Notes under the pieces: generated by a model
The model's input: the letters and a program-made list of their open reading frames with translations, nothing else
Told to the model about the DNA's origin: nothing
Databases searched by the model: none
Shown: piece after piece, positions 1-64,000 of the stretch
Numbering within the stretch: position 1 is the stretch's first letter
Layout: each line of letters starts with the position of its first letter
Translations under genes and position numbers: made by a program
From: a bacterium UBP8_UBA817
GTDB taxonomy: Bacteria > Margulisbacteria > Marinamargulisbacteria > SXXA01 > SICP01
Direction of reading: 5' to 3'
DNA: 64,000 bases
Assembly: GCA_945888435.1 (NCBI GenBank)
Contig: CAMCZW010000007.1
Location: 12,700-76,699, forward strand

Positions 1-747
1 AGAACTGAAATCCCGTTGGAGAGCAACATCACGCCCTTAGGCTGCTTCCCTTCCATAATTTCAAGATAAACAGAGGCAATATTTCTAAGATCATCTTGCG
101 TAAAGCGATCAATAGGGCGAGATTGCAAGTTTCTAGCAAGCCCGATATACCCTTCCAGATTTCCCTGAGGAGGCATTGTCACCAATTGTGAATTTGCATA
201 AATCTGACGAGGAATCACCGTGACGCCAACTTCAGGCACTTCAATCGGTTTATCTATATGAAGCAATTCATACGGGACGGCCACCACTTGATGCTGAGCC
301 CCCACTTCCCTGATAAAGACAAGCTCTACACGATGAGCAGATTCTGAATATAAAACTGATTTTCCTTCAGGCAATACCATTTGGGTTTCATCCGCCAAAT
401 AATAAGTGCAGGCAGATCCAATCAATAACACAATAAGCCCAATATGGATCAGCCAAATCCCAACCTTGGACCATGCAAATTTAAACCGTGAAAAATGAGC
501 CGCAATCAAATTGATAAACAGCACCCACCCAATCACAATACCGCTTGGCAATACGGGGATCATGGTTCCAGAAATCGATTTCCATACAAAAAAGCCAGAA
601 AAAAACTGTCGCTTCGCTTCTAAAATACCCATATCCACTTGGGCTATAGTGGTAAAAAACACCAAAACCATCAAAATGGTTAAGCAAACAACCGTCAGTT
701 TAAGAGAAGAAAAAAAAGAAAGAATTCGGTTTAAAAAGCGCTTCATC
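1..747 (-). CDS. partial ORF (3' end cut by window edge): polytopic membrane protein, ResB/CcsB-like cytochrome c biogenesis protein (N-terminal ~249 aa)
   Basis: ATG (minus) at 745-747 overlaps the stop of the upstream ORF (ATGA). Translation MKRFLNRILSFFSSLKLTVVCLTILMVLVFFTTIAQ... has a hydrophobic N-terminus and a further TM segment, resembling ResB/Ccs1 N-termini. The reading frame stays open to position 1. Confidence 0.4.
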
Positions 748-2245
748 GCTGTTGTGCCCCATGCACATGCTGCATTGAGGAAATAAGCTGCTGAAGCTGA
801 GGAATCATTGCTTTAACCGCAGCGTGAGATCCAGATGCTTTAAAAAACCAATTTTCATCATCATGTCGAATAAAGGCAATTTCAAAGGCATCAGTGCCAT
901 TAGAGACCGATGCCCACTGAGTCGAAAATTCACCCAGTTTTTTTGAGGTCACAGAAGATGTCAATTCAGACGGAGTTGCGGGTGCCATTTTAAGTTGTCC
1001 ACGCCACCGATTAAGGTTACTAAGCATATCCGGAGCCGCCCCCGTCATACTGGTAATCGCGACAATAACGGCTTGATCCCCAACCGAAACCCGATAGCGC
1101 GCACGGTCAAATCCACTTTCAGAAGGCATCGTTGCCCAGTTTTTAGGAACCACCCACTGATAGGGTAAATCCTGAGGAGATTTCGCTTCCTGAAATGATG
1201 CCGCCACAGAAACATCAGTCACTAACAATTCTTTAGGGACAGAATAGACCGTAACTTTGTCACGGCATCCAGCAGAAATCACAAAAAAAGAAATAATAAA
1301 ACAACCCATTAAGGCCTTCATAAACAGTTGCCAAAACGATCGTTTTTTTCTCATAGGGCCACCACCTGTTGATGTTGATGAAGAAGCCGCCCCACTTCCT
1401 TTCATCACAATATAAATAAGGGCTTTAATCTTGTCACGCGAATTTGGAAGCCCCTTTTGCGTCATTAATCCAAACCAGCGTTTACTAAGTAATTTTAAAA
1501 ACCGCTCAGAGGGAAGCTGATTAAACTCACCCATCAAAATATCTCGCCACTGATAATAGATAATATCCATCACCGAGCTCATGGGAATCTGAGGGGTAAT
1601 CTGGTGAAGAGTTTTGGTTAAATAATGAATTAAAAATGTATCCACTTCTTCAGAACGAAGCGCATCATGCATCTTTATGTCAGTTTCAGGAGCAGGTGAA
1701 AAGTCTAAAGACTCAGTATGGACATGATCATAAGCAGAGCCCTCTGATGACGACAACGTAGGCGCCACCACAGGATGAGCCGTTGGAACTTGAAGTCTCT
1801 CTTCTACCTGATCATCATCCAAATGATCAATCACAGGACGTCCCTTTTGGAGAGTTTTACCTTTCGGTTTTTGGGGTAAGTTTTTGATCACGGGTAAATC
1901 CAATTCGGATAAATCATGCGTTTGGAGATACTCCAACACACGACGAGAAAAGCTAGGATCCTTTGAAGACGGTATCGCCTTCACAATCCTTAGCCACATA
2001 TTACTGAGTTGAATTAAAAAGACAGAAGAATATCCGCCAGGAACCCCATATAAAATCGACTCCCACGCCGACTTAATGGTGTCATAGGCATCCGATGTCG
2101 GTAAAACAAGTTGCTTACCAGCCACCACTAATTGAAGATACGACAGTAAAAACCCTTGAGGATCTTTATCCCGAATCCGATCAGAAAGACTAATAAAACT
2201 AACAGCCATAAGCCCTAGTATAAATGGAGAAACCCACCCCGTCAC
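743..2245 (-). CDS. hypothetical protein (500 aa; GTG start). The C-terminal ~200 aa begins with a signal/lipobox-like segment (MRKKRSFWQLFMKALMGCFIISFFVISAGC) and could be a separate lipoprotein gene starting at 1353.
   Basis: Long ORF with no internal stops. Start codon is GTG at 2243-2245. No recognisable domain. Internal Met at 1351-1353 followed by a lipobox-like ISAGC. Confidence 0.45.
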   Translation of the reverse strand: MTGWVSPFILGLMAVSFISLSDRIRDKDPQGFLLSYLQLVVAGKQLVLPTSDAYDTIKSAWESILYGVPGGYSSVFLIQLSNMWLRIVKAIPSSKDPSFSRRVLEYLQTHDLSELDLPVIKNLPQKPKGKTLQKGRPVIDHLDDDQVEERLQVPTAHPVVAPTLSSSEGSAYDHVHTESLDFSPAPETDIKMHDALRSEEVDTFLIHYLTKTLHQITPQIPMSSVMDIIYYQWRDILMGEFNQLPSERFLKLLSKRWFGLMTQKGLPNSRDKIKALIYIVMKGSGAASSSTSTGGGPMRKKRSFWQLFMKALMGCFIISFFVISAGCRDKVTVYSVPKELLVTDVSVAASFQEAKSPQDLPYQWVVPKNWATMPSESGFDRARYRVSVGDQAVIVAITSMTGAAPDMLSNLNRWRGQLKMAPATPSELTSSVTSKKLGEFSTQWASVSNGTDAFEIAFIRHDDENWFFKASGSHAAVKAMIPQLQQLISSMQHVHGAQQR

Positions 2246-2274
2246 GCAAATGAACGTTTAAGCGTTTGGTAAAT

Positions 2275-3180
2275 TCAGAGTAAAAGATCAGAGGCAGAAA
2301 CCCCCGTCATCTGCTGAATTACATCCCCATCGACCCCTGCCGCTTTCATTTTTCTAGCAATCATGAGCTGACTTTCTAAACGTCCATGCTGTATTCCTTG
2401 TTCTATTCCTAGCTCTAGCCCTTGCTGTAACCCTAGCTCTATTCCTTGCTCCACCCCTTTTTCAATACCTCTCACTTCCGCCGTTCGGATTGCTTCTTCC
2501 TCATCCCGTAGCCATGTTTGCCGACCTTCGTAAATGTCGCGCTCCTCATCAGTTAAAAACAAGGTGTCTAGAACGTGGATGGCCTTGGTAATGTGTGGAT
2601 CTGATTGAAAGGGCGAAGCCCCATGGCGACTGCCAAATTCATGAGATTTTTTTAAAAAGGTCACCCATCGATCTAGCGCCGTCTTCACATGGGACAGTTC
2701 TCCATCACACTTTTTAATCTCAATCGTATGGAGCTGCAAATCAGTAAATGTCCGTGCTTTAGAGTTTAGATTTAAGACGCCAAACACATTATGATACTCA
2801 GGTTCATCCAATAAATTAAAGTTAAGGACATGGATGCCGATCGTTTTTCTCAGGGCCTCATAGGGGACGAATTCCTGGATCTGATCGGCATACAACTTCG
2901 ACCAACAATAAAGCGCTCGTTTTTCATATCCCAATTGATCCGTAATCTGCATCTCGATATTCAAATGCCGACCATCCTCCGCCACAGCTTTAATATCAAA
3001 AATGGATACCTTTTCCTGCTGAAACCGCTTAAGCGTATACGGATTTTTAAGCGTCAACTCAACAATCTTTTCCTCAGGTTCAAGTACTGCATTCACAAAC
3101 GCCATCAACAGGTCCTTATTTTCTTCGGACCCAAACAACTTTTTAAACGCAAAATCGACTCTCGGATTAATCTTGGTCAT
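2275..3180 (-). CDS. Rpn-family recombination-promoting nuclease / PD-(D/E)XK transposase-like protein (Transposase_31 family)
   Basis: N-terminus MTKINPRVDFAFKKLFGSEENKDLLMAFVNAVL is typical of the Rpn/YhgA family. The C-terminal tandem GIEKGVEQGIELGLQQGLELGIEQGIQHG repeats are characteristic of this family. ATG at 3178-3180. Confidence 0.7.
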   Translation of the reverse strand: MTKINPRVDFAFKKLFGSEENKDLLMAFVNAVLEPEEKIVELTLKNPYTLKRFQQEKVSIFDIKAVAEDGRHLNIEMQITDQLGYEKRALYCWSKLYADQIQEFVPYEALRKTIGIHVLNFNLLDEPEYHNVFGVLNLNSKARTFTDLQLHTIEIKKCDGELSHVKTALDRWVTFLKKSHEFGSRHGASPFQSDPHITKAIHVLDTLFLTDEERDIYEGRQTWLRDEEEAIRTAEVRGIEKGVEQGIELGLQQGLELGIEQGIQHGRLESQLMIARKMKAAGVDGDVIQQMTGVSASDLLL

Positions 3181-3254
3181 AGTTTAAATATTCTACGATA
3201 ATAGTGACCTTGTGGCAATCTACCCGTCAATTCATTTATGGGCGGCCAAGAAAA

Positions 3255-4130
3255 TTATCTTTTCAAGATCGTAATAATCGACAGATACTGCATTAACCCA
3301 CGTGATAATTCAGGGCGTCTTACCCCAATTAATCGGGCACGTTTAAACAAATCACGGCGTAATAAAAAGTAAACTTGCGACACAGATGGGAGTTCTGGCA
3401 ATCCAATTAAATCCGCCACTCTTGAAAGCTGAAGTTCTGTAAATGTCGATAGTGGTCTCGAATAATAATCCAGCAAAAGTTTAAGCTCTGCCCCACCATG
3501 AACATGGGTAAGCTCCCCTAACAATTTTGTTCTCACGTATCCAAGCGCTCTAAAGTGACCAATCCGTTTACCATAAGCCTTAATTTGAGGCGTATACATC
3601 CGGGTTAAATCCTGCCATTTTCGAGTGACTAACACACTCACGTTATCATCTTTTAAATACGTCGATACCACATCCGCCAACATAAAGCGAAACCCAACAC
3701 AGCGTTTTAAAGTATGAACCACATGCGCCACGATTATCGCTGGCGCCAACCCAAGTCCAACCGCAATCGGCCCTAAGCCCTTAATAACACGATCAGGAAG
3801 CACGAATGCAGGATCATGAACAAAGATATGAGGTGCGATATAAGACACCGGCGTCCCCAAAGACAATGCCCCAACCGAAAACGATCGCTTGGACATCAAC
3901 ACCGAATGCTTAATCAGTAAGTCATAAATCAAGTGTGACATGGCAGAATCCACGCCCAATACCTCAGACTCAAAAGAGGCCCAGATAACTGTCCGTAATG
4001 GGGCTTCATCATAAGCAGAAACCATCGACATCATGCCCGTAAAAGATTGTTTAGAAAATAAAGCGGCCATCATCTGCTGAGCAACTCCTCTTAAGATCCC
4101 CTTGGTTTGTAACTCCCCCGGATTCGACAT
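3255..4130 (-). CDS. hypothetical protein (291 aa)
   Basis: ATG at 4128-4130 preceded by a strong SD (AAGGAG, 7 nt spacing) on the minus strand. No recognisable motif. Confidence 0.5.
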   Translation of the reverse strand: MSNPGELQTKGILRGVAQQMMAALFSKQSFTGMMSMVSAYDEAPLRTVIWASFESEVLGVDSAMSHLIYDLLIKHSVLMSKRSFSVGALSLGTPVSYIAPHIFVHDPAFVLPDRVIKGLGPIAVGLGLAPAIIVAHVVHTLKRCVGFRFMLADVVSTYLKDDNVSVLVTRKWQDLTRMYTPQIKAYGKRIGHFRALGYVRTKLLGELTHVHGGAELKLLLDYYSRPLSTFTELQLSRVADLIGLPELPSVSQVYFLLRRDLFKRARLIGVRRPELSRGLMQYLSIITILKR

Positions 4131-4239
4131 AAAAAACTCCTTATATTAACTCAAAAAGTCTGAGTTAGCTAAATTACTTTGATAGGTTGGTTATACCCAG
4201 TTGAGAAAGGAGCTAAACATTGAAAAAAGCTTAGACGCG

Positions 4240-7200
4240 TCACACCTCTGTAACTTGCGACTGAGGAGGTATAAAAGTAGCCGTCATAAACCGCTCAACC
4301 CCCTCATAGGTATGGGTCAGAACATTAACACCAGGTTGTAATCGCTGAAGTTCAATAATAGCTTCAAGATAGTGCTGAATATCCAGAGAAAGCTCTGGAT
4401 CAACATCTTGCAATTGAGTTTTAACAGCCTTAGCCAATTCAATTTGCTGATCAGCTTTAGAAGGATCATAAGAAAACGCCTCCAAAGCAGTTAAAGCATC
4501 TGAAATCGACGGTATCTGCTGCTTGAAAGTAAAGCTCAACATCTTAAGTACAGTAGGCATCGACTCAACGTCGCCTTTTGTATAAAACCCAGAAGCTCGA
4601 TCAGACTGTGCGCTAAAAACAGCCCGCTCACCAAACTTAAAAGTGGGCACATGAAAACGTTTTTTACGCCCCACAACAGCCTTATCCGACAAGTGTTTTT
4701 TAACAAGAGCAAAAACACGCTCACTTGCGCTTGATTTAGACTGTAACTTAGAAAAAACATGTGCAACAACCGCATCTGCACTCTCAGGAAAACGACGTGC
4801 GATCTTTTCTACTAAGCCACTATATTTTACTTTAAACTCGCTAAGAGTAGTTAAGTGAATATCCAAATCTGGTGCAACCAAAAACTTATCGCTGTCCTTA
4901 TATTCTCCAAAATGTCGTCCAGTGATTGCATTAAGTCCTGCCGCCATCGTTTTGGCTACGACAGGCACAACAGTAGCCGTTGATAAATTAAGCCCCAATC
5001 CAATATCAACATGTCGTTTTGAAGACTTTTCAGCCTTGGGAGAAAGGACACCTTCTTCTATCAAAAATTGAAAAATATCATTCGCTTTTCTTAGAGTGAT
5101 GCCCACTTTTTCAGAAACAAATGTTTTGACTTTGACTGGAGATCTCAACTCGCTAGCATGCTCCTTTTGCTTGGCTGCAACGGGTTTTTTACGAACCTCA
5201 TCCTTCAATGCAGTCCGAAGCTCAGGATTCATCCGACGTAATGGGGATTTCTTGGTCCACTCCTCTTTAAAAAGTTTTTTAAATGGGCCTGTTTGTCGAA
5301 GTGGATTATTATGTATCGCTTCATGTTTTGCATCTTGCTGACCATATTGTTCATCTTTAGTAAAAAGATGCATTTCCTTACCCATATATTGTGCCGCTTT
5401 TATCACTGCAGAATAGTCAGATTGAACCTGACCACCAGCTGGGGAATATCGATCTAAAATAATGGGCACAACTCGATTAAATTCGGATGAAAATTCGGTA
5501 TCGCTAGAAAATTCCCCCTGAATCCAAGCAATCATTTTTTTCACGTCACCAGGAAGGGTCTCATCCTTCAACTTCGCACACTGCTGAGGAGTTAGTCGTT
5601 GCTTAAGTTCAAGCATCAAAACCTCAGGCTTAAGTTTAGCATTGGCCAAGCACCAGATTTGTTGAGAATCTAGATTATTGAGGGCTCTATAGTGACTAGA
5701 CGAAATGTCTCGGACCACCGCTTTAACTTCCACACGATCAGCTCCGCTCATAAAGGCCGGCACAAATAATGACGACTCTAGCGCAAATGGACTTTTCCCT
5801 TCAAAGTCACCCACATAGTCATGACGATATCCAAGCCCATCCTCAGATACACCTAAGCCCAAGGTATGACTAGACCACGCCACAACTGACTTTTCTTCAA
5901 TACGCTGAGTCAATCTCATCATTCGTCCACGATCTTCAGCTGAATCTCCAAAAAACAATCGCTTGCCCCCACGCTCATACATGGCATCATTGCCAAAATG
6001 CTGGCACCATTGCAACCCAAGCATCGCCTTATCTGTCACAGGACCATCACTATAAAGTGCATTTTGACCCGCCTTAATAATATCGATAAACTCACTAACA
6101 GACATCTTAGGACAATAAATTTCCTTACATAAATAAGCCATGACAAATGAAGCCTTAGTCATATTTCCCTGAATAACAGTCTCCACTTTTGGAGAACACA
6201 ATTTTAACCCCTCAAAAACCTGATTAACATCCCCTGAAAAGGCCTCTTTAACCTTGCCTTCTCCATTAACTAAATCAAGAGTCCAAAAAGCTGTTAAAAG
6301 TTTAGGCAAGGCTTTTAAGTTATCAGGAAAATCAGTCCAGTCCGGATGACCCAAGTTTACTTTAAGTTGGGGAAATAAGGCCGTTTCAACCTTAGATCCA
6401 ACACGAGGAACAACATTGTTAGCAGAATCAGCTCCAAGGATAGATGGTTGATAGATACCAGAATGCACTTCAAGAGCACGTTGCTGAGAACTAGCTCTCT
6501 GCTCAGCCTTATCTTGTTTAGCCTGCTTTTTATCAATAAAGGTAGAAGGCTTAGGAGAAAAATATCGATCCAAAATAGGCTTGAGATGGTCAGAGACACG
6601 AACATCTTTAAATGCACCAGCACTAGAGACTGGAAGTTCAAAGGTATGACTATCACAACTTTTAACCTTACCTTTTGAGTCAATAAAGCCCTGCTGTTTA
6701 AGCTCTTTAAAAAGGACTTTAGACGCATCTAAGGTAAGTCCCACTCCAAGATCTTTTAATTCTGCTTGAAGGATAGACGGAGAAAGTCGATGATGAAGCA
6801 ATCCCCATACTCTTTCGTCTTTAACCTTCTCAAATTTAGGAACTGATTGAAACAGTGGAGGTTTAGATTTAGAAATTTCTTTGACTTCGCTCGCTAGAAT
6901 TGAGATTACGACAGAGGAAAGAATAGAAGAGGATAATCCGAGCACCGCACCACTACCTTGACGTTGGAGAGGGAGGTGACCGGCGGGATCAGAGTATGAT
7001 TTATTCGATCCATCAACTACAGGTGAATTCAGACCGATTACTGAAGAAGCACTGGAGCCAAGCAAGGAAGAAGATTCAGGATTGGGCCCGTTAGGATTAT
7101 CATAAGCTACCGGAGAAAACAGAGCTTCATCAAGGACCTCAAAGCCATCACCACCTAAAGGATCACCATGATTTCCTTGAGGATAAGCGGCATTCCCAGG

Positions 7201-7530
7201 GACTAGAGTTAGCGATCTTGCTTGAGGACCAATTTCAGGATTAGCAGCCTCTGGAAGAGAACTTAAACTTAAAGCTAAACTATGTGGCTTAAGGCTAGAT
7301 ACAACCACTTGAGGATGTTTAGAACTCTTAGTGAGCGTAGATTTTGGATTTGCACGAAAAGTTTTATCAAAGAACTCAGCTTTTTCCCGAACATTTCCCG
7401 GAGTCAGATTCCGTCTGATAGTACCATTTTTTTCAACCGTCATAAAAACCACTCCCCTATGTGCAAGGTCATCCTTATGATATGATTCCCTAAAAAGTGG
7501 GAATACAAACCATTCACAGAGACTCGCCAC
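4240..7530 (-). CDS. large hypothetical protein (1096 aa), no TM segments or signal peptide; candidate secreted effector
   Basis: 3.3 kb uninterrupted ORF with a GTG start at 7528-7530. No similarity to any family I recognise. Neighbours are an LRR protein and a small ORF. Confidence 0.55.
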   Translation of the reverse strand: MASLCEWFVFPLFRESYHKDDLAHRGVVFMTVEKNGTIRRNLTPGNVREKAEFFDKTFRANPKSTLTKSSKHPQVVVSSLKPHSLALSLSSLPEAANPEIGPQARSLTLVPGNAAYPQGNHGDPLGGDGFEVLDEALFSPVAYDNPNGPNPESSSLLGSSASSVIGLNSPVVDGSNKSYSDPAGHLPLQRQGSGAVLGLSSSILSSVVISILASEVKEISKSKPPLFQSVPKFEKVKDERVWGLLHHRLSPSILQAELKDLGVGLTLDASKVLFKELKQQGFIDSKGKVKSCDSHTFELPVSSAGAFKDVRVSDHLKPILDRYFSPKPSTFIDKKQAKQDKAEQRASSQQRALEVHSGIYQPSILGADSANNVVPRVGSKVETALFPQLKVNLGHPDWTDFPDNLKALPKLLTAFWTLDLVNGEGKVKEAFSGDVNQVFEGLKLCSPKVETVIQGNMTKASFVMAYLCKEIYCPKMSVSEFIDIIKAGQNALYSDGPVTDKAMLGLQWCQHFGNDAMYERGGKRLFFGDSAEDRGRMMRLTQRIEEKSVVAWSSHTLGLGVSEDGLGYRHDYVGDFEGKSPFALESSLFVPAFMSGADRVEVKAVVRDISSSHYRALNNLDSQQIWCLANAKLKPEVLMLELKQRLTPQQCAKLKDETLPGDVKKMIAWIQGEFSSDTEFSSEFNRVVPIILDRYSPAGGQVQSDYSAVIKAAQYMGKEMHLFTKDEQYGQQDAKHEAIHNNPLRQTGPFKKLFKEEWTKKSPLRRMNPELRTALKDEVRKKPVAAKQKEHASELRSPVKVKTFVSEKVGITLRKANDIFQFLIEEGVLSPKAEKSSKRHVDIGLGLNLSTATVVPVVAKTMAAGLNAITGRHFGEYKDSDKFLVAPDLDIHLTTLSEFKVKYSGLVEKIARRFPESADAVVAHVFSKLQSKSSASERVFALVKKHLSDKAVVGRKKRFHVPTFKFGERAVFSAQSDRASGFYTKGDVESMPTVLKMLSFTFKQQIPSISDALTALEAFSYDPSKADQQIELAKAVKTQLQDVDPELSLDIQHYLEAIIELQRLQPGVNVLTHTYEGVERFMTATFIPPQSQVTEV

Positions 7531-7582
7531 TGGGTTATCGGAAAATTTATGGAAAGAATTTCAATGAGGGTGATGATTAAAA

Positions 7583-7915
7583 ATGTTTAATGAAAAGATA
7601 AAATCCTATTGTGATCAATTAAAAGCTTATCGAAAAACTCAGGTTGCAGATATAATTCTCCACAGAAAAAAAACACAAACATCTCATGAAACAGCTTTAA
7701 TGCTGTCAGAAACCGAACTAAAAATTATCACAAAAAACAAACAACCCCCTCAAGAGATTACTCTTGAGCTAAACAGCGGAATCATCACCGTAAATAATCA
7801 CCATATGCCACAAGACTATAGTGAAGAATTCTTATTAAATCTTGAAAATATTCTAAATTTATTAAGCACCAAAGATACTCAGGTTTACAACAAAACGTCT
7901 AAATCTACGCACTAG
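7583..7915 (+). CDS. small hypothetical protein (110 aa), divergent from the 1096-aa ORF
   Basis: ATG ORF whose 3' end overlaps the convergent LRR gene by 11 nt. Weak SD-like GAGGG lies 15 nt upstream. Confidence 0.3.
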   Translation: MFNEKIKSYCDQLKAYRKTQVADIILHRKKTQTSHETALMLSETELKIITKNKQPPQEITLELNSGIITVNNHHMPQDYSEEFLLNLENILNLLSTKDTQVYNKTSKSTH

Positions 7916-8714
7916 ATTCTGTCGATTTATTCTCTTTCCAGGCTTTTTCTGTATCAGAATCAGTCGCTTTAATTTGAACATTTAAAATAACCTGAATACG
8001 ACTAGAAATTTCAGTCGAATTTCCCCCCAATGTTATCAAAACTTTATCTTTAACCGGACAAAACTGGTTAAAGTTAAGAATCCATTGGACTAATCGTTGT
8101 GGAAATTCCCGAGGAAAAGAGGTCATATCGACCGCTGTTAAGTTTGGAAACAACTGACATACCATTCCGCCCACCCATAGAGGCATCATGGAAATAGATT
8201 CAGCACGAGGAGAAAATACCAACTTTGTTAAAGTTAAATGCGGAGAAAACACTTGAGGTTTTTGCTCTGAATAGGAAATCCCAACACCGGATAAAGAAAG
8301 TACTTTTAAACCAGGAAAAAGATCTATCAAAGAAATAAATTGAGCAAAAGTCATCTCTAGATTTTCGATAGAAAGATGAGTAACTTTTTTCATACCATCT
8401 TTATCAGTCAAATTTAAACTGGATAACAGATCCGTCATTCGACATTGATCAAGCCGAATAGCAGTTAATTTTGGCATCTGCACTATTTTGGGAAGTGCCT
8501 CTTGTAAAACACTTAAATGAAGATTACGACACACCGCTGCAATCGCAGTTGAATAAGCTGAATTAATTAATGATACAGATTCAGAAAAAGAGGAAGGGAA
8601 TACATACTGAAATAAAGGAGTCGTATCCTCAGGGCGAACCTGATACCGAATAGAAAGGGTCGGCGTCGCCTTCCCACACCCTATCGCCACTATCTTAAAC
8701 AATCGATACCCCAT
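7905..8714 (-). CDS. leucine-rich-repeat protein (cysteine-containing / RNI-like LRR type), eukaryote-like
   Basis: Repeated LxxLxLxxC/N-type segments: LTAIRLDQCRMTD, VTHLSIENLEMT, LKVLSLSGVGIS, LTKLVFSPRAES, LTAVDMTSF. Confidence 0.5.
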   Translation of the reverse strand: MGYRLFKIVAIGCGKATPTLSIRYQVRPEDTTPLFQYVFPSSFSESVSLINSAYSTAIAAVCRNLHLSVLQEALPKIVQMPKLTAIRLDQCRMTDLLSSLNLTDKDGMKKVTHLSIENLEMTFAQFISLIDLFPGLKVLSLSGVGISYSEQKPQVFSPHLTLTKLVFSPRAESISMMPLWVGGMVCQLFPNLTAVDMTSFPREFPQRLVQWILNFNQFCPVKDKVLITLGGNSTEISSRIQVILNVQIKATDSDTEKAWKENKSTESSA

Positions 8715-8744
8715 GTCTAGTTATCGCGTTTAAAAAAATAAATT

Positions 8745-10292
8745 TCACAAACCGACCGAAATCACTTGCCGACTGCCAAATCGAAACATCAGCTCATCAA
8801 AGCCTTGGTTAAGCGCAACGGTGATTGGAATTTGATACGCCACTGGTCCCCAAAACTGCCGTGGGCCTGGACTACAAAACACATCTGCCTGTGCCCAAGA
8901 CTCTCTGCGAGATGCAAAAAACTTAAATGCAGGACTATCCAATGTCACCAATGCTTTTTGGATAACCGGAATATCCTTGCCATCCCGATGTTCTACCGAA
9001 ATCATGGTGAGTAACGGAATTGCAAGAGGTAATCCACCCCGATCCAAATTAGAAATCGCGACAATATACCCCGTATAGCCAGCAACGATTAATGCCGCAG
9101 CAGTCAGGCCTAAATTATACGTATACGCCGCATCAAATCGACTAGGCGCCCCACAGCGACCTTCGTACCCAAAAAAGTGGCGATTGGCTTCAAATTTAAC
9201 CGTGGGGTCTAGCTCTTTAACTCGCTTTTCAGTGAGTTCAACCAATAACGCATCTGTATCAATTTGAGAGACTTTGACATTGCCATGAGAATCCCGCTCT
9301 TGGGTATGAACCAATTGATTAAACTCAGGAACAACCTCAATCAACCCTTCAGGGATGACCACGACTCCATAATTCATGCCTTTTTTAGCTCTTGAAATCA
9401 CCACATTGGCAATCTGATCCACGACATCCGACAACGACAACTTCGACGCCGCCACTTCTTCAGAAATCAAGGTTAATGTCGCCTTAGTTTGCAATGCCAC
9501 TTCAAGTGCCACATGAGACGCACTGCGCCCCATTACTTTCACAAAATGCCAATACTTTCGGCTAGATGGTGTGTCCTGCAAAATATTGCCCACCAATTCC
9601 GCATAAATCTTGGTGGCCGTATCAAATCCAAAACTAATTGGTAAATAACTGCCAAACTGCAAATCCCCATCAATCGTTTTAGGGACTCCAATAACCGCAC
9701 AATTGGACGCTATTAAATACTCCGCCAAAACTGCCGCATTGGTATTAGAATCATCGCCTCCGATAATCACAATCCCATTGAGTTTAAACTTTTCCACAAC
9801 TGCTTTAACGGCCTTCAGTTGCTCATCCGTTTTAATTTTAGTTCGGTCAGAGCCCAATAGGTCAAACCCACCAAGATTTTGGACAGAGTCCACCATTTCG
9901 GAGGTCAACTCAACTAAGTCGCCCTGGATTAAGCCTTTAGGTCCTGCTTTAACTCCATAAAGCACGTTTGTATCACCCAAGTACTGCTTAAGACCGGCAA
10001 TCACATTGTGACCACCTGCAGCAGGCCCACCAGAAAACAATACCGCAATACGGTGACCCGAAGGCGTCGGCTCCTGAGAGCGTACCGCTTTAAGGACAGT
10101 CCCCTTACATTTTATAGCCAGTTTTGGAAATAATTGGCGAGCATCCGCATCTAATCCCAAAGACGCATCGGTTTCGAAACTAACCGAAGGAGATTTAAAC
10201 TCCGAACAGACGGGGATCATATCCGTCCGAATGGCCTGCTCAAAAGGCGATGAATGAGACTCTGTAGACACTAAAAAGGATTGTAATGGCAT
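8745..10292 (-). CDS. pfp: pyrophosphate-dependent 6-phosphofructokinase (PPi-PFK, long form)
   Basis: PFK motifs SGGPAAGGHNVIAGL and GGDDSNTNA. The 515-aa length is typical of PPi-PFK long forms. ATG at 10290-10292. Confidence 0.85.
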   Translation of the reverse strand: MPLQSFLVSTESHSSPFEQAIRTDMIPVCSEFKSPSVSFETDASLGLDADARQLFPKLAIKCKGTVLKAVRSQEPTPSGHRIAVLFSGGPAAGGHNVIAGLKQYLGDTNVLYGVKAGPKGLIQGDLVELTSEMVDSVQNLGGFDLLGSDRTKIKTDEQLKAVKAVVEKFKLNGIVIIGGDDSNTNAAVLAEYLIASNCAVIGVPKTIDGDLQFGSYLPISFGFDTATKIYAELVGNILQDTPSSRKYWHFVKVMGRSASHVALEVALQTKATLTLISEEVAASKLSLSDVVDQIANVVISRAKKGMNYGVVVIPEGLIEVVPEFNQLVHTQERDSHGNVKVSQIDTDALLVELTEKRVKELDPTVKFEANRHFFGYEGRCGAPSRFDAAYTYNLGLTAAALIVAGYTGYIVAISNLDRGGLPLAIPLLTMISVEHRDGKDIPVIQKALVTLDSPAFKFFASRRESWAQADVFCSPGPRQFWGPVAYQIPITVALNQGFDELMFRFGSRQVISVGL

Positions 10293-10295
10293 GGA

Positions 10296-12071
10296 TTAAC
10301 TCCTTATGGATGATTGAATTAAAGTGTGTAGTGCAGTTAAACATCGGCCAATATGAGAAGACTCACATTGCACTTCGATAACACAGGACATGGGAGACGT
10401 CCCTAAACTTGAAAATAACGCGGTTAATTGGGCAGAAGACTCTACCAAATGGTAGGGCAGCCCCACCATGCGGGAAGCATACTCGATTGAAGGCAAATCA
10501 GGCAACACGAAATAAGACTCAAAAACCTCAGCAGATGACGCCACCGAGAGCTGTTCAAAAATGCGCCCGCCACGATTATTGGTGACCAAAATAATAATGG
10601 GAACTGGCGATGCTGCAACCAGAGCTAAACTCGATACATCATAGGAAAAGGACATATCGCCAAGCCAAATCAGTACCGGTTTTTGGCATCCCATCGCAAC
10701 ACCTGTACCCGTCGCAATCACACCATCAATCCCACTAGCGCCTCGATTAGAGTGGACTTCAACCAATTGATCCGCCGGCAATGCCCACTGATCCAGTAAT
10801 CTCACCGGTAAACTATTACCAATCATCAATGCCCATCCCTGCGGCAAAAGAAGATATAAATAAGCGCCAATCCAAGGTTCGGTTAACGGCGTATCCACTA
10901 CTTCGGCAATATGATGAGTAATGTCGGCATTCAAGTCTCTCAGTCCAGACGAAAACGCGTTAGTAAACTCAGGAGAAAAGTCTGATGGAATCGCAGAAAT
11001 CAAGTCATGGCAAAAGGCCTTCCAAGGCGCCACAATCCGTTTCGAAATCGTCAGATTGGGCTCCCAAATCAGGTCTTTATTCATCACCTGATAAATCGAC
11101 AATCGCGACGTCGACAACCACGAAATCAGCACTTTTGACACACAAAATCCGCCAAAAATTAGCACTCGGTCAACACTCAAAAAGAGGTCAGGACCAGTGG
11201 CCTCTAGCGCCCTGTCATAATGATTAAAAATACGAGGATGACCCAAAGAATGTAATGAGGAAGTGGCATCCGGAAGAATCATCCACCCGAGCCGGTCAGC
11301 CAATTCCAACAGAGCCGAGGCATCATCCGCCGAATGAGTTTGGCCAACCACAATCACCCCGTTTCCAGAGGATACCCAGGCAAGAAAATCGTCTAACTGG
11401 GGCCGATCCGAAATCGTTGGTAGAGCCGGTTGTGAATCCAATGCATCACTAGCTAAAAATTCAGTCAACGACTCTCCATGAAGAGGTTCTCTAAATGGGC
11501 AATTTAAATGGATAGGCCCAGGGCGATTTCCATTCAAACGGACCCATAAGGCATCCAATTGGCGGCGAATCTGCGGCAATGCGATATCCAGAGTTGGCAC
11601 CGGCATACACCATTCAGATACGACAAAATGAGAAAAAATGCCCACCTGACGGATACACTGATTGGCCCCGCTATCCCACAATTCCGGGGGGCGATCTGCT
11701 GTAAGTAACACTAACGGCACCCCAGTCTGAAAGGCCTCTACCACCGCCGGAAGCAAGTTGGCCACCGCAGTCCCGGATGTCACCACCACCGCCACTGCTC
11801 GGCCAGACGACTTCGCTAATCCCAATGCAAAAAATCCAAGACCGCGTTCATCAAAATGAGTTTTAATTGTTAATTGATCATGCCTGTGAGCTGCGAGTAC
11901 CAGCGGCGTTGAGCGAGAACCAGGGGCGATCACCACATAACGTACTCCGATCGACACCAACGACGCCATCACAACATCACACCAGACATCGGCAATCGAA
12001 AATCGGTGAATACTCAAGATTACCAGACCACCGCTAACAAAGACTCCAGCTTCAAATCCAACTCCTGCCAT
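10296..12071 (-). CDS. menD: 2-succinyl-5-enolpyruvyl-6-hydroxy-3-cyclohexene-1-carboxylate synthase (MenD, TPP enzyme)
   Basis: VVIAPGSRSTPL and GTAVANLLPAVVEAFQTGVPLVLLTADRPPELWDSGANQ match the MenD TPP-binding region. Confidence 0.85.
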   Translation of the reverse strand: MAGVGFEAGVFVSGGLVILSIHRFSIADVWCDVVMASLVSIGVRYVVIAPGSRSTPLVLAAHRHDQLTIKTHFDERGLGFFALGLAKSSGRAVAVVVTSGTAVANLLPAVVEAFQTGVPLVLLTADRPPELWDSGANQCIRQVGIFSHFVVSEWCMPVPTLDIALPQIRRQLDALWVRLNGNRPGPIHLNCPFREPLHGESLTEFLASDALDSQPALPTISDRPQLDDFLAWVSSGNGVIVVGQTHSADDASALLELADRLGWMILPDATSSLHSLGHPRIFNHYDRALEATGPDLFLSVDRVLIFGGFCVSKVLISWLSTSRLSIYQVMNKDLIWEPNLTISKRIVAPWKAFCHDLISAIPSDFSPEFTNAFSSGLRDLNADITHHIAEVVDTPLTEPWIGAYLYLLLPQGWALMIGNSLPVRLLDQWALPADQLVEVHSNRGASGIDGVIATGTGVAMGCQKPVLIWLGDMSFSYDVSSLALVAASPVPIIILVTNNRGGRIFEQLSVASSAEVFESYFVLPDLPSIEYASRMVGLPYHLVESSAQLTALFSSLGTSPMSCVIEVQCESSHIGRCLTALHTLIQSSIRS

Positions 12072-13318
12072 TCAAGATGAGCATCCGAATCAGACACAAT
12101 CCCAGCCCCTGTATAAAGCGCTGTCCCCTGCTCCGACACACTTCCGCATCGGATTGCAACCACCACAGAGCTGGACTCAGCCCCAAAAAGGCCTACAGAT
12201 CCTGAATAAAATCCACGCTTAAAAGGCTCATGATCATTTAAAAATTGAAGGGCTTCCAATTGAGGGAATCCACAAACAGCGGGTGTCGGATGTAATTTAA
12301 GCAGGATATCGGCATCAGTCACATCGTCTCGCAAAATACCCGACACTCTACAATACAGATGCTGTACCCCATTGCCTTGAATCACAGACAACTCACATGG
12401 CTCGGACACTTGATCACACAATAAATTAAGCTGAGATTGCACCATATCCAGTACCCACTGATGCTCTTTTCGGTCTTTACCTCGATCGATTAAGCCAATT
12501 TCACCATGAGAAGCCGTCCCCGCAATCGCCTCGGACACCACCTTGCGACCATCGCGTGAAAATAACAATTCAGGCGATGCCCCAAAAAACTCTTGAGTTT
12601 CAATCGGTGCTGGAAATTGGATCCAAAATAAAAATCCATGATAGTGATTTGCAAGACATCGTTTAATAACTTCCAAGCCAGATACCTTACCTTGCAGCAA
12701 CGCTTGTCGTGCTAAAACCACCTTACTGACTTCACCCTTACCAATAGCCGCTTGAGCCTCTTCAACCAAACGACACCAAGTCGGATAATCTGGGATAAAT
12801 TGAAGTGGAGCGGTGCCAGGATTATGAGCACTCAAAGACCGACTCTCAGAAGAAAAAGCATACTTCCAAAACTGGTCAAAGCTCACAAGCAAATCAGCCC
12901 CATCAAATGTGTTAAAAAAATAAAAAATCTGACACCGATCAGCCGATTGTCTCAACATCAACTGAGGGATGGCATACCAACAGTAATAAGATTCGCCATC
13001 CCCATCACCAAACTGATGGCCGCCAAAAAAACGCACATCTGGATGCGACCCCTCTAAAATCGACATCATCTGAGTAAGCCCATACGCATGCTGAAAATAG
13101 CTGCCAGACACTTCCACCACTTGGCCAAATCCTGCTGTCATCTCCAAGGTGTCTCGATCCCTAAATACCCATTGAGGACACTCTCCACCCATCCACTCCA
13201 TAATCGAAAGAGTCGGCACCTCAACAGAAACCGACGCTACCTGAAATTGGGTATCCAACGATAAAGCCGCCGCACTCACCTGCTCGCGAAGCAGCAAATA
13301 AATATCCTGATGCATCAC
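12020..13318 (-). CDS. menF: isochorismate synthase (MenF-type chorismate-binding enzyme)
   Basis: Chorismate-binding C-terminal domain (GGAESSSVVVAIRC...). Lies between menD and ubiE and overlaps menD by 52 nt. Confidence 0.7.
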   Translation of the reverse strand: MMHQDIYLLLREQVSAAALSLDTQFQVASVSVEVPTLSIMEWMGGECPQWVFRDRDTLEMTAGFGQVVEVSGSYFQHAYGLTQMMSILEGSHPDVRFFGGHQFGDGDGESYYCWYAIPQLMLRQSADRCQIFYFFNTFDGADLLVSFDQFWKYAFSSESRSLSAHNPGTAPLQFIPDYPTWCRLVEEAQAAIGKGEVSKVVLARQALLQGKVSGLEVIKRCLANHYHGFLFWIQFPAPIETQEFFGASPELLFSRDGRKVVSEAIAGTASHGEIGLIDRGKDRKEHQWVLDMVQSQLNLLCDQVSEPCELSVIQGNGVQHLYCRVSGILRDDVTDADILLKLHPTPAVCGFPQLEALQFLNDHEPFKRGFYSGSVGLFGAESSSVVVAIRCGSVSEQGTALYTGAGIVSDSDAHLEWQELDLKLESLLAVVW

Positions 13319-14029
13319 CTAGTTTTTATCCCCAACATAGACCGAAGCAACCCCAAAACAATACGATTCCCAATGGACCTGATCAAATCCGGCATCGCTC
13401 ATCAATTGGGCAAAGTCACCACGGTCATGAAAGCCTTCAACAGATCGATTTAAATAACGATATGCATCCTGGTCTTTGGAGATAAGCCCTCCAACCCAAG
13501 GCAAAACATGCCTAAAATACATTAAATACCCCCAGCGAATTACTGCATTTTGAGGCATTGAAAACTCTAAAATAAGCACTCTACCCCCTGGAGAAAGCAC
13601 TCTAAAAAACTCAGCTAACGCCTTATCCACATGGGCTACATTACGGATACCAAATGCGATGGTCACCACATCAAAAGAATCATCTAAAAACTCAAGCTGA
13701 GTCGCGTCTGCATTTTCTAATCGGATTAATCCATCCAACCCTCTGGCATTTACTTTATGGCGCCCGACTTCCAGCATTTGATCAGAAATATCGCCGCCCA
13801 CAATATGAGTAAATACATCCTTACCCAGCTGGTCCACCATCATTAATGGAACATCAGCCGTACCCGTGGCCATATCTAAAACGCGCAAGGGCCGTTTGGC
13901 CGGAAATAAGCGAAACATATTATGACGCCAACGGATATCCAGCCCCATCGACAAAACGCGATTAAGCAAGTCATATCGGGCTGCAATTCGGTTAAACATT
14001 CCCGCAATCGTATGTCGGCTTTTATCCAT
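13319..14029 (-). CDS. ubiE: demethylmenaquinone / ubiquinone C-methyltransferase UbiE/MenG
   Basis: N-terminus MDKSRHTIAGMFNRIAARYDLLNRVLSMGLDIRWR and the SAM-binding VLDMATGTADV are typical UbiE features. Confidence 0.85.
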   Translation of the reverse strand: MDKSRHTIAGMFNRIAARYDLLNRVLSMGLDIRWRHNMFRLFPAKRPLRVLDMATGTADVPLMMVDQLGKDVFTHIVGGDISDQMLEVGRHKVNARGLDGLIRLENADATQLEFLDDSFDVVTIAFGIRNVAHVDKALAEFFRVLSPGGRVLILEFSMPQNAVIRWGYLMYFRHVLPWVGGLISKDQDAYRYLNRSVEGFHDRGDFAQLMSDAGFDQVHWESYCFGVASVYVGDKN

Positions 14030-14107
14030 ATATAGGTAGAGTAGGAGTACCCGCCATATTTTGCAAGAATTTGAAAAATAGTGTCTGTATGTTACCCTAA
14101 ATCCATT

Positions 14108-14611
14108 ATGAAAAAATCAACCATTATTACGATTGCCGTTTTATCCCTATTAACAGTTGGCATTGCCGTCTCCCAAAAAACCACATTCTTTGGCGCAAAA
14201 CCCGCAATTTCAGAAACCCCTAACCCAACAATTCAAACCGTTAGCGGCGAATCCATTACGATTAGCCAATATAAAGGGAAAATCATTGTCCTTAACTTTT
14301 GGGCCACCTGGTGCCCGCCATGCGTCGCCGAAATCCCAGCCTTAATAGAGCTACAGGCCAAATACCCCAATGACGTCAAAGTAATCGGTATCAGCGTCGA
14401 CCAAGACACCTCCAAACTAAAGCCCTTCATCACCCAAAAAGGCATCAACTACCCCATCGGATACGCCAATAGCAAATTACTCTCCGCATTCGGTGGCATC
14501 CAAAGCATCCCAACAACCTACATCATCGACCGAAACTTTAAAATCGTAGAATCCGCCGTCGGCTTCCACAGCTTCAAAGAATTCGAAAGCAAGATAAAAC
14601 CCTACCTGTAA
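14108..14611 (+). CDS. TlpA/ResA-like periplasmic thiol:disulfide oxidoreductase (thioredoxin fold)
   Basis: WATWCPPC active site and a signal peptide MKKSTIITIAVLSLLTVGIAVSQ. The track start at 14081 is GTG, so the ATG at 14108 is preferred. Confidence 0.8.
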   Translation: MKKSTIITIAVLSLLTVGIAVSQKTTFFGAKPAISETPNPTIQTVSGESITISQYKGKIIVLNFWATWCPPCVAEIPALIELQAKYPNDVKVIGISVDQDTSKLKPFITQKGINYPIGYANSKLLSAFGGIQSIPTTYIIDRNFKIVESAVGFHSFKEFESKIKPYL

Positions 14612-14624
14612 TCCTATCCCCGTA

Positions 14625-14655
14625 GAGACAGGTTTCAAACCTGTCTCCTATTATT
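14625..14655 (+). terminator. putative rho-independent terminator after the tlpA-like gene
   Basis: Hairpin gagacagg-tttcaaa-cctgtctc (8-bp stem) 14 nt after the stop codon, followed by a T-rich stretch. Confidence 0.45.
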
Positions 14656-14705
14656 TCCGCACCCACATCTTAACTACGTCAAATAAATTATGATAGCATA
14701 ATAAA

Positions 14706-15098
14706 ATGACGCTATACGAACTCATCATCGCCATGATCCTAATATCCCTACTCACCCTAGGTGGCATCTCAAGCATCCACTACTGGAAAAGTTCAGTAGA
14801 ATTAAACGCCCATCAAAACACCATCGGCCACCTCCTTGGGGAATCACGATGGGTAGCCCTCGCCAAGGACCAATCCACTTCGATTAAGCTAATCGCCTCA
14901 GGTTGCCAATTTGATAATGCCAATATCCCAATCTACGCACTCAACTCAAGCTATGTCACCACCATCAGCAACAGTGCAGGAATGGGATTTAATGGTCAGG
15001 GAAGCACCTCAAGAGCAGCAACGCTGACACTCAAGTCTCAAGAAATTCAAAAACAAATCACTCTCTCCGTCGGCTACGGAATGCTGAGAATAAAATAA
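14706..15098 (+). CDS. pseudopilin-like protein (T2SS/T4P minor pseudopilin, GspH/I/J-like) with leaderless N-terminus MTLYE
   Basis: N-terminal hydrophobic helix with Glu at position 5 (MTLYELIIAMILISLLTLGG). First gene in a cluster of four. Confidence 0.5.
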   Translation: MTLYELIIAMILISLLTLGGISSIHYWKSSVELNAHQNTIGHLLGESRWVALAKDQSTSIKLIASGCQFDNANIPIYALNSSYVTTISNSAGMGFNGQGSTSRAATLTLKSQEIQKQITLSVGYGMLRIK

Positions 15099-15103
15099 CC
15101 ATT

Positions 15104-15364
15104 ATGATGATCATTGAAACACTATTAAGCATCTTAATTATGAGTATCATCGCCATGACATTTAGTAGCGTAACTCAGCAATTCTCTAAAACCATTTCAC
15201 TACTCACAATCAAAAAACACAGTCTGATCGACGGGCTCAACACCATCGAAGCCGCTAAAGCAGGCCAGCTTAGCCCATCACTCAATATCACTAGCATCTC
15301 CCCCACCCTCACCAAATACAGCGTCACAATTTCGACCCATCAAACCCTCGATTATATCCAATGA
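15104..15364 (+). CDS. pseudopilin-like protein, leaderless N-terminus MMIIETLLSILIMSIIAM
   Basis: Glu5 plus a hydrophobic helix. Confidence 0.45.
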   Translation: MMIIETLLSILIMSIIAMTFSSVTQQFSKTISLLTIKKHSLIDGLNTIEAAKAGQLSPSLNITSISPTLTKYSVTISTHQTLDYIQ

Positions 15365-15768
15365 TTCTTTACGAAATACTCATTAGTATCGCAATCCTCT
15401 CGCTCACATTACCCACCACTGCCCAACTCATGATCGGTATTTCCAAAACACTTTCAACCACACATGCCGCACTCCATACCATCAGAGAAACCAGCTATAT
15501 GGAACAATTATTACGAGCTCAACTCAAAGACGCACAAGCCATTCAATGGATTAGCGAAAGCGCCATCTCTATCCTCACGACAACCGGAGAAACCATCGAA
15601 TATGGAATCACCAACCAAAAACTCTATATCAAAAAAGGAACTCCGAAAGTCACTTACACCGATAAAGTCAAAATATCTCAATTTAATATCAGGCAAGTCA
15701 CACCCAAGCTACTCACGATCACCCTAAATCAAACACCGATCACTATCCACTTACCCAATGTCCACTAA
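15361..15768 (+). CDS. pseudopilin-like protein, leaderless N-terminus MILYEILISIAILSL
   Basis: Glu5 plus a hydrophobic helix. Start overlaps the previous gene by 4 nt. Confidence 0.45.
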   Translation: MILYEILISIAILSLTLPTTAQLMIGISKTLSTTHAALHTIRETSYMEQLLRAQLKDAQAIQWISESAISILTTTGETIEYGITNQKLYIKKGTPKVTYTDKVKISQFNIRQVTPKLLTITLNQTPITIHLPNVH

Positions 15769-16177
15769 TACAAATGAGTCTGGATTTATTATGATGGGGA
15801 CGCTGGTGATTGTAAGCATCGCCTTAATCTCCATCACAACACTCACAATCGCCCTTAGAAGCGCATTACGATCACACCAAGCAGAATACACCTACTACAA
15901 AGCCACACTCGCAGCAGAAAGCGGATTAAATGCAGCAAAACCCCAATTAGCCACAATCCCGCTGTGGACCACAAAAATCGACAAAGAAAGTCTCTACGCC
16001 TCGCATCTCACCCAACCGCTCACTCTCCCCATCAGCGCCACCATCACCGTCACCAAAACGGCAACGGATCTATACTCAATCGCCATCCTTAATGATCATT
16101 CAGGCCGAGCGATTATGAAGCAAAGTTACTCAATCAATAAAGGAGTAATAATTTGGGGGGCTAAAGCACAGTTATAA
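15758..16177 (+). CDS. GspK-like minor pseudopilin with classical prepilin leader (MSTNTNESG|FIMMGTLVIV, no Glu5)
   Basis: G|F prepilin-peptidase-type cleavage site followed by a hydrophobic helix. Absence of Glu5 is typical of GspK-type pseudopilins. Confidence 0.4.
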   Translation: MSTNTNESGFIMMGTLVIVSIALISITTLTIALRSALRSHQAEYTYYKATLAAESGLNAAKPQLATIPLWTTKIDKESLYASHLTQPLTLPISATITVTKTATDLYSIAILNDHSGRAIMKQSYSINKGVIIWGAKAQL

Positions 16178-16182
16178 CTCCA

Positions 16183-16406
16183 GATAATACTCACCCTAAA
16201 TCCCTCTCTTTTCAAAAGAGGGACTTCTAAAGGTTAATTGTTACACCCCTTATTGAAAGGATAAATAAACCTACAAACAATCGCCGGGCGTATGCAATAC
16301 GCCACTACGGGAACCAATGTAGGGGTACCCCTACGGGATTATGGATTTATCTTAAGGGATCAAAGTCCCTCTTTTGAAAAGAGAGGGATTTAGGGTGAGT
16401 ATTATC
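16183..16406. repeat. MITE/REP-like element, copy A: 42-bp perfect terminal inverted repeats (gataatactcaccctaaatccctctcttttcaaaagagggac) flanking a 140-bp hairpin-rich core
   Basis: Positions 16183-16224 are the exact reverse complement of 16365-16406. The core contains the palindromes ggcgtatgcaatacgcc (16287-16303) and gtaggggtacccctac (16319-16334). Related copies lie at 35810-35924 and 53689-53800. The element sits between convergent gene ends. Confidence 0.8.
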
Positions 16407-16444
16407 TTAGACCAAAGGGAGGTTATGGGGGAGGGTTTGTACCA

Positions 16445-17341
16445 TCAAACAAAAAAAGAAAGCAGCAATTCCATATATGGGACAGCCGCACCCTTTTTTT
16501 TCGCAAACTCCACCGCATGTCCCAAAATCGCGTCTATCTCCATGGGTCGCTTATGCTCATAATCCACCAACATACTGGGTTTATAGGGGGGCATTTTTTG
16601 AGTGTCTTCTATATTTTGACGGATGACATCATCATCCAGCTCGCATCCGTCTAACCGGGCAAGCATCACTACTTCTTTCATGATTTCTTCGATTTTGTAC
16701 CGGATATCGGGATCGTCCAGCAACTCTGCCGTGGTTTTTTGATACATCACAGATAACGGATTAAACGGCGCATTCCACACCAGTTTTCTCCACCTCGCTT
16801 TGCGAATTTCCGTCGTGACCTGGCATTTCACACCGGCCTTGATAAATAAGTCGCCCAATTCATCTGCAATATCCACCTGCCCTTCCGGATATTTACCCAG
16901 CACCAGCCGACCATAGCCTTGATGAAAAATCACCCCAGGCCGAGTACGCGTTAAACACACAAAAGCCAACGCGCTAATCAAGGAACAAGTGGGAAAAGCC
17001 TCCAGATAAGGAGCCTCAATATGAATTCCGTTTTGAAGCAACATAATCGCCGTACGAGACGATAAAATCGGCGCAATCGTCGCCATCAAATGAGACCCTG
17101 GCAATACCTTCGTCGTAATCATAATCACATCAAAAATAGTCCCAAAAGCAGAAATCACATCGGGATAAACCGCATGAGGCTTAAAGTCAAAATCTCCGAG
17201 CGGACTTTCAATATGATATCCAGCTTCTAAAACGGCCTGATAATCCGAGCGACAGACCACCGATACCTGAGCGCCAGCCAAGGCCAGTTGTCCGCCATAA
17301 TATCCGCCAACCGCACCCGCACCAACAACCAGAATCTTCAT
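16445..17341 (-). CDS. panE: 2-dehydropantoate 2-reductase (ketopantoate reductase, ApbA/PanE family)
   Basis: N-terminal Rossmann MKILVVGAGAVGGYYGGQLALAGAQVSVV and overall ApbA-family architecture. Confidence 0.75.
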   Translation of the reverse strand: MKILVVGAGAVGGYYGGQLALAGAQVSVVCRSDYQAVLEAGYHIESPLGDFDFKPHAVYPDVISAFGTIFDVIMITTKVLPGSHLMATIAPILSSRTAIMLLQNGIHIEAPYLEAFPTCSLISALAFVCLTRTRPGVIFHQGYGRLVLGKYPEGQVDIADELGDLFIKAGVKCQVTTEIRKARWRKLVWNAPFNPLSVMYQKTTAELLDDPDIRYKIEEIMKEVVMLARLDGCELDDDVIRQNIEDTQKMPPYKPSMLVDYEHKRPMEIDAILGHAVEFAKKKGAAVPYMELLLSFFV

Positions 17342-17880
17342 GAAAACTTTGAGCGATGAATCTCAGCCAACGACACATATTTAGCCGCCCATTGCACATG
17401 GTCATCATAGGTATCAGGAGACAAAGTTTTAAGAACTTTGCCCGGCACACCCACAATCAAAGAATTTTTAGGGACAACCGTCCCCTCTTTGACGACTGCG
17501 CCAGCGCCAACCACTGCCCCACGCCGGATAATCGAGCCACTCAATAAAATCGCGCCCATTCCAATCAAAGCGCCATCTTCAATCGTGCATCCGTGTAAAA
17601 TCGCACCATGGCCAACGGTAACATCATTACCCACAATACACCCCAAGTCATTTTCCAAATGGATAATCGTTCCATCCTGAATATTACTCCGCTCTCCAAT
17701 CACAATCCGGTTAATATCTCCGCGTAACACGCAGTTGTACCAAACAGAAGACTGGGCCCCAATCGTCACATCCCCAATAATCCGTGCACCCTCGGCCACA
17801 AATACAGACTCATGTAACTGAGGCGTTTTAATCTCAACATTGTCTCTAAGTTCAAATTTTTTCATCACTTTTCCCTCCAT
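17338..17880 (-). CDS. gamma-class carbonic anhydrase family protein (hexapeptide-repeat, YrdA/PaaY-like)
   Basis: Left-handed beta-helix hexapeptide repeats and the typical VFVAEGARIIGDVTIGAQSSVWYNCVLRGD segment. Confidence 0.75.
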   Translation of the reverse strand: MEGKVMKKFELRDNVEIKTPQLHESVFVAEGARIIGDVTIGAQSSVWYNCVLRGDINRIVIGERSNIQDGTIIHLENDLGCIVGNDVTVGHGAILHGCTIEDGALIGMGAILLSGSIIRRGAVVGAGAVVKEGTVVPKNSLIVGVPGKVLKTLSPDTYDDHVQWAAKYVSLAEIHRSKFS

Positions 17881-20800
17881 AGCCTTTTACACTCTCAGAC
17901 ACTTCAATCATCACTCGATTTATTTCACCCAAAAACTGATCAACAGAAATCTCCCCTTCATTTTCCTCTCCCATCAACCTCCTGGCAATTCGTAGCAACA
18001 TCACGTCATCTTGAGGTAACGAATGCGTTTGTCGGTCATCACTCAGCTGAAGAACATGCTCCAACCGTCTTAAAAAGATATAGGCCTCCAACAATCGATC
18101 TACCGCCGAATTAGGCAGCAATTCATACCGTTTCAGTGAAAACAATGCAGCCACCGTATGCCCTACAAATAAGTCAGGGTATTCCTGCACATGCTGAAGC
18201 TGAATCACCTGAACCAAAAACTCAATATCCCGTATCCCTCCCTGACCATTTTTAATATCCACCGTTGATAACAGACGACGCTTAGCAGCCGCCACCGATT
18301 GCTGTCTTAAAAACGCCACCTGCCGAGGAAGCATTTGATAACTCCCCTTAGAAATCAGCTGTCTGATTCGAGTCATCGCCTCAAACCCGACCATCCAATT
18401 ACCCGCCGCTGGCATACACCGTAAAAAAGCCTGATACTCCCACAATGACGCATGTGTCTCATAATAATGAACCCACTGATCTAACTGAATGACCAGCTCT
18501 CCAGACCGGCCAAAAGGCCGCAATTTAAAGTCTACCCGATACATCAATCCACCCTCTTCAACTTTCATGACATAGTCTCTAAATCGTTCAACCACACGGG
18601 TATAAATCGCATGAAGGGCATCCTGGTCAACCCCGGCTTCTTCGCCGTAGCAAGGATCATAAATCGCCACCAAATCCAGGTCAGAACTATAATTAAGCTC
18701 TCCACCCCCCAGCTTTCCAAATGCCACCAAACATAGCCCCAGGGACACTTGTTCAATTTGATCCTGAGTTAGGCCAAAATCTTGAGTCCGCCATATCTGA
18801 TTTAAAACTGCAGTAATAATACTTTGGGCCAAGCGAGTCAGTTCGGCCGTAATATCCACCAGCGGCGATTGAAGATACAAATCTCTGATCGCAATCTTAA
18901 GTAATTCCCGACGTCTCACCATCGCCATTTGAACACGTGCATCTGGCAACGTCGCAATCGATGCCAGCTCTTCATCCAGCCAACCCCGTTTTAAAAGTTC
19001 ATTCAAATATTTTTGATTAAATACCCATTCCATACTTTCTGGGCGACTAATCAAAAGCATCGATAAAAACTGGCTCATCACAAAGACATCCAGCAACATA
19101 TCTAACACCATCGGTTGCCGAGAAACTGCTTTAAAATGCGCTGCTTTATTAGGAAGATTCGCTAAAAATCGCTCCCAGACATTAAGCACCTGATCCGGAT
19201 CCGTTTTAAACGGCCTAGTATGTGAGGCCAACACCAGGACGCTCGCCACCAAAGATATTGGTTTTACGCCCGACATCATCTTCACTAAATTAGAATACGC
19301 CTGAGTCACATTCCGTATCCCCAATCGCGTCAAAATCATATCTCTTCGGATTGAATCCAATTGCGGGTTAAGCACGATATCCGCCAAATTACCCGCCGCC
19401 GGATACGAAATCGACGAAAAATACTCCGATACAAATCCCCGCACCTGCGCCGTAAAATAATCAAAATCGGCCATTAATAACACCGACGGCGACATCTGGC
19501 CTTTTGCCAAATATCCAATCCGCCTCGCCAAATAATCTAATTCCAGAGACCCTTCCACAGGCAAATCCAAATCCTTGGCATTACCTCTAAGCATTCTCAG
19601 TCCATTAATCAAATGTCTAAAAAAATCATAAGATCGATTAAGGTGATCCTGCTGAGCCTTTTTTAATACCCCAATTTGCTTAAGTCCAGCCAACGCATCA
19701 TGAATACTTGGAGTACGTAATATGCCGGAATGCCGACCATGCTCCACCTGTAAAATTTGAACGGCATATTCCAAATCCACCAAAGCCCCTGCACTAAATT
19801 TGGCATTGGCTTTACCCGATGTTACTTTTTCAGATAACTGACGCTGACGAAGTTGCCACAAGGACTGCACATCCAAATGCCCCGACAAATACACATACTC
19901 ATCTCTAAGCCGAATCACCTGCTCACCTAACCTAAACTGCCCCGCAACAAAGCGCATCCGTACTAACGCCAACCGCTCATATTCATGGATTTTCTCTTCA
20001 AATCCACCATAATATCGATTAAATAAATCCAGGCTCACCGCGAGTGGTCCCGAGTTTCCATAAGGTCTCAATCTAAAATCCAACTGAAAAATCCCGTCTC
20101 TTTTTGATTTCAACTTCTCACCCAAGCCCTGGACTAACTTAGAAAAAAACTCGCTATTCGACATCGACACCTCTCCCGACGTCATCCCCTCATCCCCAAA
20201 TACCACCATCAACTCGATATCCGAGGCATACCCCAACGCCATCCCGCCCATCTTCCCAAGTCCCATGACGGCATAAGGGGTTTCAATTCCGCCCACCCCA
20301 GTCGGTGCCCCGTACTGACGCTTTAAATCCTGATAAATCCATTTTGTAAGTACTCTAATGACCAACTCTGCAAGCAAGGTCAATTGACTCGATAACGCCC
20401 TAAAATCAAATTCACCCGCCATATGATTAAGATCGATATAATAATTCTCTCGATTTTTAAATTCGTTTAAGGCCGAGACTCGTTCATCTAAGGAAGCAAT
20501 CCCTCTAACAGCACGGCGAAATCTGATAGATAACTCCCTCAAATTAAATACTTTGCCCAATTGAGAAATATGAGGTTTAAGCACCGGCAATACCGCATCA
20601 TGATGCGTCCGGATAAAGTCTTCCCATAGATAATCACTAGTCCCCAAAATTCGGGCAAAATCCTTAAGTACCCGCGGATTAGAGAGTAACCCCACCCATT
20701 CATTACCCGTCGCAAGCGCCAAAATATGAGACACCAATTGCTGAAATCTCGACAACGCATCAAACGGATTAGGCGACCGATCCAAAAAAAACGTAAACTG

Positions 20801-21649
20801 CTTCGTCAGCATCACAAGCAACTTCAAGCGATCAATATCTTCCTGAGAGGTAAGCGGCATCCCTTCCCGATCCAACACAAAGACATCATCTTCAGCCCTC
20901 GCGCCATACGTCGCAATCGACAAGCTCTCAATCGACAATCGATACTGAAAAAGCGCCGTGGCCAATGAATATAAAAAGAACGGTGTATCATCCGACACAA
21001 TCCGGATATGCGTCACCATCGACGGATGAGAATCCACCGAAATCTCAATCGGAAACAATCGATTCGGCAATACAAATTGCCCTTGGGAAATATAATCCGA
21101 CACCCACCGATTCACCCATTCCCCAGCTCGCTCCAAGCTCACATCATCGCCAGTATCCAATAACGCAATCACCGTATCCAATCGAGACACCAATTCCCGA
21201 TGCCATTTATGAAATGACGGCTTATGTCTCAATTTACCCCGAAAGCAATCCACAATCGACCGAGGCTTACCCTTAGCCACCTGCCGAGTCTCCAAAAATC
21301 GGCGCATATCCACCTGAGATCGCTGTTGAGAGGCATAGGTAAACGCCATCCCCGATTCAATATTCATTGAAAGAGAACTTAAAATCCCAGTAAGCATCAT
21401 AAAAATACGAGGGAAATCAAAAGATAAAACAGTGACAGTGACGTCATCATCGGTATGCCAATTCAGCAAGACAGAGAACCGTTTCTTATCCCGATTCATC
21501 TCAAAAAAAGTGCGAATGTGTGCGCATTGATCATCAAAACTAAAATAACCAAAATAGCGATCAGGAAGTCGATTCAGGTGATCTCGAACAAAGGACTCAT
21601 CCGAGAGCCCTAACTGCGACACATATTCATGAAAGTCAGGTTTGGACAT
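17852..21649 (-). CDS. glnE: glutamine synthetase adenylyltransferase / adenylyl-removing enzyme GlnE-like protein (two tandem nucleotidyltransferase domains, 1265 aa with ~300-aa N-terminal extension)
   Basis: Two GlnE-type NT motifs: FGKLGGGELNYSSDLDLVAIYDP and LGKMGGMALGYASDIELMVVFGDEG. Confidence 0.6.
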   Translation of the reverse strand: MSKPDFHEYVSQLGLSDESFVRDHLNRLPDRYFGYFSFDDQCAHIRTFFEMNRDKKRFSVLLNWHTDDDVTVTVLSFDFPRIFMMLTGILSSLSMNIESGMAFTYASQQRSQVDMRRFLETRQVAKGKPRSIVDCFRGKLRHKPSFHKWHRELVSRLDTVIALLDTGDDVSLERAGEWVNRWVSDYISQGQFVLPNRLFPIEISVDSHPSMVTHIRIVSDDTPFFLYSLATALFQYRLSIESLSIATYGARAEDDVFVLDREGMPLTSQEDIDRLKLLVMLTKQFTFFLDRSPNPFDALSRFQQLVSHILALATGNEWVGLLSNPRVLKDFARILGTSDYLWEDFIRTHHDAVLPVLKPHISQLGKVFNLRELSIRFRRAVRGIASLDERVSALNEFKNRENYYIDLNHMAGEFDFRALSSQLTLLAELVIRVLTKWIYQDLKRQYGAPTGVGGIETPYAVMGLGKMGGMALGYASDIELMVVFGDEGMTSGEVSMSNSEFFSKLVQGLGEKLKSKRDGIFQLDFRLRPYGNSGPLAVSLDLFNRYYGGFEEKIHEYERLALVRMRFVAGQFRLGEQVIRLRDEYVYLSGHLDVQSLWQLRQRQLSEKVTSGKANAKFSAGALVDLEYAVQILQVEHGRHSGILRTPSIHDALAGLKQIGVLKKAQQDHLNRSYDFFRHLINGLRMLRGNAKDLDLPVEGSLELDYLARRIGYLAKGQMSPSVLLMADFDYFTAQVRGFVSEYFSSISYPAAGNLADIVLNPQLDSIRRDMILTRLGIRNVTQAYSNLVKMMSGVKPISLVASVLVLASHTRPFKTDPDQVLNVWERFLANLPNKAAHFKAVSRQPMVLDMLLDVFVMSQFLSMLLISRPESMEWVFNQKYLNELLKRGWLDEELASIATLPDARVQMAMVRRRELLKIAIRDLYLQSPLVDITAELTRLAQSIITAVLNQIWRTQDFGLTQDQIEQVSLGLCLVAFGKLGGGELNYSSDLDLVAIYDPCYGEEAGVDQDALHAIYTRVVERFRDYVMKVEEGGLMYRVDFKLRPFGRSGELVIQLDQWVHYYETHASLWEYQAFLRCMPAAGNWMVGFEAMTRIRQLISKGSYQMLPRQVAFLRQQSVAAAKRRLLSTVDIKNGQGGIRDIEFLVQVIQLQHVQEYPDLFVGHTVAALFSLKRYELLPNSAVDRLLEAYIFLRRLEHVLQLSDDRQTHSLPQDDVMLLRIARRLMGEENEGEISVDQFLGEINRVMIEVSESVKGYGGKSDEKI

Positions 21650-21720
21650 TAAATAATCCTATGCTAGTATAAAAATCGGCTTTTCATTACAAAGTGTACA
21701 CAAGAAACGAGGAGAATCCC

Positions 21721-22491
21721 ATGTCCGATCACGATCAAGAGCAATTAGAATATAACGACGGCATAGGTGACCTCCTTCGCAATAAGGACCCTCGCAAATT
21801 CAGTTGGCTAAAAACAGGCATCACATTCATCCTGTTTATCGTTGGAGTTTTCGTTACTCTCAACTTTTTATTTAGCTATGGCAAATCAGTATTAACCAGT
21901 CCTTCAGACCAAAAAGCAGGAGCCCTTCAAGAAAATTTCCAATCAGATTTCGACAAAATCGAAGCCAACAATGCCGACATTAATACCGAAATTGAAAAAT
22001 CACTTGAGAATATCCCCCCAACACCCGTTGTTGCGGTGAAGCCTCCAGTCAAAACAATCCCAAAAGTAGTCCCCGTCGCACCGAAAGTAGCGGGTGCTGT
22101 GGTTAAACCAGCAGAAATCAAAAAAGTAGAAGTTAAAAAAGTAGAAGTTAAAAAAGTAGCTGAAGTAAAGCCCGTCATTGTTAAAGAAGTCATCGTCAAA
22201 AAAGAAATAGCCAAAAAAGAAGTAAAAAAAGAAGTGAAAGTGGTCAGTAAAAAAGCAACTGGCACTCCTTACAAAGTCATTTCCGGATCATTTGATAGTG
22301 CAGAAAAAGCCAAGGCTCAAAAAGAGGCCCTCATTAAAAAGGGATATCCAGCGTTCACCAAGGCCATCACTGAAAATGGAAAAACAACCTATCAAATTCA
22401 AAGCGGCGCATTTAGTACCAATAAAAAAGCCGCACAATTCAAAGCAGACCTCGATAAAATCGGGTTCGCCAGCGTAATTGCCCCCCAATAA
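21721..22491 (+). CDS. SPOR-domain (peptidoglycan-binding) membrane protein with Lys/Val-rich KKVEV repeats
   Basis: C-terminal SPOR-like module YKVISGSFDSAEKAKAQKEALIKKGYPAFTKAI...YQIQSGAFSTNKKAAQFKADLDKIGF. One TM segment. ATG at 21721 with a GGAG SD; the track start at 21694 is GTG. A 15-bp tandem repeat (aaaaaagtagaagtt) x2.5 lies at 22120-22165. Confidence 0.7.
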   Translation: MSDHDQEQLEYNDGIGDLLRNKDPRKFSWLKTGITFILFIVGVFVTLNFLFSYGKSVLTSPSDQKAGALQENFQSDFDKIEANNADINTEIEKSLENIPPTPVVAVKPPVKTIPKVVPVAPKVAGAVVKPAEIKKVEVKKVEVKKVAEVKPVIVKEVIVKKEIAKKEVKKEVKVVSKKATGTPYKVISGSFDSAEKAKAQKEALIKKGYPAFTKAITENGKTTYQIQSGAFSTNKKAAQFKADLDKIGFASVIAPQ

Positions 22492-22494
22492 TCA

Positions 22495-23520
22495 GTGTCG
22501 ATAAGCTCTCTATTTAGATTATTTTCAAAAGACGTCGGTATTGATTTAGGTACCGCAAATACAGTCGTCTATGTTCAAGGCGAAGGTATCGTCGTCCGGG
22601 AGCCATCGGTCGTTGCCATCGATCAAAACACGCAAGCCGTCATGGCCATCGGTCACGAAGCCTACGCAATGGTCGGCCGTACGCCTGGCAATATCGTCGC
22701 CGTCCGCCCCATGAAAGACGGCGTCATCGCCAACTTCAATATTGCCGAAAAAATGATCAGAGCTTTCATCGAAAAAGCCAAAACCATCAAAAAAATAGGT
22801 AAACCCCGCATCCTCATCGGCGTCCCGTGGGGCATCACCGACGTCGAGAAACGAGCCGTCATCGAGTCCGCCTACCAAGCAGGCGCCAGAGAAGTCATTC
22901 TCATCGAAGAACCCATGGCCGCCGCAGTAGGCTCCGGAATCCCCGTCCTAGAACCTCAAGGCCACATGGTCGTCGACATCGGCGGAGGCACCACCGAAAT
23001 TGCAGTCATCTCCCTAGGCGGCATCGTCGTCTGCAAATCCAGCCGCGTAGCCGGTGACGAGTTCAACGACGCCATCATCCAAAGTTGCCGTAAAAACTAC
23101 AACCTCCTCATCGGAGAACGCATGGCCGAAAACATCAAATTCCAAATCGGATCCGCCTACCCCTTTGAACAAGAACTAGAAATCAAAGTCAGAGGCCGTG
23201 ATCTACTTAATGGCCTACCCAAAACATTCACCATCAATTCCATGGAAATCAGAGACGCCGTCTCCGAATACGTCACCACCATCATCGACGCCCTCAAAAT
23301 CACCCTAGAAAACACTCCCCCAGAACTCGCAGGTGACATCACCCAAAAAGGCATCATGCTCACCGGCGGAGGCTCACTCCTCAAAGGCCTCGACAAACGC
23401 ATTCAAGACGAAACCGGCCTCCCAGTCACCATCGCAAACGATCCCCTATCCTGCGTCGCCATCGGCACCGGCCGCATCCTAGAAGAAAACATGCTGGACA
23501 AACTCACGATCGGGGTTTGA
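22495..23520 (+). CDS. mreB: rod-shape-determining actin homologue MreB
   Basis: FSKDVGIDLGTANTVVYV plus the phosphate-1/2 and adenosine motifs of actin-like ATPases. GTG start at 22495. Confidence 0.9.
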   Translation: MSISSLFRLFSKDVGIDLGTANTVVYVQGEGIVVREPSVVAIDQNTQAVMAIGHEAYAMVGRTPGNIVAVRPMKDGVIANFNIAEKMIRAFIEKAKTIKKIGKPRILIGVPWGITDVEKRAVIESAYQAGAREVILIEEPMAAAVGSGIPVLEPQGHMVVDIGGGTTEIAVISLGGIVVCKSSRVAGDEFNDAIIQSCRKNYNLLIGERMAENIKFQIGSAYPFEQELEIKVRGRDLLNGLPKTFTINSMEIRDAVSEYVTTIIDALKITLENTPPELAGDITQKGIMLTGGGSLLKGLDKRIQDETGLPVTIANDPLSCVAIGTGRILEENMLDKLTIGV

Positions 23521-23540
23521 TATACTTTACACCCCAAAAC

Positions 23541-25175
23541 TCAACTAAAAACCAAATCCAACCGCTTAAAAATAACCTCACGCAAAGGTAAGCCTCCGTC
23601 CTCTCCAAGATACTCTAAAAAATGACGCTTCACATCCCTCGTCACATCATCCAAAATCCCCAAAAGCACCGGTTGATATCGATCATCCGCCATCAAGGTT
23701 TCAAATACCTTCATCCAAATCAAGCTCATGGTCGAATACTCTCGCATCTCATCAGTCGCAAATACTTCCGCAAACGACAGTTGGTCAGGCTGCGAGGCAG
23801 CGTCTTCATCTAAAACAAACTGACAAAAGTTATCAAAATTGACGGTTTCTCCATCACAGTCAAACTCGGCAGCCTCGGCCACGGTCTTTAACTTCGCAAC
23901 ACCTAAAGTTACCTGAGATAATGCCAAGTTCAAAATGCCATCATCCGCATTAATCGCCAAATCAAGGCGTGAAAAATCAACATTACCATCATTACCAACC
24001 GCAGAAATCATTACCGATGTCATCAACTCTGAATACAAATACATATACTCATCCGGCGTATCAAAAAACCAGACATCCGATAAATACATCCAAAACATCC
24101 GCTCCGCCCGATCATAATCAGTCAGCGAAACATCCACCATATTTTGCAAAGGCCCCTTCACATCCCCCAACCAGGGTGCGAAATCTGCCAAGACCTCTAA
24201 AAGCGCAGTCACAACGGACTCTCCACACATCTTGCTCGCCTCTGCGATCGGGGCCACATCAGGGCTAAGCAAATGATATTGAATCACCCCATGCCCCAAC
24301 TCATGATTAAGCACCGTCTCTTTCAAATCAAAAATAAAAGACTCCGTTACCACCTCTAAATCAGCAGTCGTTCGGACCCCATAACACTCAAACACGCGCC
24401 TGCGAATCATGGCCGACAGCCGATGTTCAATCCCATAATAATCAAAGGCCCCATTAAAGGCATACGGCAAAAACGACGCCCACTTCATCTGAAACACCGC
24501 CGCCATCGCCTCATCTCTCACAAAAATCTCACGTTCGCCAATCACTGCCGCCATGGGCATAATCGTCGTCGGCGACCGCAGCACTTCACGCTCAAGTACA
24601 AAAACCCGGTAATCCCCCATCAATCCAAAGGTCCCCTTACCCAAAATAAATTCACGGTAAGGCCCATAAACACCCCCCTGCAAAATCAAGGGAACCCCAA
24701 CAAATAGCAATAACCGGTTCAAGCTCGTAAAATCATGAATCGTAAACTGAAGTCCCAAAATCTCAATCGTCATCTCATCAACACGCTTTTTCAAGTCATC
24801 TTGCGACACATACTTCAATTCAAATTTATCCAAAAAATCAGCAGCCAGGCTCAAAAAGCGCCCCTTCTCCTGATATCCCCAAGGAGCCTGAGGTGTAAGC
24901 CCAAGCTCACATCGCCCAAACGCAGACTCACAGGCCTCCCTGCCCGCATCCGTCCAATCATTAGATACGCACATCAATTGATAAATAGAATACGCAAAAA
25001 CGCGCAATTGAGAGGTTAAGTCATCAGCGATCCCATGAACAAACCCATCCCATTCCAAATCGGACAGAGGTTCAGCAGCTTCCGCCAAACACGCCCGCAA
25101 CCCACCGATCTGGCTCCATCGGCCATAATCCGACACAATCGCTTGAACACGCTTGTCCAAACTCAAAGGCTTCAT
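23541..25175 (-). CDS. HExxH...ExxAD zinc-metallopeptidase-like protein, paralog 1 (544 aa)
   Basis: HELGHGV followed about 33 aa later by LLEVLADF (gluzincin-like third ligand). Conserved block RMFWMYLSDVWFFDTPDEYMYLYSELM is shared with paralog 2. The ATG overlaps the stop of paralog 2. Confidence 0.6.
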   Translation of the reverse strand: MKPLSLDKRVQAIVSDYGRWSQIGGLRACLAEAAEPLSDLEWDGFVHGIADDLTSQLRVFAYSIYQLMCVSNDWTDAGREACESAFGRCELGLTPQAPWGYQEKGRFLSLAADFLDKFELKYVSQDDLKKRVDEMTIEILGLQFTIHDFTSLNRLLLFVGVPLILQGGVYGPYREFILGKGTFGLMGDYRVFVLEREVLRSPTTIMPMAAVIGEREIFVRDEAMAAVFQMKWASFLPYAFNGAFDYYGIEHRLSAMIRRRVFECYGVRTTADLEVVTESFIFDLKETVLNHELGHGVIQYHLLSPDVAPIAEASKMCGESVVTALLEVLADFAPWLGDVKGPLQNMVDVSLTDYDRAERMFWMYLSDVWFFDTPDEYMYLYSELMTSVMISAVGNDGNVDFSRLDLAINADDGILNLALSQVTLGVAKLKTVAEAAEFDCDGETVNFDNFCQFVLDEDAASQPDQLSFAEVFATDEMREYSTMSLIWMKVFETLMADDRYQPVLLGILDDVTRDVKRHFLEYLGEDGGLPLREVIFKRLDLVFS

Positions 25176-26914
25176 CAGGCTTTAAGCTGAAGAGGGACCT
25201 TTTTAGTCCCCTTATAAAACCGCTTCGCCGCCTCTTTATCCGCCACAATTCCAAGCTCAATCATTTTGTCAAAAATATAAGTGCGATGATCAAAGTTATA
25301 GGCCTCGGCTTTTTTACGACCACAGGAGAGAATCATGACTTTTTTGATGGTTTTTTCTTCTTGTTCATTTAAATATGTCACCATTTTATCTTTTGAGTCA
25401 GAAATCTTAATGACATAATTAACCATGTTCATCCAATATGAATTCAAAAAAACACTAGACTCTTCTTCTAAATAGGGATTATTAGATTTATATACACCCA
25501 TAACTACCTGTTTAAGTTTGGGATATTTACACAAAGTTGAAAGATCATATTCAGCAGACTCTATAATCTTTTTAATTTCCATAACATCCCAGATATAAAT
25601 TTCATATAACCGCTCAAGGGGTGTCAATTGATCTCGATCCGCTCGTTTTGGATCAATCACTAAATCTGACTTCATTAAATCAAAATCAATACTACGATCA
25701 CTACAGATATATCGAGTCAAAACTAATAGCATTAAATCTGAATATAAATACATATACTCGTCAGGAGTGTCATAAAACCAGACATCCGATAAGTACATAT
25801 AAAACATCCGAGTTGCACGATTAAAATCCTTTTCTGCGATCTGACACATATTTTGCATCGCGCCCCACATCTTTCCACGCTTAGGTGCAAAGTCTGCAAA
25901 AAATTCAAGTAAAGACGCATAAATAGTTTCCTTAACGACTTCAGTCCCTTTACCTTGAGCAACTTGTTCAGGAGTTAAAATCATATCTTCCATCACACAG
26001 TGTCCTAACTCATGATGCAGAACAGTATCTCGCATATCCGCAATAAAAGTAGCTGAAGAAGCCATCAACTGCGAAGCTGAAGTTATTCCAAATAATTCAA
26101 GGGTATGCTGCTTAATCGCCATCGAAATATTCCACGCGATATCAGAGGAAATCATCGAGCGATACATATAGTTGTTTTCAGCCACAGGAAGCCATTTTTG
26201 ATGAACAATAGACTCTAAAGCTTCTATTCTCATTAATGTTGTTTTATTACCCGTCACCGCAGCCAGCTGCATAATAACAGTCGGATGTCTGGCAATTTCT
26301 TTTTCTAAAATTAAAATGAGATAGTCCCCGATTTTATGTCGCTTACCTTCTCCATAAAAAAAGGACTTACGTCCACCCGCTTGTCCAGCAAAATAAACAT
26401 AAGAAGATCCTATCCATTGCAGTAACTCATTAACCCTAACAAAATCATGGTACTTAATCTTCTCTCCAAAAATATCAATTTCATAACTTTTAAAAAGTGT
26501 TTGAAGATAATCAAGAGGTTTATCAGAAAATTGATAGCGCTTTAAATAATCACCAAAAAGATCATCAAATTGTCTTTGATGATCATATGTCCAGGTTTCA
26601 GAAACCGGTAACTTTAAAAGACATCGTCCAAAAGCAGTTTTAACCTGACTTTCACCAGCATTACCCCACTCATTTGAAAGTATAATCACTTGATAATACA
26701 AACAGGATAATGTCAGTAATTGTTCTGTAAAATTAGTTTCAACAAGTTCACGAAGTGTAGCCAACTGCTTTTGAGGATATTCAATCTTTTGGCTAGCAAA
26801 ATATCTACTCATACTTTGATATTTCACTGGCAAAGAAGAAGACCTTAAAAGAGAAAGGCATTCCTTAGTAGGACTTAAGTCCTTATTTTCTTGAAAAAAC
26901 CTAAATTGACTCAT
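25175..26914 (-). CDS. HExxH...ExxAD zinc-metallopeptidase-like protein, paralog 2 (ATG start at 26912-26914; the track's TTG start is at 26929)
   Basis: HHELGHCV and LLEFFADF. About 35-40% identical to paralog 1 throughout. A ~75-nt stretch is near-identical at DNA level with paralog 1 (25736-25812 vs 24028-24105). Confidence 0.6.
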   Translation of the reverse strand: MSQFRFFQENKDLSPTKECLSLLRSSSLPVKYQSMSRYFASQKIEYPQKQLATLRELVETNFTEQLLTLSCLYYQVIILSNEWGNAGESQVKTAFGRCLLKLPVSETWTYDHQRQFDDLFGDYLKRYQFSDKPLDYLQTLFKSYEIDIFGEKIKYHDFVRVNELLQWIGSSYVYFAGQAGGRKSFFYGEGKRHKIGDYLILILEKEIARHPTVIMQLAAVTGNKTTLMRIEALESIVHQKWLPVAENNYMYRSMISSDIAWNISMAIKQHTLELFGITSASQLMASSATFIADMRDTVLHHELGHCVMEDMILTPEQVAQGKGTEVVKETIYASLLEFFADFAPKRGKMWGAMQNMCQIAEKDFNRATRMFYMYLSDVWFYDTPDEYMYLYSDLMLLVLTRYICSDRSIDFDLMKSDLVIDPKRADRDQLTPLERLYEIYIWDVMEIKKIIESAEYDLSTLCKYPKLKQVVMGVYKSNNPYLEEESSVFLNSYWMNMVNYVIKISDSKDKMVTYLNEQEEKTIKKVMILSCGRKKAEAYNFDHRTYIFDKMIELGIVADKEAAKRFYKGTKKVPLQLKA

Positions 26915-26926
26915 TAATACCCCAAC

Positions 26927-26960
26927 CAAAAAAAAGAGTGAGGCAATAAAACCTCACTCT
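26927..26960 (-). terminator. rho-independent terminator downstream of the small 121-aa gene (minus strand)
   Basis: Perfect 9-bp stem agagtgagg/cctcactct with an 8-nt loop. On the minus strand it is followed by TTTTTTT(T). Confidence 0.55.
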
Positions 26961-26993
26961 TTTCTAAGAAAAAATAAATCCTAATTAATCAAA

Positions 26994-27359
26994 CTATTCG
27001 CTAATCGCAACTTCTGAATCTAATCCATCAACAGAATGAAGTGTCGCAATTGCAGCTTCAGATAAATGATCTGACACAATTTCAACAGGGAATTCAACTG
27101 CAGGAGCTGTACGTCTAGCAGAAGATAAAGCTCTGCTATCCACAATCCCTAACTTCACACCTTCAGCCGTTTTAACGGTAACAAACGCTTCGCCTGCTTT
27201 AAGGGTAATCGCTTGTGGGGCATCAGTTAATTTTGATTTATCATCTGGATTAACTTTGGTGAGGTTAACACTCCTAACACTAGCAAATAAACCATTTTCA
27301 TCCGCTTTATTAACTGCTGTAATCGCCGAAGGTATAAATCCTATTCTTGGAATTGCCAT
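26994..27359 (-). CDS. small hypothetical protein (121 aa), probably highly expressed
   Basis: Perfect SD AGGAGG 7 nt before the ATG. A near-consensus promoter lies upstream and a strong terminator downstream. Confidence 0.55.
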   Translation of the reverse strand: MAIPRIGFIPSAITAVNKADENGLFASVRSVNLTKVNPDDKSKLTDAPQAITLKAGEAFVTVKTAEGVKLGIVDSRALSSARRTAPAVEFPVEIVSDHLSEAAIATLHSVDGLDSEVAISE

Positions 27360-27455
27360 AATAATTTCCTCCTAAGGAACTGCTCAACTACACTTTGGAT
27401 TTTTGGGTTGTGTAGCTGATGTATAAATTTTTACTTACTACTGTATTGTCGAACC

Positions 27456-27484
27456 ATCATAAAAAAAATTTCATCATTATTCAA
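27456..27484 (-). promoter_or_regulatory. sigma70-type promoter (minus strand): -35 TTGAAT, 17-nt spacer, -10 TATGAT, for the 121-aa gene
   Basis: Plus-strand attcaa at 27479-27484 and atcata at 27456-27461. The spacer is exactly 17 nt. Confidence 0.4.
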
Positions 27485-27576
27485 ATTAAATGTTTATTTA
27501 TAGGGTTTATCGACACTTTAGAAGTGATTTAAACACTCAGATTTCTCAGCTCTCGGCCATTTAAAAGAAGCACCGG

Positions 27577-27605
27577 TTGAGAGTTACCCATTACTCATCT
27601 AAAAT
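27577..27605 (+). promoter_or_regulatory. sigma70-type promoter: -35 TTGAGA, 17-nt spacer, -10 TAAAAT, predicting a leaderless HEPN/MNT transcript
   Basis: The -10 element ends 8 nt before the ATG at 27614. No SD is present upstream. Confidence 0.4.
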
Positions 27606-27613
27606 ACTTAAAT

Positions 27614-28027
27614 ATGACCATAAACATACGATGGAAACAACGATTTGAGCATTTTATCTTAGCCATCCTTCAGCTGGAAGAAGCCTTGTTGGCCTATGCT
27701 AACCATCCCACCAATACACTTTATCCAATGGCCATTATCCAAAGTTTTGAATTCACCTATGAACTCTCATGGAAGACTCTCAAGGATTATTTAACTCTAA
27801 ACGGAGTCCAAACCTCTCTTCCAAAAGAAACCATTAAATTAGCCTTCAAACATGAACTCATCGACAACGGACAAGAATGGATCAATATGCTTGAAGATCG
27901 CAATTTATTAGCCCATACCTACAGCAGTCAGGCATCCAAAGATGCCATTCAACGAATTGCATCAATCTATATTGGCCAACTAAGGCACTTCAAAACAACA
28001 TTCGAAAAACGATATGCTGAAGACTAA
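27614..28027 (+). CDS. HEPN-type nucleotidyltransferase substrate-binding protein (HI0074 family) - toxin partner of a HepT/MntA-like TA pair
   Basis: MTINIRWKQRFEHFILAILQLEEAL is typical of the HI0074 family. Overlaps the MNT gene by 14 nt. Confidence 0.7.
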   Translation: MTINIRWKQRFEHFILAILQLEEALLAYANHPTNTLYPMAIIQSFEFTYELSWKTLKDYLTLNGVQTSLPKETIKLAFKHELIDNGQEWINMLEDRNLLAHTYSSQASKDAIQRIASIYIGQLRHFKTTFEKRYAED

Positions 28028-28340
28028 TTCAGACTCCACTTCTTTTGGCATCCCCAAATCATCATTTCAATTGATCATAACTACTCTTCACTCATTCCCA
28101 GAAATTAAATGGGTCAAGCTGTACGGCTCAAGAGCACTCGGAACAGAAAAAAAAGGATCCGATATCGACATCGCCTACAGTGGCCCATCCCACATTCAGG
28201 CCCACCTCCTTGAACAACTGGAAGACCTAAGTACCCCCTATACATTTGATGTCACCCACTATGAAGAAATTACAGAAATCGGGTTTAAACATCATATTGA
28301 TAATCACGGAGTTTTACTGATTAAAAAAATCGGGATTTAA
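28014..28340 (+). CDS. minimal nucleotidyltransferase (MNT, HI0073-like) - antitoxin partner
   Basis: LYGSRALGTEKKGSDIDIAYSG (GS...DxD nucleotidyltransferase motif). Confidence 0.75.
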   Translation: MLKTNSDSTSFGIPKSSFQLIITTLHSFPEIKWVKLYGSRALGTEKKGSDIDIAYSGPSHIQAHLLEQLEDLSTPYTFDVTHYEEITEIGFKHHIDNHGVLLIKKIGI

Positions 28341-28365
28341 GGACACCATCCCCGATTTATCTTGA

Positions 28366-28605
28366 TTAAACCACTCAATAAATGGGGAGATAACCACCAT
28401 AAAACGATATATCACTCCCTATATACTGAAGGATCTTGACGATAAAATAATCCTGTTGTCCGGCCCCAGACAAGTCGGCAAAACAACGTTATCTAAAATG
28501 CTAATCCCCCATTATGAATATCTCAACTATGACCGCCTATCTGACAGAAAAATGATAATCAATCAAGAATGGGATCGAGAAAAAAGCCTTTTAATTCATG
28601 CGTAG
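28366..28605 (+). pseudogene. remnant of an AAA-family ATPase gene (AAA_14/DUF4143-type); only ~70 N-terminal residues remain, with no start codon
   Basis: Frame translation ...IKRYITPYILKDLDDKIILLSGPRQVGKTTLSKMLIPHYEYLNYDRLSDRK... includes the Walker A GPRQVGKTT. The frame opens after a TGA with no ATG/GTG start and stops at 28603-28605. Full-length homologues are about 400 aa. Confidence 0.5.
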
Positions 28606-28709
28606 ATTTTCAAAAAACATTGCGAGAGCCATCCAAAAACAACCCAAGATCACGCAGGAATACGAAAATTAGTCCCTTGGCTGGCAGAGTTTTAGTATCT
28701 ATCGTAAAA

Positions 28710-28727
28710 TACACATAGCAATGTGTA
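28710..28727. promoter_or_regulatory. inverted repeat tacacat-agca-atgtgta, candidate VapB operator overlapping the vapBC promoter
   Basis: Perfect 7-bp arms located 21 nt upstream of the vapB ATG. Confidence 0.4.
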
Positions 28728-28747
28728 TAAGGAATAAGGAGAAAGAG

Positions 28748-28954
28748 ATGAGAACCAACATTATCATTGACGATGATCTCATAAGAGAAGGGATGAAATT
28801 TAGTGCTATAAAAACAAAAAAAGCATTAATCCAGTATGCTCTCGAAGAATACATCGAAAATCATCGTCGTAAAAATATGGCTGATTTAAAAGGAAAAATT
28901 ACATTTTCTGAAGAATATGATCATAAAAAATTAAGACAAAATAGAATCTCATGA
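28748..28954 (+). CDS. vapB: type II antitoxin VapB (ribbon-helix-helix, Rv0623/VapB family)
   Basis: MRTNIIIDDDLIREGMKFSAIKTKKALIQYALEEYIENHRRKN. SD AAGGAG lies 6 nt before the ATG at 28748; the track start at 28721 lacks an RBS. The stop overlaps the vapC start (ATGA). Confidence 0.6.
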   Translation: MRTNIIIDDDLIREGMKFSAIKTKKALIQYALEEYIENHRRKNMADLKGKITFSEEYDHKKLRQNRIS

Positions 28955-29349
28955 TTCTCGTAGATACATCCGTTTGGATTGACTTTTTAAGAAATAAAAA
29001 AAATGACCAGGTGTCAAAACTAGATACCTTAATCAGAGAGAGAATTCCATTCGGTATTAATGAATTTATATATCAAGAACTCTTACAAGGAACTAAAGAC
29101 GTACAAGAATTTAAACTCCTAAAAAGTTATCTGGATACCCAACGCTTTTACCCACTTCCAAACGAAAAAACTCCCTATGCTGAGGCCGCAAAAAGATATT
29201 TTTTATGTAGACGAGAAGGTTATACAATCAGAAGCAGTATCGACATGCTAATCGTTCAAACCTGCATAAGTCACAAACTGTCATTGCTTCACAACGATAA
29301 AGATTTTGAAAAAATAGCCAAAATCGAAAAGAAATTACATTTTTATTAA
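28951..29349 (+). CDS. vapC: PIN-domain toxin VapC
   Basis: MILVDTSVWIDFLRN N-terminus with acidic PIN residues (D5, E, D). Confidence 0.8.
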   Translation: MILVDTSVWIDFLRNKKNDQVSKLDTLIRERIPFGINEFIYQELLQGTKDVQEFKLLKSYLDTQRFYPLPNEKTPYAEAAKRYFLCRREGYTIRSSIDMLIVQTCISHKLSLLHNDKDFEKIAKIEKKLHFY

Positions 29350-29399
29350 AAAATATCTGCGGTATTTCGAAACCCCACCATTTATGATAAATTCTCACC

Positions 29400-30425
29400 A
29401 TGTCCTCAATTAACGATCAACTCGCACAATTACAAACCGATTCCCTTGCCAAAATAGAGCAAGTTACGACGTTATTAATACTTGAAGACATCAAAACTCA
29501 AATCCTAGGTAAAACCGGCGCATTGACCGAAATCCTCAAAGGCCTCAAAGACCTCCCCAATAGCGAAAAACCTATCATTGGCCAACTCGCCAATACCGTT
29601 AAAACAACTTTAACCACAGCCATCGACAGCAAACGCTCTTATTTAGAAGAAGAGGCGTTGGCATCCCAACTGGCTCAAACGACGATCGATATCACCCTGC
29701 CCGGCATCGCCATTACCATCGGCAAAACCCACCCAATTACCCAAACCATCGACCATATCGTGTCACTCTGCAAACAACTCGGCTTTTCAGTCGCCCAAGG
29801 ACCCGATATCGAGACCGAATACACCAATTTCGAAGCACTAAATGTCCCCAAAAACCACCCCGCACGTGACATGCAAGACACGTTTTACATGAAAAACGGC
29901 AATGTCCTTCGCACCCACACATCTCCCGCACAAATCCATGCCATGACAGCTCAAAAGCCACCCATTAAAATCATCGTACCCGGCAAAGTGTACCGCTGTG
30001 ATGCCGACGTCACTCACTCGCCCATGTTTCATCAAATCGAAGGCTTATATGTTGATAAAAATGTCACCTTCGCCCATTTAAAAGGGACGCTCGAATGGCT
30101 TTTAAAAGAGTTATTCGGCAAAAACCAAAAAGTAAGGTTTCGTCCAAGCTATTTTCCTTTTACAGAACCTTCTACCGAAGTCGACGTCGCCTGCTTTAAA
30201 TGTAATGGCGATGGCTGCAGTCTCTGCAAAAAAACCGGCTGGCTAGAAATTTTAGGCGCTGGCATGGTCAATAAAAATGTCTTTCGCCATGTCGATTATG
30301 ATGCAGAGCAATTTACAGGCTTTGCATTTGGCTTAGGCGTCGATCGGATTGCCATGCTCAAATTTGGTATTTCCGACATCCGCCTTTTATATGAAAACGA
30401 CATCCGCTTTTTAAAGCAGTTTTAA
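29400..30425 (+). CDS. pheS: phenylalanine--tRNA ligase alpha subunit
   Basis: Class II aaRS motifs (FRPSYFPFTEPS, GLGVDRIAML). Confidence 0.9.
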   Translation: MSSINDQLAQLQTDSLAKIEQVTTLLILEDIKTQILGKTGALTEILKGLKDLPNSEKPIIGQLANTVKTTLTTAIDSKRSYLEEEALASQLAQTTIDITLPGIAITIGKTHPITQTIDHIVSLCKQLGFSVAQGPDIETEYTNFEALNVPKNHPARDMQDTFYMKNGNVLRTHTSPAQIHAMTAQKPPIKIIVPGKVYRCDADVTHSPMFHQIEGLYVDKNVTFAHLKGTLEWLLKELFGKNQKVRFRPSYFPFTEPSTEVDVACFKCNGDGCSLCKKTGWLEILGAGMVNKNVFRHVDYDAEQFTGFAFGLGVDRIAMLKFGISDIRLLYENDIRFLKQF

Positions 30426-30434
30426 GGACTTTAA

Positions 30435-32804
30435 ATGAAATATCCAATTTCGTGGCTTAAAGAATTCGTCGACATCACCATTCCCATTCAGGAATTGGCA
30501 GACAAACTATCCCTATCTGGACTCGAAGTCGAAGTCATAGACCAAATCAACCCTGACATCTGCAATATCGTTGTCGGTAAAATCCAAAAAATCGAAAAGC
30601 ACCCCAATGCAGACAAGCTTAATGTCACATGGGTCACCGACGGCAAAGACACCCACCAAATTGTCTGCGGTGCCAAAAATATTTTTGAAGGCGCAATAGT
30701 CCCAGTCTCCCTCCCCGGCGCAAAATTGCCAGGTGGCCTTGTCATCAAAAAAGCAAAACTTCGCGATGTCGAGTCCTGCGGCATGATTTGCTCCGAAAGT
30801 GAGCTCGGCGTCAAAGACACTTCCGAAGGCATTTGGCTTTTACCCCAAGACACCCCCATCGGCGTCGATTTTGTCGATTATGCCACCTTAAAAGACACCA
30901 TTTTAGAAATCAAAGTCCTGCCAAACCGCGGCGACTGCCAAAGCATTTATGGTCTGGCACGAGAAATTAGCGTCCTATTAAATACGCCATTAAAACAACC
31001 CAATACATCGCTCACATTAAGCGATTTACCCTTATCTCAAAAAATCACCGTCGAAACCCCATCAACTTGCCCATTATATACAGCGCGAAAAATCCAATTC
31101 GACACCATGCCCGCAACCCCACTATGGATGATGCGCCGCCTCAATTTATGCGGAAATCGCTCCATTAATCTGATGGTCGACATTACAAATTATGTTTTAC
31201 TCGAACTCGGCCAGCCACTTCATACATTTGATGCTAAAAAATTAACGGCCTTAACCATCGGAAATGCAACAGACTCTGAAAAAATCCAAGCACTGGATGG
31301 CAACACTTATTCTCTCAATTCATCAATGATGGTGATAAAAGACGATAGTGGAGTCCAAGCCATCGCAGGCGTCATGGGTGCAAAACCCAGCGAAACCACA
31401 CCCGAAAGCACCGAAATCGTCCTCGAAGCCGCGTATTTTGATGCAGTCTCCGTCCGAAAAACGACCAGCAGCCTAGCCCTGCGCACCGAAAGTGCCATCC
31501 GTTTTGAAAAAGGCGTCAATATCGAAGCCGTCGAAACCGCATCCAATCGCGCAAGTCACTTAATCCAGCAACTCGCCGGGGCCAAAGTCGGCCAACTCAC
31601 TCAAGTAAAATCAGAAACAGACAGCAGATTTGCCAAAAAATCCATTCCCTTTTCATCAAAAGCCATCAATGCATTACTAGGCACCACTTTTTCAGAAGCG
31701 GACATGTTTCGCGTATTAAATGCGCTAGAAATTACCCTCGACGACCACAATGCCATCATCCCCGCCCATCGTCGCCATGATTTACAGGAGCTTCCATGCC
31801 TGGCCGAGGAAATCGCTCGCCTCATCGGCTACGATCAAATCCCATCGATTTTACCTCCAACACCACTAGCCCAAACCAAAGACTCTCCATTATCCACCCT
31901 ACAAAACACATTAGGCCCCATTTTCAAAACCCATGGCTTTAACGAAACCATTAACTTCACCATGATTTCGCCATCAGACATTCAAAAATGCAATTTAAGT
32001 ACAAAAGACCTGCAGGAAATCTCCAACCCAATGTCAGTTGAAGAATCAATTATGCGCCCATCACTATTGCCATCTCTTCTCAAAGTCGCATCCCATAACC
32101 TCAACCGCCAACAAAACAGCATTAAAATTTACGAAATCGGCTCTCAATGGACTGGACCAACCCAAGAAACTTACCTCGCCGCACTAACCATCGGTCAAAC
32201 ATTCGACTCACCCTATGTCAGCCACTTAAAAACAGTCACCCAAAGTAACTTTTTAACCCTCAAAGGCATTGTCGAAACCACACTGGCATCATCTGGCTAC
32301 CAACCAACATTTATTAAATCTGAGGAATTGTATTTACACCCAGTCCTCCAACTCAAAATCAGCATTAATGGCGCTATTATCGGAGAATTTGGCAATATCC
32401 ATCCATCGATTGCCAAACGCTACGACATTACCGACCAAGCAGGCTACATCAGCCTCAACCTCTCTCAACTGTCACAACAAAATTCAGCAGCAAAACGCTA
32501 TCAGGAACTGTCAAAATTCCCTTCCACAAGACGGGACGTCGCCATCCTAGCCCCACTGACATTAGGCTACGATGCCATCAAAACTCAAATCGATGCCCAT
32601 CTCCCAAGCCAAGTCACCCACTACAATTTATTTGATTTATTCGAATCCGAAGAAAAACTAGGCAAAGACAATAAAAGTCTGGCCATTTCATTTACATATC
32701 AAGCAGTAGATCGAAACCTTACTGATGACGAAGTCAATCAAGCCCACATCCAACTCTGCCAGGTACTCAGCCAAACATTGCCCATTACCATTCGCGATCA
32801 TTGA
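30435..32804 (+). CDS. pheT: phenylalanine--tRNA ligase beta subunit
   Basis: 789 aa. tRNA-binding N-terminal domain plus B3/B4 and B5 segments. SD AAGGA precedes the ATG. Confidence 0.9.
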   Translation: MKYPISWLKEFVDITIPIQELADKLSLSGLEVEVIDQINPDICNIVVGKIQKIEKHPNADKLNVTWVTDGKDTHQIVCGAKNIFEGAIVPVSLPGAKLPGGLVIKKAKLRDVESCGMICSESELGVKDTSEGIWLLPQDTPIGVDFVDYATLKDTILEIKVLPNRGDCQSIYGLAREISVLLNTPLKQPNTSLTLSDLPLSQKITVETPSTCPLYTARKIQFDTMPATPLWMMRRLNLCGNRSINLMVDITNYVLLELGQPLHTFDAKKLTALTIGNATDSEKIQALDGNTYSLNSSMMVIKDDSGVQAIAGVMGAKPSETTPESTEIVLEAAYFDAVSVRKTTSSLALRTESAIRFEKGVNIEAVETASNRASHLIQQLAGAKVGQLTQVKSETDSRFAKKSIPFSSKAINALLGTTFSEADMFRVLNALEITLDDHNAIIPAHRRHDLQELPCLAEEIARLIGYDQIPSILPPTPLAQTKDSPLSTLQNTLGPIFKTHGFNETINFTMISPSDIQKCNLSTKDLQEISNPMSVEESIMRPSLLPSLLKVASHNLNRQQNSIKIYEIGSQWTGPTQETYLAALTIGQTFDSPYVSHLKTVTQSNFLTLKGIVETTLASSGYQPTFIKSEELYLHPVLQLKISINGAIIGEFGNIHPSIAKRYDITDQAGYISLNLSQLSQQNSAAKRYQELSKFPSTRRDVAILAPLTLGYDAIKTQIDAHLPSQVTHYNLFDLFESEEKLGKDNKSLAISFTYQAVDRNLTDDEVNQAHIQLCQVLSQTLPITIRDH

Positions 32805-35260
32805 TGACGACGCAGTCCACTGATCAATTTTCAACCCCAATGCTCCGCCAATACGCGGAGATTAAAGCCGGCTACCAGGATGCCATCCTATTTTTCAGGC
32901 TTGGCGATTTTTACGAAATGTTTCTAGATGATGCCCTCATCGCCTCAAAAGAGCTGGAACTCACTCTCACCGGTCGCGGAAAAGACAGTAGTCGCATCCC
33001 AATGTGTGGACTCCCCTATCATGCCGCGGACAGCTATATCAGCAAACTCGTGAGTCGAGGCTTCAAAGTCGCCATCTGCGAACAAGTCGAAGACGCCTCA
33101 CTCTCCAAAGGGATCACCAAACGCGAAGTCGTCAAAGTCATCACACCCGGCACCGTCAACGATGCAGCGTCCCTCACCGAGACCGAAAACAACTACCTCA
33201 TGGCCATCCATAGCCACAAAAGCACTCCCTCATTCGGAGTCAGCTTCATCGATATAACCACTGGCGAATTTAAACTTCTAGAAATGCCCACCGCCACAGA
33301 GCTAAATGCCCTCATCGAGCAACTCGCCCCCAAAGAACTCCTCCTAGGCGAAGACTCGACTCTCCAATTATTCAAAAAAATCTCAACCACCATCGTCAAC
33401 TTCCAAACCTCTGAACGCGCAGAAGAAGAACTCTGTCGGTATTTCAAAATTCAAAGCCTATCCGGTTTAGGGATTGCCCCATTTAAATCCGCATTTCCAG
33501 CAGCATGGGCCATCTTGGATTATGTACGTATTACCCAAAAAAATAGCGTTCCGCAAATCAATTCACTAAAGGTTCATAGCACCGACCAATACCTTTTTTT
33601 AGATACTCCCACCATCCAAAACTTAGAACTCACCCACTCGATCACCGGACATCCCACCTTATTTAAAATTCTAAAGCACACTAAAACCGCCATGGGAGCC
33701 CGCGCCCTCAAACAGCTCATCCTTAACCCACTCACAGATATCGGCCGCATCCACAGACGCCAGGACAGCGTCGAAGCCCTCCTCCTCGACCGACTCTCAA
33801 GGGAAGAACTTAGGGAATCCCTCGCCCATATTTATGATATCGAACGTCTCACCTCGCGCCTCAACAGCCACACCCCAAATCCACGCGATTTAATCTCGCT
33901 CAAACAATCACTTTCCATCCTCAAGGAAATCTCAGCCATTCTGGATCAAGTCACGCATCCTGCACTCGAGCCATTTGGGAACTTCTTCAAAGCCACACAA
34001 GCGCCAGAGTCTCCAATCCAAGAAATCCTCACCCTCATCGAAGAAAACATTATCGACGAACCCCCTGTTAATATCCGTGACGGCCATATCTTCAAACCCA
34101 GCAATCACCCCGCACTCAAAGCACTGCTCACTACATTCCAGGAAATCCGGGACTGGATTAACACCCTCGAACCCAAAGAAAGAGAGTTAACCGGTATCCG
34201 CACCCTCAAAGTCGGATTCAACAAAGTATTCGGCTACTATTTCGAAGTCAGCCAAGGACAAATAGACAAAGTCCCACCGCACTACATTCGCAAACAAACC
34301 CTCGTAAATGGCGAAAGATACATCACCCCAGAACTCAAAGAAAAAGAAATCATCCTCCTCAACGGAGAAGACCAACAAAAAAAACTAGAGCAAACTCTGT
34401 ATGCAGAGCTCATCCAAAAACTCATCCCCCATATCCCAAGTCTCCAAAAATTAGCCCTCATGATTTCGACACTCGATTGCATCCAATCCCTCGCCACCGC
34501 AGCCCAAAAATACAATTACAAAAAACCAATCATCACCGACACCCCATCACTTGAAATCACGATCAAAAATGGCCGACACCCTATCGTGGAGCAATCCATG
34601 AGTACACCATTCATCTCCAATTCCATCACCATGTCCAACACTCATAATCGTCTCATATTCATCACCGGACCCAATATGGCCGGCAAATCCACCTTTATGC
34701 GACAGCTAGCCTTACTCATCATCATGGCCCAAATGGGAAGTTTCATCCCCGCAGATTCTGCCACCATCAGCATCGTGGACAAGTTATTCACTAGAATCGG
34801 TGCCAGTGACAACCTCGCCGCCGGCCAAAGCACCTTCATGGTCGAAATGCTCGAAACCTCCGCCATCCTCAATACCGCCACCTATAAAAGCCTCATTCTC
34901 CTCGACGAAATCGGACGCGGAACGGCCACCTTCGACGGCATGAGCCTCGCCTGCGCCATCACCGAATACATCCACCAAGACATCGGTGCCCGCACCCTCT
35001 TCGCCACGCATTATCACGAACTCACTATCCTCGCAGACCACCACAAAGAAATCGCCAACTACAACATGAAAATTTCAGAAATTGACGGCCACTTGGTCTT
35101 CGAACATAAATTCGTCCCAGGCCCCGCCGACAAAAGCTACGGAATCCATGTCGCCAAAATGGCCGGCCTCCCCAAAAAAATCATCACCGCCGCCGAGTCC
35201 CACTTAAACGGATTCGAACTCCATGGCGCTACCTATCTTAAAACACTTATTGTAAACTAG
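32804..35260 (+). CDS. mutS: DNA mismatch repair protein MutS
   Basis: GPNMAGKSTFMRQ Walker A, DEIGRGT and STFMVEM motifs. The ATG at 32804 overlaps the pheT stop; the track's TTG start is at 32801. Confidence 0.9.
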   Translation: MTTQSTDQFSTPMLRQYAEIKAGYQDAILFFRLGDFYEMFLDDALIASKELELTLTGRGKDSSRIPMCGLPYHAADSYISKLVSRGFKVAICEQVEDASLSKGITKREVVKVITPGTVNDAASLTETENNYLMAIHSHKSTPSFGVSFIDITTGEFKLLEMPTATELNALIEQLAPKELLLGEDSTLQLFKKISTTIVNFQTSERAEEELCRYFKIQSLSGLGIAPFKSAFPAAWAILDYVRITQKNSVPQINSLKVHSTDQYLFLDTPTIQNLELTHSITGHPTLFKILKHTKTAMGARALKQLILNPLTDIGRIHRRQDSVEALLLDRLSREELRESLAHIYDIERLTSRLNSHTPNPRDLISLKQSLSILKEISAILDQVTHPALEPFGNFFKATQAPESPIQEILTLIEENIIDEPPVNIRDGHIFKPSNHPALKALLTTFQEIRDWINTLEPKERELTGIRTLKVGFNKVFGYYFEVSQGQIDKVPPHYIRKQTLVNGERYITPELKEKEIILLNGEDQQKKLEQTLYAELIQKLIPHIPSLQKLALMISTLDCIQSLATAAQKYNYKKPIITDTPSLEITIKNGRHPIVEQSMSTPFISNSITMSNTHNRLIFITGPNMAGKSTFMRQLALLIIMAQMGSFIPADSATISIVDKLFTRIGASDNLAAGQSTFMVEMLETSAILNTATYKSLILLDEIGRGTATFDGMSLACAITEYIHQDIGARTLFATHYHELTILADHHKEIANYNMKISEIDGHLVFEHKFVPGPADKSYGIHVAKMAGLPKKIITAAESHLNGFELHGATYLKTLIVN

Positions 35261-35266
35261 TGCCCT

Positions 35267-35803
35267 ATGATATTCACAAGATTAGCTATACCAGACGTTA
35301 TCCTCATCACGCCAACCGTATTCAGCGATGATCGCGGCTTTTTTATCGAAAGCTATCATCACGAAAAGTTTAGGCAGGGCGGAATTACAGATACATTCGT
35401 CCAGGATAATCACAGTAAATCCGTTCAAGGCACCTTACGGGGTCTCCACTATCAACTCCCACCACATGCCCAAGCCAAACTTGTCCGCTGCATTCAAGGC
35501 GAAATCATCGACGTTGCTGTAGATATTAGGCCTAACTCCCCAACCTATGGTCACTGGGTCAGCCACCATTTATCCAGCGACAACAAACAAATGATCTATG
35601 TCCCAGACACCTTCGCACATGGGTTTTACGTCCTAAGCGACACCGCCGAAGTCGAGTACAAATGCTCCACCACCTATGCCCCCCAATTCGAACGAAGTAT
35701 TAAATATGATGACCCCACCCTCATGATCGATTGGCAACTAATTCCCGGACTCCCTATTCTCCTGTCAAAAAAAGACGAAGCCGCACCAGGGTTTAGCAAA
35801 TAA
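35267..35803 (+). CDS. rfbC: dTDP-4-dehydrorhamnose 3,5-epimerase (RmlC/RfbC cupin)
   Basis: FSDDRGFFIESY and HYQLPPHAQAKLVRCIQGEIIDVAVDIR are typical of RmlC. Confidence 0.8.
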   Translation: MIFTRLAIPDVILITPTVFSDDRGFFIESYHHEKFRQGGITDTFVQDNHSKSVQGTLRGLHYQLPPHAQAKLVRCIQGEIIDVAVDIRPNSPTYGHWVSHHLSSDNKQMIYVPDTFAHGFYVLSDTAEVEYKCSTTYAPQFERSIKYDDPTLMIDWQLIPGLPILLSKKDEAAPGFSK

Positions 35804-35809
35804 CCTGGC

Positions 35810-35924
35810 TTAATACTCACCCACCCACCTCCCTCTCTATTCTAAAGAGGGAGGCTTTTTATACATAAATAATCAAAACCAGTTCCCCTCTTTGGCACAG
35901 AGAGGGGTTAGGGGTGAGTGTTAA
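35810..35924. repeat. MITE/REP-like element, copy B (~115 bp; imperfect TIR ttaatactcaccc ... gggtgagtgttaa; two internal hairpins)
   Basis: Hairpins cctccctct-ctattctaa-agagggagg and cccctct-ttggcacag-agagggg. About 80% identical to copy C and shares its termini with copy A. Lies 7 nt after the rfbC stop. Confidence 0.75.
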
Positions 35925-35974
35925 CCAATTAACTCCATGACATATCAAAGAGTGCCGGATATAATACCCAGATC

Positions 35975-37795
35975 ATGAATTGGAAATCCCGTCGTTTTTC
36001 TGGAACTGTCTCTTTAACCGATAAAGGCTCCGAAGTCACCCTCTATGGATGGGTCGACACGATTCGCGATCATGGCCAGTTATTATTTATTCACATCCGC
36101 GACCGTAGCGGCGTTCTCCAACTCGTATTTGATCCTGAGTACAATAAGCAAAGCTACGATATTGCCCAAACACTCAGAAGCGAAGATGTCATCGAAGCCA
36201 TCGGCACCGTCATCGAAAGAGACGACGCCGCAAAAAATCCACACCTTCCGACTGGCTCCATCGAAATTCACATCAAATCCATCAAACGGCTCACAAAAGC
36301 CCTCACCCCACCCTTTATTATTACTGAAAAAGAACTCAAAGACGGCGAAGAAAAGGCCGAATTTAATGTTGATGAAGATATCCGACTTCAATACCGATAC
36401 CTCGATTTACGCCGTCCAAGCATGCAACAACACCTATTCAAACGCTATCGCATCCTCAAAGTCATCCGGGATTACCTGGATAAAGAAGGCTTCATCGAAG
36501 TCGAAACTCCAGTCCTCACCAAAAGTACGCCCGAAGGTGCCCGCGACTACCTCGTCCCAAGTAGGACACATGAAGGTCACTTTTATGCCCTCCCGCAATC
36601 ACCACAACTGTTTAAACAGTTACTCATGGTGGGTGGATTTGAGCGCTATTTCCAAGTCGTTAAATGCTTTAGAGACGAAGATTTAAGACCAAACCGACAA
36701 CCCGAATTCACTCAGCTCGATATGGAAGCCTCCTTCATCGATGAAACTTTCATATATAATCTCATCGAACCTCTCATCACCAAAGCATTCGAAATTGGCG
36801 ATATTAAACTTGAAGGCCCCTTCCCTCACATTACTTACCAAGAATCCATGGACAAATACGGCTGCGACCGCCCAGACCTTCGCTTTGGTCTCGAAATGAT
36901 CAATGTCACAGAAATTTTCAAAAACACTTCCTATAAAATTTTCCAATCCATTAGCCAGTCCAATGGACTCATTAAAGGGATTAACATCAAAGGCATGGCC
37001 GACCAAATGAGCAAATCCATGCTCCAAGAAGACCTCGCCAAAAAAGTCATCCCAAGCTTGGGCGCCAAAGGCATGACTTGGATGAAAGTATTGGATGGCA
37101 AATTAGAGTCCAACATCGTCCAGTTTTTAAGCGAAGACGAACAAAAAAATATTATCCAACAATTAGACGGCCAAAATGGCGATGTCCTTATCTTTATTGC
37201 CGATACTGACCACGCACTCGTTAACGATGTTCTAGGCCGATTTAGACTTTATATCGCTAATCGCCTTAACATCATCCCTAAAAATGTTTACAAAGCATGC
37301 TGGGTAGTCGACTTCCCACTATATGAAAGAAAAGATGGTCGCCTTCACAGCGTTCATCACCCATTCACCACGCCTAAAGTGGACATCACCAAAATCACCG
37401 ATCAAGACGAACTTCTCAAAGTCACGGCCATTGCCTACGACATCGTCGTCAACGGAGAAGAACTCGGCGGCGGCAGCATCCGTATTCATGATCCCAATAT
37501 CCAATCTAAAATTTTCAAAGACTTGGGCTTAACCCCTGAACAAATCGAACAAAAATTCGGCTTTTTCATCAACGCATTCAAATACGGCACCCCACCCCAT
37601 GGCGGTCTGGCCATCGGTGTCGACCGACTCACATCAATGGTCTTAGGTCTCGAAAACATCCGAGAAGTCATCGCCTTCCCCAAAAACCGTGTCGCCTACT
37701 GTCCAATGACCCAAGCGCCAAGCCCCGTCACCGACGATCAATTATCGGACCTCCACATCCGCACCCAACTCACTCCAAAACCCGAATCTAAGTAA
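35975..37795 (+). CDS. aspS: aspartate--tRNA ligase
   Basis: 606 aa with an OB-fold N-terminus and class II motifs (FRDEDLRPNRQPEFTQLDME, GGLAIGVDRL). Confidence 0.9.
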   Translation: MNWKSRRFSGTVSLTDKGSEVTLYGWVDTIRDHGQLLFIHIRDRSGVLQLVFDPEYNKQSYDIAQTLRSEDVIEAIGTVIERDDAAKNPHLPTGSIEIHIKSIKRLTKALTPPFIITEKELKDGEEKAEFNVDEDIRLQYRYLDLRRPSMQQHLFKRYRILKVIRDYLDKEGFIEVETPVLTKSTPEGARDYLVPSRTHEGHFYALPQSPQLFKQLLMVGGFERYFQVVKCFRDEDLRPNRQPEFTQLDMEASFIDETFIYNLIEPLITKAFEIGDIKLEGPFPHITYQESMDKYGCDRPDLRFGLEMINVTEIFKNTSYKIFQSISQSNGLIKGINIKGMADQMSKSMLQEDLAKKVIPSLGAKGMTWMKVLDGKLESNIVQFLSEDEQKNIIQQLDGQNGDVLIFIADTDHALVNDVLGRFRLYIANRLNIIPKNVYKACWVVDFPLYERKDGRLHSVHHPFTTPKVDITKITDQDELLKVTAIAYDIVVNGEELGGGSIRIHDPNIQSKIFKDLGLTPEQIEQKFGFFINAFKYGTPPHGGLAIGVDRLTSMVLGLENIREVIAFPKNRVAYCPMTQAPSPVTDDQLSDLHIRTQLTPKPESK

Positions 37796-37900
37796 GGTCA
37801 GAGTTCCCCATCGAGTCATCTTGCAAAGCTAGACAGCTATTTCACCCATCTCACAGGGCAGCCCGACAGATTAAATCAGCTTCTTAAACAAGAGAAAAAA

Positions 37901-48815: not shown

Positions 48816-50183
48816 TTATAAATTCGGCCTTATTAAAATCGGGCTATAGTCCCCGATCGGCGTAATAACCCAAATCTCATGGGTCTTGATATAGTGATTA
48901 ATAGATGAAAACTCATATCGATCTACGGATACCCGAATAAATTCTGGCGCACCACTCGTAAACGGATTTTTATCAATCAATGACAATACTCCAGGTTTTT
49001 CCCTAAAAAGACCATCAATAAAGTAATGTAGCCACCCTTGTTGATCAAATTGAGAAAGTGCAGCAAACCACATTTGCCAATCTAACCTCGGCATATGAAA
49101 CACTGTCCAATACGGAAAATCAATGGCACGGTTAGGTTTAAATCGAAATTGATACGGATACCAGGTATCGCCATCTCTGCTCCCCTCAATACGAAGCTCG
49201 TTTCTCTCCGTCGTCATCACCGCAAATAATCCATAACGACCCGCCACATGGCATTGGCCCAAGGTATCCAGCTTAAGCCGAGAAGATAACCCAGGATAAA
49301 ATCGCCCTAAATCATAAAGCCCACCAAGCACTAACATCGTCACCAATCCCACAGTTGCCACCCAATACAAACTCCCCTCCTGGGAGGGGGCTGGGGGAGG
49401 GTCACTGACAGGAGGATCCCAAAGCCCCACTACCATCACCAAAACCAACCAGTTGAAATAGCCGTAATTACCCGTAAGTCCGATCATCACCATCAACAAG
49501 ATAATCCCCAATAACGCAATCAGCCTAGTCCGCTTAAAAAAGAGTAGAAATGGCAATACTAATTCCAAACCCAAAACCCCCATGGTCATTAAAAATAAAA
49601 TAAAAGCAGGGAGATGATGAAATAAAAATCCACCAATATGAGGCAAGGGTTGGGTTAAAAAATGATATTCCAAAGCTGTGCCCGCCCACCAGTGCCAATC
49701 GCCACTCAGCAGCTTCACTACGCCGGACATCCAGATGACCCTAAAAAGCAACGCCCCAATCGCAATTTGGCCCCATCGAGTCATCCTCTTGGCCATCAAA
49801 ATAAAAAAGGAAATTAATCCAAACTCTAATAGAAGAATATCCCATTGAAATTGAAAGAAATCAGCGCCAACGCCTACAAATGAGGCATAAAGCACCCAGG
49901 CAATCCCCGCCATCAGACAGGGGAATACTCCTAAAATCATCAAAAAGGAGGCTAAAACACCCCCATAAGCAGCCGTATTAAGAGCCGAATTACTAGAAAA
50001 GATCCAAAATAAAGAAGGGGACTCTGACATAGCTTGAGTCACTGAGCCATGAAAGGCGACACGCTTTACTAATTCGATGGGGAGAATACCGGTTTCACCG
50101 ACAAGCCCTGTAATTTGCAAGGCCACCGACACAAAGGCCATGAGATAGATTAATCCCACTCCAATGCGAAATTTAGAAAACAT
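48816..50183 (-). CDS. polytopic membrane protein, lipase-maturation-factor (LMF1)/HTTM-like
   Basis: N-terminus LIYLMAFVSVALQITGLVGETGILP and C-terminal PRLDWQMWFAAL ... NPFTSGAPEFIRVSVDRYEF resemble LMF1-family proteins. About 10 TM helices. Confidence 0.45.
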   Translation of the reverse strand: MFSKFRIGVGLIYLMAFVSVALQITGLVGETGILPIELVKRVAFHGSVTQAMSESPSLFWIFSSNSALNTAAYGGVLASFLMILGVFPCLMAGIAWVLYASFVGVGADFFQFQWDILLLEFGLISFFILMAKRMTRWGQIAIGALLFRVIWMSGVVKLLSGDWHWWAGTALEYHFLTQPLPHIGGFLFHHLPAFILFLMTMGVLGLELVLPFLLFFKRTRLIALLGIILLMVMIGLTGNYGYFNWLVLVMVVGLWDPPVSDPPPAPSQEGSLYWVATVGLVTMLVLGGLYDLGRFYPGLSSRLKLDTLGQCHVAGRYGLFAVMTTERNELRIEGSRDGDTWYPYQFRFKPNRAIDFPYWTVFHMPRLDWQMWFAALSQFDQQGWLHYFIDGLFREKPGVLSLIDKNPFTSGAPEFIRVSVDRYEFSSINHYIKTHEIWVITPIGDYSPILIRPNL

Positions 50184-50518
50184 TACATTTGTCGGAAATA
50201 ATAATTTTTGAATTGAGTTATGGTGGAATTTAACTCTTTAACTTGACGTTCTAGATCCTGGATATCTTTATGGGCACGCCCTAATTCGGCCTTAAGCAAG
50301 TCATTGCGTTCCTGATTAAAATAAACCAAGTCACTTAATTGCTTAATCGTCAGGGTATTGGGTTGAGTTGAGGGGACAATACGCGTTTGGCGAACCGTAT
50401 AATAAGGAGCGGCACGAAATGGCTCAACCTGAGCAACCGCAATCCCACTAATAAGGAGAATAAATAATAGAATTAAAGAGTATCTAAAAAAGTGAGGCAT
50501 AGAGGCATTATACTCCAA
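50183..50518 (-). CDS. small secreted or membrane-anchored coiled-coil protein (111 aa)
   Basis: Hydrophobic signal-like segment (FFRYSLILLFILLISGIAVAQ) then a coiled-coil (LERQVKELNSTITQF). Its stop overlaps the start of the LMF1-like gene (TAATG). Confidence 0.4.
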   Translation of the reverse strand: MEYNASMPHFFRYSLILLFILLISGIAVAQVEPFRAAPYYTVRQTRIVPSTQPNTLTIKQLSDLVYFNQERNDLLKAELGRAHKDIQDLERQVKELNSTITQFKNYYFRQM

Positions 50519-50555
50519 CTCACTCCCTTTTCAATTTGAAAATAATCTTAAGGGG

Positions 50556-50584
50556 TTCACATTACAGACGAGTAGGCATAAAAT
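50556..50584 (+). promoter_or_regulatory. sigma70-type promoter for fabI (-35 TTCACA, 17 nt, -10 TAAAAT)
   Basis: Lies 49 nt upstream of the fabI ATG. SD GAGGAAAA follows. Confidence 0.35.
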
Positions 50585-50632
50585 GAGAAAAAATGTTTTC
50601 ACCCTTAAATTTGAGACAATGAGGAAAATGGT

Positions 50633-51472
50633 ATGAGCCAATTGATGAGCGGCAAGAAAGGAATTGTGTTTGGCGTAAGCAACAAACGAGGAATTGCCCA
50701 TGCAATCGCTGAAAAGCTGCATGAACATGGCGCCGAAATTGCATTTACATATGCCGGCGAAATCATGAAAGATCGGGTAACCCCTATTGCAGAAGAAATG
50801 GGATCAAAATTGATCATGCCCTGTGACGTCACGAGCGACGACGAAATCAAAGCAGTATTTAAAGAATTTAAACGCATCTATGGCCGATTAGACTTTGTCA
50901 TCCATGCCGTGGCCTTTGCCAACAAAGAAGATTTAGGCGGACAGTTTTACAACCAAACCAAAGAAGGCTGGGATTTAGCATTAGGCGTAAGTGCCTATTC
51001 TCTTATACCTATTACAAGAGAAGCTCGTCCCTTAATGACAGAAGGCGGATCTATCGTCACGCTGTCCTACTTAGGTGGAGAGAGATATGTCCCTAACTAC
51101 AACATTATGGGCGTCGCCAAGGCTGCGCTTGAATGCACAGTACGCTACCTTGCCGCAGAACTAGGAAGAGAAGGTATCCGAGTCAACGCACTTTCAGCTG
51201 GCCCAGTCAAAACTCTGGCCGCAAAAGGAATCAGCGGATTTGATATCCTCTACAAAATCACCGAAGCAAGATCCCCAATGAAACGAAATATCACACTCGA
51301 TGAAGTCGGTAACTCCGGCTTATACCTGGCCTCCCATCTCTCAAGTGGCGTTACAGGCGAAACCCACCACGTCGATTGCGGTTACCACGCCATTTCGACA
51401 GTTAAAGCCGACGCAAAAATCGTAGGTGTCGACGTCGAAGCCGACGAAGCCGCCGCGAATCAAGACATCTAA
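50633..51472 (+). CDS. fabI: enoyl-[acyl-carrier-protein] reductase (NADH) FabI
   Basis: GKKGIVFGVSNKRGIAHAIAEKLHEHGAEIAFTY and the Y-x6-K catalytic motif region. Confidence 0.9.
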   Translation: MSQLMSGKKGIVFGVSNKRGIAHAIAEKLHEHGAEIAFTYAGEIMKDRVTPIAEEMGSKLIMPCDVTSDDEIKAVFKEFKRIYGRLDFVIHAVAFANKEDLGGQFYNQTKEGWDLALGVSAYSLIPITREARPLMTEGGSIVTLSYLGGERYVPNYNIMGVAKAALECTVRYLAAELGREGIRVNALSAGPVKTLAAKGISGFDILYKITEARSPMKRNITLDEVGNSGLYLASHLSSGVTGETHHVDCGYHAISTVKADAKIVGVDVEADEAAANQDI

Positions 51473-51483
51473 CAAACCCGTAG

Positions 51484-51508
51484 GGGCGTATTGCATACGC
51501 CCTTATTT
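51484..51508 (+). terminator. rho-independent terminator after fabI (gggcgtat-tgc-atacgccc + TTATTT)
   Basis: 8-bp GC-rich stem 12 nt after the stop. The same hairpin module (reverse complement) occurs inside repeat copy A. Confidence 0.55.
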
Positions 51509-51516
51509 AATACGCC

Positions 51517-52257
51517 CTAAGTGGGCCACAAGGCCCCAACATATTCCCTAGCATCCATCGTAATCGGCATATGATAGGTATGTTGATTATATTTTCCGGC
51601 CAACGCCATCAAATCATGCGCCAACCTAAGATTATATCTAAGATCTAACTGAAAAAAGTCAGAAAAAGTCACATGATTGCGAACCGTCCAATAGGTTTTT
51701 GATTTCTCAGTCAACACCGGAGAAATCCCTAAAAACAACTGCGTCTGAGTCAGGCGAGATAAATACCAATCTGATAATTCCAGATCAAAAAAAGGTTGAG
51801 TAAAAAACCCATCACATCCAACACCTAATTTTTGGTGACAATAGGATAGCTCCGCCTCAGCGGAAGTTCGGTAAGGATCCAACGCCCCATACACGATTAA
51901 CTGTGGGAAACGCCGTTTTAATAAAGTAATCATGTCGATCGCAGTTAAGGGCGCATCATGAGCAAGCTCAGGATAGACATCCCCACTGACAACCAAAACA
52001 TGGGTTAACCCTAAGCCGACCAACTCATCAAACAAAATAATTGCAGTCTCCGCCGTAAAATCCACACTTCGGATATGCGGCACGACAAAATAACCGTGGC
52101 TTAAAAACACCTTAGCAACATCATAACTTCGTATCGGGAGACGCCGAACATCTGGAATGTTAATCCCATTCACATGAGAATACTGAGTCAACAAATGGGC
52201 GGCATCAGCAGTAACAGACTCTAAACTTCGGGGGACAAGCTCAATTAAGTTCATCAT
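51517..52257 (-). CDS. methylenetetrahydrofolate reductase-like protein (short MetF/MTHFR family)
   Basis: Segments VLVVSGD, CDGFFTQPFFDLE, and an N-terminal LIELVPRSLESV resemble the MTHFR TIM-barrel. Confidence 0.45.
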   Translation of the reverse strand: MMNLIELVPRSLESVTADAAHLLTQYSHVNGINIPDVRRLPIRSYDVAKVFLSHGYFVVPHIRSVDFTAETAIILFDELVGLGLTHVLVVSGDVYPELAHDAPLTAIDMITLLKRRFPQLIVYGALDPYRTSAEAELSYCHQKLGVGCDGFFTQPFFDLELSDWYLSRLTQTQLFLGISPVLTEKSKTYWTVRNHVTFSDFFQLDLRYNLRLAHDLMALAGKYNQHTYHMPITMDAREYVGALWPT

Positions 52258-52274
52258 TTTAGGGATTATACAGC

Positions 52275-53615
52275 CTACAAGCGAGATACCAATGTCCGAT
52301 AATTTATCTTTAGCACTTCACAGGCTTGCTTTTTGTTTCCACTGCATTTTTTAAGAATTTCCTGCGCATACCTACGAACAAGATCTTCTTCGGAAACAGG
52401 ATCTTGAGCCAGCTTTTCAAAAATGGATAATTCAGGAAGTGACGAGGTGCCATAAAGCCCCAATGCAATTTCATTAACCAACGGGGTTTGAGACAAAATT
52501 ACCGCACGAGAAATCACATTTTGTAGCTCTCGGACATTCCCTTTCCAGGAATATCGTTGAAGCATTGTGACAGCGCCATCCGTAAATCCGGTGACATTAG
52601 CCCCATATTCAAGCGCATATTGCTTAAGAAAATAATGGGCCAACTTCACCACATCATCCCCACGTTCTCGCAATGGAAATACGCGTAATGGGAAGCGACT
52701 TAAGCGAAAAAACAAATCTTCTCTAAACGTGCCCGACGCCATCATCGTATCGAGGTTTTGATTGGTTGCAGCAATAAAACGGACATTCGATTTTACGGTG
52801 ACGGTCCCGCCCACACGTTCAAATTCTCGCTCTTGGAGGACGCGAAGTAACTTCACCTGCATGGCCAGACTTAATTCGCCAATTTCATCAAAAAACAGAG
52901 TCCCTTTATCCGCCAATTCAAATCGGCCTAGTTTACGCTCATCCGCACCGGTAAACGCCCCTTTTTCATGGCCAAACAACTCGGTTTCAATCAAGGATTC
53001 AGGCAATGCCGCACAATTAAACCGGATAAAAGGCTTACCCGCCCGCTTACTCTTTTCATGAATCGCCTTCGCGACCAATTCTTTACCCGTCCCACTTTCA
53101 CCTTGGATGAGGACCGTGATATCGGTCTCCGCAATACGTTCAATCATTTGGTACAAATCAAGCATGGGAGGGCTTGAACCCACGAGTTCAGAAAAGGATT
53201 CCTGAAGCTCCACCATTTGCTGCAATTTGCTATTTTCAATTTTAAGGCGATGATGTTCAAGCGCTTCAAAGACTACTAATCGAAATTCATCCGGACGGAA
53301 TGGCTTTTCGAGATACCGAAATGCGCCTTCTTTTAAAAATTGAACCGACGCAGCCTTATTACCATGCGCTGTCATGACAATGACAGGAATATCAGAACGA
53401 ATTGATTGAACCGCTTTCAAAAACTCCAAGCCATCCATCTGCGGCATCTTATAATCCACCACGATGACATCTGGAGAAATCTGCATCACTTGTTGCAGGC
53501 CTTCTTTACCATCGGCCGCCTGAAACATATGGACCGGATCATTAGAAAAAATACGAAAAATGGATGCCGTTAAATGAGGCTCATCATCCACAATCAAAAT
53601 ACGCGCTTGGTCCAC
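52275..53615 (-). CDS. sigma-54-dependent response regulator (NtrC/AtoC family; CtcC-like)
   Basis: Receiver domain (ILIVDDEPH, D...K). AAA+ sigma-54 activator domain (GESGTGKELVAKAIH, GAFTGA). C-terminal HTH. GTG start. Confidence 0.85.
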   Translation of the reverse strand: MDQARILIVDDEPHLTASIFRIFSNDPVHMFQAADGKEGLQQVMQISPDVIVVDYKMPQMDGLEFLKAVQSIRSDIPVIVMTAHGNKAASVQFLKEGAFRYLEKPFRPDEFRLVVFEALEHHRLKIENSKLQQMVELQESFSELVGSSPPMLDLYQMIERIAETDITVLIQGESGTGKELVAKAIHEKSKRAGKPFIRFNCAALPESLIETELFGHEKGAFTGADERKLGRFELADKGTLFFDEIGELSLAMQVKLLRVLQEREFERVGGTVTVKSNVRFIAATNQNLDTMMASGTFREDLFFRLSRFPLRVFPLRERGDDVVKLAHYFLKQYALEYGANVTGFTDGAVTMLQRYSWKGNVRELQNVISRAVILSQTPLVNEIALGLYGTSSLPELSIFEKLAQDPVSEEDLVRRYAQEILKKCSGNKKQACEVLKINYRTLVSRL

Positions 53616-53688
53616 AAAAGCTCCTGTAGGGAAAATATTTTGTTATGATATCAGAGATTGTAGTTTCTACAACGTTATACAATTTCCA

Positions 53689-53800
53689 GATAACACTCAC
53701 CCACCAACCTCCCTCTCTGTTCCAAAGAGGGAGGCTCAAGGAGTTAATCCATACAAATTCCCCTCTTTGGAACAGAGAGGGGCTAGGGGTGAGTATTATC
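53689..53800. repeat. MITE/REP-like element, copy C (~112 bp; TIR gataacactcaccc ... gggtgagtattatc; two internal hairpins)
   Basis: About 80% identical to copy B. Lies in the divergent promoter region between the NtrC-like and sensor kinase genes. Confidence 0.75.
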
Positions 53801-53834
53801 TTCTTATAGTTGCTTACAATCGCTTAACTCATTT

Positions 53835-54752
53835 ATGATGATGGCTATGCCAAATTCAATACCAAAATTTGAAAATTTAGACCAAGAAAATAAACACCTT
53901 AGGGAAGAACTCACTCAACTAAAAGAAGACAAAGCCAAAGTCATCGAAAAAGAACGCTGGATTTCGATTGGCAGGCTTGCTGCTGGGATTGCTCACGAAA
54001 TCAACAATCCGCTGGGGTTTGTCCAAAATAATTTATTTGCCCTAGATTTATATATCCAAAATTTTTCTCAACTCATTCAAAACTATCATCTTTTGTTAGA
54101 GTCCATTGCCCATATTCCAGAAGTCAAAGCGGCATTAACCAAACTCAAGGAAATCGAAAAAAGCCTTAAAATCGCAGAAAACATGGTCGAAATTAACAAT
54201 GCCTTTACCCAATGTCATGATGGATTAAAAAGAATTGAAAACATCGTCAAAACCATTAGAAATTTTTCACAAAACGAATCTGTTTCTGAGGAAGAAACCG
54301 AGCCTTACAATATCAATATTTGTGTGGAAAATGCCATTATCCTGACCAAGACCGAGCATCGCTATCATACGGACTTTATTACCGATTATGGAGATATCCC
54401 CCTCATCGAATGTAATCCGGGTAAACTGACCCAGGTATTTTTAAATATCCTCATCAATGCCTGCCATGCGATCCGAGAGTTTCATTCTCCCGATCAACAA
54501 CGCGGAATGATTATGATTAAAACCAAAGCTGTCCGTAACCAGATCATTTGCGAAATCACAGACAATGGGCCTGGTATCCCAGAAGAAATTCAAAATCATA
54601 TTTTTGACCCCTTTTTCACCACAAAAGGAGCTATAGGCACTGGATTGGGCCTGAGCATCTGCACCGATATTATCAGTAAACACAAAGGGGAAATCACCCT
54701 CACGTCCAAACTCAATCAAGGAACATCCTTTATCATCACGCTGCCTCAATGA
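53835..54752 (+). CDS. soluble sensor histidine kinase (NtrB/CtcB-like), divergent partner of the sigma-54 activator
   Basis: HisKA H-box GIAHEINNPLGFV. HATPase N, G1 (DNGPGIP) and G2 (GTGLGLSIC) boxes. No TM segments. Confidence 0.8.
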   Translation: MMMAMPNSIPKFENLDQENKHLREELTQLKEDKAKVIEKERWISIGRLAAGIAHEINNPLGFVQNNLFALDLYIQNFSQLIQNYHLLLESIAHIPEVKAALTKLKEIEKSLKIAENMVEINNAFTQCHDGLKRIENIVKTIRNFSQNESVSEEETEPYNINICVENAIILTKTEHRYHTDFITDYGDIPLIECNPGKLTQVFLNILINACHAIREFHSPDQQRGMIMIKTKAVRNQIICEITDNGPGIPEEIQNHIFDPFFTTKGAIGTGLGLSICTDIISKHKGEITLTSKLNQGTSFIITLPQ

Positions 54753-56698
54753 GCACAGGGTTAACCGCAGAAATTCTAGTCCTGAGAGGGGTACCAAATT
54801 ACTTTACATTTGAAGTGCCGGCACACCTCATATCAACCGCAATACCCGGGTCAAAAGTAACGATTCCATTTGGGAAAGGCCGCTCCGAAGGCATCATCAT
54901 GAGCCTCCACGAAGACGCGACGAGCGAACATCGCCTCAAACCCATTGAAGAAGTCAGTGAGGGAATGACACTTCCAAAATCCCAAGTTGATCTCATCAAA
55001 TGGATTGCAGACTACTACCAAACGTCTCCCTATATCGCCTATCAAACCGTCGTCGGCACCAAAAAAACACGACTCAAGGATATTGGTGAGCCGCCAGAAT
55101 TTCATGAATTCAAAAACCCACACACCCTCACCGGCGAGCAGGACATCGCGCTCAAAAAACTACTTCACTTCCCCACTCCGCATACCGCGCTCATCCACGG
55201 TATTACCGGCAGCGGTAAAACCGAACTGTATATGCAAGTGGCCCATCATATGATTAAGCAAAAAAAACAGGTCATCATCCTCGTCCCCGAAATCGCGCTT
55301 ACTCCCCAATTTAGAAAACAATTTAAAGCCCGATTCGGAGAACGCATCGCCCTCCTCCACTCCGGCATGACAGCAAAATCCAGAGACATCGAATGGACTA
55401 AAATGTTGGCCGGCCACTCAGACATCGTTATTGGCCCTAGATCCGCCATATTTTCGCCACTTAATAACATTGGTGCCATCATCATCGATGAAGAGCACGA
55501 ATCCAGTTACAAGCAGGACTCCACCCCCAGATACTCGACTCATACCATCGCCCACTATCTAGCAACGGACCATAACGCACTATTAATACTCGGGAGCGCC
55601 ACACCTAGCATCGAGTCCTACTACCATGCCACCCACAATCCAGAGTGGAGTCTCATTGCACTCACTACCAGACCCAATGAGGCCAGCTTGCCGCCCATTA
55701 CATGCACCAACGAAATTGCCCCGATATCCAGTCAACTATTAACCGAAATCAAAAAACGAATCGAGGCCAAAGAAAAAACGATCCTACTTTTAAATCGAAG
55801 AGGATTTTCAACCTATATCAGCTGTACAAAATGCCACCATGTCTTGGCCTGCAAAGACTGTAAATTAAGCCTTACCTATCACAAAGACCGCAAGCTGAGA
55901 TGCCATCGTTGCTATCTCACTTATGCACTCACCCATATCTGCCCAAAATGCAAAAAAACATCCCTTAACTTTACCGGAAATGCCATCCAAAAAATTGAAA
56001 CAGACCTCAAGCAACTACTCCCGACCGCCGCGATTATCCGAATGGACAAAGACACTGCCCCCAATGAAAAAAAAGCAGCTGCGATTTTAGAGGAATTTAA
56101 GGAAAGTGGGGACATTTTGATTGGAACTCAAATGGTCGCCAAGGGTCATCATATTGAAGAAGTGACATTGGTTGGTATTTTAGGCATCGACTCTACGCTC
56201 AATCTCCCAGATTTTAGATCACCTGAACGGACATTTCAGCTCATCACCCAAGTTGCAGGACGGGCTGGTCGTGGTCAAAAAAAGGGTGAGGTCATCATCC
56301 AAACCCAGCATGAAACACATTACGCGATTGTCGCTGCCAAAACCCATGACTATCCTACATTTTATAAAAACGAAATCGCCTATCGCGAACAACTGTACTA
56401 TCCGCCATTTAGCATCCTGGTCAATATTATTATTTCGGGAGAAGACCTGTTTGCCGTTCAGCAACAAACCAAGCTTTTACATGAGTATCTTGCAAACGAA
56501 TTCAAGTCAAAAGACATCCAAATGACGCCACCAAATCCCTGCCCTGTTGATCGGGTGAGGGAGCAAAACCGATGGCATCTCCTTATTAAGAGTCCCCATG
56601 CGCATTATGCCCACATCAAAAAAAGCATTTTGAATCGACCACTGCCACTCAAAGATGTCCGAATTTTAGTGGACTATGATCCGCAGTCGCTGTTTTAA
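54749..56698 (+). CDS. priA: primosomal protein N' (PriA helicase)
   Basis: GITGSGKTELY Walker A, DEEH box, and Cys-rich zinc-finger region CTKCHHVLACKDCKLSLTYH...CHRC...CPKC. Confidence 0.85.
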   Translation: MSTGLTAEILVLRGVPNYFTFEVPAHLISTAIPGSKVTIPFGKGRSEGIIMSLHEDATSEHRLKPIEEVSEGMTLPKSQVDLIKWIADYYQTSPYIAYQTVVGTKKTRLKDIGEPPEFHEFKNPHTLTGEQDIALKKLLHFPTPHTALIHGITGSGKTELYMQVAHHMIKQKKQVIILVPEIALTPQFRKQFKARFGERIALLHSGMTAKSRDIEWTKMLAGHSDIVIGPRSAIFSPLNNIGAIIIDEEHESSYKQDSTPRYSTHTIAHYLATDHNALLILGSATPSIESYYHATHNPEWSLIALTTRPNEASLPPITCTNEIAPISSQLLTEIKKRIEAKEKTILLLNRRGFSTYISCTKCHHVLACKDCKLSLTYHKDRKLRCHRCYLTYALTHICPKCKKTSLNFTGNAIQKIETDLKQLLPTAAIIRMDKDTAPNEKKAAAILEEFKESGDILIGTQMVAKGHHIEEVTLVGILGIDSTLNLPDFRSPERTFQLITQVAGRAGRGQKKGEVIIQTQHETHYAIVAAKTHDYPTFYKNEIAYREQLYYPPFSILVNIIISGEDLFAVQQQTKLLHEYLANEFKSKDIQMTPPNPCPVDRVREQNRWHLLIKSPHAHYAHIKKSILNRPLPLKDVRILVDYDPQSLF

Positions 56699-57983
56699 TA
56701 GCCTTATGAATCCACAAGATCAGTTAATCGCCATCCTCAAGAAAAAAGGCACTGGCCCAACCATGAGCAAAACATTGAGCGAAGAAGAGCTAATCGAACT
56801 CACCCAACTCATGGCAAATCCCGACGCCAACATCACCACCAAAGCAACGCTACTCACTGCATTTTTAATGCTGGAAAACACACCAGAAGAAGCAACTTGG
56901 CTCTCTCAATTTTCAAAAGACTACAAATCTAATTTACCGACCGAACTTCACTGGTTAATTGAAAAAACAAGCTCAACCCCATTTGAAAGCCTCACTCAAA
57001 AAGTCATTTCTCATCAGGATTTATCCTACGAAGAAATGACCTGGGGAATGGAACAAGTTCTGGACTCGGCCACCCCTAATCTGCAAAAAGCTGCATTTTT
57101 AGAAGCAGAACGCCTCAAGCGAGAAAATATGGATGAAAATATTGCCGCATTGGATGTCTGCCAAAATATCAGCACTTCAATCAAAACCGATATCCCCATC
57201 CTCATCGATTTGGCCGTTGCCTACGATGGGCTAGGGAGAACCCCCTGCGTCTGGGTCGCCACCGCCGCCGTTTTGGCAGCACTGGGATATCCGACCGTAC
57301 TCCATGGTGTCGACGAAGTCTCCCCTAAACGTGGTGTTACCCCACACAAATTACTAAAATGCGCAGGACAAGACCCCCTCATCACACCAGATCAGGCCAT
57401 CGCGAGACTCCACAACCCCGACATCGGCTGGACCTATATCGACCAGTATCACAGTTCCCCAGATCTTCATGACCTCAAAATACTGAGAAAAGAAATGGTA
57501 AAACGCCCAATTTTAGCCACCATTGAAAAACTACTTCAGCCCATTCAAGGCAAAAAAGAAACCATCACAATCACCAGTTACACCCATCCTCCATATAAGG
57601 AAAAGATGATCCAGCTTCTCAAACACAATCGGCAAGATCGATTTTTACTCATTAGAGGTGTGGAGGGAAGTATTCAACTCCCCACCGATCGCAGAGCCCC
57701 CGCCATCAGCCGGACTAACGACACCATCACCGACGATTTCGTTAGGCCCGAAGACTACGAAACCGACAAATACCCAGATGGTCCCATTACTTCAGAAGAA
57801 TCGCTTACCTGGTGTATCGAAGGTCTCAAAGGCACGCACCCCTATGCTACCCCATGGATTAGTTACCTCGCCCACACCATCCTAAGCCAGGTTAAGCTTG
57901 ATAATTCCCCGGATTTAAAAGCCAAAATTAAAGCGGTTTTAGAGTCTGGAAAAGCCTTAAATCACTTTCAAAACTTCACTTAA
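56676..57983 (+). CDS. glycosyl transferase family 3 (anthranilate phosphoribosyltransferase TrpD-like) protein with degenerate PRPP motif; TrpD2/YbiB-like
   Basis: N-terminal Glycos_trans_3N-like helix bundle (LSEEELIELTQLMANPDANITTKATLLTAFLMLENTPEEA). Core DLAVAYDGLGRT...WVATAAVLAALGYPTVLHG aligns to the TrpD GTGGD...KHGN region but lacks GTGGD. An alternative start is at 56706. Confidence 0.45.
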   Translation: MIRSRCFNSLMNPQDQLIAILKKKGTGPTMSKTLSEEELIELTQLMANPDANITTKATLLTAFLMLENTPEEATWLSQFSKDYKSNLPTELHWLIEKTSSTPFESLTQKVISHQDLSYEEMTWGMEQVLDSATPNLQKAAFLEAERLKRENMDENIAALDVCQNISTSIKTDIPILIDLAVAYDGLGRTPCVWVATAAVLAALGYPTVLHGVDEVSPKRGVTPHKLLKCAGQDPLITPDQAIARLHNPDIGWTYIDQYHSSPDLHDLKILRKEMVKRPILATIEKLLQPIQGKKETITITSYTHPPYKEKMIQLLKHNRQDRFLLIRGVEGSIQLPTDRRAPAISRTNDTITDDFVRPEDYETDKYPDGPITSEESLTWCIEGLKGTHPYATPWISYLAHTILSQVKLDNSPDLKAKIKAVLESGKALNHFQNFT

Positions 57984-58067
57984 AAGACTACTATACAAAC
58001 ATCATGAATGATCAAACATTAAGACTCCTAGCCCAAGGACCATTGAGAAATGTTGTCAGGTGGTCAA

Positions 58068-64000: not shown

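Follow-up and report, generated by a model that had tools for sequence, protein, structure and literature searches.

A palindromic insertion beside panE, probably a non-autonomous member of a hairpin-ended repeat family associated with DUF559 genes, that carries REP-type hairpins

What kind of element is the long palindrome that lies between the convergent ends of a pseudopilin gene and panE in the window (the whole stretch of 64,000 nucleotides analysed here), how did it come to be there, and to what enzyme might its ends belong? The element, called copy A, is 226 bp long (Table 1). The preliminary description had credited it with a perfect 42-bp terminal inverted repeat (TIR), and this repeat is real and even longer, with arms that are complementary at 45 of 45 positions and stand 136 nt apart; none of 100 shuffles of the window gave any match. 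Each arm has a small hairpin of its own, and the right arm can also pair, with 85% complementarity along 41 nt, with the right end of copy C, a second element of the window described below. When 16178-16444 was folded as single-stranded DNA it reached -68.3 kcal/mol (z = -12), and the predicted fold pairs, inside the core, a second-level imperfect inverted repeat made up of CCCTTA..GATAAAT (about 16246-16265) and ATTTATC.TAAGGG (about 16345-16358). Of the two perfect palindromes that the core was said to contain, one stands, as GTAGGGGTACCCCTAC (16319-16334) is a perfect 16-bp palindrome, and the other proves to be a hairpin whose 7-bp stem is closed by a loop of 3 nt (GGCGTAT-GCA-ATACGCC, 16287-16303). 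The only ORF overlapping copy A encodes 62 aa and exits through the right arm. Rfam returned nothing for the whole window at gathering thresholds and only chance matches of miRNA type around copy A at E values up to 10, and the core outside its shared hairpin module had no match in the loci that were fetched.

The organism has a GC content of 44% and occurs in European lake metagenomes, and its proteins share only about 50% identity with the closest named ones. Elsewhere in the window we noted tandem 108-bp Gly/Ala-rich coding repeats with a 60-nt sub-unit (46502-46777, in a 1579-aa ORF at 43988-48727), a putative toxin-antitoxin pair of a nucleotidyltransferase substrate-binding protein and a Pol-beta-type nucleotidyltransferase (27614-28340), a separate PIN-domain gene (28951-29349), and 70-79% identical direct repeats formed by adjacent paralogous genes (62103-63461/63596-63907 and 23541-25175/25175-26929).

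Comparison with relatives identifies copy A as a true insertion, because the convergent stops of the pseudopilin gene and panE almost abut in two of them, being 4 bp apart in L082 (PanE 92% identical) and 8 bp apart in L083 (PanE 81% identical), against 267 bp in the window. The inserted block spans about 262 bp, from about 16182 to 16444, that is copy A plus 37 bp, and had no blastn match in plasmids. The 37-bp rest, which is also missing at both empty sites, is identical to the long-linker type of family end (see below) at 19 of 23 positions, with a score of 28 that was equalled by the best of 300 shuffles (mean 15.3, sd 3.2); it is probably a truncated and decayed end of this type, on an alignment that is statistically weak. 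Two independent insertions of solo ends around an old spacer were rejected, given that the ancestral spacer measured merely 4-8 bp. No direct repeats that would represent a target-site duplication were visible on the flanks of copies A, B and C, and at the one empty site the sequence has diverged too far for the junction to be placed. All contigs with an identical PanE hold copy A, and in the eight of eight contigs shown for the species the locus differs by at most one base over 601 bp, most being 100% identical. Among the near-identical contigs L035-L052 indels were found, none of which involved family copies, and no empty site was seen among close strains.

Copy A has relatives in the window. 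A scan with a degenerate end motif (ACTCACCC-N3-10-CCCTCTCTNTNCNAAAGAGGG) found six ends where none was expected by chance, and these six define three elements, copies A, B and C. A family end consists of TAAYACTCACCC, a short linker and then a hairpin of the form CCCTCTCT..AGAGGG. In a canonical copy, the outer TIR (TAAYACTCACCC / GGGTGAGTRTTA) is combined with unpaired linkers, two inner hairpins and a spacer of about 20-30 nt; the linker has 8 nt at one end and 4-5 nt at the other (TAAAT, CTAG or CTAAC), and the whole folds into a single long foldback or, alternatively, into a three-way junction. Copy C, which is located in a divergent-promoter region, folds as DNA at -33.8 kcal/mol (z = -8), and its inner hairpins are complementary to one another at 21 of 21 positions. 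When perfect stems of 7 bp or more were looked for beside CTCAYYC, most of the family ends were missed because the inner hairpin keeps a C.A / T.G mismatch. In the hairpins of the window type (CCCTCTCT / AAAGAGGG; 16202-16223, 35831-35852, 53711-53732 and their partners) this mismatch is C.A or T.G on opposite strands. The T.G mismatch is the substrate of Vsr, a relative of the DUF559 nucleases discussed below; inner-hairpin stems are perfect in other lineages, and the T.G mismatch may be incidental. Six family elements, a solo unit included, were counted in about 102 kb of non-redundant DNA of the organism, a set composed of the window and of contigs from the same or close organisms that were reached through paralogues of an Rpn-like gene. 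The view of copy A as a MITE-like element without an ORF, one of a dispersed set of inverted repeats with hairpin ends, is supported.

Table 1. Location and composition of copy A, its relatives and the hairpin modules; positions refer to the window unless another locus is named.
Feature	Position	Strand	Description
Copy A	16182-16407		whole element
Copy A, left arm	16182-16226	+	AGATAATACTCACCC, linker TAAAT, hairpin CCCTCTCT-TTTCA-AAAGAGGG, then ACTT
Copy A, right arm	16363-16407	-	exact reverse complement of the left arm
Copy A, core	16227-16362	none	136 bp
37-bp rest of the inserted block	16408-16444	-	TACAAACCCTCCCCCATAACCTCCCTTTGG, compared with long-linker end TAACACTCACCCACCAACCTCCCTCTCTG
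GTAG REP-type module in copy A	16280-16311	-	CCCGTAG-T-GGCGTAT-TGC-ATACGCC-CGGCGAT
Second GTAG module in copy A	16319-16337	-	CCCGTAGGGGTACCCCTAC, 16-bp perfect palindrome
Copy B	35810-35924	+	115 bp; one long-linker and one short-linker end; DNA fold z = -4.8
Copy C	53688-53801	+	114 bp; one long-linker and one short-linker end
Solo GTAG hairpin	51477-51502	+	between fabI (50633-51472, +) and convergent gene 51517-52257 (-)
Solo GTAG hairpin, other stem type	14619-14650	+	CCCGTAG-AGACAGGTTT-CA-AACCTGTCT
L070			whole 70-bp module as direct repeats on both sides of DUF559 gene
L074, Ignavibacteria	990-1960 (L074)		tandem [module-gene]x2-module array
L079			module adjoins DUF559 gene
L084	1855-2010 (L084)		DUF559 gene between pflB and pflA, then three modules (at the position given)
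Synechocystis sp. B12 plasmid			module adjoins DUF559 gene
Pseudanabaena sp. ABRG5-3 plasmid			module adjoins DUF559 gene

The hairpins in the core have a different affiliation. GTAG-REPs are defined by an unpaired GTAG tag, stems of 6-13 bp and short loops, with several families per genome and a location downstream of ORFs (PMC3733652). The core hairpins match this definition; they are GTAG-tagged hairpins of REP type and form a second repeat family independent of the first. Eight modules of this type, all of them intergenic, were found in the 102 kb, six of which start with CCCGTAG; a loop of 3 nt closes the stems of 7-8 bp and one of 5 nt those of 9-12 bp, and the remaining type is a 16-bp palindrome. 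Three stem types can be told apart, namely GGCGTATTGCATACGCC (16311 on the minus strand, 51477 on the plus strand and L043 1820-1850), AGACAGGTTTSAAACCTGTCT (14619 on the plus strand, L043 1866-1901, and L048 19106 and 19180) and GGGTACCCC (16337 on the minus strand). All four extragenic CCCGTAG sites of the window are followed by a hairpin, and the three sites inside ORFs are not. The two modules of copy A stand head-to-tail, 26 nt apart. The first of them had been described as the reverse complement of a hairpin at the fabI terminator, with 26 of 27 nt identical; the hairpin does recur there, with 25 of 26 positions (96%) complementary between 16286-16311 and 51477-51502, flanks included, and GGCGTATGCAATACGCC occurs in the window only at 16287-16303 (plus strand) and 51485-51501 (minus strand). 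The fabI block starts 5 nt past the stop codon of this gene and its hairpin (8-bp stem; DNA fold z = -2.8) 12 nt past it, and TTATTT follows; a scan for consensus terminators did not call one at this hairpin, and a terminator role, taken for granted at first, is plausible from its position and layout. At L043 1820-1850 the same stem recurs with its 3' flank CGGCGAT kept and the tag absent, and a 21-nt exact match that takes in the extended flank (GCCCGGCGAT) lies at L043 1827-1847. The idea of REP-like hairpins nested in a MITE is thus borne out, with modules that also occur alone (directly downstream of fabI, and in L043 at 1820-1850), and neither the terminal inverted repeat type nor the shared hairpin, the latter present at more than two places, is unique. 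As an aside, the spacer between tlpA and gspH holds a GTAG hairpin in the window (14612-14705) and a solo family end (TTAACACTCACCCACCAACCTCCCTCTCTATTCTAAAGAGGGAGGC) in L082 (4581-4690), bounded in both by a common TTAACTACGTCAAATAA; this difference in contents means that both kinds of repeat turn over quickly.

The ends of copy A are found well beyond this organism. The exact end motif occurs in 34 loci of species-representative genomes, whose hosts include Anaerobacterium chartisolvens (many loci), Bacillota and Clostridia MAGs, Margulisiibacteriota, Saprospiraceae, UBP8 and a deltaproteobacterial MAG, and in 17 metagenome contigs; there was no match in viral contigs. The same end design adjoins small genes for DUF559, a Vsr-like PD-(D/E)XK domain, in Margulisiibacteriota, Clostridia, Ignavibacteria, cyanobacterial plasmids and metagenomes, and surrounds such genes in at least six phyla. 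In three loci (L022, L015 and L068), two ends enclose exactly one intact ORF of about 120-133 aa, which is DUF559 in all three (in L022 with Pfam PF04480 at E = 2e-27). Decayed DUF559 copies lie between or beside ends in L023, L024 and L058/L063, the ORF-less derivatives in L022 keep the first and last codons, and ORF-less and degraded copies adjoin intact ones. About seven of 51 loci selected by the motif have DUF559 or a remnant of it beside an end, and DUF559, which is not known as a transposase, is the only gene that was found repeatedly between family ends in other organisms. The association was also seen from the protein side, as all six DUF559 loci picked by protein similarity alone have adjacent modules (the last six entries of Table 1). 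None of the fetched A. chartisolvens loci had a DUF559 match, and in a Clostridia MAG the similarity between copies reaches about 50 bp past the TIR. Tandem arrays of modules are present in L009 (1560-2010) and L011 (4880-5320) as well as in L074 and L084, with a period of 173 bp in Anaerobacterium and of about 97 bp in a Saprospiraceae MAG.

The modules of the Pseudanabaena plasmid (L086 204-300 and 735-930) have linkers identical to those of the window copies (TAAAT, ACTT and CTAG), whereas their stems, both outer and inner, differ (CTGCCCCC / GGGGGCAG and CCCCCAATTCTGGGGG); this suggests that a unit of structure plus linker is what is recognised. As for the protein, D57, E68 and H74 are invariant across 39 DUF559 homologues and D70 is conserved in at least 90%, and among solved structures 3HRL, an 'endonuclease-like protein', comes closest (profile E = 3e-17). 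At the N- or C-terminus, 27 of 120 homologues bear a tail with a P-S/P-L motif such as the end hairpins encode, and many of these tails read P-S-L..R-G by eye. DUF559 genes have been reported as enriched among predicted inversion targets, meaning that they are flanked by inverted repeats (PMC9881135), and no paper tying DUF559 to a repeat family or to mobility turned up in the literature searched. In the 102 kb of our organism we found neither a DUF559 gene nor an autonomous partner with the same ends, and the link to DUF559 therefore rests on the other phyla.

How, then, did copy A acquire perfect arms? The preliminary description had taken them as a sign of very recent mobilisation, a view that is not supported, since in every other copy the arms are unlike each other (some 65-75% identity in the aligned columns, with indels) and since all eight contigs shown for the species contain copy A in near-identical form. 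Copy A has one and the same end type (short linker TAAAT, then ...GAGGGACTT) on both sides, and this type is also found, paired with a different second end, in L047 33-80/L049 and in a JGI lake contig (L067 440-490). Because copy A has the same end type twice and the others have unlike ends, its arms are better accounted for if one end was locally duplicated in inverted orientation, or converted, than by recent transposition, and we infer that they arose in this way.

Taking these lines of evidence together, we hold with moderate confidence that copy A is a non-autonomous member of the DUF559-associated hairpin-ended family, that it acquired REP hairpins, and that its arms were duplicated or converted. 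A block of about 262 bp was inserted between the convergent stops of the pseudopilin gene and panE. A DUF559-associated selfish element would either have given rise to the short copies by deletion or have used them as its dispersed targets. DUF559 could act in trans as a nuclease that cuts in or near the unpaired linkers, the spacer or the apex. To our knowledge, a PD-(D/E)XK nuclease of 120 aa cannot carry out strand transfer alone; host recombination and repair might copy DNA between modules, with the arms as homology. The core has acquired, with the arrival of copy A or after it, its two head-to-tail GTAG hairpins, of a type that a RAYT-like Y1 enzyme may handle, and one end would have been inverted-duplicated or converted to give the perfect arms. 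The wider proposition, that this is an undescribed class of selfish elements whose sole protein is a Vsr-like DUF559 of about 120 aa, which spreads with or among palindromic modules in at least six phyla and whose ORF-less copies are non-autonomous or serve as landing pads, is possible, and we put it forward tentatively.

It might instead be a Y1 HUH transposase of RAYT or TIRYT type that mobilises the family through single-stranded hairpins, DUF559 being a mere passenger or neighbour, although we regard this as unlikely. Such mobilisation has been proposed for REPINs and for TIRtron repeats, and GGGGWSAS is the TIR motif of TIRYTs (PMC3733652). The family ends do have subterminal hairpins and show no target-site duplication, that motif is matched by GGGGTGAG, which forms the outer TIR in copies B and C, the elements occur as inverted doublets and tandem clusters in the manner of REPs, and the organism has at least two Y1 genes. 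The first of these, RAYT-like and open over 209 codons, lies about 9 kb beyond the window start (L048 19563-20192) and matches NF047646 with 73 bits, below the cut-off of 80; its region (19513-20290) is flanked by a perfect-looking 32-bp TIR, GGGGTCAGACCCTTATGTGTGCAGAAGTGCCA, whose start (GGGGTCAG) fits GGGGWSAS, so that the gene has the arrangement called a 'TIRtron'. The second (L049 17679-18316) is internally deleted, has a 38-bp TIR that is 97% complementary, and adjoins the RNase P RNA gene (L049 17280-17634; Rfam 300 bits). These TIRs have GTCAGA and GTGCCAGAGTAA in common, reading GGGGTCAGACCC...GTGCCAGAGTAA and AGGTGTCAGAGC...GTGCCAGAGTAA, and beyond the GGGGWSAS motif are unrelated to the family ends; with such different TIRs of their own, both genes were rejected as partners of the family. 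Neither is flanked by GTAG hairpins or family ends in the 102 kb seen, and the REP modules nearest to the RAYT-like gene are some 330-390 bp from its TIR, with tatA in between. Moreover, a Y1 gene was matched in only one of the 51 motif-selected loci (L014), where some 5.6 kb separate it from the end, against the seven or so with DUF559 or its remnant beside an end, and the arms have no GTAG tag. It is for the core hairpins that this tag, by analogy, points to an enzyme of the RAYT-type Y1 class, and not to Rpn.

The roles of gene and modules might also be reversed, with DUF559 as an invader of spacers in the manner of a homing endonuclease, copies A, B and C never having been coding and the modules having spread by other means. 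Several loci (such as L070, L074 and L084) have the DUF559 gene flanked by direct repeats of the module and not by one TIR pair, from which it follows that DUF559 may be an invader or passenger of the modules, not their mobiliser. Tandem arrays of module and gene exist, the ORF occupies precisely the spacer that separates the two inner hairpins, the arms would give homology for repair, and a homing endonuclease of a group I intron, PDB 3r3p, belongs to the Vsr/DUF559 group (PMC3424549). Degraded ORF remnants between ends show, however, that at least some of the short forms are decayed coding copies, and the dispersal of the modules is left unexplained; we consider this reading quite improbable and retain that of a non-autonomous member of the DUF559-associated family.

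An Rpn-like PD-(D/E)XK gene in the window (2275-3180) had been put forward as the cognate enzyme of copy A. It encodes a true Rpn member (PDDEXK_2; Pfam 1.3e-57, TIGR01784) and is multi-copy, with 13 members in a 90% cluster, and one paralogue sits at a synteny breakpoint, L043 and L049 having the same genes upstream and different ones downstream, with two REP-type hairpins directly upstream of it in L043. No Rpn copy in the window or in L043-L052 is flanked by family ends, nevertheless, and in other phyla, too, the inspected loci had no Rpn gene enclosed by ends or adjoining them; the suggestion was not borne out, and we rejected the gene as a partner, its involvement being hardly credible. 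It is just as improbable that copy A is immobile, a bidirectional terminator or regulatory palindrome that evolved locally, as its position between convergent genes, its very strong fold potential and the shared hairpin at the fabI 3' end might suggest, considering that the site is empty in relatives (4-8 bp), that the same ends occur at unrelated loci (copy C, in a divergent-promoter region) and in other phyla, and that the terminator scan called nothing at copy A.

If experiments confirm the reading of a DUF559 element, it would represent a new class. DUF559 is a very large family of unknown function (1,893 matches in one search), and were it the engine or the invader of a repeat family that crosses phyla, it would be assigned a biological role, and a nuclease class besides DDE and HUH would be added to the mobility of bacterial repeats. 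The odd 'PSL..RG..GGE' tails on gene-called DUF559 proteins would be explained, as would the DUF559 genes that score as predicted 'programmed inversion' targets (PMC9881135). Locally, copy A has two repeat families stacked in a gene junction that originally was almost without spacer.

MITEs, REPs, and REPs nested in palindromes are already known. Like MITEs such as Correia and Nezha, copy A is small, non-coding and intergenic, has TIRs, is one of numerous dispersed copies and is found in some relatives but not in others; unlike them, its family has no visible target-site duplication and no known partner of IS-transposase type, its full-length relatives carry only the DUF559 nuclease, and its canonical ends differ from one another, each with a hairpin of its own. 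With REP/REPIN-RAYT systems (PMC3116915, PMC3733652, PMC8266576) the family shares inverted hairpin doublets that can fold into long hairpins, its occurrence as singletons, dimers and tandem clusters, and a single nuclease gene flanked by repeats. Its arms, however, are inverted hairpin units without GTAG that flank no RAYT, and the flanked gene encodes a PD-(D/E)XK protein (DUF559), not a Y1 HUH enzyme, and is multi-copy and decaying in the fashion of insertion sequences. With TIRtrons (PMC3733652) the common point is the motif GGGGWSAS, which both the TIR of the RAYT-like gene (GGGGTCAG) and that of copies B and C (GGGGTGAG) fit. In contrast to TIRtron repeats, the TIRs of the Y1 genes are not family ends, and copy A has the motif only as AGGGTGAG. 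The nuclease fold family of DUF559 is that of 3HRL and of the Vsr-like homing endonuclease 3r3p, which we take to be I-Bth0305I and whose gene, like that of DUF559, is small, selfish and inserted in a particular DNA setting. The homing endonuclease is intron-borne and has one target gene, whereas the predicted nuclease DUF559 goes here with a dispersed palindromic repeat. The core hairpins, finally, differ from the usual GTAG-REPs in their head-to-tail order, an arrangement called rare (PMC3733652), and from a REPtron in that no RAYT flanked by REPs of the core type was found, their copy number being known from about 102 kb only. They resemble GTAG-REPs in their unpaired (CCC)GTAG tag, stems of 7-12 bp, short loops, extragenic position and coexisting stem types. 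The closest precedent for their place inside a longer palindromic element is that of Anabaena variabilis, in which GTAG-15 REP dimers are nested in long palindromes (Di Nocera et al. 2013, PMC3733652).

Follow-up and report, generated by a model that had tools for sequence, protein, structure and literature searches.

Inverted pairs of BoxC/PIT-type triplex motifs on a metagenomic contig and the statistical link of such repeats to small DUF559 genes

Three intergenic elements in the window, by which we mean the whole 64,000-nucleotide stretch of DNA analysed here, are on their sequence inverted pairs of BoxC/PIT-type intrastrand-triplex motifs, and represent a new lineage of a known and broader repeat class. 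Across many phyla, repeats that carry this triplex motif are statistically linked to small DUF559 genes, and this link is the result most worth pursuing; the window family alone adds one more lineage to a known class and is of modest interest. Knowledge of BoxC/PIT repeats in E. coli goes back to the 1990s, without a function or a source of mobility having come to light, and DUF559, to which E. coli YcjD belongs, is a very large family whose small stand-alone members have no assigned role. With the link repeated across phyla and in E. coli, both puzzles become testable together in a model organism. The interpretation in an earlier note on this DNA, which saw a genome-specific miniature inverted-repeat family or a structured regulatory module, is partly right.

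The window comes from a metagenomic contig of 82.9 kb (ENA ERZ27280265). The best named matches to its AspRS, at 60-63% identity, are proteins of Candidatus Margulisbacteria / Marinamargulisbacteria, and the host is probably an uncultured lineage related to Margulisbacteria. The elements lie where the earlier note had placed them, their limits being refined here to 16182-16407 (element A), 35810-35924 (element B) and 53689-53801 (element C), with no strand assigned to any of the three, and their gene contexts are as it described. Element A is found between convergent genes, a 139-aa ORF and a panE-like gene, element B in the spacer between the co-directional rfbC and aspS, and element C in the divergent promoter region between a sigma-54 response regulator and a histidine kinase. 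Element A is an inverted pair of type A triplex-motif arms with a 136-nt interior; element B is an inverted pair of two different arms, and element C has the same arm types as B.

The shared termini and the two hairpins attributed to the elements, CCTCCCTCT/AGAGGGAGG and CCCCTCT/AGAGGGG, are all present in the sequence, and the identity of B and C, put at ~80%, is 80.5% over 113 nt. With at most one mismatch allowed, GGGTGAGTRTTA occurs six times in the window (0.50 expected), exactly at the six termini, and a count of six is reached by none of 100 shuffles. The ends of element A form a perfect 45-nt inverted repeat (16182-16226 and 16363-16407). Folded as single-stranded DNA and compared with shuffles, the elements give z-scores of -4.5 to -15, with -8.8 and -9.1 for C and -15 for A, the minimum free energy of which is -65.4 kcal/mol. 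No part of the window matches an Rfam family at the gathering threshold, and a permissive Rfam scan returns only generic long-hairpin (miRNA precursor) matches, all weak at 13-27 bits. The reading of the three copies as a dispersed, structured and non-autonomous repeat family is supported.

A copy beyond these three, such as the earlier note had suggested looking for, is present on the same contig. It is a solo or partial type A arm (L119 13520-13575), located ~1.6 kb past the right end of the window; the region around it (L119 13489-13720) would have window coordinates of ~65590-65820. The arm is directly 3' of a Peptidase_S74/collagen-like gene, ~45 nt of whose 3' end are duplicated ~170 nt downstream, where they are followed by a TAACACTCACCC terminus fragment and then by a REP doublet.

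All arms share one order of parts, in which a homopyrimidine stem, a loop and a homopurine stem are followed by a short loop (2-8 nt) and a G/T-rich third strand, the mirror image of the purine stem. Within each element the two arms are inverted, with these third-strand segments outermost. The left arm of A (16188-16221) reads TCCCTCTTTT-GAAA-AGAGAGGGA-TTT-AGGGTGAGT on the minus strand, and its right arm (16368-16401, plus strand) has the same motif. In element B the left arm (35815-35851) reads CCCTCTTT-AGAAT-AGAGAGGG-AGGTGGGT-GGGTGAGT, again on the minus strand, and the right arm (35886-35919, plus strand) reads CCCCTCTTT-GGCAC-AGAGAGGGG-TTA-GGGGTGAGT, giving 9 triads. The arms of C are at 53695-53731 on the minus strand and 53761-53794 on the plus strand; CCCCTCTTTGGCACAGAGAGGGGTTAGGGGTGAGT is an example of a window-arm sequence.

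A scanner written for the triplex-motif rule (pyrimidine stem, purine stem, mirror third strand) finds all six arms with 0 mismatches among 9 matches in the whole window, where shuffled sequences yield 0-2. In each of the six, homopyrimidine and homopurine stems of at least 8 nt form a hairpin with a short loop and at most one G:T pair, and a mirror third strand lies 3' of the purine stem, with 8-9 (up to 11) perfect triads. Set against its purine stem, the third block of the B right arm gives G.G, A.A and T.A triads only. The second loop is 3 nt long in the B right arm (TTA), the C right arm (CTA) and both A arms (TTT); in B and C the left arms give a reading of 2-8 nt. A weaker match on the plus strand at 49372-49400 (CTCCCCTC-CTG-GGAGGGGG-CT-GGGGGAGG, 1 mismatch) falls inside a 455-aa ORF (48816-50183) and could be due to chance.

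Comparison across taxa shows that the third strand co-varies with the hairpin, as in the pairs AGGGAGGGA/AGGGTGGGT of locus L031 and AGAGAAGG/GGATGAGT of locus L009. The joint change of third block and hairpin identifies the apparent terminal inverted repeats, the 'termini' ACTCACCC/GGGTGAGT, as third strands, contributed by two intrastrand-triplex motifs in inverted orientation; they resemble terminal inverted repeats because the arms face outwards. When single-stranded, the G-rich strand would fold back twice on itself to give a purine-motif triplex built from G.G:C, A.A:T and T.A:T triads, the C-rich strand would form a hairpin, and the two arms together would make a long hairpin or cruciform. 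We infer triplex formation by the window arms from this pattern of blocks. A G-quadruplex reading of BoxC has been proposed in the literature; the right arms here contain two G runs only.

BoxC, PIT (potential intrastrand triplex) and TMECO are names for the same repeats, found in E. coli and other bacteria (PMC4666352) and treated in work by Bachellier, by Hoyne & Maher (2000, 2002) and by Holder et al. (2015; PMC4666352). The TMECO consensus is CCCTCNCCC-N3-6-GGGNGAGGG-N3-GGGNGAGGG; strain MG1655 has 23 intergenic copies that include five inverted pairs, each pair always mixing two types, and the motif forms a purine-motif intrastrand triplex in vitro (PMC4666352). The window family has the same three-block anatomy, in which a 3-nt loop separates the mirror G/T third strand from the hairpin of pyrimidine and purine stems, and the TTA loop of the B right arm is also the second loop of TMECO type A. 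Both families are intergenic, multicopy and often arranged as inverted pairs, copies B and C mix two arm types as the E. coli pairs do, and both families show presence or absence of copies, with small flanking deletions, between strains. The differences are equally clear. The window arms, CCCCTCTTT...AGAGAGGGG...GGGGTGAGT, do not match the literal TMECO consensus, and their stem is AGAGAGGGG/GGGGTGAGT whereas that in E. coli is GGGAGAGGG/GGGTGAGGG. Third strands are outermost in the window pairs but innermost in the one E. coli pair checked (TMECO 1+2), and the host, a lineage apparently related to Margulisbacteria and uncultured, is also different.

A pattern taken from one arm, AGAGAGGG-N5-8-GGGTGAGTRTTA, gives 24 loci when scanned against reference genomes, among them loci from Bacteroidota (Bacteroidia), Clostridia, UBP8, Latescibacterota and Marinamargulisbacteria; the same DNA pattern has no match in viral contigs. 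Many of these loci are laid out alike, one half consisting of ACTCACCCC and a hairpin and the other of a hairpin and GGGGTGAGT. The element in Anaerobacterium chartisolvens (Clostridia) is 72-76% identical to B and C over ~110 nt, and one arm in a MAG labelled UBP8_UBA817 (L009 7258-7300) is 93% identical to the arms of A. As that MAG is placed in another phylum, the UBP8 arm could reflect either horizontal transfer or a binning error. With the two-hairpin architecture found in several phyla, the description of the family as genome-specific has to be given up.

In comparisons with related genomes the copies behave as recent insertions, present in some genomes and absent from others. The gene order pheT-mutS-rfbC-aspS-carB of the window recurs in a sister species (L115-L117; AspRS 89% identical), whose rfbC-aspS spacer measures 34 nt compared with 171 nt in the window; no triplex motif is found across the 21.8 syntenic kb of this species. 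In a second relative (histidine kinase 75% identical) the spacer at site C is 112 nt, as against 219 nt in the window, a shortening of 107 nt that is taken from gene coordinates only. The empty sites in relatives that the earlier note had proposed as a check are thus seen at site B, and the site C spacer agrees. Copy B also interrupts two independent assemblies of the same species, which break within it at window positions 35856 and 35843, as short-read assemblies do at multicopy repeats.

No clean target-site duplication, a feature proposed as a further check, can be read at the copies. The element ends show only palindromic TA/TTAA, which is indistinguishable from an extension of the inverted repeat, and alignment with the empty site locates the right boundary at site B to within ~8 nt and the left one to within ~25 nt. 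When eight arms are aligned, AGCA..ATAAC(T/C)C is seen to be common to the left flanks of copies A and B and of the fourth copy. The rfbC product ends …GFSK* (…APGFSK*) in the window and …TP* (…APFFTP*) in the sister species, whose last rfbC codons (TP*) align downstream of element B in the window. This altered ending and displaced alignment point to an insertion within the gene, and insertion B probably went into the 3' end of rfbC, carrying ~21 extra nt with it. The last rfbC codons appear to have been replaced at this site (window 35786-35806 and 35925-35946).

A predicted promoter-like site for aspS, ATGACA-17-TATAAT (35937-35965, plus strand), lies outside element B and is conserved in the sister species, so that it is native and survived the insertion unaltered. 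Strain L005 has lost 16 nt (35931-35946) 7 nt past copy B, a deletion that removes the -35 box of this site and recalls the flanking micro-deletions described around TMECOs. The sister species also carries a vapBC toxin-antitoxin pair between pheS and pheT (L115 3857-4452), and none is called there in the window region.

The link to DUF559 is seen in two of the pattern loci, one from Bacteroidetes (L030) and one from Marinamargulisbacteria (L007, of which L010 is a near-duplicate in a second MAG), where a ~120-aa ORF lies between two arms. This ORF is a DUF559 protein (PF04480), a family described as Vsr-like PD-(D/E)XK nucleases (PMC1189080), and the charged DUF559 residues are invariant in an alignment of 20 sequences that includes E. 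coli YcjD. Three more DUF559 genes, picked by protein alone from a 3.6-Mb genome, from Rhodohalobacter barkolensis and from a Flavobacteriales MAG, have motifs on both sides, and all of the loci read by hand (L007/L010 and L030-L033) are flanked on both sides wherever the sequence extends. One of them, L031, holds an array of at least 4 repeats.

Another set consists of 80 DUF559 loci from JGI metagenomes, selected by protein pattern only. Motif density in these loci is 5.6/kb at 0-100 nt from the DUF559 ORF, 3.3/kb at 100-200 nt and 0.72/kb at 200-300 nt, and stands at 0.09-0.11/kb beyond 1 kb. A motif lies at most 300 nt from the gene in 66 of the 80 loci; the other 14 have none within this distance at the thresholds used. 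In the commonest layout the DUF559 ORF is inside an outward-facing pair (10 loci, with a further 14 in which one arm is detected), and in the other common layout it lies between two complete pairs (5 loci). The motifs near DUF559 genes number 143 and have 40 different purine stems, and perfect mirror third strands are found 89 times compared with 17 in a direct-repeat control. On IMG/VR contigs, six of nine good DUF559 matches are flanked on both sides, and the weaker matches (E 1e-9 or worse) are not flanked. The linkage holds in E. coli, Bacteroidota, Balneolota and Margulisbacteria, and a literature search found no paper that reports a link between DUF559 and BoxC/PIT repeats.

The earlier note had stated that no transposase is associated with the elements. 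This is true of the window, where none adjoins any copy, but for the class as a whole it misses the tight linkage to DUF559 nuclease genes. A DUF559 gene was sought on the 82.9-kb contig and in the relatives' loci and none was found, so the partner in this genome is unseen. Two DUF559 proteins that occur on many contigs are each found in a single genomic context. An alternative in which DUF559 forms an IS-like unit that multiplies itself was considered and dropped in favour of a RAYT-like reading, identical proteins having one context each.

In E. coli K-12 a hairpin spans the stop codon of ycjD (L034, 1351407-1351760), and a complete TMECO follows ~170 nt downstream. This copy is TMECO no. 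9 of the published list, 164 nt from fabI and 167 nt from ycjD (PMC4666352). Holder et al. saw no mobility gene, transposase or integrase near any TMECO (PMC4666352), whereas the DUF559 link described here includes their TMECO no. 9, by ycjD. Of 5426 complete E. coli genomes, 3378 carry the gene. It follows phylogroups A, B1 and C, where it takes the place of the eef operon (eefRABCD) at its site (PMC12817139). Copies were counted in an evenly spaced sample of E. coli chromosomes from one search. Genomes with ycjD have 14-29 other BoxC-like copies (median 20, n = 37) and those without it 1-18 (median 4, n = 21), a difference with a Mann-Whitney p of 3e-9 in genomes that are not phylogenetically independent. 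The contrast in copy number, ~five-fold, goes with ycjD but is confounded by phylogroup, and is suggestive only.

We consider it reasonably probable that the window elements are outward-facing inverted BoxC/PIT-type motif pairs, non-autonomous and recently inserted, that are most likely spread in trans by a DUF559 nuclease. In favour of this spread are the layout in which the ORF lies inside a pair, the cross-phylum linkage, the single-copy state of the genes and the scarcity of copies in genomes that lack the gene. The repeats would be acted on in trans by a small DUF559 (Vsr-like PD-(D/E)XK) nuclease whose gene is located at another place in the genome; the enzyme would recognise and nick the folded repeat structure, and the nicked element would then be copied or re-inserted via repair or recombination, in a manner analogous to the action of RAYT transposases on REP/REPIN repeats. 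We infer the activity of the nuclease on the repeats, the copying mechanism and the mobilisation alike. Against this explanation as a whole we count the purely associative nature of the DUF559 link, the lack of a DUF559 gene on the contig, the single context of identical DUF559 proteins, the 14 loci with no motif nearby, the phylogenetic confounding of the E. coli contrast, the fuzzy insertion boundaries with no clean target-site duplication, the departure of the window pairs from the TMECO consensus and their outward orientation, and the published negative results for PIT elements.

A wider proposal, which we advance tentatively and hold to be not quite an even prospect, is that BoxC/PIT-type repeats and small DUF559 nucleases make up a widespread two-part system like REPIN-RAYT, in which a single-copy nuclease gene in or between repeats creates, moves or maintains the copies via their folded form (hairpin or triplex); the window elements would be non-autonomous members of it. 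The likeness to REP/REPIN-RAYT lies in short, structured, palindromic repeats that are intergenic, dispersed and often in inverted doublets, in a single-copy nuclease gene flanked by repeats, and in the smaller number of repeats in lineages without the gene. The nucleases differ, DUF559 having a Vsr-like PD-(D/E)XK fold whereas RAYT is an HUH Y1 transposase, and so do the repeats, the triplex-motif family having no GTAG/CGTC tag and, unlike REP/REPIN, a mirror-repeat third strand. Vsr-like free-standing homing endonucleases, a family described together with fractured genes and split inteins, offer a second comparison, in that a small gene for a Vsr-fold nuclease acts as a selfish genetic unit. 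These endonucleases are found in inteins, introns and split genes and home to a specific allele, whereas the DUF559 genes described here lie between dispersed triplex-motif repeats. If the two-part proposal is true, BoxC gains a cause and YcjD/DUF559 a function, and the occurrence of triplex motifs as marks of unstable intergenic regions is explained.

Chief among the rival readings is a genuine BoxC/PIT-type repeat family that DUF559 does not move and that spreads by other means, for example replication slippage, recombination or horizontal transfer. The linkage would then reflect a preference for insertion near DUF559, a cargo or hitch-hiker gene, or a host repair nuclease under the control of the repeats. 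We regard this as unlikely, but it has evidence in its favour: the DUF559 genes are single-copy and in one context, the repeats also pile up in arrays such as L031, and no DUF559 gene accompanies the four copies on the window contig. For a Caulobacter DUF559 protein, moreover, Vsr-like repair nuclease behaviour connected with cytosine methylation has been described (PMC12907096). A mere preference for the neighbourhood does not readily give the commonest layout, in which the ORF is inside an outward-facing pair and not simply close by, and the same linkage recurs in E. coli, Bacteroidota, Balneolota and Margulisbacteria. The lower copy number in E. coli without ycjD is also what the loss of a maintaining enzyme predicts, unlike an insertion hotspot.

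The elements have terminal inverted repeats and are shorter than ~300 bp, as is usual for MITEs, and the earlier note offered that name for them. Bacterial MITEs such as Correia/NEMIS of Neisseria and Nezha of cyanobacteria are likewise 100-230 bp long and intergenic, with inverted ends, a long hairpin and possible effects on neighbouring genes. On a strict reading the elements would be internally deleted IS derivatives, mobilised by a DDE transposase through recognition of their terminal inverted repeats, and the inverted termini, small size, intergenic location, empty site in a relative and assembly breaks are all in keeping with this. Against it, there is no TA or other target duplication that can be separated from an extension of the inverted repeat, and neither the 24 genome loci, the 80 metagenome loci nor the 82.9-kb contig yields a parent IS or any longer transposase-bearing element with the same ends; the only ORF between such ends in these three sets is DUF559. 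Moreover, the supposed terminal repeat is part of the triplex motif and co-varies with the internal hairpin by the mirror rule, which a transposase binding site does not need, and B and C join two different arm types. We therefore think a classical MITE improbable.

The earlier note had also suggested that the elements might be terminators, insulators or protein-binding sites. That they are host regulatory modules kept by selection, and not mobile DNA, seems to us hardly probable. Two copies have the look of a terminator: on the plus strand the left hairpin of copy B is followed by CTTTTTA (T5) just after rfbC, and so looks terminator-like, and the fourth copy similarly has a T6 tract after its gene, but A and C have no T tract. 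Copy A lies at a convergent junction, as a module of this kind might. The elements are absent, however, from the orthologous sites of close relatives, and their sequences are common to several phyla. In E. coli, PIT elements have no promoter, terminator or in vivo polymerase-blocking activity, and an in vivo DMS footprint shows no protection (PMC4666352). Effects on individual neighbours are a separate matter; on the sequence, termination after rfbC by the B left hairpin and T5 is possible, as is an effect of copy C on the expression of the divergent two-component genes.

An unrelated repeat family is nested in element A. This is a GTAG-type REP doublet (16286-16335, no strand assigned) in which 26 nt are 96% complementary. 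GTAG-tagged REP palindromes such as CCCGTAGGGGCGTATTGCATACGCCC, often in inverted doublets, are also found at 51477-51502 and, outside the window, at L121 19101-19205 and L119 13735-13805, the last a doublet that adjoins the fourth triplex-motif copy. These GTAG REPs may have their partner in a Y1_Tnp gene (L121 19563-20015) that lies ~6.4 kb left of the window. That its product, a 150-aa Y1 (RAYT/IS200-like) transposase, moves the elements themselves as REP/REPIN repeats is highly improbable: the gene is on the same contig, and palindromes with a GTAG tag are present in the window, within copy A and beside the fourth copy, but all triplex arms lack the GTAG/CGTC tag, a 32-nt inverted repeat of another kind, GGGGTCAGACCCTTATGTGTGCAGAAGTGCCA, borders the Y1 gene, and the GTAG REPs are a separate family that is merely nested in copy A.

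Several other features of the window were noted. A 301-aa PDDEXK_2 + HTH_Rpn_C protein of the Rpn/YhgA-like recombination-promoting nuclease family is encoded at 2275-3180 on the minus strand, and no triplex motif adjoins it. Strand asymmetry is strong over the whole window (1-64000, plus strand), with a GC skew of -0.05 to -0.32 and an AT skew of +0.09 to +0.22, independent of gene orientation. A 1579-aa ORF (43988-48727) contains in-frame tandem repeats of 21, 87 and 108 nt (46502-46777), and at 62157-63859 there are two tandem paralogous Peptidase_S74 genes with blocks that are 70-74% identical.
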